Made by a program: the position numbers and the translations under genes. A stretch of 43,264 bases of DNA from a virus (taxonomy: Duplodnaviria > Caudoviricetes), in IMG/VR virus record IMGVR_UViG_3300020718_000020, positions 1 to 43,264 of that record. One strand, given 5' to 3'. Numbering within the stretch: the first letter of the stretch is position 1; every line of letters starts with the position of its first letter. Below the pieces are notes generated by a model. That model was not told the DNA's origin. It was given only the letters and a program-made list of their open reading frames with translations, and searched no databases. Shown here in pieces: positions 1 through 43,264 of this stretch.

Positions 1-894
1 TTAAGACTTTGTTCCGCAGTTTGGACAAAATTTCCAAGATTGTTTCTTAATTCTTGTACCACATTCTGAACAATAGTTTCTTATTTCTGTGGTTTCGACA
101 GGTTTTTGTGATTCTGGAAGGATCTTCCATTCAATGGTTGTGATTGGAAGAACACTGAAATCCATGTCTATTGCAGAGAATTCCTGTTTTGAAGTTCCAC
201 CTTTTTCAACCCTTCCGGTTTCAAGTTCCATTGAATCCATTGTCACTTCATTTTTTAATGATTGACTTCTTAATGTTCCGGATGTTAATTTGAAAGTTCC
301 TGAAGAAGTTGTATATCCAGAAGTACCGGACCATGTTGTCGTACTAGTGCTTGAAGCATTGTATGAATCAGGTAATGGTACTGTTGAATTCGTTGAACAA
401 TAAAAGTTAGAATTCCAATTGTCATTGCTCTTCGATGGACCACCGAAAAAACCACCCGCTTGGTGCGGCATGTTTCCATTCACCCATGTGATACCATCAA
501 TTCGTTGTGGTCCGTATATTGTTCTGTCGCCAATCAATGCTGGAAATGTTGGAAGCTTGACTTTTTCAGGATAGAATTCAACCTTAATTGAACCATTGTT
601 TTTGATAGCTTCTAAAACTTCAGAATTGTCTCCTTGAACTTTGTACGTAGAAAATTTGAACTTACGATTTTCATCGATGTAACGATCTAAAAAGTATCTC
701 ATTCCAGGTCTAAGAACTAAACCCGAGTCTGAAATCAATTGATCATTGATCCAAATTTTTGCTAATACCGATTGGCTGTGCGGATTGAAGAGTTCGATTT
801 GAAACTCGTCATTGTCTTTTAAATAGACTACGTCTGCATAGGATTTCAGACGGTTGTTGTTTAGCGCAATATGCGCCTGAGGTTGTGTACTCAT
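1..894 (-). CDS. Phage protein with C-terminal zinc ribbon (CxxC...CxxC)
   Basis: 297-aa ORF ending in CSECG...FCPNCG. It has a beta-rich N-terminal domain and a Ser/Thr-rich low-complexity linker. Stop codon at 1-3. Confidence 0.7.
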   Translation of the reverse strand: MSTQPQAHIALNNNRLKSYADVVYLKDNDEFQIELFNPHSQSVLAKIWINDQLISDSGLVLRPGMRYFLDRYIDENRKFKFSTYKVQGDNSEVLEAIKNNGSIKVEFYPEKVKLPTFPALIGDRTIYGPQRIDGITWVNGNMPHQAGGFFGGPSKSNDNWNSNFYCSTNSTVPLPDSYNASSTSTTTWSGTSGYTTSSGTFKLTSGTLRSQSLKNEVTMDSMELETGRVEKGGTSKQEFSAIDMDFSVLPITTIEWKILPESQKPVETTEIRNYCSECGTRIKKQSWKFCPNCGTKS

Positions 895-991
895 AGTGCT
901 TGTTGTTTGTTTTTAAAATCCATTCATTGCTCTTTCAAACAATTCTAAAGTCATTAGCGACTCTGGACCTCAAGTGTATTTGGCACCACTT
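892..991 (-). promoter_or_regulatory. Candidate structured cis-regulatory RNA leader (three-way junction plus upstream hairpin)
   Basis: Minus-strand stems: GAGGUCCA/UGGAUUUU, GAGUCG-CUAA-UGACUU and AUUGUUU-GAAA-GAGCAAU. An upstream hairpin AAGUG/CACUU is also present. The G-U pairs form only on the minus strand. Confidence 0.5.
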
Positions 992-1028
992 AAAAAAATA
1001 AAGGTCTTAAGTTTTTAACCTTAAGACC
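992..1028 (-). terminator. Rho-independent terminator downstream of the tRNA
   Basis: GGTCTTAAG-N8-CTTAAGACC followed by TTTATTTTTTT on the minus strand. Confidence 0.75.
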
Positions 1029-1033
1029 CGGAG

Positions 1034-1325
1034 CAGAGGGAGAGGGATTCGAACCCCCGGACCTGTTACAGTCTCCAGTTTTCCTTACCACTATAGTTTT
1101 CACTACCTTCTCGTTTTGTGGTCTGGACTTTATCTCAACCATATCATTTCTGACTTAGGCCACTTCCGTTAAGTCTCTACACGTTCTCATTTTATTGAGC
1201 TTCGCTCGGGGTTGCCATTTAACAGGTTTCTCCGAATTTGAAAGTGTTTGCAGCATAATTTTTCAACTATGCAGCTCGATTTTAGAATTAAGACTGGTGC
1301 AATAAACCAACTCTACCATCCCTCT
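1034..1325 (-). tRNA. tRNA-Ser(UGA), split by a group I intron (exons 1325-1290 and 1083-1034)
   Basis: Joined exons give acceptor stem AGAGGGA/TCCCTCT, discriminator G, anticodon stem CCAGT/ACTGG with loop CT-TGA-AA, a long variable arm and T-arm GGGGG-TTCGAAT-CCCTC. CCA is not encoded. Confidence 0.92.
1084..1289 (-). ncRNA. Self-splicing group I intron (IC3-like, 206 nt, no ORF)
   Basis: 5' exon ends in U and pairs with the guide sequence (CUU/GAG). The intron ends in G. Core elements: P AAAUUCGGAGAAA, Q AACCCCGAGC, R GUAGAGACUUAA, S GAGAUAAAGUCC, P3 CACUUUC/GGAAGUG. P2 has a GAAA tetraloop and P8 a CCUAAG..UAUGG receptor. Confidence 0.9.
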
Positions 1326-1354
1326 GTATATTAAAGAACTTAATTTAACTAATC

Positions 1355-1383
1355 TATATATCAATAACAATTATTTTGTTTCA
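1355..1383 (-). promoter_or_regulatory. Promoter for the tRNA (TGAAACA-N16-TATATA, overlapping a GATATATA late-type box)
   Basis: Matches both promoter motifs that recur in intergenic regions of this window. Confidence 0.55.
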
Positions 1384-1385
1384 AA

Positions 1386-2111
1386 TTATATTTTATCTAC
1401 CTGAATATTAAAATTTACTACACATCGATGAGACTTACCATAGAATGGAGTTACTGAATGCACAATATCATAAGGCCATAAAATTAAGGTTCCCTTCTTT
1501 GGTCTAACATAATAATCGTAATCTCTTACATGAAAAACAAATGCTCCAGAATAGGTATGATCCTCAACTGGTTCTCCATCTGATAAATAATAACCTCCAG
1601 AAAAACCGATGAATGGAGCCTCACTTGGATCCCATCTACAGTGATTGTGTTTATTATGGCCTCGACCATGATGCGGTTCATACCATTGTGCCCAACTCTC
1701 TGTGATGACTGGATTTAATTCTGCTTCATGTGGTACCGCTTGAATTGCAACCAGGGTGTATTTAAATGCCTCTTCAATTCGACGTCTCATCTCCTTTACG
1801 TCTTCATTATCCAATTCTAAAAAGTTATTCGGTGGTACTGAAAACCTTGAACCTATTGCCGGAAATCCATCCTCAACCCATTGATCCTTATTTCCATACC
1901 AATCTTTATACTCCTTATATCTCTCTTCATCGTAACGACCTGGTAACTCTTGGCCCATTCGTCTCTGTGCCTCATTTAACTCGGTAAATCCTAATTGAAA
2001 AATTCTTTCATGTAATTCATCGTCATCGAATTGTTTTTGGAACACTGGTATCGGTGCGAGATAGTGGATATTTTCCACTGGAGTCTTGATTAGTGGTCTT
2101 TTGAAATACAT
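1386..2111 (-). CDS. Putative 2OG-Fe(II) oxygenase (TIGR02466-like)
   Basis: ESWAQWY...HNKHNH...SGGYYL...PKKGTLILWP..HSV.P....R.VVNFN fits the double-stranded beta-helix oxygenase pattern. Confidence 0.75.
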   Translation of the reverse strand: MYFKRPLIKTPVENIHYLAPIPVFQKQFDDDELHERIFQLGFTELNEAQRRMGQELPGRYDEERYKEYKDWYGNKDQWVEDGFPAIGSRFSVPPNNFLELDNEDVKEMRRRIEEAFKYTLVAIQAVPHEAELNPVITESWAQWYEPHHGRGHNKHNHCRWDPSEAPFIGFSGGYYLSDGEPVEDHTYSGAFVFHVRDYDYYVRPKKGTLILWPYDIVHSVTPFYGKSHRCVVNFNIQVDKI

Positions 2112-2112
2112 A

Positions 2113-2904
2113 TTAAACGTGTTTTAGGTAAAGATTCTTTGAAATAAGTGTATCTATAAATTTATTTATTCTGCGCATCGTATCGTCTTCGATAAGATCA
2201 AAATGATAACAATCGTCTTCTCTACCTCTTATTACAATGGGTTCATATTTGTTAATGAATTCCTCCAAAGAACAATCCGCATATATGTACATACAGTATT
2301 CTTCAATACATGTTTTTATACCATCGTTAACATAAATTTCTAATAGTTTACTTGCGACTTGATTGTTACGAGAATAAAAGAAACAGAAATTGGGTACCAG
2401 TTGAAGATCTTCCCACTTCCAACTGTATTTTTCCATAAGTTCATTCTGTACACTTATCCATGGATACGTATTGGGATCCAATTTTTTGATCCAATCCTTT
2501 TGAGGATTGTCTTTGATGTGTTGTAGTATCTTTGTTTCATAATCCAATGGATAACCATAGGTTGTACATTGTACATCGTTTCCTGATCTTATGATGTTCC
2601 AAAAATCATCGTCTATCGGTTTAATGATATGGACGTCCCAATCCAAAAATAGATACTCATCATACATTTTTTCTGCTTTGCTAAGAGCTCTAAGCTTATG
2701 TGCAAAATGATCGTATATCGTACTGTATTCAGGTTGTGTTACACCTCTGTTCATTAAAACAGTTTTATAACCCATTGATTTGAATCTAGATTCATTTTCT
2801 AATCCCCACACGAATACAACCTCATCCGTAAAAAGTGGAGTTGCTGGAACCTCTTTCCATGTTTTTTCTTGGTTTCCCCAAAATGTTCTGATTATTTGTA
2901 TCAT
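2113..2904 (-). CDS. DxD-motif glycosyl/nucleotidyl-transferase-like protein
   Basis: HKLRAL...YLFLDWDV motif, later PNFCFFY and IEEY segments. Similar to the two neighbouring genes. Confidence 0.55.
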   Translation of the reverse strand: MIQIIRTFWGNQEKTWKEVPATPLFTDEVVFVWGLENESRFKSMGYKTVLMNRGVTQPEYSTIYDHFAHKLRALSKAEKMYDEYLFLDWDVHIIKPIDDDFWNIIRSGNDVQCTTYGYPLDYETKILQHIKDNPQKDWIKKLDPNTYPWISVQNELMEKYSWKWEDLQLVPNFCFFYSRNNQVASKLLEIYVNDGIKTCIEEYCMYIYADCSLEEFINKYEPIVIRGREDDCYHFDLIEDDTMRRINKFIDTLISKNLYLKHV

Positions 2905-3881
2905 TAAAAGTGTTTCTGTGTTTTATACTTACTTAATCGAGGATGCTCTAATAACATTCTATAATCTGGAAAGTTTGACCAAATCTCATCATAGAATCTA
3001 ACGCAATCCATTACCATTCGATTCGGATCCTGTCCATACACGACCTTTGCTAGCCAAACGTGTTCCCATTCACATGCTGCATCTTTACTAATATCATGCT
3101 CTATTGGCCAGTACCATGCTTCTGAAGCTCCATTATTTCTGCTTGATTTATTTCCATAATCAGAATCACTTAAGAAAACTCGATCTGTCAATGAATCAAC
3201 CTTGTATCGACCATCTCTAAAACATTGACCCAAAACACCTTGATCTGTCAATAGCCAAAACCATTCCGGAACCGGATCGTTTGTTGATACCATCTTCTTA
3301 TGTTCTGCTACATATTCTTTTATCAACTCCATGTTATTCACGCACATAAAAGAAGTGTTTGGAATCCAGGCGTTTGGATTATAGTTCTCTGGTAATTTAT
3401 AGTGATTGATCTCCTTCTCAAACTGATCCTTTGTGAAATAATAATAGCCTCGAGGAATCTCCCAGTGACCAATTACAATATCATTATCTTTACAGATCTG
3501 TGGAAGTGTATTTCTTACAATAAAATCCTGATCCAGAAACGTAAATGGTTCCTTTTCGAATTGTAGACAGTGAATCTTTCCTGAGGTCCAGAAGTGAGCC
3601 GCATCGATCTCGGTATAGTTGTCAAGCTCTTCAATAGAAACCTCATTATAGATATAATCAATATCGTATTCTTTATAGAAGTTGAGCCCTATTGTATCTG
3701 TATACAGCTTGATGGGTCCATTTAATTGTTTCCATCGTAAAACTGATAGAATTGTGTATAACAATTGATAATCGGGCTGATCGTACTCGCTTGAAAGTTC
3801 ACGCTGAATTTTAAAGCCGTGACCTCGTAATCGGTGTCTTTCAAAAAATGGTTTTGTCCAGTTTACATGGATTGCTTTCAT
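2904..3881 (-). CDS. DxD-motif glycosyltransferase-like protein (DUF6734-like)
   Basis: MKAIHVNWTKP start, IKLYTD, FWTSGKI, PFTFLDQDF, PNTSF, DQGVL. Confidence 0.6.
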   Translation of the reverse strand: MKAIHVNWTKPFFERHRLRGHGFKIQRELSSEYDQPDYQLLYTILSVLRWKQLNGPIKLYTDTIGLNFYKEYDIDYIYNEVSIEELDNYTEIDAAHFWTSGKIHCLQFEKEPFTFLDQDFIVRNTLPQICKDNDIVIGHWEIPRGYYYFTKDQFEKEINHYKLPENYNPNAWIPNTSFMCVNNMELIKEYVAEHKKMVSTNDPVPEWFWLLTDQGVLGQCFRDGRYKVDSLTDRVFLSDSDYGNKSSRNNGASEAWYWPIEHDISKDAACEWEHVWLAKVVYGQDPNRMVMDCVRFYDEIWSNFPDYRMLLEHPRLSKYKTQKHF

Positions 3882-3885
3882 ACAA

Positions 3886-4800
3886 TTAGAGTCTTAAATA
3901 CTCATTATATGTATCAAGTTGAGAAAGTTTATTCTGGATCCTATCGTGTATTTCTGGATCGATTGCATTGATCTTGTCCATGATGACTTCAATGTACCAT
4001 TCTTGCTTGTCTGGTCTTGCCGCAAAATTATATTTGTCAAGCCAAAGATGCATTGAATGTCTCCAAGTGTCTCCCAATTTCCAAATTCCATCTCGATTAG
4101 AGAACCATTTGCCTCCATCTTTATAGGTTCCAGAGATTAATAATTTGTAAGAGTAGTCATTGGATCCCGTGATCGCAGCTAACATTTGTTGCTCTGCAAA
4201 AACAGTGTATTGATTACGATTAAATTTATGAGATTCTAATTTCGATGCGTTCTTCATGTAACCGATCGCATTTCGGGTGTAGTCTTTATTTAATAGAGTG
4301 TCTCCCATGTATATGAATGCCATATTGAATGGATTTGAGATCCAACACGTAGAAACATCCATTTTAAATCTTGCCTCTTTTAATTTTTCTCGAGGAGACG
4401 CATATACATTATTGAAAAGCCACATCTCTTTATGGTATACTCCCAGATCATGAAAGAAGAGATCGGTCTTGGATAGATCTTCAAAACAGATAAAATCCAG
4501 GTCTGACATGACATATTGAGTCTCTTGGGCCTGCATCACTCTGATCTTTCCTGAAGACCAAAATTGTGTCTTATTAATATCTATTGGCTCATCTAATAGG
4601 GTTGAATCTACCTCATCCCATGCATCAAGAATTCCAATTGATTCAATGATATGAAGCGTATTGGAATCACAATATAGTTTCGTAGGTTTATCATAAAACT
4701 TTTTCCAAAGTTCTATTTGACCTAGCATCATGTAGAGCTCAGCCTTCCAAAATTTGAATGGCTTATCTAACTGTTGACATACATGTATGTGAGTAGACAT
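3886..4800 (-). CDS. DxD-motif glycosyltransferase-like protein (DUF6734-like)
   Basis: KLYCD, FWSSGKI, YVMSDLDF, FNMAF, FAEQQML. Paralog of the adjacent gene. Confidence 0.6.
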   Translation of the reverse strand: MSTHIHVCQQLDKPFKFWKAELYMMLGQIELWKKFYDKPTKLYCDSNTLHIIESIGILDAWDEVDSTLLDEPIDINKTQFWSSGKIRVMQAQETQYVMSDLDFICFEDLSKTDLFFHDLGVYHKEMWLFNNVYASPREKLKEARFKMDVSTCWISNPFNMAFIYMGDTLLNKDYTRNAIGYMKNASKLESHKFNRNQYTVFAEQQMLAAITGSNDYSYKLLISGTYKDGGKWFSNRDGIWKLGDTWRHSMHLWLDKYNFAARPDKQEWYIEVIMDKINAIDPEIHDRIQNKLSQLDTYNEYLRL

Positions 4801-4810
4801 TTATATAGAT

Positions 4811-7624
4811 TTAGACGTTTCTAACTCTAACGATCGGCGCGTTCATACCAGTCTGATCGTTGAACTTCGCAATCAATTGATTCATTGCTACAACCAGCGC
4901 CGTAATATCCTGTGAATTATTCGGTGATGCTGTAGTTGGTAAATTACCGACAGCTGCGGTATTTTTTGCGATCGCAGCATTTGTTGGCGTTGAAGGCGCA
5001 GAGCTTCCTGTAAAGAATCCTGAAACCGAACTACTGAATCCTGAGATTGCACTTCCAACCTCTTGCATGATTCCAGTCTGTTGTTGACCGCTCGTTGCTA
5101 GATTGTTCTTTGTATCTTCAATCATCTTTGCAAGTTCTTGAATCGCACTGGTCAATTGTTCTCCCATCTTATCGATTGCGTTTCCAGATTTTGCAAGGTA
5201 AGTTAAACCATTGAATAGATCTGCAGTGAATTTTAGGTTTGTTTGATCGAAATCATTTACTGCATCTTTAAATCTAACAAAGTGATCGACGTATTTGCCA
5301 TACTGTCCAACGAATGTTGCGTATCCATCGGCATAATCAACTATCTGTTTGATCTTATCTGCGAGTGTTCCAGTCATTGAAACCATGTCTGCATTTACCA
5401 AAGCATTTCCTTTTGCATCAGGAGTGTATGCTGCATTAAATGCACCTACCAATCCAATAACTTTGGCCTTTACTGCTTCTGGATCAATTTTGTTATCTGC
5501 AATTTCTTGTGCAATCTTTGCAAGTGCGGCGATTGGATTTGCAAATTCGCTAACCAATTCAATACCATGTTGGATTTTTGATTTACCGAACCACCATCCT
5601 CTATCCGCTTCTGGGCTCTTACCGATATCGCCAAAGACTCCAGAAAGACCATGAACTATATTTTGTACGTTTGAAGTTACGGTGTCCCAAACTCCTGCAT
5701 CCAATTGATGATAACCGACGATTTTTGTACCTTCATAGATAGGAAACTTTAAGTTTGCCATATCCTGCATGCCACGTGCAATGGATCCCAATGCATTACC
5801 CATACCTAAAACAGCATCAACTCCGTCAGCCACTCGAGACTGCCCAATTAAAGAGCTTAAAAAATGACTACCACCTGGATATTGTGCTCCAATCTTACCG
5901 AATTCATTTGCCAGAACATTTACCATGATTCCAGTGTTTGATGCAACCTTGCCCCAAACTGAATTATCTAAAGTTTCATATCTTACAATTTTTGTTCCTT
6001 CATATACTGGGAACTTTAAGCTTGCCATTCCTTGCATACCGACTGCGATTGAGGTTAGGGCATTACCCATACCTAAAACTGCGTCGATACCGTCGGCAAC
6101 TGCGGATTGAGATCCAAGTCCAACGAAAGAGAGAAAGTTTCTACCACCTGGAAATTTCTTACCAACTGCTCCAAAGGCATCGGCTAACACAGTGGTTACC
6201 TTTGCGATCTGAGCTGGTAATATATCATAATTGATCTTCATGGATTGGAACGATTGAATTCCCCATGCGATTGATTTTAATGCAAATCCTGCCATAATCA
6301 TTGCTGGAGCTCCTGCATAAATTGCAGCCAGTGCGATCGGCGAGATCATAAATGAATTACCTAACGAATACATTAAATATTCCATCTTTGACATCATTCT
6401 TCCCCCTCCGAATCCAAAGATTCCTTCTGTTTTATGTCCAGAGTCAGCCAATAACGCATCAACTCCACCGCTTTTAAATGCAGCTGCAAGAGAAGAGATT
6501 CCAAATCCAATTGCAACCAGTGCAACTCCAGCGACCAACATTGCTGCGGCTCCAGCCAGAATAAATGGTGCTGCGGCTCCGGCAATTGCCATTCCAGCTC
6601 CAATTCCAGCAACTGCTGCTGCGATTTGAGCAAGTGTAATCCAACCACTTTCATCAGGTGATACGGATTTAGAGAACAATAGCGCGGCAAGTCCCAATAA
6701 GATAATTGGTATCGTTGCTAATGTCATCACGATTGCTCCTTTAAGTACCTCAGTTGCAAATTCTCCAATTAATGCAAATGCAATACCGGTTCCTAATACT
6801 AGGGCTCCGATCTGTGCCATCATGATCCATGGATCTTTAACGGTATTCAATAACATTGAAGTTAATACGAATGAAACTCCAAGTGCAAGAATTGCAAGTG
6901 CTGCAAATCCTAATGCCTCTGATGTTTTCTTCATCGAAGAATCGATTCCTAATTTATCCAACAGATAGAATGTTCCTCCAATTACAAGTAGGGAAAGAGC
7001 AATCAATGGAAGTGATGTGATACCAAATGCGTATAATGGCACAGCAAGTACCATCACCAAACCAAGCGCTATGATTCCCAATGCAACTCGATCCAATGCT
7101 TGTAGGGCAGCCATTGTTTTATCATTTGTAAGAGGCTTGGTTGTCCATTCTAATGTCTTTACGATAATAAATAAGCTTAATCCAAATAGAGGAGCAGTAA
7201 TGGCTCCAATTGCCAATAGTGGTGCGGCTAAAAATAAATAGCCTGCAAATTTAAGAATTGCAGGTCCAATCCTTGCGATCGCATCGATACCTGCCGCCAA
7301 TCCTATCATTTTTTCTTTAAGATCTTTACCTTCGCCCTTTAATTTATTAATAGCATCTATAATTAAACTTAAACCCCTACCGATCTCGGTAAGTGCCTTG
7401 CCTCCAATCAATCTCATCATGATTGCAGATCCAGCAGTACCAGCTCCGGCACTTGGTTCACTTTGTTTCTTTGAAGTAGCCTTGATAGCTCTAATTAGTT
7501 CATCAACCTTGCTGAATAACGCACCACCAGGACTAACTGATTCTGCAGTAGTCCTGGTCGCTAGCGCGATTTCTTGTTGGTTGTCTATTGAAAGCTTTTC
7601 AAAAGCACTTTTAAAGATACTCAA
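4811..7624 (-). CDS. Tape-measure-like protein
   Basis: 937 aa, Ala/Gly-rich helical protein with a long hydrophobic central region and internal repeats. It lies downstream of tail tube and tail-assembly genes. Start is TTG in the ORF track. Confidence 0.65.
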   Translation of the reverse strand: MSIFKSAFEKLSIDNQQEIALATRTTAESVSPGGALFSKVDELIRAIKATSKKQSEPSAGAGTAGSAIMMRLIGGKALTEIGRGLSLIIDAINKLKGEGKDLKEKMIGLAAGIDAIARIGPAILKFAGYLFLAAPLLAIGAITAPLFGLSLFIIVKTLEWTTKPLTNDKTMAALQALDRVALGIIALGLVMVLAVPLYAFGITSLPLIALSLLVIGGTFYLLDKLGIDSSMKKTSEALGFAALAILALGVSFVLTSMLLNTVKDPWIMMAQIGALVLGTGIAFALIGEFATEVLKGAIVMTLATIPIILLGLAALLFSKSVSPDESGWITLAQIAAAVAGIGAGMAIAGAAAPFILAGAAAMLVAGVALVAIGFGISSLAAAFKSGGVDALLADSGHKTEGIFGFGGGRMMSKMEYLMYSLGNSFMISPIALAAIYAGAPAMIMAGFALKSIAWGIQSFQSMKINYDILPAQIAKVTTVLADAFGAVGKKFPGGRNFLSFVGLGSQSAVADGIDAVLGMGNALTSIAVGMQGMASLKFPVYEGTKIVRYETLDNSVWGKVASNTGIMVNVLANEFGKIGAQYPGGSHFLSSLIGQSRVADGVDAVLGMGNALGSIARGMQDMANLKFPIYEGTKIVGYHQLDAGVWDTVTSNVQNIVHGLSGVFGDIGKSPEADRGWWFGKSKIQHGIELVSEFANPIAALAKIAQEIADNKIDPEAVKAKVIGLVGAFNAAYTPDAKGNALVNADMVSMTGTLADKIKQIVDYADGYATFVGQYGKYVDHFVRFKDAVNDFDQTNLKFTADLFNGLTYLAKSGNAIDKMGEQLTSAIQELAKMIEDTKNNLATSGQQQTGIMQEVGSAISGFSSSVSGFFTGSSAPSTPTNAAIAKNTAAVGNLPTTASPNNSQDITALVVAMNQLIAKFNDQTGMNAPIVRVRNV
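5680..6200 (-). repeat. Intragenic tandem duplication, period 267 nt (89 aa)
   Basis: VADG(I/V)DAVLGMGNAL...LKFP(V/I)YEGTKIV occurs twice. The sequence cattacccatacctaaaac starts at both 5794 and 6061. Confidence 0.85.
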
Positions 7625-7659
7625 TGTCTTCTAATTCTTTTTAGTATATATCACCGTTA

Positions 7660-7980
7660 CTATCTTGGCATCTTCATCGAAGGCATCTTCATGGTTGGAA
7701 CATTAATCTTTGGCATTTTCATTCCAGTGTTTTGCATCATCTGGTTTTGTTGCTCTTGTTGACCTTCTTCTCCCTTCTGTTGCTTCTTCATTACTTCGGT
7801 TAGATCCTTTGTGTAATAATGATATTCATAGAATTCCATATTTTCGATCTCTGAAGGTTGTAATTTCAGATGATAAATCATCCAAAACTTAGTCTTAAAG
7901 AAGTTCTCCAGCGATATCTTGAATAATGAAAAGAGATTTGATTCCGTCACGAAAGGTGATTGGTACGAGGACCTCCTCAT
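7660..7980 (-). CDS. gp51-like tail/baseplate assembly protein, possibly expressed as a frameshift extension of the upstream gene
   Basis: SLENFFKTKFWMIYHLKLQPSEIENMEFYE resembles gp51-like proteins of T4-like phages. Overlaps the upstream ORF by 86 nt in the +1 frame. Confidence 0.6.
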   Translation of the reverse strand: MRRSSYQSPFVTESNLFSLFKISLENFFKTKFWMIYHLKLQPSEIENMEFYEYHYYTKDLTEVMKKQQKGEEGQQEQQNQMMQNTGMKMPKINVPTMKMPSMKMPR

Positions 7981-8851
7981 CCTCGTGTTGAACTAACATT
8001 TCTGGCTGAACTCCGATCTTCATCTTTTCTGCCAATCTGTAAACCAACATATATTTCTTTTCATTCCATGCGTTAAACGAAACTTCACCTTTAAAGATCG
8101 ATGCTTCATTAAATCCTCTCCAATCCTTTTGAATGTATGGAAGGATTTGTAGATATGCCTGATCCCAAGGTTTCTTTTCAATTTGACGAATTCTAATGTA
8201 ATCCGTAACCTGTTCCATGATACCGATCGTTGGAGGTCTCATTGAAATTGTTCCGAATGAACGAGTTTGAATTTCATATGAACGAGTTTGATCGTCATAA
8301 TACTTTTCAATTTCTTCTGGAACTCTTGATAACTGAAAATATTTTGATGCAATTTCAGCATCGAACTCTTCACCATCTCTGGTTTTAGCCTTTACGGTTA
8401 ATTTAAGTTCTGGTTCTGGGAATGTTAAATCTCTTATCGATAACAATAAAAAGATTCTATCCTCTTCCAAAATATCTTTGTACGAGTAAACTTTGTTCTT
8501 TGAAACAAATCTAATACAAGATTTAATGATGTAATTTAATTTCTCTTCAATATCGATCAAATTGTTTTCATCGACAGTTGAGAATTGTCTGATCTCTGCA
8601 ACTTTTGCTGATCTAATAGAGATTGTTGAATCTGCTGGATAAAACTTACCAGCGGATGGTAAATTTATCATTTCAACATTGTAATATCCTAGGATAACAT
8701 CAGCCTCTTCAGCTGTTTGGGTGGCAAATCTTTTCATATCTACCCTTCCCAAATTTATGGGTTCTGACTGCGCCGTTTGAGATTGATCTCCTTTTTCGGC
8801 CTGCTCTACCAATTGCTTGTACTGATCTTGTAGGTTTTCGTTTTCTTGCAT
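7895..8851 (-). CDS. gp26-like baseplate hub / tail assembly chaperone
   Basis: LPSAGKFYP, IRSAKVAE and EDRIFLLLSIR motifs. Position between tail tube and tape measure genes. Confidence 0.7.
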   Translation of the reverse strand: MQENENLQDQYKQLVEQAEKGDQSQTAQSEPINLGRVDMKRFATQTAEEADVILGYYNVEMINLPSAGKFYPADSTISIRSAKVAEIRQFSTVDENNLIDIEEKLNYIIKSCIRFVSKNKVYSYKDILEEDRIFLLLSIRDLTFPEPELKLTVKAKTRDGEEFDAEIASKYFQLSRVPEEIEKYYDDQTRSYEIQTRSFGTISMRPPTIGIMEQVTDYIRIRQIEKKPWDQAYLQILPYIQKDWRGFNEASIFKGEVSFNAWNEKKYMLVYRLAEKMKIGVQPEMLVQHEDEEVLVPITFRDGIKSLFIIQDIAGELL

Positions 8852-9081
8852 TATTTCTTAGATTTAAGGTTATTGATTTTACTGCGATTCCATTCTTTGT
8901 TTTCTTCAGGTCTCTTTTCGATTTCTTTTCTAATTAGTTCTCTGATAAATGCTGAGATGGAAATAGGTCTTTCTTCATTTTCAAGTGCATCATTTAAGAT
9001 GATACGATTGAGGATGAAAACCTCTTCTTCGCTTAAAAGCACTTGAAGCTTCTTTGTTAATTTCGTGTTTGTATTTGCCAT
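8851..9081 (-). CDS. Ribbon-helix-helix (CopG-like) DNA-binding protein
   Basis: KKLQVLLSEEE...SISAFIRELIRKE pattern, 76 aa. Confidence 0.6.
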   Translation of the reverse strand: MANTNTKLTKKLQVLLSEEEVFILNRIILNDALENEERPISISAFIRELIRKEIEKRPEENKEWNRSKINNLKSKK

Positions 9082-9120
9082 GTGGGGTATTATGTTATCA
9101 ACATATTATATATTCTTTAC

Positions 9121-9156
9121 AAAAAGAAAGGATGGTCGCAAAGCGTCCATCCTTTT
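9121..9156 (-). terminator. Rho-independent terminator after the tail tube gene
   Basis: AAAGGATGG...CCATCCTTT hairpin followed by a T-run on the minus strand. Confidence 0.75.
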
Positions 9157-9167
9157 CTGATCTTATA

Positions 9168-9722
9168 TTAAGCTAATACTTCCAAGAAAGTATTTGCCTT
9201 CCATTTAACTGTTAAAATTTGCGCTTCAGTAGTTTCGTATGCGTTCTCTTCTAAGAACGGTAAACCTGAGATGATGAAGCAATCTTCTAATGTAACAGTT
9301 CTGTAAATATCTCCAGCTCTGTTATATTCAACTATTACGATTGTTCCAGTGTAATCCTTTTTAAGACCCATGATACCTGTTTGAGGATCTAATTGCTTGT
9401 TGTACCAATCTCTTAGAGTTTTGTACAAGTAAGCTTGATTTGAGTCATTTAAGTTCAATGAGAACTCGATTTCTGGTTCAACTGTTGTATCATCCGGCAT
9501 ACCAGCATAAGAACGTTTAGAGAACTTATACTTTTGATCTACTGGTGTGATTTCCTTGTAAAGATTCAAACCCGTAATTTTGTTAACGTGTTGAAGTAAC
9601 AAAGAAGAGCCTGCAACTCCAGCTGGTGGCAATATAGTAACTTCGAAAAGGTTCGCCTGTACTGGTTCGTACTGCATGCCTTTCTTCGAGGTCTGATCTT
9701 GTGAATAATGTGGTAAAGCCAT
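9168..9722 (-). CDS. gp19: Tail tube protein (gp19-like)
   Basis: 184 aa immediately after the sheath gene. Motifs LRDW...DPQTG.MGLKKDY and YNRAGD. Confidence 0.85.
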   Translation of the reverse strand: MALPHYSQDQTSKKGMQYEPVQANLFEVTILPPAGVAGSSLLLQHVNKITGLNLYKEITPVDQKYKFSKRSYAGMPDDTTVEPEIEFSLNLNDSNQAYLYKTLRDWYNKQLDPQTGIMGLKKDYTGTIVIVEYNRAGDIYRTVTLEDCFIISGLPFLEENAYETTEAQILTVKWKANTFLEVLA

Positions 9723-9751
9723 TTTATTTGTGTTATATTTTTATCTATTTA

Positions 9752-12364
9752 TTAAGAAAAGTTTCCAGTTGAGATTGCACCTGTATTAAGAACTGTGGTT
9801 CTTTGTACGATAATCTCTAAACCTTTAACTGGTTCAACGAATGTATCTAAAATACCCATGTTGTTATCGATAACGTCTTGCGTATTATTAGTTTGATCCA
9901 TTACGTTTTTGAAGTCATAAACTCCATTATCAGCTTTAAGACCGGTCATGAATGAATCGGCTAAAGTTTTGATTTCTAATCTTGTTTGTGCTGTGTTAAA
10001 TTCAAACACATAGTTTTTCAAGATCTTAGCCAAACCTTCTTCGATGTAAATCAATACCTCTCTTACGTGTGCAGAAGAAAGTGCTGATTTAACCGATTGC
10101 TGACCTGTTTTATTACCAGTAATAACTGAACCTACTCCTCTTTGGAATACAATCGGATTGATACCGAATGGTTCTAAGATGTCTCTGTCTGCTTTACTGA
10201 ATGGATATTCAACTCCAGTTACATTGATTCCAGATACAACCCCTCTTCTTGGACCTGCAACGATTGACCATGGTAATGCGTTGAAGTATTTGTCGATATA
10301 GTTGTTTGATACGTAAGCTGCTGGTGGAACTGTAAAGCTCTTACCATTTTCAGTTACGGTTAAACCTGGACCGTAGTAGAATGCATAGTTAGCTCCATTG
10401 TTAATAGAAGGTAATGCATAGAAGTTAGTTGGATTCATATCCAAGTTACCACCGTCTGCTACGTATTGAGTTTGGAAAGTACCATTTGCATCTTTAAATG
10501 AAGGGTTCGTAGATTTTTTGAAATCTGCTACTGTCGGCGCATTTAAGATAGCTGATACGTTTTGTCTTTGACTCGCTAAGTATGAAAGTTCTTGTTTGTT
10601 TAAGATACCAACTGATGCATCAAATGATGCGAATGTATCAACAACATATCTGTAATCAATTAAATCTTTATCGATTAAGGCATCATATAAATTAGTTCCA
10701 ACCAATTGTGAAAGAACTCCAGATATTGTTTTAGCTGAAACCAATGCTGCAGATAAAATAAATGGTTTGTAAACTGTAGTTGCATCTTCAAAAGATAGAA
10801 CGTAGTTACCAGGCCATGATGCTGCTGCATCTCTATCACAAGTTACTGTGTAAGTTGTGATGCTTCCTGCAGTTACTGATGAAACTCTTAATACTTTTGC
10901 CAATCTTCCTGCAACTGCTGAATTAACGTAATTTCCCTTTTTGATTGGAAAGTTAATTGGAGTACCATAATGTCCTGTCATATCGAAAGTTGCAGTGAAC
11001 TGACCGTTTCCGATAGCTGCGTAGGTACCTGTTACTGGTCCTGCTACGAAATCATACTGTGGATATTTAGGAATATTGATATTGTATGTGTAAATTGTAT
11101 GAGATCCTCCAGTTGTATCGATTCCTCCATATATTGAATTGATTGCTTCAGAGCATTGAATGATAGTAACTCCTGCTGTAAATTCAGTATGAATTATCTC
11201 TGCGTATTCGTTGGTTAAACCAGCCTTTAAGAAAAGATCTCCTACTTGAATAACCCCAGTCGCATCATAATTATTGATATGCAATGTATCGTTTGTGTTA
11301 AGCGTAGTTACTATTGAAGTTGTAACTGCAACTCCACCGTTATCTGCCTTTGAAGGTAAAACAATATCGTTTGATGTTACATTAGAATCAATTAAATATG
11401 AAAGTAATTCATAATCCTGATCCTTATCATAAACATGTCCAATCAAATCAACTGCAGTTCCTGTAGAAGAAGTTACTAATGCTGCGTTTACTGCGCAGAA
11501 TAAACCAGTTCTAGAAGATTCGCCATTGATCATTGTTTCTACATATAAATCATTACCTTCAAGATCTTTAAATCCTGCTAATAATGAACCAGTGTACTGA
11601 GCCAATAAAGAAACTTGTCTTAAGTTAGAGAAGTTTGATAATTGATCTGTAATTAAACCTTCGTTTGTGAAATAAGCTCCATAAACTGGATCTGAATTAA
11701 GTGTAGCTGGATCGAATTCGCCTTTGAAAACGAATACATCAACCATAAAGTCTGAAATATAATCGAAATCATTTAGGTAGGCTGGAACGTTACCGTTACC
11801 ATACCATTCTCTTGCAGTGATATCGAATTGTGCTACATTTTGAGCCTTTCTAACGATGATTGTGATTGGATCCTGTTTGATGTTGATAAAGTTTAAAACT
11901 CTATCAGTATCTTGACCGATTGCATTTATAACTTCGATATCTTCTGGGAACCAGAATTTATCTGTGTTATAAAATTCTTCGAAAGGTTTTGTACCACTTT
12001 CAGAATGTAATGTTACAGTTCCAGGATTAGAACCAAAGGTAACTGGTGATTGATATGCAATTAAATCATTGCTATCAATGTTTGCAATGTTTAAAGCAAG
12101 GATTGCTCCTCTGCTTAAAGCATTTTGAGCAGATCTGTGGAAGAACATTCCAGTGCTCTCCAAATTTAAATCAATGTTACCGAATATTCCTTGGAATTCT
12201 TCGATAGTTTGACATAAAACTGGTGTGTTGTAAGGTCCTTTTTTAGAGTGACCAACAACTAATCTGATTGTTTGCGAATTAAAACTAGCGGTGATAGATT
12301 TGTCGAATTCCAATCTGTACACGCCTGAGCTTTTAAAATTAGCTAATTGAGGACTAAGTGCCAT
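9752..12364 (-). CDS. gp18: Contractile tail sheath protein (gp18-like)
   Basis: N-terminal SSGVYRLEFD..GHSKKGP. C-terminal PWSIVAGPRRG, GINPI, VFEFN and DFKNVMDQTNNT..VID. Confidence 0.93.
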   Translation of the reverse strand: MALSPQLANFKSSGVYRLEFDKSITASFNSQTIRLVVGHSKKGPYNTPVLCQTIEEFQGIFGNIDLNLESTGMFFHRSAQNALSRGAILALNIANIDSNDLIAYQSPVTFGSNPGTVTLHSESGTKPFEEFYNTDKFWFPEDIEVINAIGQDTDRVLNFINIKQDPITIIVRKAQNVAQFDITAREWYGNGNVPAYLNDFDYISDFMVDVFVFKGEFDPATLNSDPVYGAYFTNEGLITDQLSNFSNLRQVSLLAQYTGSLLAGFKDLEGNDLYVETMINGESSRTGLFCAVNAALVTSSTGTAVDLIGHVYDKDQDYELLSYLIDSNVTSNDIVLPSKADNGGVAVTTSIVTTLNTNDTLHINNYDATGVIQVGDLFLKAGLTNEYAEIIHTEFTAGVTIIQCSEAINSIYGGIDTTGGSHTIYTYNINIPKYPQYDFVAGPVTGTYAAIGNGQFTATFDMTGHYGTPINFPIKKGNYVNSAVAGRLAKVLRVSSVTAGSITTYTVTCDRDAAASWPGNYVLSFEDATTVYKPFILSAALVSAKTISGVLSQLVGTNLYDALIDKDLIDYRYVVDTFASFDASVGILNKQELSYLASQRQNVSAILNAPTVADFKKSTNPSFKDANGTFQTQYVADGGNLDMNPTNFYALPSINNGANYAFYYGPGLTVTENGKSFTVPPAAYVSNNYIDKYFNALPWSIVAGPRRGVVSGINVTGVEYPFSKADRDILEPFGINPIVFQRGVGSVITGNKTGQQSVKSALSSAHVREVLIYIEEGLAKILKNYVFEFNTAQTRLEIKTLADSFMTGLKADNGVYDFKNVMDQTNNTQDVIDNNMGILDTFVEPVKGLEIIVQRTTVLNTGAISTGNFS

Positions 12365-12417
12365 AATTTTTCTAAGTATTTTTTCTTAATCTATATATCT
12401 AATGACTAATTCATTTG

Positions 12418-14244
12418 TTATAATAGGTCGTAAATATCGTATTGTAAATCTCCCTGGGTACTATTATCTTTAAATAGTATCGTTTCCATAAATTCATGCA
12501 ATTGTGGATCAATAATATCTAATAGCTCTTCTACAATATCGGCATAATCGGTTGTACTGAAGAATTCAGTTGCAATGATCGAAGACATGATCGCATCATC
12601 ATGCCCCATTTGGGCTCCGTAACTTCCATTCTTTAGGGTACCGAATAGACTGGCCTCGTTTACCGTTTCAATATCTGAGATCGTCAATCTGTTTGCCTCG
12701 ATCAATTTTTTAAAGTTTTGGCAAAATACAGCCTTGTTATCTGATTTTAATCTGATACCAGGGCTTAAGGTTCTGGAATCATGACGGTGTTTAAATCTAA
12801 GTACCATATCATCCTCAAATTCATTTCGTTGAGGAAAAACTGTCGACATATATTTTAATAGGATCGAACCGTATGTGTTGTACTCGATCACAATCTTTAC
12901 GTTTTCTGGGTTAAAGATTTCACATGATAGAGTATACAATATCTTTGCAAAGTCTTCAATAACATGTTCATTTGATTTAAAGATCGCAACCTGTTCTAAT
13001 TTAAAAAAGTCGTACATCGCTCCTGGATTTAAAACATTCTCGATGCTCTTTTTATCCATTGGTTTTACTTCAAATATATTGATGATTGAATAATCTCCTC
13101 CATTTCCTTCGGCAATATCTACGGTAAATACAAAGAACTTTTCTTCGCTTGCGCATTCTTCGACATCAAAGTTTGGATTCCAGGCTAAGAAACCCTTTAC
13201 GTCGATGTGTATGTTATCAAAATCATCTAATTCATGATTCACGTATTTCTTTGCATTTTTTCTTAACACCTTCATCGATGCTGGAGATAACAATAATGAA
13301 GACGAACTTACGAATTCATTACCATATTGTCTATTGAATGCATCTTCAGAACCAAGGTTTCTAAGTTCTCTTTGATACCATGCATCGTCTCTTTCCGGGT
13401 GTTGCCACCAATCAATACGCATTGGAGTGTATGCATTATCTCCTTTTTCAGCAGCCGTATAAATTTCATAGAATTTATTAAATCCATTCGGTGTTGAAGT
13501 GATATTGATACGCGAAATCTTAGAGGCTGAAAGCGTTGGATAAACGTTTTCATAGAATGAATCTACGATGCTTGAGTGGATATGCGCAAACTCATCCAGA
13601 TATAAATTGTGAATTGTAAAACCGATACCAGCCTTTGCTGTTGTTGATTGTCCTACAAGTCTACAACCATTATCAGCTCTTACGTTCATCACGTCATACT
13701 TAATAATACCTGGTTTCATGTAAAACGGCATGTGCTCGATTACGACCTTTGCCTTATCGATAATTTCTTTCGTTGAATCTGCTTTATTGGCTAATAGTAA
13801 GGTTGTTTTATCGTAATTGAAAGTAATAAACCACGCGTTAAAAATAGATGCCGTTACGGTTTTACCCATTTGACGAGATGCCAGAACAATATTAAATCTA
13901 TTGTTTTGTAAATTGCGTAGCATTTCTTTTTGATAGTCACGCAATATAACTTGCTTGATACCATCATCTGTCATTACCACTGCATATTTCTCTGCAAAGT
14001 ACACGATATCATTTGCACATCGTGCTAGTTCTTGGATCTCTTCGTCGGTATATTCAAATACAATATTACCTTTACGCAAGTGTTGTTTACCTTCATAGAA
14101 TGGTGCACTTACATTTGGTCGATATCCTTTGTCAATTGCTACAATATAGTCATTAACGGTTTTTGTCGACCAAACCAATTTAGTTGTTTGGATATCTGTC
14201 GATTCTTTTGGAATCCACACATTATCACTAGAAAATTCTGCCAT
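12418..14244 (-). CDS. gp17: Terminase large subunit (gp17-like)
   Basis: LRDYQ, Walker A SRQMGKT, Walker B YLDEFAH, ITSTPNG, nuclease VDIAEGNGGDYS and HDD. Confidence 0.96.
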   Translation of the reverse strand: MAEFSSDNVWIPKESTDIQTTKLVWSTKTVNDYIVAIDKGYRPNVSAPFYEGKQHLRKGNIVFEYTDEEIQELARCANDIVYFAEKYAVVMTDDGIKQVILRDYQKEMLRNLQNNRFNIVLASRQMGKTVTASIFNAWFITFNYDKTTLLLANKADSTKEIIDKAKVVIEHMPFYMKPGIIKYDVMNVRADNGCRLVGQSTTAKAGIGFTIHNLYLDEFAHIHSSIVDSFYENVYPTLSASKISRINITSTPNGFNKFYEIYTAAEKGDNAYTPMRIDWWQHPERDDAWYQRELRNLGSEDAFNRQYGNEFVSSSSLLLSPASMKVLRKNAKKYVNHELDDFDNIHIDVKGFLAWNPNFDVEECASEEKFFVFTVDIAEGNGGDYSIINIFEVKPMDKKSIENVLNPGAMYDFFKLEQVAIFKSNEHVIEDFAKILYTLSCEIFNPENVKIVIEYNTYGSILLKYMSTVFPQRNEFEDDMVLRFKHRHDSRTLSPGIRLKSDNKAVFCQNFKKLIEANRLTISDIETVNEASLFGTLKNGSYGAQMGHDDAIMSSIIATEFFSTTDYADIVEELLDIIDPQLHEFMETILFKDNSTQGDLQYDIYDLL

Positions 14245-14248
14245 AGGA

Positions 14249-14911
14249 TTAATCTTCTTCGTTTATTTCAAAAGCACTTACGTCTTCGATCTCTTCTTCT
14301 TCGATCTTTCCAGCGTTCTTAATCAATCTCATTAGATCTTTGGTACCACGTTGAACATTTCCATTTTCAATGGATCCACCAGAACTGGTAATCTCTTGCT
14401 TATCAATGTTCTTGCGATACATTTCAATATCCCTAGCAATACGCTTGGTTGATTCTTCAGTTGCCATTAAATACATTGTCTGCGATTTAATGATGTCCAA
14501 CATTGATTTTTGTAATGTAGCTAGTACCTCAAACATTCTTGGAGAAAGTTCTCCATCTTCGATGGTTTCTAATAGAGTTGTTAGGGCTCTTTCACCTGCC
14601 TGTAATTGATACACTAAAGAGGACATCGTCATCTCATCCATCTTTTTCTTTGCAATTAGGTACTCATCTTTGGTGATGATTTCCTCATCAAGATAAAACT
14701 TCATTAAGGCAGTGATGGTTTTTTCGGCCTGCTTTTGGGCTCCTGCCTTCATTTCACTGAAATTAGCTGGAGTCTTTATTCTAGCTGGAGGAAGTTCTGG
14801 ATCTTTGTTAACAATATCTGTGATGCTATCATCTGAACCTATTAATTCATCCAACTCTCTACGAATATCATCGGCCTGTTCGCTGATGCTTCTATTCTTT
14901 TCTTCCGACAT
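14249..14911 (-). CDS. Hypothetical protein, candidate terminase small subunit
   Basis: Helical 220-aa ORF directly upstream of the large subunit. The SPRMFEVLATL segment resembles gp16-like proteins. Confidence 0.5.
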   Translation of the reverse strand: MSEEKNRSISEQADDIRRELDELIGSDDSITDIVNKDPELPPARIKTPANFSEMKAGAQKQAEKTITALMKFYLDEEIITKDEYLIAKKKMDEMTMSSLVYQLQAGERALTTLLETIEDGELSPRMFEVLATLQKSMLDIIKSQTMYLMATEESTKRIARDIEMYRKNIDKQEITSSGGSIENGNVQRGTKDLMRLIKNAGKIEEEEIEDVSAFEINEED

Positions 14912-14942
14912 ATTATAATATTATTTAGAGTATGTATCAGTG

Positions 14943-16886
14943 TTATCTTGGGTTTCTGAACTTTTGGAAACCTAGGCTTGGGATTGCATTATCTATGATC
15001 GTTGCTAATTGAGCATCCCTAACAACATATTGATTTAATACGTTATTGTGTTGCTCAAATTCAACCGGTTCCTGGAACAATCTTAAATTAGTTAAGTACA
15101 GATTGGCTCCTCTGATATTGTAATTTGTGTTTGAATTCCATGAGAAAGCCTGCGCAACATCCAGTATTTGAGAATAAACTGGTACCAAATTATCGTTTCC
15201 GCTCTGTGGAAGTCCCGTATAATTTATTGATGGATCTAATGAATAAACATACGTTGAAAGTTGTTTAAAATCATTGCTACCATTTATAATTACTGCGTAC
15301 CATAATGCTGGATTAAACGTAATTCCATGCATGAAAGGATATACAATTCCGTTTACCTTTACATTAAATTGTTGAGGGGTTAATGTGATTTGGAATCCTA
15401 TTGCGGCATCATAATCTCCAAAGATGAAATCTTCACCTGCATAACCGGTTGGGAAATGCGGTTGCATCCAAAATGTAACTGCAAAGTTTTGAGTGTTTGT
15501 TAACTGACTCATCATTGCATATTCCATCGCAGTTGAATTCTTTGTAACCTGCGTTAAATCGTAATAGTTTTTAGAAACAACTGTCCATCTATTTAATAAA
15601 CTATAGTCTACAATATTAATCAATTTGTCTTGGAAAATTCTAATTCCATCTCTATAAGAAGTTGTAACTGTTTGATATTGCATCGGTTTTGTATCTTTCT
15701 CGTAGGTCTCTTTAATCTCTGCACCAAATACTTCTTCAATACCCGTAACAAATGAATCCGTTGCATCGTCGAACATTCCCTGATTGACCTCTGTTTGTTC
15801 TTGGTATTTCACCAATTTGATCTTCCAATAAGATTTTGTTGCATTGAAACGATCACCCAATGAAATGCTATTGATCATGTACATTTTGTTAATGATTGGA
15901 ATGAACATGTAGTCTCTTTCTCTAGGCTGCTTTTTATAACCGAACGCTCTTTCAAATTCGTCCCTTACAATATGAATTTCAAACTCTTCGAATTCAATTC
16001 CAAACATATCATAGCTTAGGGTAGATTCCTGAGGAAATTCATTATCTGGAACCAAGATCTTTACATTTTGTTGGTCAACAACATTAAATAAAGAGTATTC
16101 CATTAGGATCACATCTTTCGTTCTTAGATCCGGTTCAGTTCTAAAATAGGTAACCTGATGTCCAAAGATATCGCTTACCAATTTTGACATTTGCAAATAA
16201 ACTTGCTGTGCCTTATTTAAATTATATGGTTGAAATAAATTATCGTACTCACATGTAATTCTTACGGTTGCGCATCCAGAATAAAGAAATGGATCTGTAC
16301 AGTCCAAACATAACTGAGGACATGATTCGATGATTCCATTATCGGTTTGCACGGTATAAGTTACCGCAATAAATATCAATGAATTTCCGGGTTGAATTGT
16401 ATTTACCTCTGCTTTAACATCAAGGTATAAAGGTTCTCTTGGATTAAAATTCATACTCAACAAGTCTCCAAAATCCTTTTGTTTGTTCAATTCATGAAAT
16501 TCATTGAACGTGTTATTTGTTGTTGAGAATCTAAATTCGTATGTAAAATTGTTATATTGATTTGTGCTTCTATAAAATTTAACGTTCACTACCGAAGTTG
16601 GTGATGGATTAATTAATTCAATTTTATTAGAGTCTACTATATGATCGATTGCCAATGATAAATTTCCGACAATAATAATATCTCCATTGTTTAGATTAGA
16701 AAAATTAGTACCAAGGCCTATAACCGTCGTACTTCCTGCATTCAAAGTTACAGTTCCAACTGTTGTTGAATCTGATAGACCTGCCAAGATTTCCCAATCA
16801 ATAACGTTTGTTACGTTTTTGTATGGTTCTTTAACAGAAGCTATTAGGTAGTCGCCGTACTCGTTTGCAGTATTTCCTTTAATCAT
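14943..16886 (-). CDS. Neck protein (gp14-like) with N- and C-terminal extra domains
   Basis: Central FGHQVTYF...FGIEFEE.EIHI...F...P.ERDYMFIP..NKMY core. C-terminal FAVTFW...WYAVII...LTNLRLF resembles a LamG-like fold. Confidence 0.65.
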   Translation of the reverse strand: MIKGNTANEYGDYLIASVKEPYKNVTNVIDWEILAGLSDSTTVGTVTLNAGSTTVIGLGTNFSNLNNGDIIIVGNLSLAIDHIVDSNKIELINPSPTSVVNVKFYRSTNQYNNFTYEFRFSTTNNTFNEFHELNKQKDFGDLLSMNFNPREPLYLDVKAEVNTIQPGNSLIFIAVTYTVQTDNGIIESCPQLCLDCTDPFLYSGCATVRITCEYDNLFQPYNLNKAQQVYLQMSKLVSDIFGHQVTYFRTEPDLRTKDVILMEYSLFNVVDQQNVKILVPDNEFPQESTLSYDMFGIEFEEFEIHIVRDEFERAFGYKKQPRERDYMFIPIINKMYMINSISLGDRFNATKSYWKIKLVKYQEQTEVNQGMFDDATDSFVTGIEEVFGAEIKETYEKDTKPMQYQTVTTSYRDGIRIFQDKLINIVDYSLLNRWTVVSKNYYDLTQVTKNSTAMEYAMMSQLTNTQNFAVTFWMQPHFPTGYAGEDFIFGDYDAAIGFQITLTPQQFNVKVNGIVYPFMHGITFNPALWYAVIINGSNDFKQLSTYVYSLDPSINYTGLPQSGNDNLVPVYSQILDVAQAFSWNSNTNYNIRGANLYLTNLRLFQEPVEFEQHNNVLNQYVVRDAQLATIIDNAIPSLGFQKFRNPR

Positions 16887-17347
16887 TATGCGGTTGCGTT
16901 ATTATCTGATACAGTATTTATACCATTTTGCCCTGATTGAGTTGCAAGTACCACGCTATCCTCAGATTTATAAACCTCTCCAGCGATCCAAGATGCGATG
17001 AAACCGGTAAGTGATACGAAATAAATTGAAAGATCGTTTAGATTTGCGTTAAATTGGATGGCTCCAAATCCTGCAATTGCCCAAAGAGCAACAATTACAT
17101 AAATCATTATTTCTCTACGTGAAGTTGGACCAGGTGCAAAGATGCTGGTTTTTTCGCTGGGTCTCTTTGATTCTCCCCAAACGTATGTTGCGACGTATGC
17201 TGTAAGTGATCCGAAATATGTTGCGAGTGATGTAAAATTTGAGTGTTTGTAACCACCAAAAACACCAGTAATAATCCAAAGTCCTAAAACAATGTATACT
17301 AGAGCTTCTCTTTTACCAAAATTAGAAATGGTCTCTTTCAATGACAT
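16886..17347 (-). CDS. Four-transmembrane membrane protein with internal duplication (holin candidate)
   Basis: Two similar halves: KREALVY..LW...YFGSLT..GE and RREIMIY..LW...YFVSLT..GE. Confidence 0.55.
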   Translation of the reverse strand: MSLKETISNFGKREALVYIVLGLWIITGVFGGYKHSNFTSLATYFGSLTAYVATYVWGESKRPSEKTSIFAPGPTSRREIMIYVIVALWAIAGFGAIQFNANLNDLSIYFVSLTGFIASWIAGEVYKSEDSVVLATQSGQNGINTVSDNNATA

Positions 17348-17386
17348 GACAATACAAATTATTTTCTGTATATATCACAATAAAAA

Positions 17387-18040
17387 TTAGTAGTCCGTAA
17401 CCAATAAAACTTCGGGATTGTCTCCTTCCATTTTAGGCTCGATCGTATCCAATAGGATTCCAATACATTCTACAAGCTCATTGTCAAAATCTAGAGCATT
17501 TGCCTCCATCCACATCTCTAATTTATCCAGCATATCTGATAATTTATGCCTCTTGTATGGTTTTCCTTTAGAAAGAAGATCTATTGAATATAAAATTTTA
17601 TTGATGCCTTCGAAATCTTCGTCTTCATCAAAGATATTGTATAGTCTAAATGTTGCATGTAGTATTTTATAACTGAAACTGATTCTTTTCTCTCCAGTGC
17701 CATCTGCTACCAAACGAGAATAGTTTTTACTTTTATCCAACGTCAATTTTACCCATTTCAAATGCTTCATTTGTGAAAGCATCAAATGCATAAAATAAAT
17801 TGAGTTGGCATCCTTGTGCAAAAATTCAGATCCAATTGACTTGAATTTATTAAGTTCATTTGGATATGCCTGATCGATATAATCCTTTAACAAAGTTGGG
17901 GATATCAGGACTGATTGCTCATTTACTGGGATGAAGTCCATTTTATTTTTGACTCCAGTCCAAATTTTATTGTCGTAATAGTTATACTTATATAGTATGA
18001 TGTCTATTACATCTACGGTATCGGTAGTTGAGAAGTCCAT
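17387..18040 (-). CDS. Hypothetical protein
   Basis: 217-aa ORF, translationally coupled to the upstream gene (TAATG). No recognised motif. Confidence 0.7.
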   Translation of the reverse strand: MDFSTTDTVDVIDIILYKYNYYDNKIWTGVKNKMDFIPVNEQSVLISPTLLKDYIDQAYPNELNKFKSIGSEFLHKDANSIYFMHLMLSQMKHLKWVKLTLDKSKNYSRLVADGTGEKRISFSYKILHATFRLYNIFDEDEDFEGINKILYSIDLLSKGKPYKRHKLSDMLDKLEMWMEANALDFDNELVECIGILLDTIEPKMEGDNPEVLLVTDY

Positions 18041-18465
18041 TAATAAACTTTGATTGATGCTTCTATTTTTTTAAGTTCAACATAAAGATCGTTTTTGGCA
18101 AAGCTTTTAAGTTCAGCAAACTCTCTTTTACCAATTTCATTCTTACGAATAAAAAGTTCTATTGCTTCTTCACTAGGTATGTATTCGCTTTTTTCTTTTG
18201 TGGAAGAGCTAGCCTTTGTTTTTGTGTATACCCATGCCGGAACACTTGTAAATCTTTGTGCTACTAAACTCCAACAATCAATAACAGATGCACCATTAAT
18301 GCCATTCTTATTAAATAACTGGGCATTTGCAGGAAACTTAATTGAAAAGAAACGTTGAATCATAAAATGATGGCGTTTCTTCGTATGCTGTTTTATTTCT
18401 TTATAGTCCTTTGGCTTTGTAAACATAATCTTTACAAAGTCAAATAATTTTGTTTCGTCTAACAT
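18040..18465 (-). CDS. Hypothetical protein, possibly clamp loader small subunit (gp62-like)
   Basis: 141 aa. LFDFVK...FMIQRFFS weakly recalls gp62, and the gene lies in the clamp loader operon. Confidence 0.4.
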   Translation of the reverse strand: MLDETKLFDFVKIMFTKPKDYKEIKQHTKKRHHFMIQRFFSIKFPANAQLFNKNGINGASVIDCWSLVAQRFTSVPAWVYTKTKASSSTKEKSEYIPSEEAIELFIRKNEIGKREFAELKSFAKNDLYVELKKIEASIKVY

Positions 18466-18471
18466 CTTTAA

Positions 18472-18651
18472 TTATTTAACCCATTCATGAAATGCCATTT
18501 GGTATGCTGCCAATGGATTAATTGATTCCAAATCTTCTTGCATAATTTGCTGTGCTGTCCAATCTACTTCATATCTCAAACCAACCGCATTGGCCTCTAA
18601 TAAAATCAATTCGATTTGTTCTTGCTCTTCTATGGTTGGTTTAACGCTCAT
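18472..18651 (-). CDS. Small acidic hypothetical protein (59 aa, not in the supplied ORF track)
   Basis: MSVKPTIEEQEQIELILLEANAVGLRYEVDWTAQQIMQEDLESINPLAAYQMAFHEWVK. ATG overlaps the RNase H stop (TAATG) and the ORF fills the gap. Confidence 0.75.
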   Translation of the reverse strand: MSVKPTIEEQEQIELILLEANAVGLRYEVDWTAQQIMQEDLESINPLAAYQMAFHEWVK

Positions 18652-19871
18652 TAGAATAAATTGTTTAATTTTTTAGTCAATGGAGTTGAATTTGTTTCAT
18701 CCTCCAGACCTGCAAATGGATCAAATGCTGTAGGAACATCAGCCTTAACTGTTAACCAATGACTTCCTTCTAATATCTTTTCCATTTGAGTTAACTTAGT
18801 TAATTCAGGTTCGATGCTTGCACTTTTATCAACTTCAATTTGCATTGCTTTTTGAATTGATTCTGGAATCGTATTGTAATGCAATAACATAATATCTAGG
18901 TTCTCATTAAATCGTGCTTTGATTTGAGGCTTAGTTGAATGTCCTATTGTTCGATCGACAATATCTACAATTTTATTGATCTGTGATTCATTAAACATGT
19001 GATCTATTGAGAAAGTTTCTTCTTCTTTTAAATATTGATCGATGATTTTTTCTGCCTGTTTTGGAGAAATATTATATGTTCGATCATTCTTTTTCCAAGT
19101 AACAACAGACTTAATGTTGTCTGACTTATCTCCAATCAATACCTTTTCAAAGATAAAATGATCACAATTTATCTCTTCAATTTCAATTGCATTCTTTTTG
19201 ATCCAATCCTGCATTTCAGAACGAACCCTTTCTAATAGAGCAGTTTTACTCGCAAGATTAAATAAAAGATCGTCATCTGTTGAATTATCATCGATGGGTC
19301 CTCCCATCATTTTATTAAATCCTTCGAATGTAATCAATTTCTTTTTGGTATTGTAATACCATAATGTATAGCCATCTGTTGCTTTGGAATAGTCAACCAA
19401 TTGAATTAAATCTCTATCACCAGTCCAAATAATACAGTTTTCTCCAGCTACATTTAACGATGTCGACCATGCAAATAATAAATCATCTGCTTCAGCACCA
19501 TTAACTTGATTAACAATAACTCCTTTCTTTGCTAGGACATTCTTAAATTCATCATAGATCTCATAAACACCAGTCCAATCAACAGAATCATCTTGAGTTC
19601 TGGTTCCTTTGTATTTTGCATCTGGAAAAAGATCCTTTCTCCAAGACTTAGAATCGATGGTCAATACAATTTTATCTAAAAATGGTTGCATCTTTCTAAT
19701 CTCTGAGGCAAAATCGATACACAGCTTTCGTAAAAACTGAGCTCTACTCTTTTCATCACCTAATAATTTACCAGACTTGGGTCTTGGCATTACAAAAAGC
19801 CTGCTATAGATGAAATAATTTCCATCGATTAGCAATGTATGTTTACCTAATTTCATATCTTGATCTTCCAT
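18651..19871 (-). CDS. rnh: T4-type RNase H / 5'-3' exonuclease (FEN family)
   Basis: LLIDGN, SWRK..F...YKGTR, EADD, TGDRDLIQL, GDKSDNI. Confidence 0.92.
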   Translation of the reverse strand: MEDQDMKLGKHTLLIDGNYFIYSRLFVMPRPKSGKLLGDEKSRAQFLRKLCIDFASEIRKMQPFLDKIVLTIDSKSWRKDLFPDAKYKGTRTQDDSVDWTGVYEIYDEFKNVLAKKGVIVNQVNGAEADDLLFAWSTSLNVAGENCIIWTGDRDLIQLVDYSKATDGYTLWYYNTKKKLITFEGFNKMMGGPIDDNSTDDDLLFNLASKTALLERVRSEMQDWIKKNAIEIEEINCDHFIFEKVLIGDKSDNIKSVVTWKKNDRTYNISPKQAEKIIDQYLKEEETFSIDHMFNESQINKIVDIVDRTIGHSTKPQIKARFNENLDIMLLHYNTIPESIQKAMQIEVDKSASIEPELTKLTQMEKILEGSHWLTVKADVPTAFDPFAGLEDETNSTPLTKKLNNLF

Positions 19872-19926
19872 TTATTTATATATAAATATAATCATTTTAC
19901 CTGACACGGTAAAATTTATTTAATGT

Positions 19927-20880
19927 TTATGATCTTATTATTGTCTGTAGGGTATAAACGCAACTTAGCATTGTTATCACTGGATCAATAACATTTACTC
20001 GTTGAGCTTGATGCTCCGCAACTGCAATAATAATCTGAGGAACGCATTTCACATGGTTTGGTCTTTCAGTTTGAATGTACTCTACAAAATCTGAACCCAA
20101 TGATTGTAAAACCTCGTCTATTCGATTTGAATATTCACTTACCAATAGTTTATAGTTCTTTACTGGATCGGTTTCATTGAATATCAAGTCAAACACATCT
20201 TTATAAACTGAATTGAACCTCTTTACATCATCGATTGAGATGCTTAACGTTCCTTGTGATTTATAACCCTGTAACTTATTTAAGGTTGTACGAAGATCTG
20301 GAAAATTACGACGTACAAACTCAACCAACGCGGGTTTTTCAATTGTCATCTCTTCTTTGGCACAGATCTCATGGATACGTTTGATGTACTTCTTTGTCAA
20401 TTCCAATTCTTCTGACTTGTCAAAATCAAAATTGATCACTTCAAATCTCGACAGGATCGGATCTGGCAATTTATTGATGTAATTACAAGTTGCAATGAAT
20501 CTGGAATTACCAGCGAATTGTTCCATTGTTGCCCTTAACGCTTTAAAGAATTGATCAGAGACACCATCGACCTCATCCAATATAACTACTTTGAATTTGT
20601 TTCGATCATCCAGAATTGACATGGTTGAACAGAAATCAGTAATTCTGGTCCTAATCACTTCTACTGAAGTATCGGTTGAAGCATTGATGTAAAGGTATGG
20701 AAGTTCAAATTGATTAATGATTGCCTTTGCTGTAGATGTCTTACCAGTTCCTGGAGATCCAGCAAATAATACATTCTGGGTCAAACCATCTTTAAACTTA
20801 CTCATTACTCTTTCTGGCAAGATTAAATCACTTAAATTTTTTGGGCGATACTTTTCTGTAAATAGTGCGTTGGCGATCAT
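19927..20880 (-). CDS. gp44: Clamp loader large subunit (gp44 / RFC-like AAA+)
   Basis: EKYRP, GSPGTGKT, ILDEVD, LSRF, FPDLR. Confidence 0.95.
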   Translation of the reverse strand: MIANALFTEKYRPKNLSDLILPERVMSKFKDGLTQNVLFAGSPGTGKTSTAKAIINQFELPYLYINASTDTSVEVIRTRITDFCSTMSILDDRNKFKVVILDEVDGVSDQFFKALRATMEQFAGNSRFIATCNYINKLPDPILSRFEVINFDFDKSEELELTKKYIKRIHEICAKEEMTIEKPALVEFVRRNFPDLRTTLNKLQGYKSQGTLSISIDDVKRFNSVYKDVFDLIFNETDPVKNYKLLVSEYSNRIDEVLQSLGSDFVEYIQTERPNHVKCVPQIIIAVAEHQAQRVNVIDPVITMLSCVYTLQTIIRS

Positions 20881-20898
20881 ATTTTATTTGTTATTTAA

Positions 20899-20927
20899 CT
20901 TATAAGCGGCATGCCTAAAATGTTTCA
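20899..20927 (-). promoter_or_regulatory. Promoter TGAAACA-N16-TATAAG upstream of the clamp loader
   Basis: Same motif and spacing as the sites upstream of the clamp, gp55 and tRNA genes. Confidence 0.6.
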
Positions 20928-20941
20928 AATACATATATGAT

Positions 20942-21457
20942 ATGGCGATTAAAAAGAAATACCCAGAGATTAAGCGTACCGCTGGAATGTGGCCGTCGAA
21001 CAGATTTGGGATTCAATATTCAACCCTATCTCGCGCCCAGCGTAGGTTACTGATGGACTATCCCTTATTAAGGGATCGTTGTAAATCCGATCAATTTATA
21101 CATATTCTATTCGAACAGCATAGTTACACGTTCACTGCTGTTAATTATACCAATAAGCTTTATTATGATTGGTCTACCGGAGAGATCGTAGAGCGTGGAG
21201 ATTTGGAAGAGAACTATCAAACAATTGACTGGGTCTGTGCAATTTCAGGAGAACCGATTCGTGCAAAGATGGGAGATTTCTCTTTAGAAAACTTTGTGCA
21301 TCCAAGCTACCATGATGTCTTAAAGGCTCCAATGGTCGATAGCCGTATTCTTAAGTCTTCAGTTGAATTTCGCAAGAAATGTAAAGAACTCTTACTGAAT
21401 CAACAGCAAGAGTTCCTTAAGTTAGCTAAAAAGAATTCTAAGAATTCTAAAAAATAA
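20942..21457 (+). CDS. Hypothetical protein (only plus-strand gene)
   Basis: 171-aa ORF filling the gap between divergent and convergent minus-strand genes. Preceded by AATACATA. Confidence 0.75.
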   Translation: MAIKKKYPEIKRTAGMWPSNRFGIQYSTLSRAQRRLLMDYPLLRDRCKSDQFIHILFEQHSYTFTAVNYTNKLYYDWSTGEIVERGDLEENYQTIDWVCAISGEPIRAKMGDFSLENFVHPSYHDVLKAPMVDSRILKSSVEFRKKCKELLLNQQQEFLKLAKKNSKNSKK

Positions 21458-21458
21458 T

Positions 21459-22985
21459 TTATCCCAATAACATTTTTAATTTATCTGAGATAGAAATGTT
21501 TGAGTACTTAGATTCATTTATTGCATATTCCATCTCTAACTTAGAAATTTCCATTTCAAATAATCTACCTAATTCGGTTCCTTCTAACTGCCATGATTCT
21601 TTTGCAGAAATCTTGTCCTTAAGATCTTTTAGTTTTTGTAACTTTGGATTTCCAGATGCCTTTAATTTTTGCAATTGATTCTTTTTGTTAGGAATCGATT
21701 TTGATAATATATCAATAGAATCCGCATTTTTCTTTGGATCCTTTTTAAGATCTTCTAAATTCTTTTCCAGATTGTCGATTTCAGTTTGTAATTTCTTAAC
21801 CTCTGGATTATCCTTTGATGCCTCTTCCTCCTTTTTAATCATGTCTTCGACTCTCTTTAACTTATCGTCCTTTGCGTTCTTTACCGGTTCTTTTTCTTTC
21901 TCTGCCTTATCAGTAGCTTCTTTTTCTTTCTTCTTTTTTGCAGCCTCTTCGCGTTCTTTAGAATACTTTTTAGCATCATCCTTCTTTTTGTCAACAGGCT
22001 TCTTAGGTTGTGGTTGTTGCTCTTTGGCATCTTGTTTAAGCTGATTTATCGCAGCTTCCTCTTCTGCATATCTTTGTTTTAACTTCTGCATCGAAGTCTT
22101 CAGATCTGCAACTTTTTCTGGACTTAAATCTTCATTACCTGTCGTTCTTTTGATCAATTCCATTTGACCTAAAATCTTTTCTCTACTTAATACCTTTTGA
22201 ATGTATTCGCCTCTTTCCTTAGCCTTATCATCAACTGAACTTTGTAGATCTTTAATTTGTCCGTCTAACACTTTTTTCTTTGCGTCCAATGCTGCTTTTT
22301 TAGGATCTGCTGATGTCAAATTATCTTTTGCAAAACCAATATCCGCGGCATGCATCTTCATTGCATTAATCTTCTTCTGCATTTTTCTATATCTAGGAGC
22401 AAAAAATAACCAGTCTGCTACCTTTCCTGCGGCAGCTCTAACATCTGGACCATCTCCACCTCTTTCTAATAATACTTCTGATAATTCTTCTTCATTTAAT
22501 TTAATTTCAGATTCATTGTATTTAATTGCTCCTAGCTTTTGATCAGCTTTTGAAATTGCATCATCTACTTTATTACATGCAGATTGAATACCTTTAAGAG
22601 CTACTATCCATTTTGGATCAGATATATCCCACTTAAGCATAGAATCGATTTGATCTTGTAATTTTACTAAGTCTTCTCCAATTTCATCAAAAATTAAAGT
22701 TTCTTCTTCGTTTAATTCTTCTTCAATATCTATTGTTTCAAATAAATCTATTGAATCGACAGATTCTTTAACGGTAACAGATAGTTTTGATAATTGATTC
22801 ATGATCGTATCAACATCGCTCATCATCTCAGTTCTATTTGAAGTTTCAACACCCACTGTTGATGTTTCTGGTTCAGCGGTAGTAGCATCATTATTTTCTG
22901 TTGCCTTCGTTTTTTCTGCTGTCTTTGGTTCCATGGATTCTAAAGTTAGAGAATACCAATTTTCAAAATTCTTTTTGTATGCCAT
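21459..22985 (-). CDS. Lys/Glu-rich coiled-coil protein, probable head-associated/internal protein
   Basis: The ORF track starts at 23036, but a late-promoter box at 23010-23018 favours ATG 22985 (MAYKKNFENW). Contains several LNE/INE sites. Confidence 0.6.
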   Translation of the reverse strand: MAYKKNFENWYSLTLESMEPKTAEKTKATENNDATTAEPETSTVGVETSNRTEMMSDVDTIMNQLSKLSVTVKESVDSIDLFETIDIEEELNEEETLIFDEIGEDLVKLQDQIDSMLKWDISDPKWIVALKGIQSACNKVDDAISKADQKLGAIKYNESEIKLNEEELSEVLLERGGDGPDVRAAAGKVADWLFFAPRYRKMQKKINAMKMHAADIGFAKDNLTSADPKKAALDAKKKVLDGQIKDLQSSVDDKAKERGEYIQKVLSREKILGQMELIKRTTGNEDLSPEKVADLKTSMQKLKQRYAEEEAAINQLKQDAKEQQPQPKKPVDKKKDDAKKYSKEREEAAKKKKEKEATDKAEKEKEPVKNAKDDKLKRVEDMIKKEEEASKDNPEVKKLQTEIDNLEKNLEDLKKDPKKNADSIDILSKSIPNKKNQLQKLKASGNPKLQKLKDLKDKISAKESWQLEGTELGRLFEMEISKLEMEYAINESKYSNISISDKLKMLLG

Positions 22986-23030
22986 AGTATTTATTGTATT
23001 GTTATACACTATATATTCCACTTTCTGTTT

Positions 23031-23065
23031 AAACAAAGAAAGGACTTCCTTTCGGAAGTCCTTTC
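23031..23065 (-). terminator. Terminator after the major capsid gene
   Basis: Perfect 12-bp stem GAAAGGACTTCC/GGAAGTCCTTTC with a GAAA loop and T-rich tail on the minus strand. Confidence 0.85.
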
Positions 23066-23106
23066 AGATTTATGGAATATTTAAATCAATTTATTCTTAA
23101 TAAGAA

Positions 23107-24627
23107 TTAAGATAAAGAGATCAAGTTTGTCCATGCTGTGTTCGAAGTTGGAACGTTACCTACTTTGAATTTCACATATTGAGTTTCTGGGTGGAAACCA
23201 GCTTCAACTAATGCAAATCTAGATTTAACAGCAACTTTTGGTGCCATTGTACCTTCTGCGATAGTTTGTACTGATTCAGCCATTAAGTAAGGCATGAAAA
23301 CTAATCCAGGACCATTACCATCACCTTTTCTACCAACGATAACATCGAAGTTAGACCATTTCCATTTTGGATTGGTATAAACTTGTACACCTGCGATAGA
23401 ACCTACTGGGTAGATTGCACCTGCAGCTTGAGATACTGTGTTAGCGAATGGGTTTGGAACGTAACCTGCAACTGATTGTAACGCTGTAGCAACTTGTGGT
23501 CCGCAAACCGCGAAGTTACCTGCACCTCTACGACCTCTGTTAGCAATTAAGTTAGCAGCAGCCAAGATACCAGTTAAGATTTTTCTATGTTCTGAACCTT
23601 CAGTTTTACCACCTGTGAATTTGCTAACATCGTACAATTGTACGTCCATTGCAGAAGCTGATGGGATTTCACCCGCAGCATATGAATTAGATACGTTAGT
23701 AGTACCCAAAGTGATTAAATTAGAGATGATCAAATCATTGATAGATTGAGTCAATTCGTTTACTAATACTGCTTCAACTTGTGCAACAGCATCAACTCCG
23801 AATTGTTTTAAATCTTGAACTTGTTCTCTTGTAACAGCAGCTGCAACTTGGAAAGTTTCAGCAGAAACTGCTTTAGAGAATAAAGAAAGACCCATTAATC
23901 TATCTGGAGTTCTTTCACCAGAATTTCTATCGTATGCATTAACTGCAGGATAAGAAGGGTTAGAAGGTAAAGTTGTATCGTTCGCGTTGTTACCAGAGAA
24001 ATCAGGAATATGATCTTCTAATGCTTTAACGAATTCAACAGTTGCTGCTGCAGAACCTGCAGAAACAGCTTGTACAGCTACTAAAATGCTAGAAGCAGTT
24101 AAAGTACCAGATACACGGTAGATAGTTTGACCATCAATTCTTGATACACCAACAGCGTAGAATAATACACCATCAGTTGCAGTACCATTTTGGTCAGTAG
24201 TTAAACCAGCATAGTTAGATTTGATGTAACTTGGAGCAACACCATTATCTAATCTACCACCTTCATAGATAAAATCTAAGTAAGATAATAGACCCATAGG
24301 ACCTGCCATTGGAATAACTGGTACTAAATCTAATGCGATTGTTTGTGCAGCAACTTGCATTGCTAAAGGTAACAAAGTTGGAGCTTTATCACCAGAACCT
24401 ACTGAAGCAGGGTTAGAACCGAAACCTGAAGGGAACGATGTTGCGCCCATACCAGTTAAGTTCATTGTTGGATCTAATCTCATGATGTTCGCATCTTCAT
24501 ACAACTTGTGGTTGTGGCAATACTGAGACATCCAAGCTAATTTACTAGCATCGTTGATACCAGTTGCTGATTCGATAATCGGAGACCATGTCTCTCTGAT
24601 TTCAGCTTCGTTAATTAATTGTGCCAT
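23107..24627 (-). CDS. gp23: Major capsid protein (gp23-like)
   Basis: ETWSPIIE, DLVPVIPMAGP, EQVQDLK..GVDA, RRGAGNFAV, FMPY, KSRF. Confidence 0.95.
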   Translation of the reverse strand: MAQLINEAEIRETWSPIIESATGINDASKLAWMSQYCHNHKLYEDANIMRLDPTMNLTGMGATSFPSGFGSNPASVGSGDKAPTLLPLAMQVAAQTIALDLVPVIPMAGPMGLLSYLDFIYEGGRLDNGVAPSYIKSNYAGLTTDQNGTATDGVLFYAVGVSRIDGQTIYRVSGTLTASSILVAVQAVSAGSAAATVEFVKALEDHIPDFSGNNANDTTLPSNPSYPAVNAYDRNSGERTPDRLMGLSLFSKAVSAETFQVAAAVTREQVQDLKQFGVDAVAQVEAVLVNELTQSINDLIISNLITLGTTNVSNSYAAGEIPSASAMDVQLYDVSKFTGGKTEGSEHRKILTGILAAANLIANRGRRGAGNFAVCGPQVATALQSVAGYVPNPFANTVSQAAGAIYPVGSIAGVQVYTNPKWKWSNFDVIVGRKGDGNGPGLVFMPYLMAESVQTIAEGTMAPKVAVKSRFALVEAGFHPETQYVKFKVGNVPTSNTAWTNLISLS

Positions 24628-24748
24628 TTTGTTTTTAAAATGTTTTTTTATGTTTATGTTATCGTGCGATAACTGCTCGACATAATTCAGATTTTTGCTT
24701 CTTATCTGAGAGTCGAAGTATTTTATTATTCTTATAGTACTATATATC
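24628..24748 (-). promoter_or_regulatory. Late promoter (GATATATA) and structured 5' leader of the capsid gene
   Basis: Box at 24741-24748. Stem-loop UCGAC..UCAGAU-AAGAAGCAAAA-AUCUGA..GUCGA and hairpin GUUAUC-GCAC-GAUAAC. Confidence 0.65.
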
Positions 24749-24795
24749 TAGTTGAAAAAATGAATTTTTTAATTTTTTCAGTTTGATTGAGATAA

Positions 24796-24828
24796 AAATA
24801 GGTTCGACCGTAAGGAAGAACCCATTTT
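24796..24828 (-). terminator. Probable terminator
   Basis: GGGTTC...GAACCT hairpin followed by ATTTTT on the minus strand. Confidence 0.5.
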
Positions 24829-24843
24829 AAATGTATTAGTAAA

Positions 24844-25221
24844 TTATTTTGTAATGATCCAAGGACCTCTAGATGTATTTAAGAATTTGTTACCATCTAT
24901 TTCGATATGTGCCCATACTAATTTACCATCAACTTGTTTAGCAATTTCTTGTCCGAATTCATATTTCTCAAAAAAGAATGGTTTATCATTCTCATCTGCT
25001 AAAACATCAGATTCAACTTTACCATTAGCAACAATTGCTTTGATCCAATTTGGATCATCGATCGCCTTTTCTTGCTGTTTTGAAAGCTTTTTTCCTTTAA
25101 TTACATTAGGATTGATTCCATTGTAATTGTATTCTTCTTTGATTATTTTGAGAGATGAAACTGCGCTCTCATTGATCGCTAATTCGTTAATGAATTGTTC
25201 AAATAATTTAATATGTCTCAT
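24844..25221 (-). CDS. Hypothetical protein with N-terminal HIKLFEQFINE motif (probable head-packaged protein)
   Basis: 125 aa between the protease and capsid genes. The motif is shared with the ORF starting at 27453. Confidence 0.7.
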   Translation of the reverse strand: MRHIKLFEQFINELAINESAVSSLKIIKEEYNYNGINPNVIKGKKLSKQQEKAIDDPNWIKAIVANGKVESDVLADENDKPFFFEKYEFGQEIAKQVDGKLVWAHIEIDGNKFLNTSRGPWIITK

Positions 25222-25236
25222 GGCTTATACGTATTA

Positions 25237-27009
25237 TTATTTCTTGAATTTCTTAGTCAAAGACTCAGCAACACCTGTCATATCATAAGGCATAGTTTTC
25301 TTTTCGATAACTTCTGCTTTCTCATTGATTATCTCTACTTTTTCCATTACGGTTGTAGTTTCTCTAAGATCTCTTGTTTGCCAAAAGTTTCTTACTTGAT
25401 ATTCAGTTTCTAATCTAAAGTATTTAGATTGTGCTAACAATTGATTCTTCTTAGACTCAGATAATTTATTCCAAGTTTCTTTGTATTCTTTAGGCATTGC
25501 GCTTACAACGTAAGGTTCATTACCTGAAACGTTTTGAGCTCCTGCTAAAGTGTTACTCCATAGAGCATAGATTTGAGATTCAGTTAAGAAACCTTTATTT
25601 GATACGGATTTAACTACTAAAGTTTTTTCTTCAGTTGAAAGTGTATTGAATTCTTCCTTCTTTGCTTCAGAGATGAATTTAAAGAAATGAGGTTCAGCTA
25701 CTTGTTTTGCTGCTGCTTTTTCTAACAATGCAGATAATTTAGAAGAGATTTCTGATTTGTATGCATCCATTCTATCGATAGATTCTACAACTTCTTTTCC
25801 AGCTTCATCTTCACCATCTAATTCTTTTTCTAATTCTTTAGAATCATCGTGTGCAGATTGATCAACGATTTTACCGTCGAATTCGATTTTACCAGAAACG
25901 TCTTTAGTTTTACCGTTTAAATCTTCAGCATCAATACCTGCATCGGTATCAGCTTCCATTAATAAATTGGTATTAACTGTTTCAGCTACATATTCAGCGT
26001 ACTCAGTAACTTTCTCAATGTTTTCTTTAAGATAGTCCATGTACTTCTTAACATTTTCGTGAGTGATTGCTCCGTCATTGTAAGATTCTGCAAGATAGTT
26101 TGTGTAGTTTTTGATTTGTTCAGTACCTTCAGCGATATGCTCTGCGTATTGTATTGATTGATCTAATTTTTCAGCTAATGTATCTGCAAATTGAATGCTT
26201 TGATCTGCTTTTTCTGCAACATGTTCAGAGTAAGCAATAGCTTGATTCATTTTTTCAGCTAAATAAGAAGAGTATTCCTCTAATTTTTCAACTTTAGTGT
26301 TTAATGATTCTGAATCGTTCATCTTAGTGATTGATTCTTTTAAAGCTTTAATTTCTTCAGCTAAGTACTTTGAGTAGTTATTGAAGTCCTCATTGCTTAC
26401 AAATCTTGGATTTTCCATTTTTTCTGCTTCTTTTATTTGTGTGTTTGTGTTTGTAGTATTATCTATCTCATAAATTAAGAGATCCTCGGTATCACCAAAG
26501 CCATAAGCCTCATTAACTCTCTTTAATTCTGCATTTGAAAATCCAGGATCTGCTACTAAATCATAGGTAAAAAGTTGTTTGATTTTAACTTTACCATCAG
26601 ATTCAACGGTACCAGCTGCTCTAGAAGAAATATGTAAAGGAACTCCAGCATCAACCAACGCTTTAGCTTGCTTACCTGCATCAGTATCTAATAACCTGAT
26701 CTTTCCTAAGATTTGTTTGTTTGCTTTATCGTATCTTAGTTCTTCGATAATGTGTGATACGTTCTTTAAAGAAATATCGAAGTTTTGAGGGTGATCTAAT
26801 TCACCTAAAAGTTTAGATGAGTTAATTTTAGACTGCAGAGACTCAATTTGAGGTAGGTATTCTGCTTCGGTGTAGATTCTATTGTTACGGTTTAACTTAT
26901 CGATTTCTCCGAAAACACCTTCAAGCACATAGGCGCCAGAACTGTCTTGGGTGAATTCCAACGTTGAACCACTTCTTTCAAGAATCAAGAGCTTTTTAGC
27001 TGTATTCAT
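25237..27009 (-). CDS. gp21: Prohead protease (gp21-like) fused to a scaffold/core-like domain
   Basis: LEGVF...NRNNRIY, LGELDHP, VSHII, ISSRAAG, YDLVADPGF. A long acidic coiled coil with Y..YLAE repeats follows. Confidence 0.9.
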   Translation of the reverse strand: MNTAKKLLILERSGSTLEFTQDSSGAYVLEGVFGEIDKLNRNNRIYTEAEYLPQIESLQSKINSSKLLGELDHPQNFDISLKNVSHIIEELRYDKANKQILGKIRLLDTDAGKQAKALVDAGVPLHISSRAAGTVESDGKVKIKQLFTYDLVADPGFSNAELKRVNEAYGFGDTEDLLIYEIDNTTNTNTQIKEAEKMENPRFVSNEDFNNYSKYLAEEIKALKESITKMNDSESLNTKVEKLEEYSSYLAEKMNQAIAYSEHVAEKADQSIQFADTLAEKLDQSIQYAEHIAEGTEQIKNYTNYLAESYNDGAITHENVKKYMDYLKENIEKVTEYAEYVAETVNTNLLMEADTDAGIDAEDLNGKTKDVSGKIEFDGKIVDQSAHDDSKELEKELDGEDEAGKEVVESIDRMDAYKSEISSKLSALLEKAAAKQVAEPHFFKFISEAKKEEFNTLSTEEKTLVVKSVSNKGFLTESQIYALWSNTLAGAQNVSGNEPYVVSAMPKEYKETWNKLSESKKNQLLAQSKYFRLETEYQVRNFWQTRDLRETTTVMEKVEIINEKAEVIEKKTMPYDMTGVAESLTKKFKK

Positions 27010-27066
27010 ATATTTTGATACTATATTTTGGTTATATATCCTTTGTCGATTTGACTTTTTTAAGTA

Positions 27067-27453
27067 TTACAGGCCTGCTAGTTCGTCCTTTGTATCAGAA
27101 CCTTCTTTATCGGTAGATGCTTCATCACCGGTTGCATCAGAACCAGACTCTTTTTCCTTTTGTTCTTTGTCAGTTTGCTCTTGGTTTTCTTCTTCTTTAT
27201 ATTTATTGTAATATGTAAGAAGCTTCGACATGTCTTCTGGAGCAAATGCAGTTTCACCATAGGTTTCAAAGAAATAAGACTTAAACTTGTCTTCTGTTTC
27301 AGATGCTGAAATAGCACCTAATATTTCTGCGCTTTTAATAGTTTTACCGCTACTTAAGATAACATCATCGATGAACACTTTAGAATCTGGAGCCTTGATC
27401 GGTTGATCGGCTTCATTTATAAATTGTTCGAATGTTTTTAAATACTTTTTCAT
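27067..27453 (-). CDS. Acidic small protein with YLKTFEQFINE motif (prohead core-like)
   Basis: Likely start is ATG 27453, which avoids overlap with the portal gene. Sits between portal and protease like T4 gp67/gp68. Confidence 0.65.
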   Translation of the reverse strand: MKKYLKTFEQFINEADQPIKAPDSKVFIDDVILSSGKTIKSAEILGAISASETEDKFKSYFFETYGETAFAPEDMSKLLTYYNKYKEEENQEQTDKEQKEKESGSDATGDEASTDKEGSDTKDELAGL

Positions 27454-27475
27454 TTTATATCTATCTAATTTTATA

Positions 27476-29098
27476 TTATAGTCCTCCGCCCATTCCTCCA
27501 ATTCCTCCCATGGCTCCCATCATATCGCTAGGTGGTTCCTTTGCCTTTTCAGCTTCTTTTCTAGCCTTTGCAGCTTCATTTGCAGCCTTATCATCCGGGT
27601 TAAGTTTAAGATACTTATCAACCAAGAAGTCCATATCAAAGTAAGACTCTTCTTCCATTGTCATTTGATTTGTAATCGTTAAATCACTGTGCATTTTTGA
27701 TATGAAATCCAATCTCTTCTCCATGATCTCCATTGTCTTCATTTCCGCAAACATGTTCTCTTCGTTGTATCGAAGTGCGATTTGAGTCTTAAATGCAGGA
27801 TCCTCTTTGAATTCAGGGAACTTCAAACACATTTGAATGTATAGAGGTTTAACCAAGATCTCTTGGAAAGAAGATCTTAAACGGTTAATAAATTTACCGA
27901 ACTTGATCTCATCTCTAATCATTCCATCTGCCGAGAATGATTCTTCTCCACCACCATCTTCAAATGCAAATCTATTGAAAGGAATTTTAGAAACGTGCTT
28001 TAATTTATCTGAGAAGTATTTTAATGCATCGGTATCATTAATTTCTGGACCTTCTCCACCTAATGTTTCAATTTCCGGTTGTTCACCATCTTTCGACGGT
28101 AACCAATATTCTTTATTAAATTGTAACATTGGCTTACCATTTGTGGTCAACTGACCTGAATCCCAGTTAAAGTCTACAACCTCCTTGTAATTGTTCATCA
28201 ATTGAGCTAACGATTGTTTTGCTCTGGTCTTTGATTTACCACCGACTGGTATGATGAACTTCATTCTATAAGAAGCATTTGTAACGGCCCAAATTACTCT
28301 GGTATGTTCCATTACCCTTAATAGGTTGAACGCTCTAATTAATCTTTCAACGTATGATATTCTGGATGCTGTAGTAATCGATGAGTAAGAGATGTAGATG
28401 ATCTGAGAATCATACAATTTTCTTTCTTTGATTGGATCGTCTTTAAATTGAATCCAAACTTTCTTACCATCCTCTTTGTTATATGCTGGAACCAATGTGA
28501 TTGGATCAATTTCTTTAAAACCAATAACCTCTGTCATTTCAGGGTTATAAATGATTTCAAATGCTAAGTAACCATCAATCAACCATTTTCTAAAGTAAAA
28601 CCATGCTGACTGATCTTGTGCAAATCCATAATATTGATAGATTTGTCTATATGCTTTGTTTAGATATTCATTAACTTCGGTTGAAACATCCAAGCCTATT
28701 AGAACTGGATATGCAATAAAGTTTTTATCATCATACACGATGGATTCATCACCAAGAATATCTAAGATGTCTTCAATTTCATCATACAGAGAAAATTGTC
28801 TTAACTCTTCTCTCTTTGATTTGTAGTTCATGTCGAAGAACGGAATGTTCTTTCTCATGTTGGTATCGGCCATAGATAGTGCAGCGAATGCACCATAAAT
28901 ATCATCCGAATCCACACCCATTAGGTTCATCTGGCCGTAACCAAACTGATCCTCCATCGGACCAATGGCTTGAGATTGCCTCAATACCAAATCGTCGTAA
29001 TACATACCAAAGGATGACAACTTTTTCAGTGTGTCACTTAAATTAAATGCTCTTCGATTTGTACTAAGAGGTCCGTTTCTTTCTATGAATCCAGCCAT
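27476..29098 (-). CDS. gp20: Portal protein (gp20-like)
   Basis: FRKWLIDG, SYVERLIRAFNLLRVME, EYWLP, EIETLGG, RDEIKFGKFINRLR. Confidence 0.95.
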   Translation of the reverse strand: MAGFIERNGPLSTNRRAFNLSDTLKKLSSFGMYYDDLVLRQSQAIGPMEDQFGYGQMNLMGVDSDDIYGAFAALSMADTNMRKNIPFFDMNYKSKREELRQFSLYDEIEDILDILGDESIVYDDKNFIAYPVLIGLDVSTEVNEYLNKAYRQIYQYYGFAQDQSAWFYFRKWLIDGYLAFEIIYNPEMTEVIGFKEIDPITLVPAYNKEDGKKVWIQFKDDPIKERKLYDSQIIYISYSSITTASRISYVERLIRAFNLLRVMEHTRVIWAVTNASYRMKFIIPVGGKSKTRAKQSLAQLMNNYKEVVDFNWDSGQLTTNGKPMLQFNKEYWLPSKDGEQPEIETLGGEGPEINDTDALKYFSDKLKHVSKIPFNRFAFEDGGGEESFSADGMIRDEIKFGKFINRLRSSFQEILVKPLYIQMCLKFPEFKEDPAFKTQIALRYNEENMFAEMKTMEIMEKRLDFISKMHSDLTITNQMTMEEESYFDMDFLVDKYLKLNPDDKAANEAAKARKEAEKAKEPPSDMMGAMGGIGGMGGGL

Positions 29099-29131
29099 AA
29101 CTTGCGTTTTTTTATCTAATTATATATTCAA

Positions 29132-29749
29132 TTACAATTTCTTCCTGTTAATATAATACTCTGCGAATAGTCTTCTAACTGCCCATACGGTAGATCCAAA
29201 GATCTTCGTAAAGTCACATAAAACTATGCGAGGCCAACTTTCGTAGCTTACCACTGTTTGGTTTCTTTTCCTCTTTACATTGTATCTTCTAACTGCAAAA
29301 CCATATCCGAATTTGTCCATGTACTTCTTGATATGATCGTATCTCATGTTCATTAGTGGTCTCTGATAGAATGCGTCATCTGGTTTTTGTTTTGTTGACA
29401 CGTCTATTGTTGATTCAAATGCTTTATAAAACGCATCTAAAAAGTCCTCTTTGAATTTAACTGGAAGCAAGTTTAAATTAACTCCGCAATCAGTTGTTTC
29501 ATTTATTGGACTTAACGCTAATACCACTGGTTTACGATCGAACCAATCCAATTCTTTTTCACCGATAGGATGGACATAATCAAAAACATAGATCTTTCCT
29601 GGTTTAAATGGCTTCGCGGTTGGAGTAACATCTTTTTGTTTCCTGTCCTTAAGTCCTTCTCTGAACCATTCCTCAGAAATCATCCTTGCCTTCTTTTTAT
29701 CTCCGGCTTCTTTGATTAATACCTTTATTTGTTGTTTAATGTAACCCAT
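29132..29749 (-). CDS. gp2: DNA end protector protein (gp2-like)
   Basis: PGKIYVFDY...LDWFDRKPVVL...GVNLNLLP...AVRRY. Confidence 0.8.
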   Translation of the reverse strand: MGYIKQQIKVLIKEAGDKKKARMISEEWFREGLKDRKQKDVTPTAKPFKPGKIYVFDYVHPIGEKELDWFDRKPVVLALSPINETTDCGVNLNLLPVKFKEDFLDAFYKAFESTIDVSTKQKPDDAFYQRPLMNMRYDHIKKYMDKFGYGFAVRRYNVKRKRNQTVVSYESWPRIVLCDFTKIFGSTVWAVRRLFAEYYINRKKL

Positions 29750-29815
29750 TTATATTTTTTACAATTTTCAAAATGATATCTTTTCATATTATTGGTTATC
29801 AAATAAATGTACATT

Positions 29816-30301
29816 TTATTTTAAATTTTTTATTGAATCTTCTGTTAATACTATAAATCCCCATTCTCTGCTCTTGCAATATGCTTTTGCAGCTACATAT
29901 TTATCCATATTCTTAACGTATTGTTCGGCTAAAAACTTATAGGAATCAATTGCCTTCTTTGAATTTTTCTTAGGAGGCTCTGGTTTCATTAATTGTTGTT
30001 TTGGTTTAATTTCAACAATGAATTCTTTGACCTTTCCATCATCTTGTTGTACCCTAATATAAAAATCAGGATTGTATGTATGGATCTTCTGGTCTTTTCT
30101 ATAAAGATATTCTATTTCAACTGGTTCACTAGACCATAATAACACCAATGGATTAGAATCGCACCATATCATAAACTTACGTTCCCATGAAGATCTGTAG
30201 ATAATAGGAGTACTTCCAGCATATTTTTCTGGATTTACTGGATTGTAATAACCTTGATTGAATCCAGACTTCTTCGTGGGTCTAACATTTTTTATTGACA
30301 T
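29816..30301 (-). CDS. gp4: Head completion nuclease (gp4-like, TnsA-type fold)
   Basis: NPEKY, YRSSWE, WSSEP, YNPDFY, VEIKP. Confidence 0.9.
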   Translation of the reverse strand: MSIKNVRPTKKSGFNQGYYNPVNPEKYAGSTPIIYRSSWERKFMIWCDSNPLVLLWSSEPVEIEYLYRKDQKIHTYNPDFYIRVQQDDGKVKEFIVEIKPKQQLMKPEPPKKNSKKAIDSYKFLAEQYVKNMDKYVAAKAYCKSREWGFIVLTEDSIKNLK

Positions 30302-30696
30302 TATAGACTATAGATTCCGGAATCACCATCTTCTCCTCCTCTACCAGCTCGATCAAGAGATAATGTTCCTTTGTATTTTTCTGGATGTAGTTGATTCCAA
30401 CCCTTTGCATAACCCTTCTTTGCAATTTCTGTAAAGTACGCAAATGCATTGGTATATTTAGGATTAAAGCTTCTCCAATATCTTAACAGATCTAAAATAC
30501 CGAATTGTAGACAATCTTCTCGATCTTTATCATCAACGTATTTCATTTTGTTGATTGTCTTTTGGGCCAATAGGATTAACATCTTTTCGGCGTCTCTTGT
30601 TAACTTATCTTGTTCTTTTGATTTAACGATTTCTGCGTAAAAATCAGGATTATTCAGATAGTTCTTTTTGCGGGGTGCTTTTTTAATTTCGCTCAC
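30301..30696 (-). CDS. gp55: Late-transcription sigma factor (gp55-like)
   Basis: NYLNN...DREDC...FNPKYTNAFAYFTEI. GTG start. Confidence 0.85.
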   Translation of the reverse strand: MSEIKKAPRKKNYLNNPDFYAEIVKSKEQDKLTRDAEKMLILLAQKTINKMKYVDDKDREDCLQFGILDLLRYWRSFNPKYTNAFAYFTEIAKKGYAKGWNQLHPEKYKGTLSLDRAGRGGEDGDSGIYSL

Positions 30697-30716
30697 AATT
30701 ATTGTTCTTTTGTTTT

Positions 30717-30745
30717 ATTATATACAAAATGTTGAAACTGTTTAA
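30717..30745 (-). promoter_or_regulatory. Promoter TTAAACA-N16-TATAAT upstream of gp55
   Basis: Recurrent motif with fixed 16-nt spacing. Confidence 0.6.
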
Positions 30746-30750
30746 ATTAC

Positions 30751-30774
30751 AAAAGGGACCGATTGGTCCCTTTT
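30751..30774. terminator. Rho-independent terminator (symmetric)
   Basis: AAAAGGGACC-GATT-GGTCCCTTTT. Confidence 0.8.
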
Positions 30775-30798
30775 AGTTTTATGAGTATTTAAAAATGA

Positions 30799-31566
30799 TT
30801 ATGCTTCTAAAGCTGCAATCTTGCCTTCCCATACTTTGATTTCATCTGAAATTAAGTTATCAGCCTCTTTAATCTCTGCAACAGATTTGTTTGCTCCTGA
30901 GATAACTTCTCTTTGATCTTTTAAGAATGCGATCATCGATTCAAATTGATTTCTTTGTTCTTTGATTTGAGCCAATTTAGCGCTTTCACCTTCTAACATG
31001 TTAAATAAGAAAGATGATGCATCTTCACCAGTTTCTTTGCTAACGTATTCTAAAGCCTCGTTTGCATTCTTAGCTTCAAAGAATCTTGTAATTTTATTTG
31101 AATTGTTGTATCTTGAAACGAAAATATTACCTTCAGCTTTAATTAAGCTAACGATTGAATCTTTACCTTCAAATGTTGCAACGAAATCTAATACTAAGAA
31201 TTTGTCTTTGCTTAATAAAGTAGGGATGCTTTCGAATAATTCTGCTGCTTTAACATTTTCATATCTAATTGCTCCTGCCGCTAAAATATGCTTGGAGAAA
31301 GATTCATCTAAAATGTTTGAGTTACCCCAAAAGAATTTGTTTTCAGCTAAATTGTATGTAAATCTAGAAGAACCATGGTACCATCTAACTATGTCGGTAC
31401 CAAATTCGAATGATTCAAATGCACTGATAGCATTGTAAAAATCTGCGTCTTGGATTTGCTCTAATTCACTTACTTGATTTCCGGTCAATTCGAATACTCT
31501 TTTATTTAGATAAAATTGTATTGCATTCTCAGAAATATGTACTGGTGCAAGAATGTTTGTTTTCAT
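30799..31566 (-). CDS. Hypothetical late protein
   Basis: 255-aa ORF with its own GATATATA box (31594-31601) and a downstream terminator. Confidence 0.75.
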   Translation of the reverse strand: MKTNILAPVHISENAIQFYLNKRVFELTGNQVSELEQIQDADFYNAISAFESFEFGTDIVRWYHGSSRFTYNLAENKFFWGNSNILDESFSKHILAAGAIRYENVKAAELFESIPTLLSKDKFLVLDFVATFEGKDSIVSLIKAEGNIFVSRYNNSNKITRFFEAKNANEALEYVSKETGEDASSFLFNMLEGESAKLAQIKEQRNQFESMIAFLKDQREVISGANKSVAEIKEADNLISDEIKVWEGKIAALEA

Positions 31567-31607
31567 TTTTTATATGTTTTTTTATGCTTTGACTATATAT
31601 CCTTATA

Positions 31608-32480
31608 TTATGGAGTGTTTTGGTTGTCTAAGATCGATTGATTATTATCCTGTTGCGGAAGAGATGTTACCGCAGATCCCAGAGATGCTTGATTAATAAC
31701 ACCGGTATCTCCTTGGGATGGATTTAATCCTACGAAAGTAGCTTGATTTTGATTTGTAACCGTAAGATCAATTGTAAACATTCTATTACCGGCATGCAAT
31801 TCGGTATCGAACTCGAATACTGGTAGGAAAGTATTTACTTGGATTTCAAAGGTTAATTTATATCTGCCTTTATCGTCGTATGTGTATTCTATCGGACGAT
31901 CATTTGTATAGTCATCTGGCAGAGCGTAATAAGATGCAATCTTATATGTACCTTCACTTAGATGACCGACTTCAACATAGAAATAATTTGATTTGTACAA
32001 TTTCTTTAAGATCATTTCGGTAATCTTCAAAGAATCCAATTGAGAGCTAACCATGATATCGATGTCCATTGCCATCGTAACTGGAATCATCATGAATTCT
32101 GCGGTATAACTTTGCATTGCACCCTGATCATCCAACTTAGAATAATTTCCTCTAATTCTTTTATTTACCAATTTCGCAGATTCAATATTAATTGAAGTTA
32201 AATTTGCAACTCCTCTTGGTACTCTATCATAATTACCGTCGGCTGGAGTTCCATCTGGACTGCAGTTGGCTCCGTCTGGAGTTGAGAATAAGAAATTGTC
32301 TCTTAGAAATTGATCATCTCCGGTTACCGAATAATAAAAGGGTACATCGATTGCAACCCTGGTCTTATTATCCATCTGTCGATAGAAATAAACCTTGTTG
32401 TTTAAATCAGCCAATAGACCAATTATTACGTGACGGATCACGCTATCATCGAAATTATATTGTGTGTTATACGAAGCCAT
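31608..32480 (-). CDS. gp15: Tail terminator / sheath stabiliser (gp15-like)
   Basis: IRHVII.L...N, VPFYY, VPRG, MIPVTM..DI.I, QLDSLKITEMIL. Confidence 0.7.
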   Translation of the reverse strand: MASYNTQYNFDDSVIRHVIIGLLADLNNKVYFYRQMDNKTRVAIDVPFYYSVTGDDQFLRDNFLFSTPDGANCSPDGTPADGNYDRVPRGVANLTSINIESAKLVNKRIRGNYSKLDDQGAMQSYTAEFMMIPVTMAMDIDIMVSSQLDSLKITEMILKKLYKSNYFYVEVGHLSEGTYKIASYYALPDDYTNDRPIEYTYDDKGRYKLTFEIQVNTFLPVFEFDTELHAGNRMFTIDLTVTNQNQATFVGLNPSQGDTGVINQASLGSAVTSLPQQDNNQSILDNQNTP

Positions 32481-32496
32481 AATTAGTTTATATATT

Positions 32497-34170
32497 TTAA
32501 TCTATGGCCTCAACTTCAAATTTAGAGAAACCATTATCTCTATAGATCTGTAACTTCTTATCAAATATTTCATGGGGCAACGTACTGTGATTAATTACAA
32601 ATGTATTAATTTTGCTCTCCTTGATCACTTGACTTAAGATCTTTAAGATATTATATATACCGTCCTGATCTACAGAACTTAATAACTCATCCAAAAATAA
32701 CAGGTTCAATTGAGGGAATCTCAGCTTAAGGATCTTTATGATCGCGATAATGATAATAAAGTCGGCTTTTTTACGCTCACCAGTTGAAAGGGTCATTGCG
32801 TTAATCTCTTGTCCTAAATGCGTGATGACGCAATCGAATTTATCATTGAATTTGATTTGAAATGGAATGTGCATAGTTTGTGACATTGCGCTGATATTTG
32901 CATTTAAACCAGGCAAGATAGTTTTAACTGCCAAGTTCTTTACTCCATCCTCTCCTAAAACATCTTCAACTATTTCTAAGAATGCATAATCTCCAGCATA
33001 ATTATCTTTTTGAGATCCCGTTGCCTGTTCTTTTGCCTGAAAGTCTTCAATGATTTGTTTCATGTGATCGAACTGTTCGGTACCTTCCATACCTTCTTTG
33101 ATCTGTAACAATTCATTCTTTAGGTTTCTAATGTTCACATTCAATGAAGATACCTTATCCAAAACTTGGGTCTCTTTGCTTCTTAATTCTGCGATCGAAA
33201 CTCCAATAGCATCAACTATTACCTTTGATTCGCTAATCCTTTCTGGCATCGTAGAAACTTTGGTTGAAATCTGATCTTTACGATGCTGATGAAAATCTGT
33301 TGTTAATGGAGATTCACATGTTGGACATGTTCCACTCTCGTATAACTCAAGTTTCTTTTTTAATTCAGCCATTTCGTAAACCATTTTATTGTAAGATGCT
33401 TTATTGATTTCTAAATCTTTAGATTTCAACTGCATGTTGTCAACTATCTTTTCCTTAGCGTCCTCAAGTTTCTTTTTATTGGTATCAAAGGTAATCAATC
33501 TTTGTTTTAATTCTTGAATCTTTTCCTTATTCTTTTGATTTGACTCTGCTAATAATTGATTTAACTTTAATTGAACTGAAGTAATGTTTTCGCCGATCTG
33601 TTTTAAGTCCCTTTCATAAGAATCTAAATCAATCTTTAAATTCTTTCTCTCCTCTTTGATTGCCTTTTGCATATCATTCAAGATGGAGAACCCAAACATC
33701 CTATCGATAATTTGTTTCTTATCGTTAGGAGACATCGTTAAGAATGATTTAAAATCATTTACCGACAATATGATGATATTTTTGAAAACGTGATATGGAA
33801 TTCCGTAAACTTCTTCCTCTAAGTAATCTTGAACTGACTTTTTACCAGCCTTATCAAATTCGATTCCATTCAATAGAACTTTAAAATACGAAGGAGAGAG
33901 TCCTCGCTCAATTACAACTTCAATATTTTTACATTGTACATGCACTCGTACCATTAGGTTCTTATTGATCCTATTTGGAAGCTCATTCATTTTAACACCA
34001 TCCAATTTGCCATACAGCGCAAAAACAATTGCATTGGCAATCGAAGTTTTGCCATCTCCATTCTTACCCAATACCAAAAAAAGTTCAGCATTGTTCTCAG
34101 TAAAGACCAATTTCTGAACCTTATTTCCGTATGAGGCAAAATTCTTAAGCTCTATTGATTTTATTTGCAT
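32497..34170 (-). CDS. gp46: Recombination ATPase gp46 (SbcC/Rad50-like)
   Basis: KNFASYGN, Walker A GKNGDGKT, zinc hook CPTC, signature LSTGE, FLDE, INH. Confidence 0.95.
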   Translation of the reverse strand: MQIKSIELKNFASYGNKVQKLVFTENNAELFLVLGKNGDGKTSIANAIVFALYGKLDGVKMNELPNRINKNLMVRVHVQCKNIEVVIERGLSPSYFKVLLNGIEFDKAGKKSVQDYLEEEVYGIPYHVFKNIIILSVNDFKSFLTMSPNDKKQIIDRMFGFSILNDMQKAIKEERKNLKIDLDSYERDLKQIGENITSVQLKLNQLLAESNQKNKEKIQELKQRLITFDTNKKKLEDAKEKIVDNMQLKSKDLEINKASYNKMVYEMAELKKKLELYESGTCPTCESPLTTDFHQHRKDQISTKVSTMPERISESKVIVDAIGVSIAELRSKETQVLDKVSSLNVNIRNLKNELLQIKEGMEGTEQFDHMKQIIEDFQAKEQATGSQKDNYAGDYAFLEIVEDVLGEDGVKNLAVKTILPGLNANISAMSQTMHIPFQIKFNDKFDCVITHLGQEINAMTLSTGERKKADFIIIIAIIKILKLRFPQLNLLFLDELLSSVDQDGIYNILKILSQVIKESKINTFVINHSTLPHEIFDKKLQIYRDNGFSKFEVEAID

Positions 34171-34177
34171 ATCCTGT

Positions 34178-35293
34178 CTATTGTTCTAAGTCGTAATTGT
34201 AAGCACACTTATCGTGTATTAGTTTTAAGCGACTCTTCAACTTTTGTTTCATTTCATCATCATGGCCTAGACCATCAATGTATAAATTACAAAGATGAAT
34301 GATATTATAATTTTTGTATAGATCTTCAATTTGATCCATATCATACAAATCCTTATCGATCAGGTTATCGTCCTCATAGATATTCGGATCGATCTTTCTT
34401 GAATCTTTTTGTACCTTATTGATTAGTTTAGAGAGCGCACTTGAAGTTGCAATCTTTGCAGGTACGTATAAATCTACGAAATTGTTTTTGATTTGTTTTC
34501 TAAACTCTTCAAGAGGAGTCATATATAAACTCTTCAAATTAAATTTTAAAAACCTAGGTGATACTTCATTTTGAAAGAATGTCTCTTCCATTGTTTCTAA
34601 ATCTACAAGATCGAACCCTTTTTTATTTCCGGAATCGGAACGTGTAAGCTCGTATGGAGTACCAACCAATCTTAATTTGCCCTTTTGCTGACGATAGTGA
34701 ATGTGTCCTGAATAAACTGCAGAATAATTATTGTAATTATCAATATCGATTCCATGTTGGTTTTTCACCTTTGAATTCAAAGATACACCATTTACTTCAG
34801 AGTGACAAAATACGATGTTAGTGCTTGGGTGTTTTGCAAGAGTTTCAATCTCATGTGTGGTATCTCTTCTCCAAGGCATTAACAAGATGTTCTTGTCTCC
34901 CCACTTGTATGTTTTAGTCTTTTTATAAACCTGAACATTTGGAATCCATTTTAAGGTATCAATAGAACTTACTTCGTTTGATTTCTTTGCCCAAATATCG
35001 TGGTTACCGCATATTACATGAACTGGTAAAATCTTACCAAGTCTCTCAAACAATTCGATCGAATAATGTAGGATCTTTAGGTTGACACTTTGTCTATTAT
35101 CAAATACATCACCAACCTGAACTAACACATCACCCGGTTGAACCTCTCTTTCAAGAGTTGGTATGAAAACCTTTTCAAAAAATTCTTGTTGTATTTCTAA
35201 CCATTCAATAGAATTAGATCTAACACCAAAGTGTAGGTCACCTAAGACCCACACTCTTTTTACCGGTTGCTTTAATATTTTTTCATCAATCAT
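34178..35293 (-). CDS. gp47: Recombination nuclease gp47 (SbcD/Mre11-like)
   Basis: GDLHFG, GDVFD, GNHD, SGHIH. Confidence 0.95.
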   Translation of the reverse strand: MIDEKILKQPVKRVWVLGDLHFGVRSNSIEWLEIQQEFFEKVFIPTLEREVQPGDVLVQVGDVFDNRQSVNLKILHYSIELFERLGKILPVHVICGNHDIWAKKSNEVSSIDTLKWIPNVQVYKKTKTYKWGDKNILLMPWRRDTTHEIETLAKHPSTNIVFCHSEVNGVSLNSKVKNQHGIDIDNYNNYSAVYSGHIHYRQQKGKLRLVGTPYELTRSDSGNKKGFDLVDLETMEETFFQNEVSPRFLKFNLKSLYMTPLEEFRKQIKNNFVDLYVPAKIATSSALSKLINKVQKDSRKIDPNIYEDDNLIDKDLYDMDQIEDLYKNYNIIHLCNLYIDGLGHDDEMKQKLKSRLKLIHDKCAYNYDLEQ

Positions 35294-35754
35294 TAGAATA
35301 ATCGATTTATTTTTTTACGTCTTAATATTTTCGTCCTATTATCTAGGGCTTGAATTAAATCATCTTTAAATTTATTACTTAAAGAAGTGTAGAATTTACT
35401 GGAATTGATATTAAAATAATCAGCAGTTTCTGCGAATATTTCGATTAATGAATATTTTGCATGTAATTCTGTAGAAACAAATTCATAAATCTCATTAATA
35501 TCTAACTTCTTTAATTTTTTTGATTCAGCCAAATCGTCTAAATCATTAAAAGATTTAAATCGAGATGTTAAAATCAGAGCATGAATATCTCTTCTTACCA
35601 TATCAAGATGGATCTTTTCTTCTTCATCAATATTATCAAAATATTGTGGTGATATTTGAAACGATATACTGGTATCAAGATCAAATGATTGATCTTCAAA
35701 AGTATTTTCAAATATCTTATCTCTGGTGCGTGGCGTTGGAGTACCTGGTATCAT
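35293..35754 (-). CDS. Hypothetical protein
   Basis: Likely start is ATG 35754, just after the helicase stop. The ORF track start at 35793 overlaps the helicase. Confidence 0.65.
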   Translation of the reverse strand: MIPGTPTPRTRDKIFENTFEDQSFDLDTSISFQISPQYFDNIDEEEKIHLDMVRRDIHALILTSRFKSFNDLDDLAESKKLKKLDINEIYEFVSTELHAKYSLIEIFAETADYFNINSSKFYTSLSNKFKDDLIQALDNRTKILRRKKINRLF

Positions 35755-35758
35755 ATCT

Positions 35759-37066
35759 TTATAATTGATGTATGTTTGAATTGCTAATGTCATCCGTTTC
35801 TGTTAATCGCATGAATTGATAATTGATGTTTAATTTACATTTAACACCTCTACCTTCTCCATCTCTGATCTTTAAGATCTTCAACCAATATTCGTACCCT
35901 GCTCTCATGATGTCATCTTGAATAATACCGAGCATCACATCGGCAGTATGTGAAAGACCTGCAGATTCTGCAACGTCGGTTAAAGTAATGTCGCTTGAGT
36001 TATAACCACTTCTTGTGATCTGTGTTGCAGTTACAATCAACCATTTATTTCTAACACCCATTGCTCTTAAATCCTCTGCGATCTGTTTGATCTTTAAGTA
36101 AGTATTCTCCGAGTTTGGATTTCTATAGTTTGATAGGATATTAATATAATCGATGACTACGGCTCCTAATTTGATCTTCTTCTCCTCTTCGATCTGTTTA
36201 AGATATGCTTCGATATCCGGCACGGTTGCTTGCGATGTTGGAAATTGTTTTACAAATAAGTTTCCTGGAGGTGTTAAACCATCACCAACCATTTCTAATC
36301 TTCGAGCAACATATTCTCCACTCTTGGATTTTTCATCGTAATCTTGCATCGGTATCGATAACAAATTAGATCCGATACGTTTCATGAATTTATAAGCTGA
36401 CATCTCCGCGGTAATAACTGCGGTATTGGTACCCATCTTCACGAAATTTGCCGCATCATTTGCCAAGAAGATGGATTTACCGATATTTTGTTCACCAACA
36501 TAAACTGTCAGAGTACCATCTTTATCGTATCCACCACCTAAAGCTCTATCTAAGAAGTTATAACCCGTTGAGAATTTGGCAACTCCAGTTTGAACGTGAT
36601 CTGATGCATTGAAGAAATCCAATCCCAAATCAGAATTGAACACCAGTGAATTCCTATCATTGATTAACGATTTAACTTTACCAATTATGTCATCAACATT
36701 CTCAGGATTTACCTTTGTTGTTTTAATGTACTCAATTGTATCAATTAACGTGGTGTCAAAGTTTCTCCACTTGATCCAAGACTCTGCAGTACTTAATAAC
36801 CAATCTTCATCGTACTGTGTTAGATCTGCGGCATAAATAACATCAATAATATCAGGGTCTACTTTACTATTTGATTTTTGAATCAATAATTTCATTTGAT
36901 CTGGCGAAGGAGTCTCATGAAATTTATCATAAAACTTCGATGCCAAATAATGAAGTACATCAATTTCTTCACTAGTGTAGAATCCTTTCTTAATTAGACC
37001 TAAGTACTTTGTTTTTTGCAAAGACAACTTAAAGAATATTTTCTCAAAATCTTGTCCGAATTTCAT
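35759..37066 (-). CDS. gp41: Replicative DNA helicase (gp41 / DnaB-like)
   Basis: Walker A GEQNIGKS, TAEM, KQFPT, IDYINI, TATQITR, AESAGL, KIRDG. Confidence 0.95.
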   Translation of the reverse strand: MKFGQDFEKIFFKLSLQKTKYLGLIKKGFYTSEEIDVLHYLASKFYDKFHETPSPDQMKLLIQKSNSKVDPDIIDVIYAADLTQYDEDWLLSTAESWIKWRNFDTTLIDTIEYIKTTKVNPENVDDIIGKVKSLINDRNSLVFNSDLGLDFFNASDHVQTGVAKFSTGYNFLDRALGGGYDKDGTLTVYVGEQNIGKSIFLANDAANFVKMGTNTAVITAEMSAYKFMKRIGSNLLSIPMQDYDEKSKSGEYVARRLEMVGDGLTPPGNLFVKQFPTSQATVPDIEAYLKQIEEEKKIKLGAVVIDYINILSNYRNPNSENTYLKIKQIAEDLRAMGVRNKWLIVTATQITRSGYNSSDITLTDVAESAGLSHTADVMLGIIQDDIMRAGYEYWLKILKIRDGEGRGVKCKLNINYQFMRLTETDDISNSNIHQL

Positions 37067-37383
37067 TACGCGAATGGGTTTAAAATTATTCTATAGGATT
37101 CTTTGCCTTCAGTTTCATTTGTGCATTCAATAAGTCCTAATTCGATTGCTCGCTTAAGACCTGCTTCAATGGTTTCAATTGATGAATCTACTGCCTCGTA
37201 TTTAATAATACTATGCTTTGTAAATGCATCTCCCCATCGATCAGGTTGTTTTATTGCACGGTTGATATAAATGTATACAATATCAAATGCATCGGGAAAA
37301 GCTTCAAATTCTCTTTCAATACCTAAGATGTATTTGATTGGAAGCTTTTCCTCGACGATTCGAAGTACTTCGGTGTTACTCAT
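37066..37383 (-). CDS. Hypothetical protein (possible winged helix)
   Basis: 105 aa, coupled to the helicase gene. C-terminal GLKRAIELGLIE...YRI. Confidence 0.65.
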   Translation of the reverse strand: MSNTEVLRIVEEKLPIKYILGIEREFEAFPDAFDIVYIYINRAIKQPDRWGDAFTKHSIIKYEAVDSSIETIEAGLKRAIELGLIECTNETEGKESYRIILNPFA

Positions 37384-37384
37384 T

Positions 37385-38500
37385 TTAATCTTCTTCGTTT
37401 ATAATATCATCGATCGTAAAATCACCAGCCTCAGTGTTGTAGTTAAATAATGGCTTGATGTACTCATCGATTTGTTTTAATACTTCTGGAGTAAATACTT
37501 TATCTGTGAAGAATTCTGCATTAGAAACTGTATTATCTAAGTGCTTACAGATCCAAGTTCTTGCTGTATCTTTTGGAATCTTTTCTTTTGTTTTAGGATC
37601 AATTGTTCCTCTGGTAACTCCACAGATATCCCATGTTGCATATTTTTCTAATCCAACATATCTATTCATACCTTTACTAAAGTCTAAATGGAATTTGATT
37701 GGATTTGGTTTTGCAAATCTGTTTTTTGCAGGTTTTGCAGTTACCACAATACCAACTTTTTGATCTCCATCTTTTAATTGTGCTTTAGTTAAGATCAATA
37801 CGATAGACGCGGCATACTCAGGACCTGTACCACCTCCAACGTTTATCGAAGGCATAAAGTCTTGAGACATGTAAGTATGGTTTGTAAACAAAAAAGGAAT
37901 CTTTAAATCAGCCAATGGAGTCATAATGATTCTAAAGATTGATTTTAAAATCTTTGAACGGGTCATATCTGATTTTTCTGATCCAGATACCGCATCATCG
38001 ATTTCTTTTTGAGTTGCTAAGTTACCTGCAGAATCTAATAGAATCATGATCTTTGGTAAATCTGCACCGTTTCTTTTAGCCTCTTGCATCTTTCTAGTGA
38101 TTGTAGTCACTGAAGTTCTAAACTCCTGCACCGTATTGATCGGTTGGTAGTTTACTTTATTTAGATCAATACCGAATTTTTTCATTAGATCTTTATCAAT
38201 TGCTGCTTCTGAATCGTAATAGATCACTGAATAACCTCTAGCAATTGCCTCACGCACAGTATTTAACATTAAGAATGTTTTACCGGTACCTGAAGGTCCT
38301 GCAACTGAGCAGGCTCTATTGTTTGGCCATCCTTTAAAAAGTGATCCAGCAACGCATGCGTTTAAGTGATAATTACCAGTGTCGATGTATTCTGTTATTT
38401 CACTGAAATCTGACATTTCCATCACCGATCCTAGAGGATTAATTCCAGAAAGTTCGGCATTTAAATCATCGAACGTAAATTGTTTGTTACTTTTTGCCAT
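37385..38500 (-). CDS. uvsX: UvsX / RecA-like recombinase
   Basis: IDTGNY.LN, GPSGTGKT, YYDSE, LDSAGNL, TNHTY, GGGTG, KNRF. Confidence 0.93.
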   Translation of the reverse strand: MAKSNKQFTFDDLNAELSGINPLGSVMEMSDFSEITEYIDTGNYHLNACVAGSLFKGWPNNRACSVAGPSGTGKTFLMLNTVREAIARGYSVIYYDSEAAIDKDLMKKFGIDLNKVNYQPINTVQEFRTSVTTITRKMQEAKRNGADLPKIMILLDSAGNLATQKEIDDAVSGSEKSDMTRSKILKSIFRIIMTPLADLKIPFLFTNHTYMSQDFMPSINVGGGTGPEYAASIVLILTKAQLKDGDQKVGIVVTAKPAKNRFAKPNPIKFHLDFSKGMNRYVGLEKYATWDICGVTRGTIDPKTKEKIPKDTARTWICKHLDNTVSNAEFFTDKVFTPEVLKQIDEYIKPLFNYNTEAGDFTIDDIINEED

Positions 38501-38687
38501 TGTTGTTTGTATTATGTGTTTTTTGTTCTTCTACACGAAGATCTTCTAGTTCTTGTAGGGCAGATTTTAAATCTGTTTCAAGAAGTTGAATTCTGGTTTG
38601 AATGGTTTTGACTCTTGCAAATATTGCTTGGTACCTCTCAACAATTGAAAGTTGAGCTTCATCAAAATTCGATAAATCAATATTCAT
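38487..38687 (-). CDS. Small coiled-coil hypothetical protein
   Basis: 66-aa ORF filling the gap between polymerase and uvsX. Confidence 0.7.
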   Translation of the reverse strand: MNIDLSNFDEAQLSIVERYQAIFARVKTIQTRIQLLETDLKSALQELEDLRVEEQKTHNTNNNGKK

Positions 38688-38688
38688 A

Positions 38689-39885
38689 TTAAAAAAGTGT
38701 TGTTGAATAAATTAAGTTTCTATTTAATGTTTGAAGACCTACACATCCTAAAACTCGATTTAATGGATCGATAATTGATTTTTCAAATTGAGTTTCGTAA
38801 TCGATTGGAGGAGCAATTTCATAAGGATGATCTCCTGACAAATAACCGAACATGTCACTTAATTTATTATCACAATGATACAATTTAAGCTTCTCGCCAT
38901 TTGAAATCATACGATACTTTGATTTGTACTTTGGATTTGTATTCATCAAATAATTATAGAATCCTGCTGCTTTAACATTCGGAGGACATTTTAAACCATA
39001 TTGAAATTCGATATGATCGTCTACGATGTACTTTTCGATGTTATTGGTTCTTTTGTTAAAGGAAATATCATCAATATTCGTCATCTTGAACTCTTTCTTT
39101 ACCTTCTTTAAGAATGAAATAATGGTTGTAAGAGTTTCTGGAGTCGGTTTCTTTTCAAATAGAATATGCAAAGCTTCTGCTAATTTCTTTCTGGCAAACA
39201 TCGGTGTTGAAGATTGAATGGTATCAAACCCAACAGTTTTTATCTTCTTCAACATTTTATGTCTTTCCTTTGTGGTGATTTTATCATCCCATGCCAGGTT
39301 TTGAAGATACTTTTTCTTTGCCATCCAGATTCCAGAGTATGCAACTGATTCTAATTCAAATACCAAGAACGAATCTGTGTTTGTATTTTCTGCATACTTA
39401 TCTAATGCCTTTACAACATAATCTCTAATCCTAAGATCATAAATTGTAAGGATGAATGTTACAATGTCCATTTTTTCACCCAACCATTCAATAGATTCAT
39501 ACATTTCCTGAAACTGAACATAATTCGAATCGGTATCGATATAAATTACGGCAGGTTTTAAGATCTGTCTTTTGACTTTGATATTTAATTGTTTGTGGAT
39601 TGCAGCATCTTTTATAAAGAATTCCTGGAAATACTTATTTAAGATCTTCTCAGAATACAAGATCGCATTTTGCCCTTGCAGAGTTATCGATTCTGCGATA
39701 TCGATATTAAAGAAGTGAAACCACTTGTTACCAAAGGCTCCATAGATAGAGTTAAGCGTTACTTTAACGGCTTGCTCGTAAGCTGTGAATTTGGCAGATT
39801 CATTTGTATAGTATTCTGCCAAATTCTTAAGCTCATCGAGTGTTAACTCTTCTTCAGTTTTATTTAAAAGTTCTTCTATTATCAT
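38689..39885 (-). CDS. Family B DNA polymerase, C-terminal subunit only (gp43B-like)
   Basis: Motif B Q.AVKVTLNSIYG, motif C YIDTDS, KKKY and thumb region are present. The exonuclease domain and motif A are absent. Confidence 0.9.
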   Translation of the reverse strand: MIIEELLNKTEEELTLDELKNLAEYYTNESAKFTAYEQAVKVTLNSIYGAFGNKWFHFFNIDIAESITLQGQNAILYSEKILNKYFQEFFIKDAAIHKQLNIKVKRQILKPAVIYIDTDSNYVQFQEMYESIEWLGEKMDIVTFILTIYDLRIRDYVVKALDKYAENTNTDSFLVFELESVAYSGIWMAKKKYLQNLAWDDKITTKERHKMLKKIKTVGFDTIQSSTPMFARKKLAEALHILFEKKPTPETLTTIISFLKKVKKEFKMTNIDDISFNKRTNNIEKYIVDDHIEFQYGLKCPPNVKAAGFYNYLMNTNPKYKSKYRMISNGEKLKLYHCDNKLSDMFGYLSGDHPYEIAPPIDYETQFEKSIIDPLNRVLGCVGLQTLNRNLIYSTTLF

Positions 39886-40631
39886 TAATCAGACGATTGA
39901 CAAGTTGCAATTGTTAATAAAGTGTTCGAATCTTTTGAGCGTAAAACGACTCTGTTTGAGAATACGTTTGCTGCATAGTCTTCTTTATCGAAAAGATTCA
40001 AATACTTTTTATAAACAGTCACATTTGATTTCGCTGCTTGTGTTGTATTAATTAACTTATTGTAAGATTTACCTTTAACTCGTACACCTTCTTTAGATGA
40101 AGAGATTGAGAATGTTTCATCTTTGTCCAAGCCAAATAATGATTTGATCTTAGAAACATCAGTGTAAGTCATATCGAATTGAACGTCTGCTCCATCGATA
40201 TTAAAGATGTTTGATAACTGTGATTCGGTCAAGTCTTTGTAACCTAAGCTTGGTTCAGAACAAGACATTGTGATCTCTAATTCATCATTGAAGATCTTAA
40301 ATGTAGATGCCACAAAATCTTCATCATTCTCGATGAATTCAATTTCTGCTTGGATTGATTCAAATTCAAATTGACGGAACGCATCGATCAATTTAGATGC
40401 ATCAAAGAATGCTACTTTAAGCTCTTTGGTTGTAGCGATTGGATTTTCAATTACAAATACCTCGGATAGAGGGAATTGAAGGTGCTTTACTGCATCTCGC
40501 TGTGGCAAATACGCCGAAGAGATGATACTGTCATTTTTGATTTTGAAGTAGATAAAAGAATCAATAACTTTCAGGCGGTTAACAAATGCCACGAAATTGT
40601 TTTGATCTACTTTTGAGATTGTTACTTTCAT
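39885..40631 (-). CDS. Probable sliding clamp (gp45-like)
   Basis: 248-aa acidic alpha/beta protein translationally coupled to the polymerase subunit. Size and context fit, but no diagnostic motif was seen. Confidence 0.6.
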   Translation of the reverse strand: MKVTISKVDQNNFVAFVNRLKVIDSFIYFKIKNDSIISSAYLPQRDAVKHLQFPLSEVFVIENPIATTKELKVAFFDASKLIDAFRQFEFESIQAEIEFIENDEDFVASTFKIFNDELEITMSCSEPSLGYKDLTESQLSNIFNIDGADVQFDMTYTDVSKIKSLFGLDKDETFSISSSKEGVRVKGKSYNKLINTTQAAKSNVTVYKKYLNLFDKEDYAANVFSNRVVLRSKDSNTLLTIATCQSSD

Positions 40632-40657
40632 AATAGTTTAACTTTAAATATTTAGTT

Positions 40658-40686
40658 ATTCTATCCTAAAATTGGAAAATGTTTCA
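40658..40686 (-). promoter_or_regulatory. Promoter TGAAACA-N16-TAGAAT upstream of the clamp/polymerase operon
   Basis: Recurrent motif with fixed spacing. Confidence 0.6.
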
Positions 40687-40689
40687 CAT

Positions 40690-40717
40690 AAAAAAAGGGA
40701 TCCAATTGGATTCCTTT
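40690..40717 (-). terminator. Rho-independent terminator
   Basis: AAAGGAATCC-AATT-GGATCCCTTTTTTT on the minus strand. Confidence 0.75.
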
Positions 40718-40740
40718 AGTTTAATATTGGTGGTATCGTT

Positions 40741-40835
40741 AAAAATAAAAATAGGGCTAGAGTAGCGAATTCTAGCCCTGGTCGGCCATATAACTATAAC
40801 CGGTCCTAAGTGAGGTCTTCAAACCTCGACTATTT
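40741..40835 (-). ncRNA. Structured nrdA 3' UTR element antisense to 23S rRNA H69-H70, ending in a terminator hairpin
   Basis: The plus strand contains CGGCC-ata-TAACTATAAC-c-GGTCCTAAG and GTAGCGAA, matching 23S rRNA CGGCCGTAACTATAACGGTCCTAAGGTAGCGAA. Three hairpins form on the minus strand. Confidence 0.7.
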
Positions 40836-42656
40836 TTACCCATCACATGAAAGACAATCAACCATCGCTTTGGCTGCAATATCTCCTCTTAATACTGATT
40901 CTGTTCTCATGTAATAAAGAGTTTTGATACCTTGATTGTATGCTTCTAAGTGAACTTGACTTATAAATTTAGGTTCAGCCTCTAATGGAAATGCCAGATT
41001 TAAACTAACTGCTTGATCCACGTATTGCTGACGTACACCTGCTTGCTTAACTAATTCTAATTGATTGATCTCTTTAAAGGTTCTATATACGTCCTTTAAA
41101 GCAACATACTGATCTTTCTCCATTGATCCGATGCTGTCGTATGCTTCTTGAGAAATTGGATCGGTTTTTGTACCAGTTTGAACATACCATGAATCCATCC
41201 AGTCCATTCCTTGTACTGAACCTCCATCTCTTAGGATTTGATCCCATACATCTGGAGTATTCATTCCAATGGATTCTAATGTAGATTCCAATGTTGGATT
41301 CTTTCTAATGAATGTACCTTTAGCTGTTTGTTCGGTAAATACATTTGCTGCCCATGGTTCGATACCAGCAGAAACGTTTCCAGATAATTTAGAGTTAGAA
41401 ACCGTAGGAGCGATGGCTCTTAAGTGAGTATTTCTAAAACCTGTTCCAACACACCACAGTGGTTCTCCAAACTCTTTTGCCATGTCTCTACTTGCCTTTT
41501 CAGATTCAGTTTTGATTTGACTAAAGATCTTTCTGGTTTCAAATTGAGCCATTAAACTATCGAATGGAATATTTCTTTCTTGTAAATATGTGTGCCATCC
41601 CAAAACTCCAAGACCCAATGCTCTACCTTTTTCAGCAGAACGAACTGCGTGTTGGAATCCTGCCATGTATTTTGCCTTTTGAATAAATTCAGAAAGAACT
41701 CCATCTAAAAACCAAGTTGCAGTATAGATTAAATCAGTGTCCTTCCATTCATCGTATTTTGCTAGGTTCACTGAACTTAAACAACAAACAAAAGAGTGTG
41801 ATTCATCAGTATGAAGAGTAATTTCAGAACAGATGTTCGTCATATAAACCTTCAATCCATTTTTTTTATAAGCATCTGGACTTGCACGATTTACATTACC
41901 TTTGTACATGATGTATGGTTCACCAGTTGCTCTTCTTTTTCTAAGTAATGCAGCCCAACGTTTTCTAGCCTCCTTGTCTCCTTGCTCTAATTTCTGCATG
42001 AATGCATCTGAAACTATTGCGCATTGATGGATATTTAAACATTGACGGTTAACATCACCTTTAGGTTCTCTAATTTCTAACCAGTCCCAAAAGTCTCCAT
42101 GCTCAATATCTATATTAACTGAAGCTGCACCTCTTCTAACATTTCCTTGGCTTGTTGCCAAGATCGCTGAATCGTATACTTTAATGAATGGAACGATACC
42201 ATCAGAGGTACCATTTTGACTGATTTTTGTACCAGCTGGACGGATTTGATTTACACCAATTCCAACTCCACCGCCGTGTTTTGCCAATAGCATCATCTCA
42301 GAAACCTTGGCACCGATATCATAAACTGAATCGGCAACATCAATTCCAAAACAAGAGATTGGTAAACCTCTTTCAGTTCCAGTGTTTGAAAATACTGGAG
42401 TGGCTAGATTTAACCAGCCTCTCCACATATAATCAAAAAATTTGCTTGCCAACTCTGGTTTTTGTACTCTTTTTGCGACTGTCGATGCTACTCTCCAGTA
42501 TGCATCCTTCGGTGTTTCTCCTTTCAATAAATATCCTTTAGAAACTGTTTTAACATACACCTCAGTGTTTGCCCAAATCGGAAAATCTACACCTAATTCC
42601 CATCCTAGTTCTTTACCGTGATTTATCTCTTCATTCATTTCTTCTTCTTTAAACAT
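40836..42656 (-). CDS. nrdA: Ribonucleotide reductase class Ia alpha subunit, compact form without ATP cone
   Basis: ATPVFSN, PISCF, GGGVG, TNICSEI, VCCLSS, AIAPT, KTLYY and C-terminal CLSCDG. Confidence 0.96.
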   Translation of the reverse strand: MFKEEEMNEEINHGKELGWELGVDFPIWANTEVYVKTVSKGYLLKGETPKDAYWRVASTVAKRVQKPELASKFFDYMWRGWLNLATPVFSNTGTERGLPISCFGIDVADSVYDIGAKVSEMMLLAKHGGGVGIGVNQIRPAGTKISQNGTSDGIVPFIKVYDSAILATSQGNVRRGAASVNIDIEHGDFWDWLEIREPKGDVNRQCLNIHQCAIVSDAFMQKLEQGDKEARKRWAALLRKRRATGEPYIMYKGNVNRASPDAYKKNGLKVYMTNICSEITLHTDESHSFVCCLSSVNLAKYDEWKDTDLIYTATWFLDGVLSEFIQKAKYMAGFQHAVRSAEKGRALGLGVLGWHTYLQERNIPFDSLMAQFETRKIFSQIKTESEKASRDMAKEFGEPLWCVGTGFRNTHLRAIAPTVSNSKLSGNVSAGIEPWAANVFTEQTAKGTFIRKNPTLESTLESIGMNTPDVWDQILRDGGSVQGMDWMDSWYVQTGTKTDPISQEAYDSIGSMEKDQYVALKDVYRTFKEINQLELVKQAGVRQQYVDQAVSLNLAFPLEAEPKFISQVHLEAYNQGIKTLYYMRTESVLRGDIAAKAMVDCLSCDG

Positions 42657-42679
42657 AATTTGTAATCAATATCTTTTTA

Positions 42680-43264
42680 TTAACTGAAAAGGGCATCTTC
42701 ATCCCAATTCTCATCTTCGCCTGCCTTTGAATAATCTGTTGAACGAACCGCAAAGAAATCGGTATGCGTATGTCCACCTGTAAGATGATAAAACCAATCC
42801 AATTCGCTTGCTGCTTTATTATCGATTTCAAAGATCGAAGCATACCCAAGTTCATTCAATTTTTCATTTGCTCTTTTCTTGATGAACTCTTTTAAATCAT
42901 TTGCCTTTAAATTCTTTAAGTCACCCATTTCAAACATCTTATCGATAAAATTTAATTCCATCTCAACCATTAGATGCGCAGCATCTTCGATCTGTGTTTG
43001 AATTGAATCCTTTAATTCAGGATATTCTTCACATAGATGACGAAATAACTGACATCCCATTTTTGAGTGCAACGATTCATCGCGTACAGACCACTTCATT
43101 TGTTGACCAATGCCCTTGAGCATGTTTCTCATTTGGAATGAATATAACACTGCAAATGATGAATACAATGCGACGCCCTCTGCAAATGCTGAAAAGATTG
43201 CTAATGATCTAGCCACTTCCTTTCTTGCTTCTGAGCTTTTACGTAGGTCTTCGTGAGTGTAATC
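42680..43264 (-). CDS. nrdB: Ribonucleotide reductase beta subunit (5' part outside the window)
   Basis: FAEGVALYSSF, RDESLH, HTDFFA.R...Y. Confidence 0.95.
   Translation of the reverse strand, partial: DYTHEDLRKSSEARKEVARSLAIFSAFAEGVALYSSFAVLYSFQMRNMLKGIGQQMKWSVRDESLHSKMGCQLFRHLCEEYPELKDSIQTQIEDAAHLMVEMELNFIDKMFEMGDLKNLKANDLKEFIKKRANEKLNELGYASIFEIDNKAASELDWFYHLTGGHTHTDFFAVRSTDYSKAGEDENWDEDALFS

Follow-up and report, generated by a model that had tools for sequence, protein, structure and literature searches.

A family of structured phage RNAs complementary to the helix 69-70 region of bacterial 23S rRNA

Introduction

The antisense RNAs of plasmids ColE1 and R1, RNA I and CopA, show their complementary bases in hairpin loops. 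Loop-presented antisense bases are also described for the c4 RNA of phages P1 and P7 in the accessible text of a review of phage small RNAs (PMC12197685). The phage element reported here resembles these three in carrying complementary bases in hairpin loops, an arrangement suited to kissing before duplex growth. However, RNA I, CopA and c4 target their own mRNA or primer RNA, whereas the element is complementary to host 23S rRNA, with its blocks of complementarity in permuted order. Small RNAs derived from the 3' UTRs of bacteria and phages begin at or after a stop codon, end in the terminator of the operon, carry a conserved seed and pair with mRNAs or other small RNAs. The element shares with them the stop-adjacent start and the conserved seed; it differs from them in the kind of RNA that it complements. 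The first of its two types (type A) ends in a terminator-like hairpin and a U-tract, a predicted terminator, and its second type (type B) ends in a pseudoknot.

The calicivirus TURBS and the 3' cap-independent translation enhancers of plant viruses are eukaryotic and cis-acting, and the pairing shown for them is with small-subunit rRNA. They, too, are viral RNAs located close to a stop codon or within a 3' UTR, and they bind ribosomal subunits or pair with them, as we propose for the element; unlike them, the element is found in phages of bacteria, complements 23S rRNA and, in type A, has no coupled downstream ORF. The H69-H70 site of 23S rRNA is used by recycling factors and antibiotics. Translation can be blocked by a synthetic PNA directed at H69 (Kulik 2017, cited in the accessible text of PMC12828698). 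That antisense agent is man-made and contiguous, and the element would be its natural, structured counterpart if the pairing is true. Large phages act on host ribosomes, as proposed for the element, through the ribosome-binding protein bS21 (PMC9723584) and through the phiKZ factors (PMC10914614), according to the accessible text of both papers. These are proteins, whereas the element is an RNA, and the 43-kb contig on which it was found gave no match to bS21 in a profile search (PF01165).

To our knowledge, no natural RNA of bacteria or phages has been described that base-pairs with large-subunit rRNA as its target. A search of full-text literature, mostly outside subscription papers, returned no description of such an RNA and no relevant paper linking the GOLLD RNA to 23S rRNA; the accessible text of a phage small RNA review (PMC12197685), a jumbo phage review (PMC13282480) and PMC9723584 does not mention one either. 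Fremin et al. 2023 reported 8,495 unnamed candidate RNAs from IMG/VR (PMC10690425, accessible text). The motif is absent from three supplementary files of that study and may be among its unannotated candidates.

Here, we describe what is apparently an uncatalogued and widespread family of phage RNAs, defined by complementarity to 23S H69-H70. If the pairing is true, abundant aquatic phages would control host ribosomes by RNA as well as by proteins, and the family would form a new class of viral RNAs, one directed at the large ribosomal subunit itself. Because the target is identical in E. coli and most bacteria checked, the pairing claim is testable in a laboratory strain. In addition, these natural scaffolds illustrate ways in which a folded rRNA helix could be invaded.

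The phage and its probable host

The window, by which we mean the whole stretch of 43,264 nucleotides analysed, is a fragment of a large T4-like phage and is 15% complete according to CheckV. It encodes terminase, portal, Gp23 capsid, sheath, helicase, RecA-like protein, DNA polymerase and the ribonucleotide reductase subunits nrdA and nrdB, the latter two likely being co-transcribed (Table 1). Sites resembling the promoter-like site ahead of the 248-aa gene recur in relatives. A group I intron (57 bits, above the Rfam gathering score) lies at 1110-1300 on the minus strand, between ORFs 1386-2111 and 1-894. The family B DNA polymerase ORF (38689-39885, minus strand) is only 398 aa long and aligns with the C-terminal portion of longer profiles, which suggests that the DNA polymerase of the window is split.

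Among 30 long IMG/VR records examined, 14 have a capsid protein 63-81% identical to that of the window, and bS21 is encoded by 8 of these 14. The best match of the bS21 of one relative was PDB 7JIL, an entry named in PMC9723584 as the F. johnsoniae ribosome. Chen et al. 2022 predicted Bacteroidetes hosts for large lake phages with bS21 (PMC9723584, accessible text) and report relatives that are transcriptionally active. From the bS21 genes of the capsid relatives, the 7JIL match and these predictions, we infer that the host of the window phage belongs to the Bacteroidota. Carriers of type B are far from the window clade, with capsids 30-33% identical where found, and for the bS21 of one of them 7JIL ranked last of 32 matches. 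Their hosts therefore likely differ from those of the window clade. In one type B carrier (record G004, L664 283-1704), a ClpX-like ATPase, as read from the sequence, is located directly upstream of bS21.

Table 1 Features of the nrdA-downstream region of the window
Feature	Position	Strand	Basis
nrdB, small subunit, cut by contig end	42680..43264	-	ORF search
nrdA, ribonucleotide reductase large subunit, 606 aa	40836..42656	-	ORF and Pfam RNR large subunit
Whole type A element: P1 hairpin, block 1, P2 hairpin, P3 terminator-like hairpin, U-tract	40741..40835	-	Covariance model R1 and predicted fold
P1 hairpin, variable and optional in family	40812..40827	-	Predicted fold, family alignments
Block 1, complement of 23S 1920-1929 (H69 3' strand and following loop)	40801..40810	-	Exact match to E. 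coli 23S
P2 hairpin, mirror of H69, contains block 3	40783..40802	-	Predicted fold, alignments
Block 3, complement of 23S 1911-1920 including H69 loop	40800-40791	-	Exact match to E. coli 23S
P3 hairpin, 9 bp, block 2 in loop	40753..40779	-	Predicted fold, alignments
Block 2, complement of 23S 1930-1937	40769-40762	-	Exact match to E. coli 23S
U-tract; with P3, predicted intrinsic terminator	40741..40751	-	Sequence; a scanner with a loop limit of 8 nt did not list P3
Second terminator-like hairpin, outside the RNA, downstream	40694..40717	.	Terminator scan
Promoter-like site for 248-aa gene, 9/12 matches	40658..40687	-	Promoter scan; sites no commoner than in shuffles
248-aa gene downstream of element	39885..40631	-	ORF without Pfam or PHROG match

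The element and its rRNA complement

An earlier note, made from the letters of the window, had drawn attention to a structured RNA directly after the nrdA stop codon and antisense to H69-H70. The sequence reads as quoted there, on the minus strand, with block 1 beginning 26 nt past the nrdA stop. Compared with E. coli rrlH 23S rRNA, the 95-nt element contains three exact antisense blocks that jointly cover 27 contiguous bases, 1911-1937. As claimed, the blocks are rearranged relative to the contiguous target: blocks 1 and 3 are consecutive with one extra base, and block 2, moved away from the 5' side, sits in the loop of the final, terminator-like hairpin. A contiguous run of 27 was reached in none of 30,000 dinucleotide shuffles (best 26), and the antisense run never exceeded 19 in the other 95-nt tiles of the window. 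A looser measure, which did not require contiguity, was equalled in 9 of 20,000 shuffles and in one further region of the window.

The minus strand of the element has a predicted fold of -33.1 kcal/mol (z -4.44). The earlier note saw block 1 as unpaired between two hairpins, but it is not wholly so: in the family, the middle hairpin has the 3' CCG of block 1 as its base (alignment A3, pairs 45-47), and in the predicted fold of the window the GG of block 1 pairs internally. Covariance model R1 gave 75 bits for the element as its sole strong match in the window, an identical copy (L121) having been in the training alignment. In the comparison with Rfam 15, the element of the window stayed below the gathering threshold (best 21 bits, 48 needed), and neither 20 member loci nor 12 further loci searched at E up to 0.5 reached that of any family. 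Neither collinear rRNA beyond the blocks nor a match to the LSU rRNA model was found for the element.

Conservation among relatives of the window

To collect relatives independently of the RNA, we used the 248-aa downstream protein as bait. This yielded 57 loci, 49 of which include the end of nrdA. The element was present in 48 of the 49 and was located 26-37 nt past the nrdA stop in 47. At L142, it lies 563 nt after the stop, behind an inserted gene; L172 (record G010), a close relative with nrdA, is without it. Two of the 49 loci (L121, L122) are identical to the window. The NrdA C-termini are of two types, 30-36% and 60-100% identical to that of the window. The former type, measured over the C-terminal 160 aa, occupies the same locus in 13 cases (L123-L126, L128-L130, L135-L137, L143, L171, L173), which suggests gene replacement of nrdA within the clade. 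Yet the element was retained at these 13 loci.

Among 37 distinct copies, per-column conservation was 95-100% in block 1, 86-100% in the P2 loop and 84-100% in block 2; the 5' strand of the terminator stem was 38-65% conserved. An A-to-G change in block 1 (2 of 37 copies) preserves a G.U pair with U1923, and the outermost base was lost from block 1 in one copy and from block 2 in six. Duplicated terminators without block 1 had a drifted block 2 in L148-L150, but not in L142. Upstream of homologs of the 248-aa gene, a second conserved intergenic element, consisting of a hairpin, a 9-nt core and a terminator, follows stop codons in L125, L126 and L128-L130 (near 3880 in full-length loci) and in L141 (1840 and 3886); a convincing rRNA complement was not found in it.

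A family of two structural types

Across IMG/VR, the two-block pattern occurs in about 1,400 stretches, as estimated from 6 of the 64 parts of the collection (at least 120 loci). The reversed block order gave 105 matches in the whole collection, in varied and mostly coding-looking contexts, and the permuted order is thus 13-fold commoner than its reverse. Block spacing peaks at 45-48 and 59-61 nt. When half of the pattern was searched, block 1 with the loop motif was accompanied by block 2 within one mismatch in 50 of 115 distinct matches; block 2 with the pseudoknot tail was accompanied by block 1 within one mismatch in 30 of 119, two of these being chance matches by eye. A filter for a hairpin around block 2 passed 89 of 108 two-block matches, 13 of 75 reversed controls and 36 of 120 genome matches. 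Because it was so poorly selective, membership was judged by covariance models and the full architecture. The pooled set comprises 148 members, or 84 representatives below 80% identity. Left out of these counts were L381, L022 and L219, in which the architecture is absent by eye, and the mis-anchored L136; L016 and L242 were typed B.

Type A, to which the window belongs (39 representatives), opens with an optional hairpin and block 1; next come a hairpin mirroring H69, a terminator-like hairpin whose loop carries block 2, and a U-tract. In type B (45 representatives), block 1 occupies the loop of a hairpin, and the hairpin that carries block 2 is nested within a pseudoknot, which takes the place of the terminator-like hairpin at the 3' end. 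Fifteen representatives (type B1) lack P2 and keep both blocks. The stems covary in both types: 168 double-change cells were counted in type A compared with 83 +/- 8 after shuffling, and 177 compared with 70 +/- 7 in type B, where the pseudoknot helix is 91% paired. Two more alignments (A3 and A4, fitted to models) gave 169 versus 72 and 374 versus 143, and none of 500 shuffles matched the count in any of the four alignments. The element is a conserved structured RNA with compensatory changes in its stems. The alignments bear out the expectation of the earlier note, covarying stems around invariant rRNA-complementary blocks.

The complement continues outside the search pattern: the base opposite C1920 is G in 60 of 68 representatives, and the base after block 2, opposite G1929, is C or U in 65 of 68. 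It ends before A1938, opposite which a match occurs in 0 of 68. CC precedes block 1 in all 35 type B copies, an ambiguous observation as internal loop pairing is possible. Indeed, the target stretch is self-complementary, so that both the P2 stem and this CC are explicable by internal pairing. Position 1915 of 23S rRNA is methylated. In the broad set, the P2-loop base facing it is A in 26 of 47, compared with 36 of 47 at 1916 and 41 of 47 at 1912. The idea that this base is free to vary is a weak one, since it is 97% A in the clade of the window.

BLAST of the element returned no match in E. coli genomes or cultured phages, and BLAST of a type B copy returned a chance match of 19 nt only. In prokaryote genomes, the two-block pattern had an estimated 2,700 or so matches with flat spacing. 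Both models, applied to 100 of at least 120 such loci, gave one match, L581. This locus is part of a Bacteroidota MAG, on a phage-like contig rich in tRNA genes. In cellular genomes, the element is thus rare, if present at all.

Variation of the target

The 23S target pattern was matched in 29 of 45 genomes searched, with a few of the matches due to chance. Its core, 1920-1937, is identical in Bacteroidota, Proteobacteria, Cyanobacteria, Bacillota and others checked. Differences were seen at 23S 1921-1922 in two actinobacterial genomes and went further in one archaeon (L693, an archaeal form of the target). A scan for the actinobacterial complement gave 103 viral matches, all attributable to chance except L740. 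This locus is on a contig with 68% GC that encodes the actinobacterial marker WhiB, and its variant block 1 matches actinobacterial 23S rRNA within the same architecture: block 1 is separated by 6 nt from the stop of an upstream 352-aa ORF, which appears endolysin-like from features read in its sequence, and block 2 is in the loop of a long, GC-rich hairpin. Protein similarity gave no host assignment for L740, the indication of its host being WhiB and the GC content. L740 is the compensatory change that pairing predicts, in a single case. A follow-up of the actinobacterial variant produced one possible member (L854) in 16 matches, and by eye no member among 95 distinct metagenome matches. In L854 (865-882, minus strand), an 18-nt actinobacterial-type antisense with a P2-like hairpin and a terminator directly follows a T4-like major capsid gene; despite the actinobacterial block variant, L854 has no sign of an actinobacterial host.

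Strand, neighbouring genes and copy number

The strand was assigned from the U-tract and from co-orientation with the upstream ORF. Fold energy over 141 nt did not separate the strands (z -2.68 for minus, -2.97 for plus). The earlier note had argued that U-G pairs favour the antisense strand as the folded one. This is clear only in type B, with G.U:A.C counts of 95:37 and 106:31, and weak in type A, with 65:58 and 58:46. A same-strand ORF of at least 50 codons ends between -40 and +13 nt from block 1 in 64 of 74 representatives, compared with 6 of 74 on the opposite strand; for ORFs of at least 22 codons, the figures are 72 of 74 and, for the opposite-strand control, 21 of 74. In type B, the median distance from stop to block 1 is 8.5 nt. 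From block 2 to the next start codon, the median is 81 nt.

The earlier note took the element for a selected feature rather than a captured rRNA fragment, and it named lack of homologs, free drift of the blocks and absence of an orientation bias as what would speak against this. Selection is supported on all these counts, by some 1,400 stretches, blocks conserved to 84-100% and an orientation bias of 64 versus 6 of 74, and further by the covarying stems and the excess of the permuted order.

The description of the element as an nrdA 3' UTR holds for the window and for part of the family. The 136 upstream ORFs fall into 57 blastp families, with nrdA contributing 33, and some copies stand alone. 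Among 67 upstream ORFs scanned were desaturase, ferritin-like, TctC, subtilase, deaminase, holin and tail tube genes, most of the 67 being without a family. The element is not nrdA-specific. In two arrangements, ribonucleotide reductase genes lie beside 17 of the 39 type A representatives, compared with 0 of 45 in type B, and a link to nucleotide supply is therefore not general. No gene appears to run into the element at L243 and L278 (by script) or at L107 and L114 (by eye). At L243, the gene upstream is divergent and the element has a promoter-like site of its own; the next gene is nrdB at L243 and L107. Late-promoter boxes were not enriched upstream of the element (7 of 84), and no constant neighbour or partner gene was found among the upstream genes of members.

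With both models, a single strong copy was detected in each of 29 long records out of 30, including all four of at least 90% completeness, and none in G010; because the records were drawn from loci already in hand, this counts copies per genome and not prevalence. Record G001 has, besides its strong copy, a second, degenerate type B copy (L688 1438-1521), in which the pseudoknot and most of block 2 are kept and most of block 1 is lost.

Two kinds of ORF recur beside the element. A conserved, acidic and proline-rich ORF of about 25 aa has its end 7-9 nt ahead of the type B element in several phages; in others it lies further upstream (L001, L238, L259; also L017, L031, L040; similar ends in L019, L099, L103). 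Fatty-acid desaturase-family ORFs end inside block 1 at L009, L085, L371 and L387 and run through it in L414.

Proposed mode of action

Conserved, exposed bases on different scaffolds are complementary to one contiguous, essential stretch of rRNA, and pairing with that stretch is the simplest explanation and a probable one. For the broader reading, that large phages of at least three host phyla carry a natural antisense RNA that pairs with the 23S H69-H70 bridge, uses several independent scaffolds and tracks the host rRNA, we estimate a probability of roughly 0.7. As to mechanism, we tentatively favour, at slightly worse than even odds, a trans-acting antisense RNA, mostly derived from 3' ends, that would pair with free or immature 50S subunits.

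The RNA would be made as the 3' end of the carrier transcript (nrdB-nrdA in the window), act in trans and pair with H69-H70 of free or not-yet-mature 50S, thereby blocking the joining of 30S. H69 is located at the subunit interface in 70S ribosomes, hence the choice of free or immature 50S as the partner. The first contact would be a kiss between the loops of P2 and H69, after which block 1 would invade the 3' strand of H69; the P3 loop would pair with the adjacent 1930-1937. With the antisense divided among separate loops, in pieces of about 8-12 nt, access to a doubly tethered strand would be easier. In a predicted co-fold, the element and a naked 46-nt rRNA fragment reached -63.7 kcal/mol, compared with -33.1 and -10.0 apart, a gain of about 20 kcal/mol. 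The accessible text of three studies describes H69 and H71 as unfolded in late 50S assembly intermediates (PMC9638911), helix/loop 70 as cleaved in free 50S by MazF-mt6 (PMC6101614), and H67-H71 as dynamic or rearranged in mycobacterial 50S, with an inactive, stored 50S pool (bioRxiv 10.1101/2022.08.30.505801). The gain for the phage is the least certain step: host ribosome production or turnover might be diverted to provide ribonucleotides for the reductase encoded beside many type A copies, given that a block of joining or maturation could convert host rRNA to nucleotides.

Action in trans is favoured by the single copy per genome, the unrelated carriers and the stand-alone copies. In addition, the element has a conserved, exposed seed complementary to its target, as trans base-pairing small RNAs do. 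Between the two roles suggested in the earlier note, a processed small RNA and a ribosome tether on phage mRNAs in general, the 57 upstream families, the single copy and the copies without an upstream gene likewise favour the former. Some considerations weigh against these readings. A phage needs host ribosomes, and wholesale blocking of 50S would be harmful unless it were limited in amount or aimed at immature particles. The tight proximity to stop codons and the 25-aa ORF would fit a cis role equally well, and the host-matched variant is a single case among 103 pattern matches.

Such a cis role, which we consider unlikely but the main competitor, would have the element pair with H69-H70 of the 50S subunit freed by termination just upstream and hold it, or pass it on, for recycling or re-initiation, much as TURBS do on the other subunit. 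It would account for the stop codons around block 1 in 72 of 74 representatives (64 for the longer ORFs), for the 14 of 74 type B members in which the best-scoring ORF ends in the UAG of block 1, some of these calls being doubtful, for the conserved small ORF 7-9 nt upstream of several type B copies, and for the L842 group, in which a contiguous 22-nt antisense lies 3 nt past a stop and just before the next ATG. However, a single copy per genome behind unrelated genes without a common need for high output is not what it predicts, nor are intact copies without an upstream gene (L243, L278, L107, L114) or a spacing of about -12 to +38 nt, and genome compaction by itself places 3'-derived RNAs beside stops. 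Moreover, the terminator-like hairpin of type A leaves no downstream gene for re-initiation. As in TURBS, an rRNA-complementary motif lies near the stop, but its target is 23S and not small-subunit rRNA, and a coupled downstream start on the same transcript was found only in the L842 group. Rather improbable, in our estimation, is that the partner of the blocks is another RNA, that they direct a phage enzyme to the 23S site or that they have some other role not yet guessed. Guide RNAs, among them the modification guides of the H/ACA and C/D types, have a two-arm layout, which the blocks recall. The arms, however, abut or overlap at 1929-1931 without a gap, no partner gene travels with the element, five long carrier genomes contain no contiguous antisense copy of the block junction, and in the window the 27-nt target has no copy in sense orientation, even with up to 3 mismatches allowed.

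Protection of H69-H70 in host 50S from a defence or toxin nuclease, or storage of subunits for later use by the phage, is highly improbable. The toxin cleavage of helix/loop 70 in free 50S and the stored mycobacterial pool with rearranged H67-H71, both cited above, agree with it, but block 2 ends at 1937 with no match opposite A1938, leaving the UUCCU site from 1939 uncovered, and invasion of H69 would itself disable joining. Slimmer still is the chance that P2 imitates H69 in shape and titrates an H69-reading factor, complementarity being a by-product of hairpin mirroring. P2 does mirror the H69 stem pair for pair, and sense-strand H69-H70 copies exist in other phage RNAs; yet the P2 loop is the complement and not a copy of the H69 loop, and the protein decoy considered in the earlier note is a weak proposal. 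In addition, block 2 has no hairpin to mirror, the 15 type B1 representatives keep both blocks without P2, and variants preserve pairing by wobble. A DNA feature, either the degenerate homing-endonuclease site of the earlier note or a captured rRNA fragment, is scarcely tenable. This rRNA stretch is the I-CeuI site, as the earlier note states, and some copies have up to 21 contiguous complementary bases (L216). However, the order is permuted and an extra base breaks the I-CeuI site, of which no match with up to 3 mismatches was found; the stems covary, pseudoknot included; orientation is fixed relative to transcription; and terminator duplicates that lack block 1 have let block 2 drift in L148-L150, though not in L142.

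Other copies of the H69-H70 stretch

Apart from the permuted family, contiguous and unpermuted antisense copies of 23S H69-H70, 17-23 nt long, lie 3-13 nt past a stop codon in L845/L837, L849/L836, L839, L841/L843 and L842/L847/L834/L835. A terminator-like hairpin comes next, except in the L842 group, where the next start codon follows at once. Copies in sense orientation (17-27 nt) were observed near tRNA or tmRNA genes of large phages (L825/L828, L826, L830, L832, L840, L848, L850, around 1001-1017). Some of these are right behind a weak tRNA-like match, and their Rfam matches are to tRNA and tmRNA families only. The sense copies may represent a separate family of rRNA-mimic RNAs.
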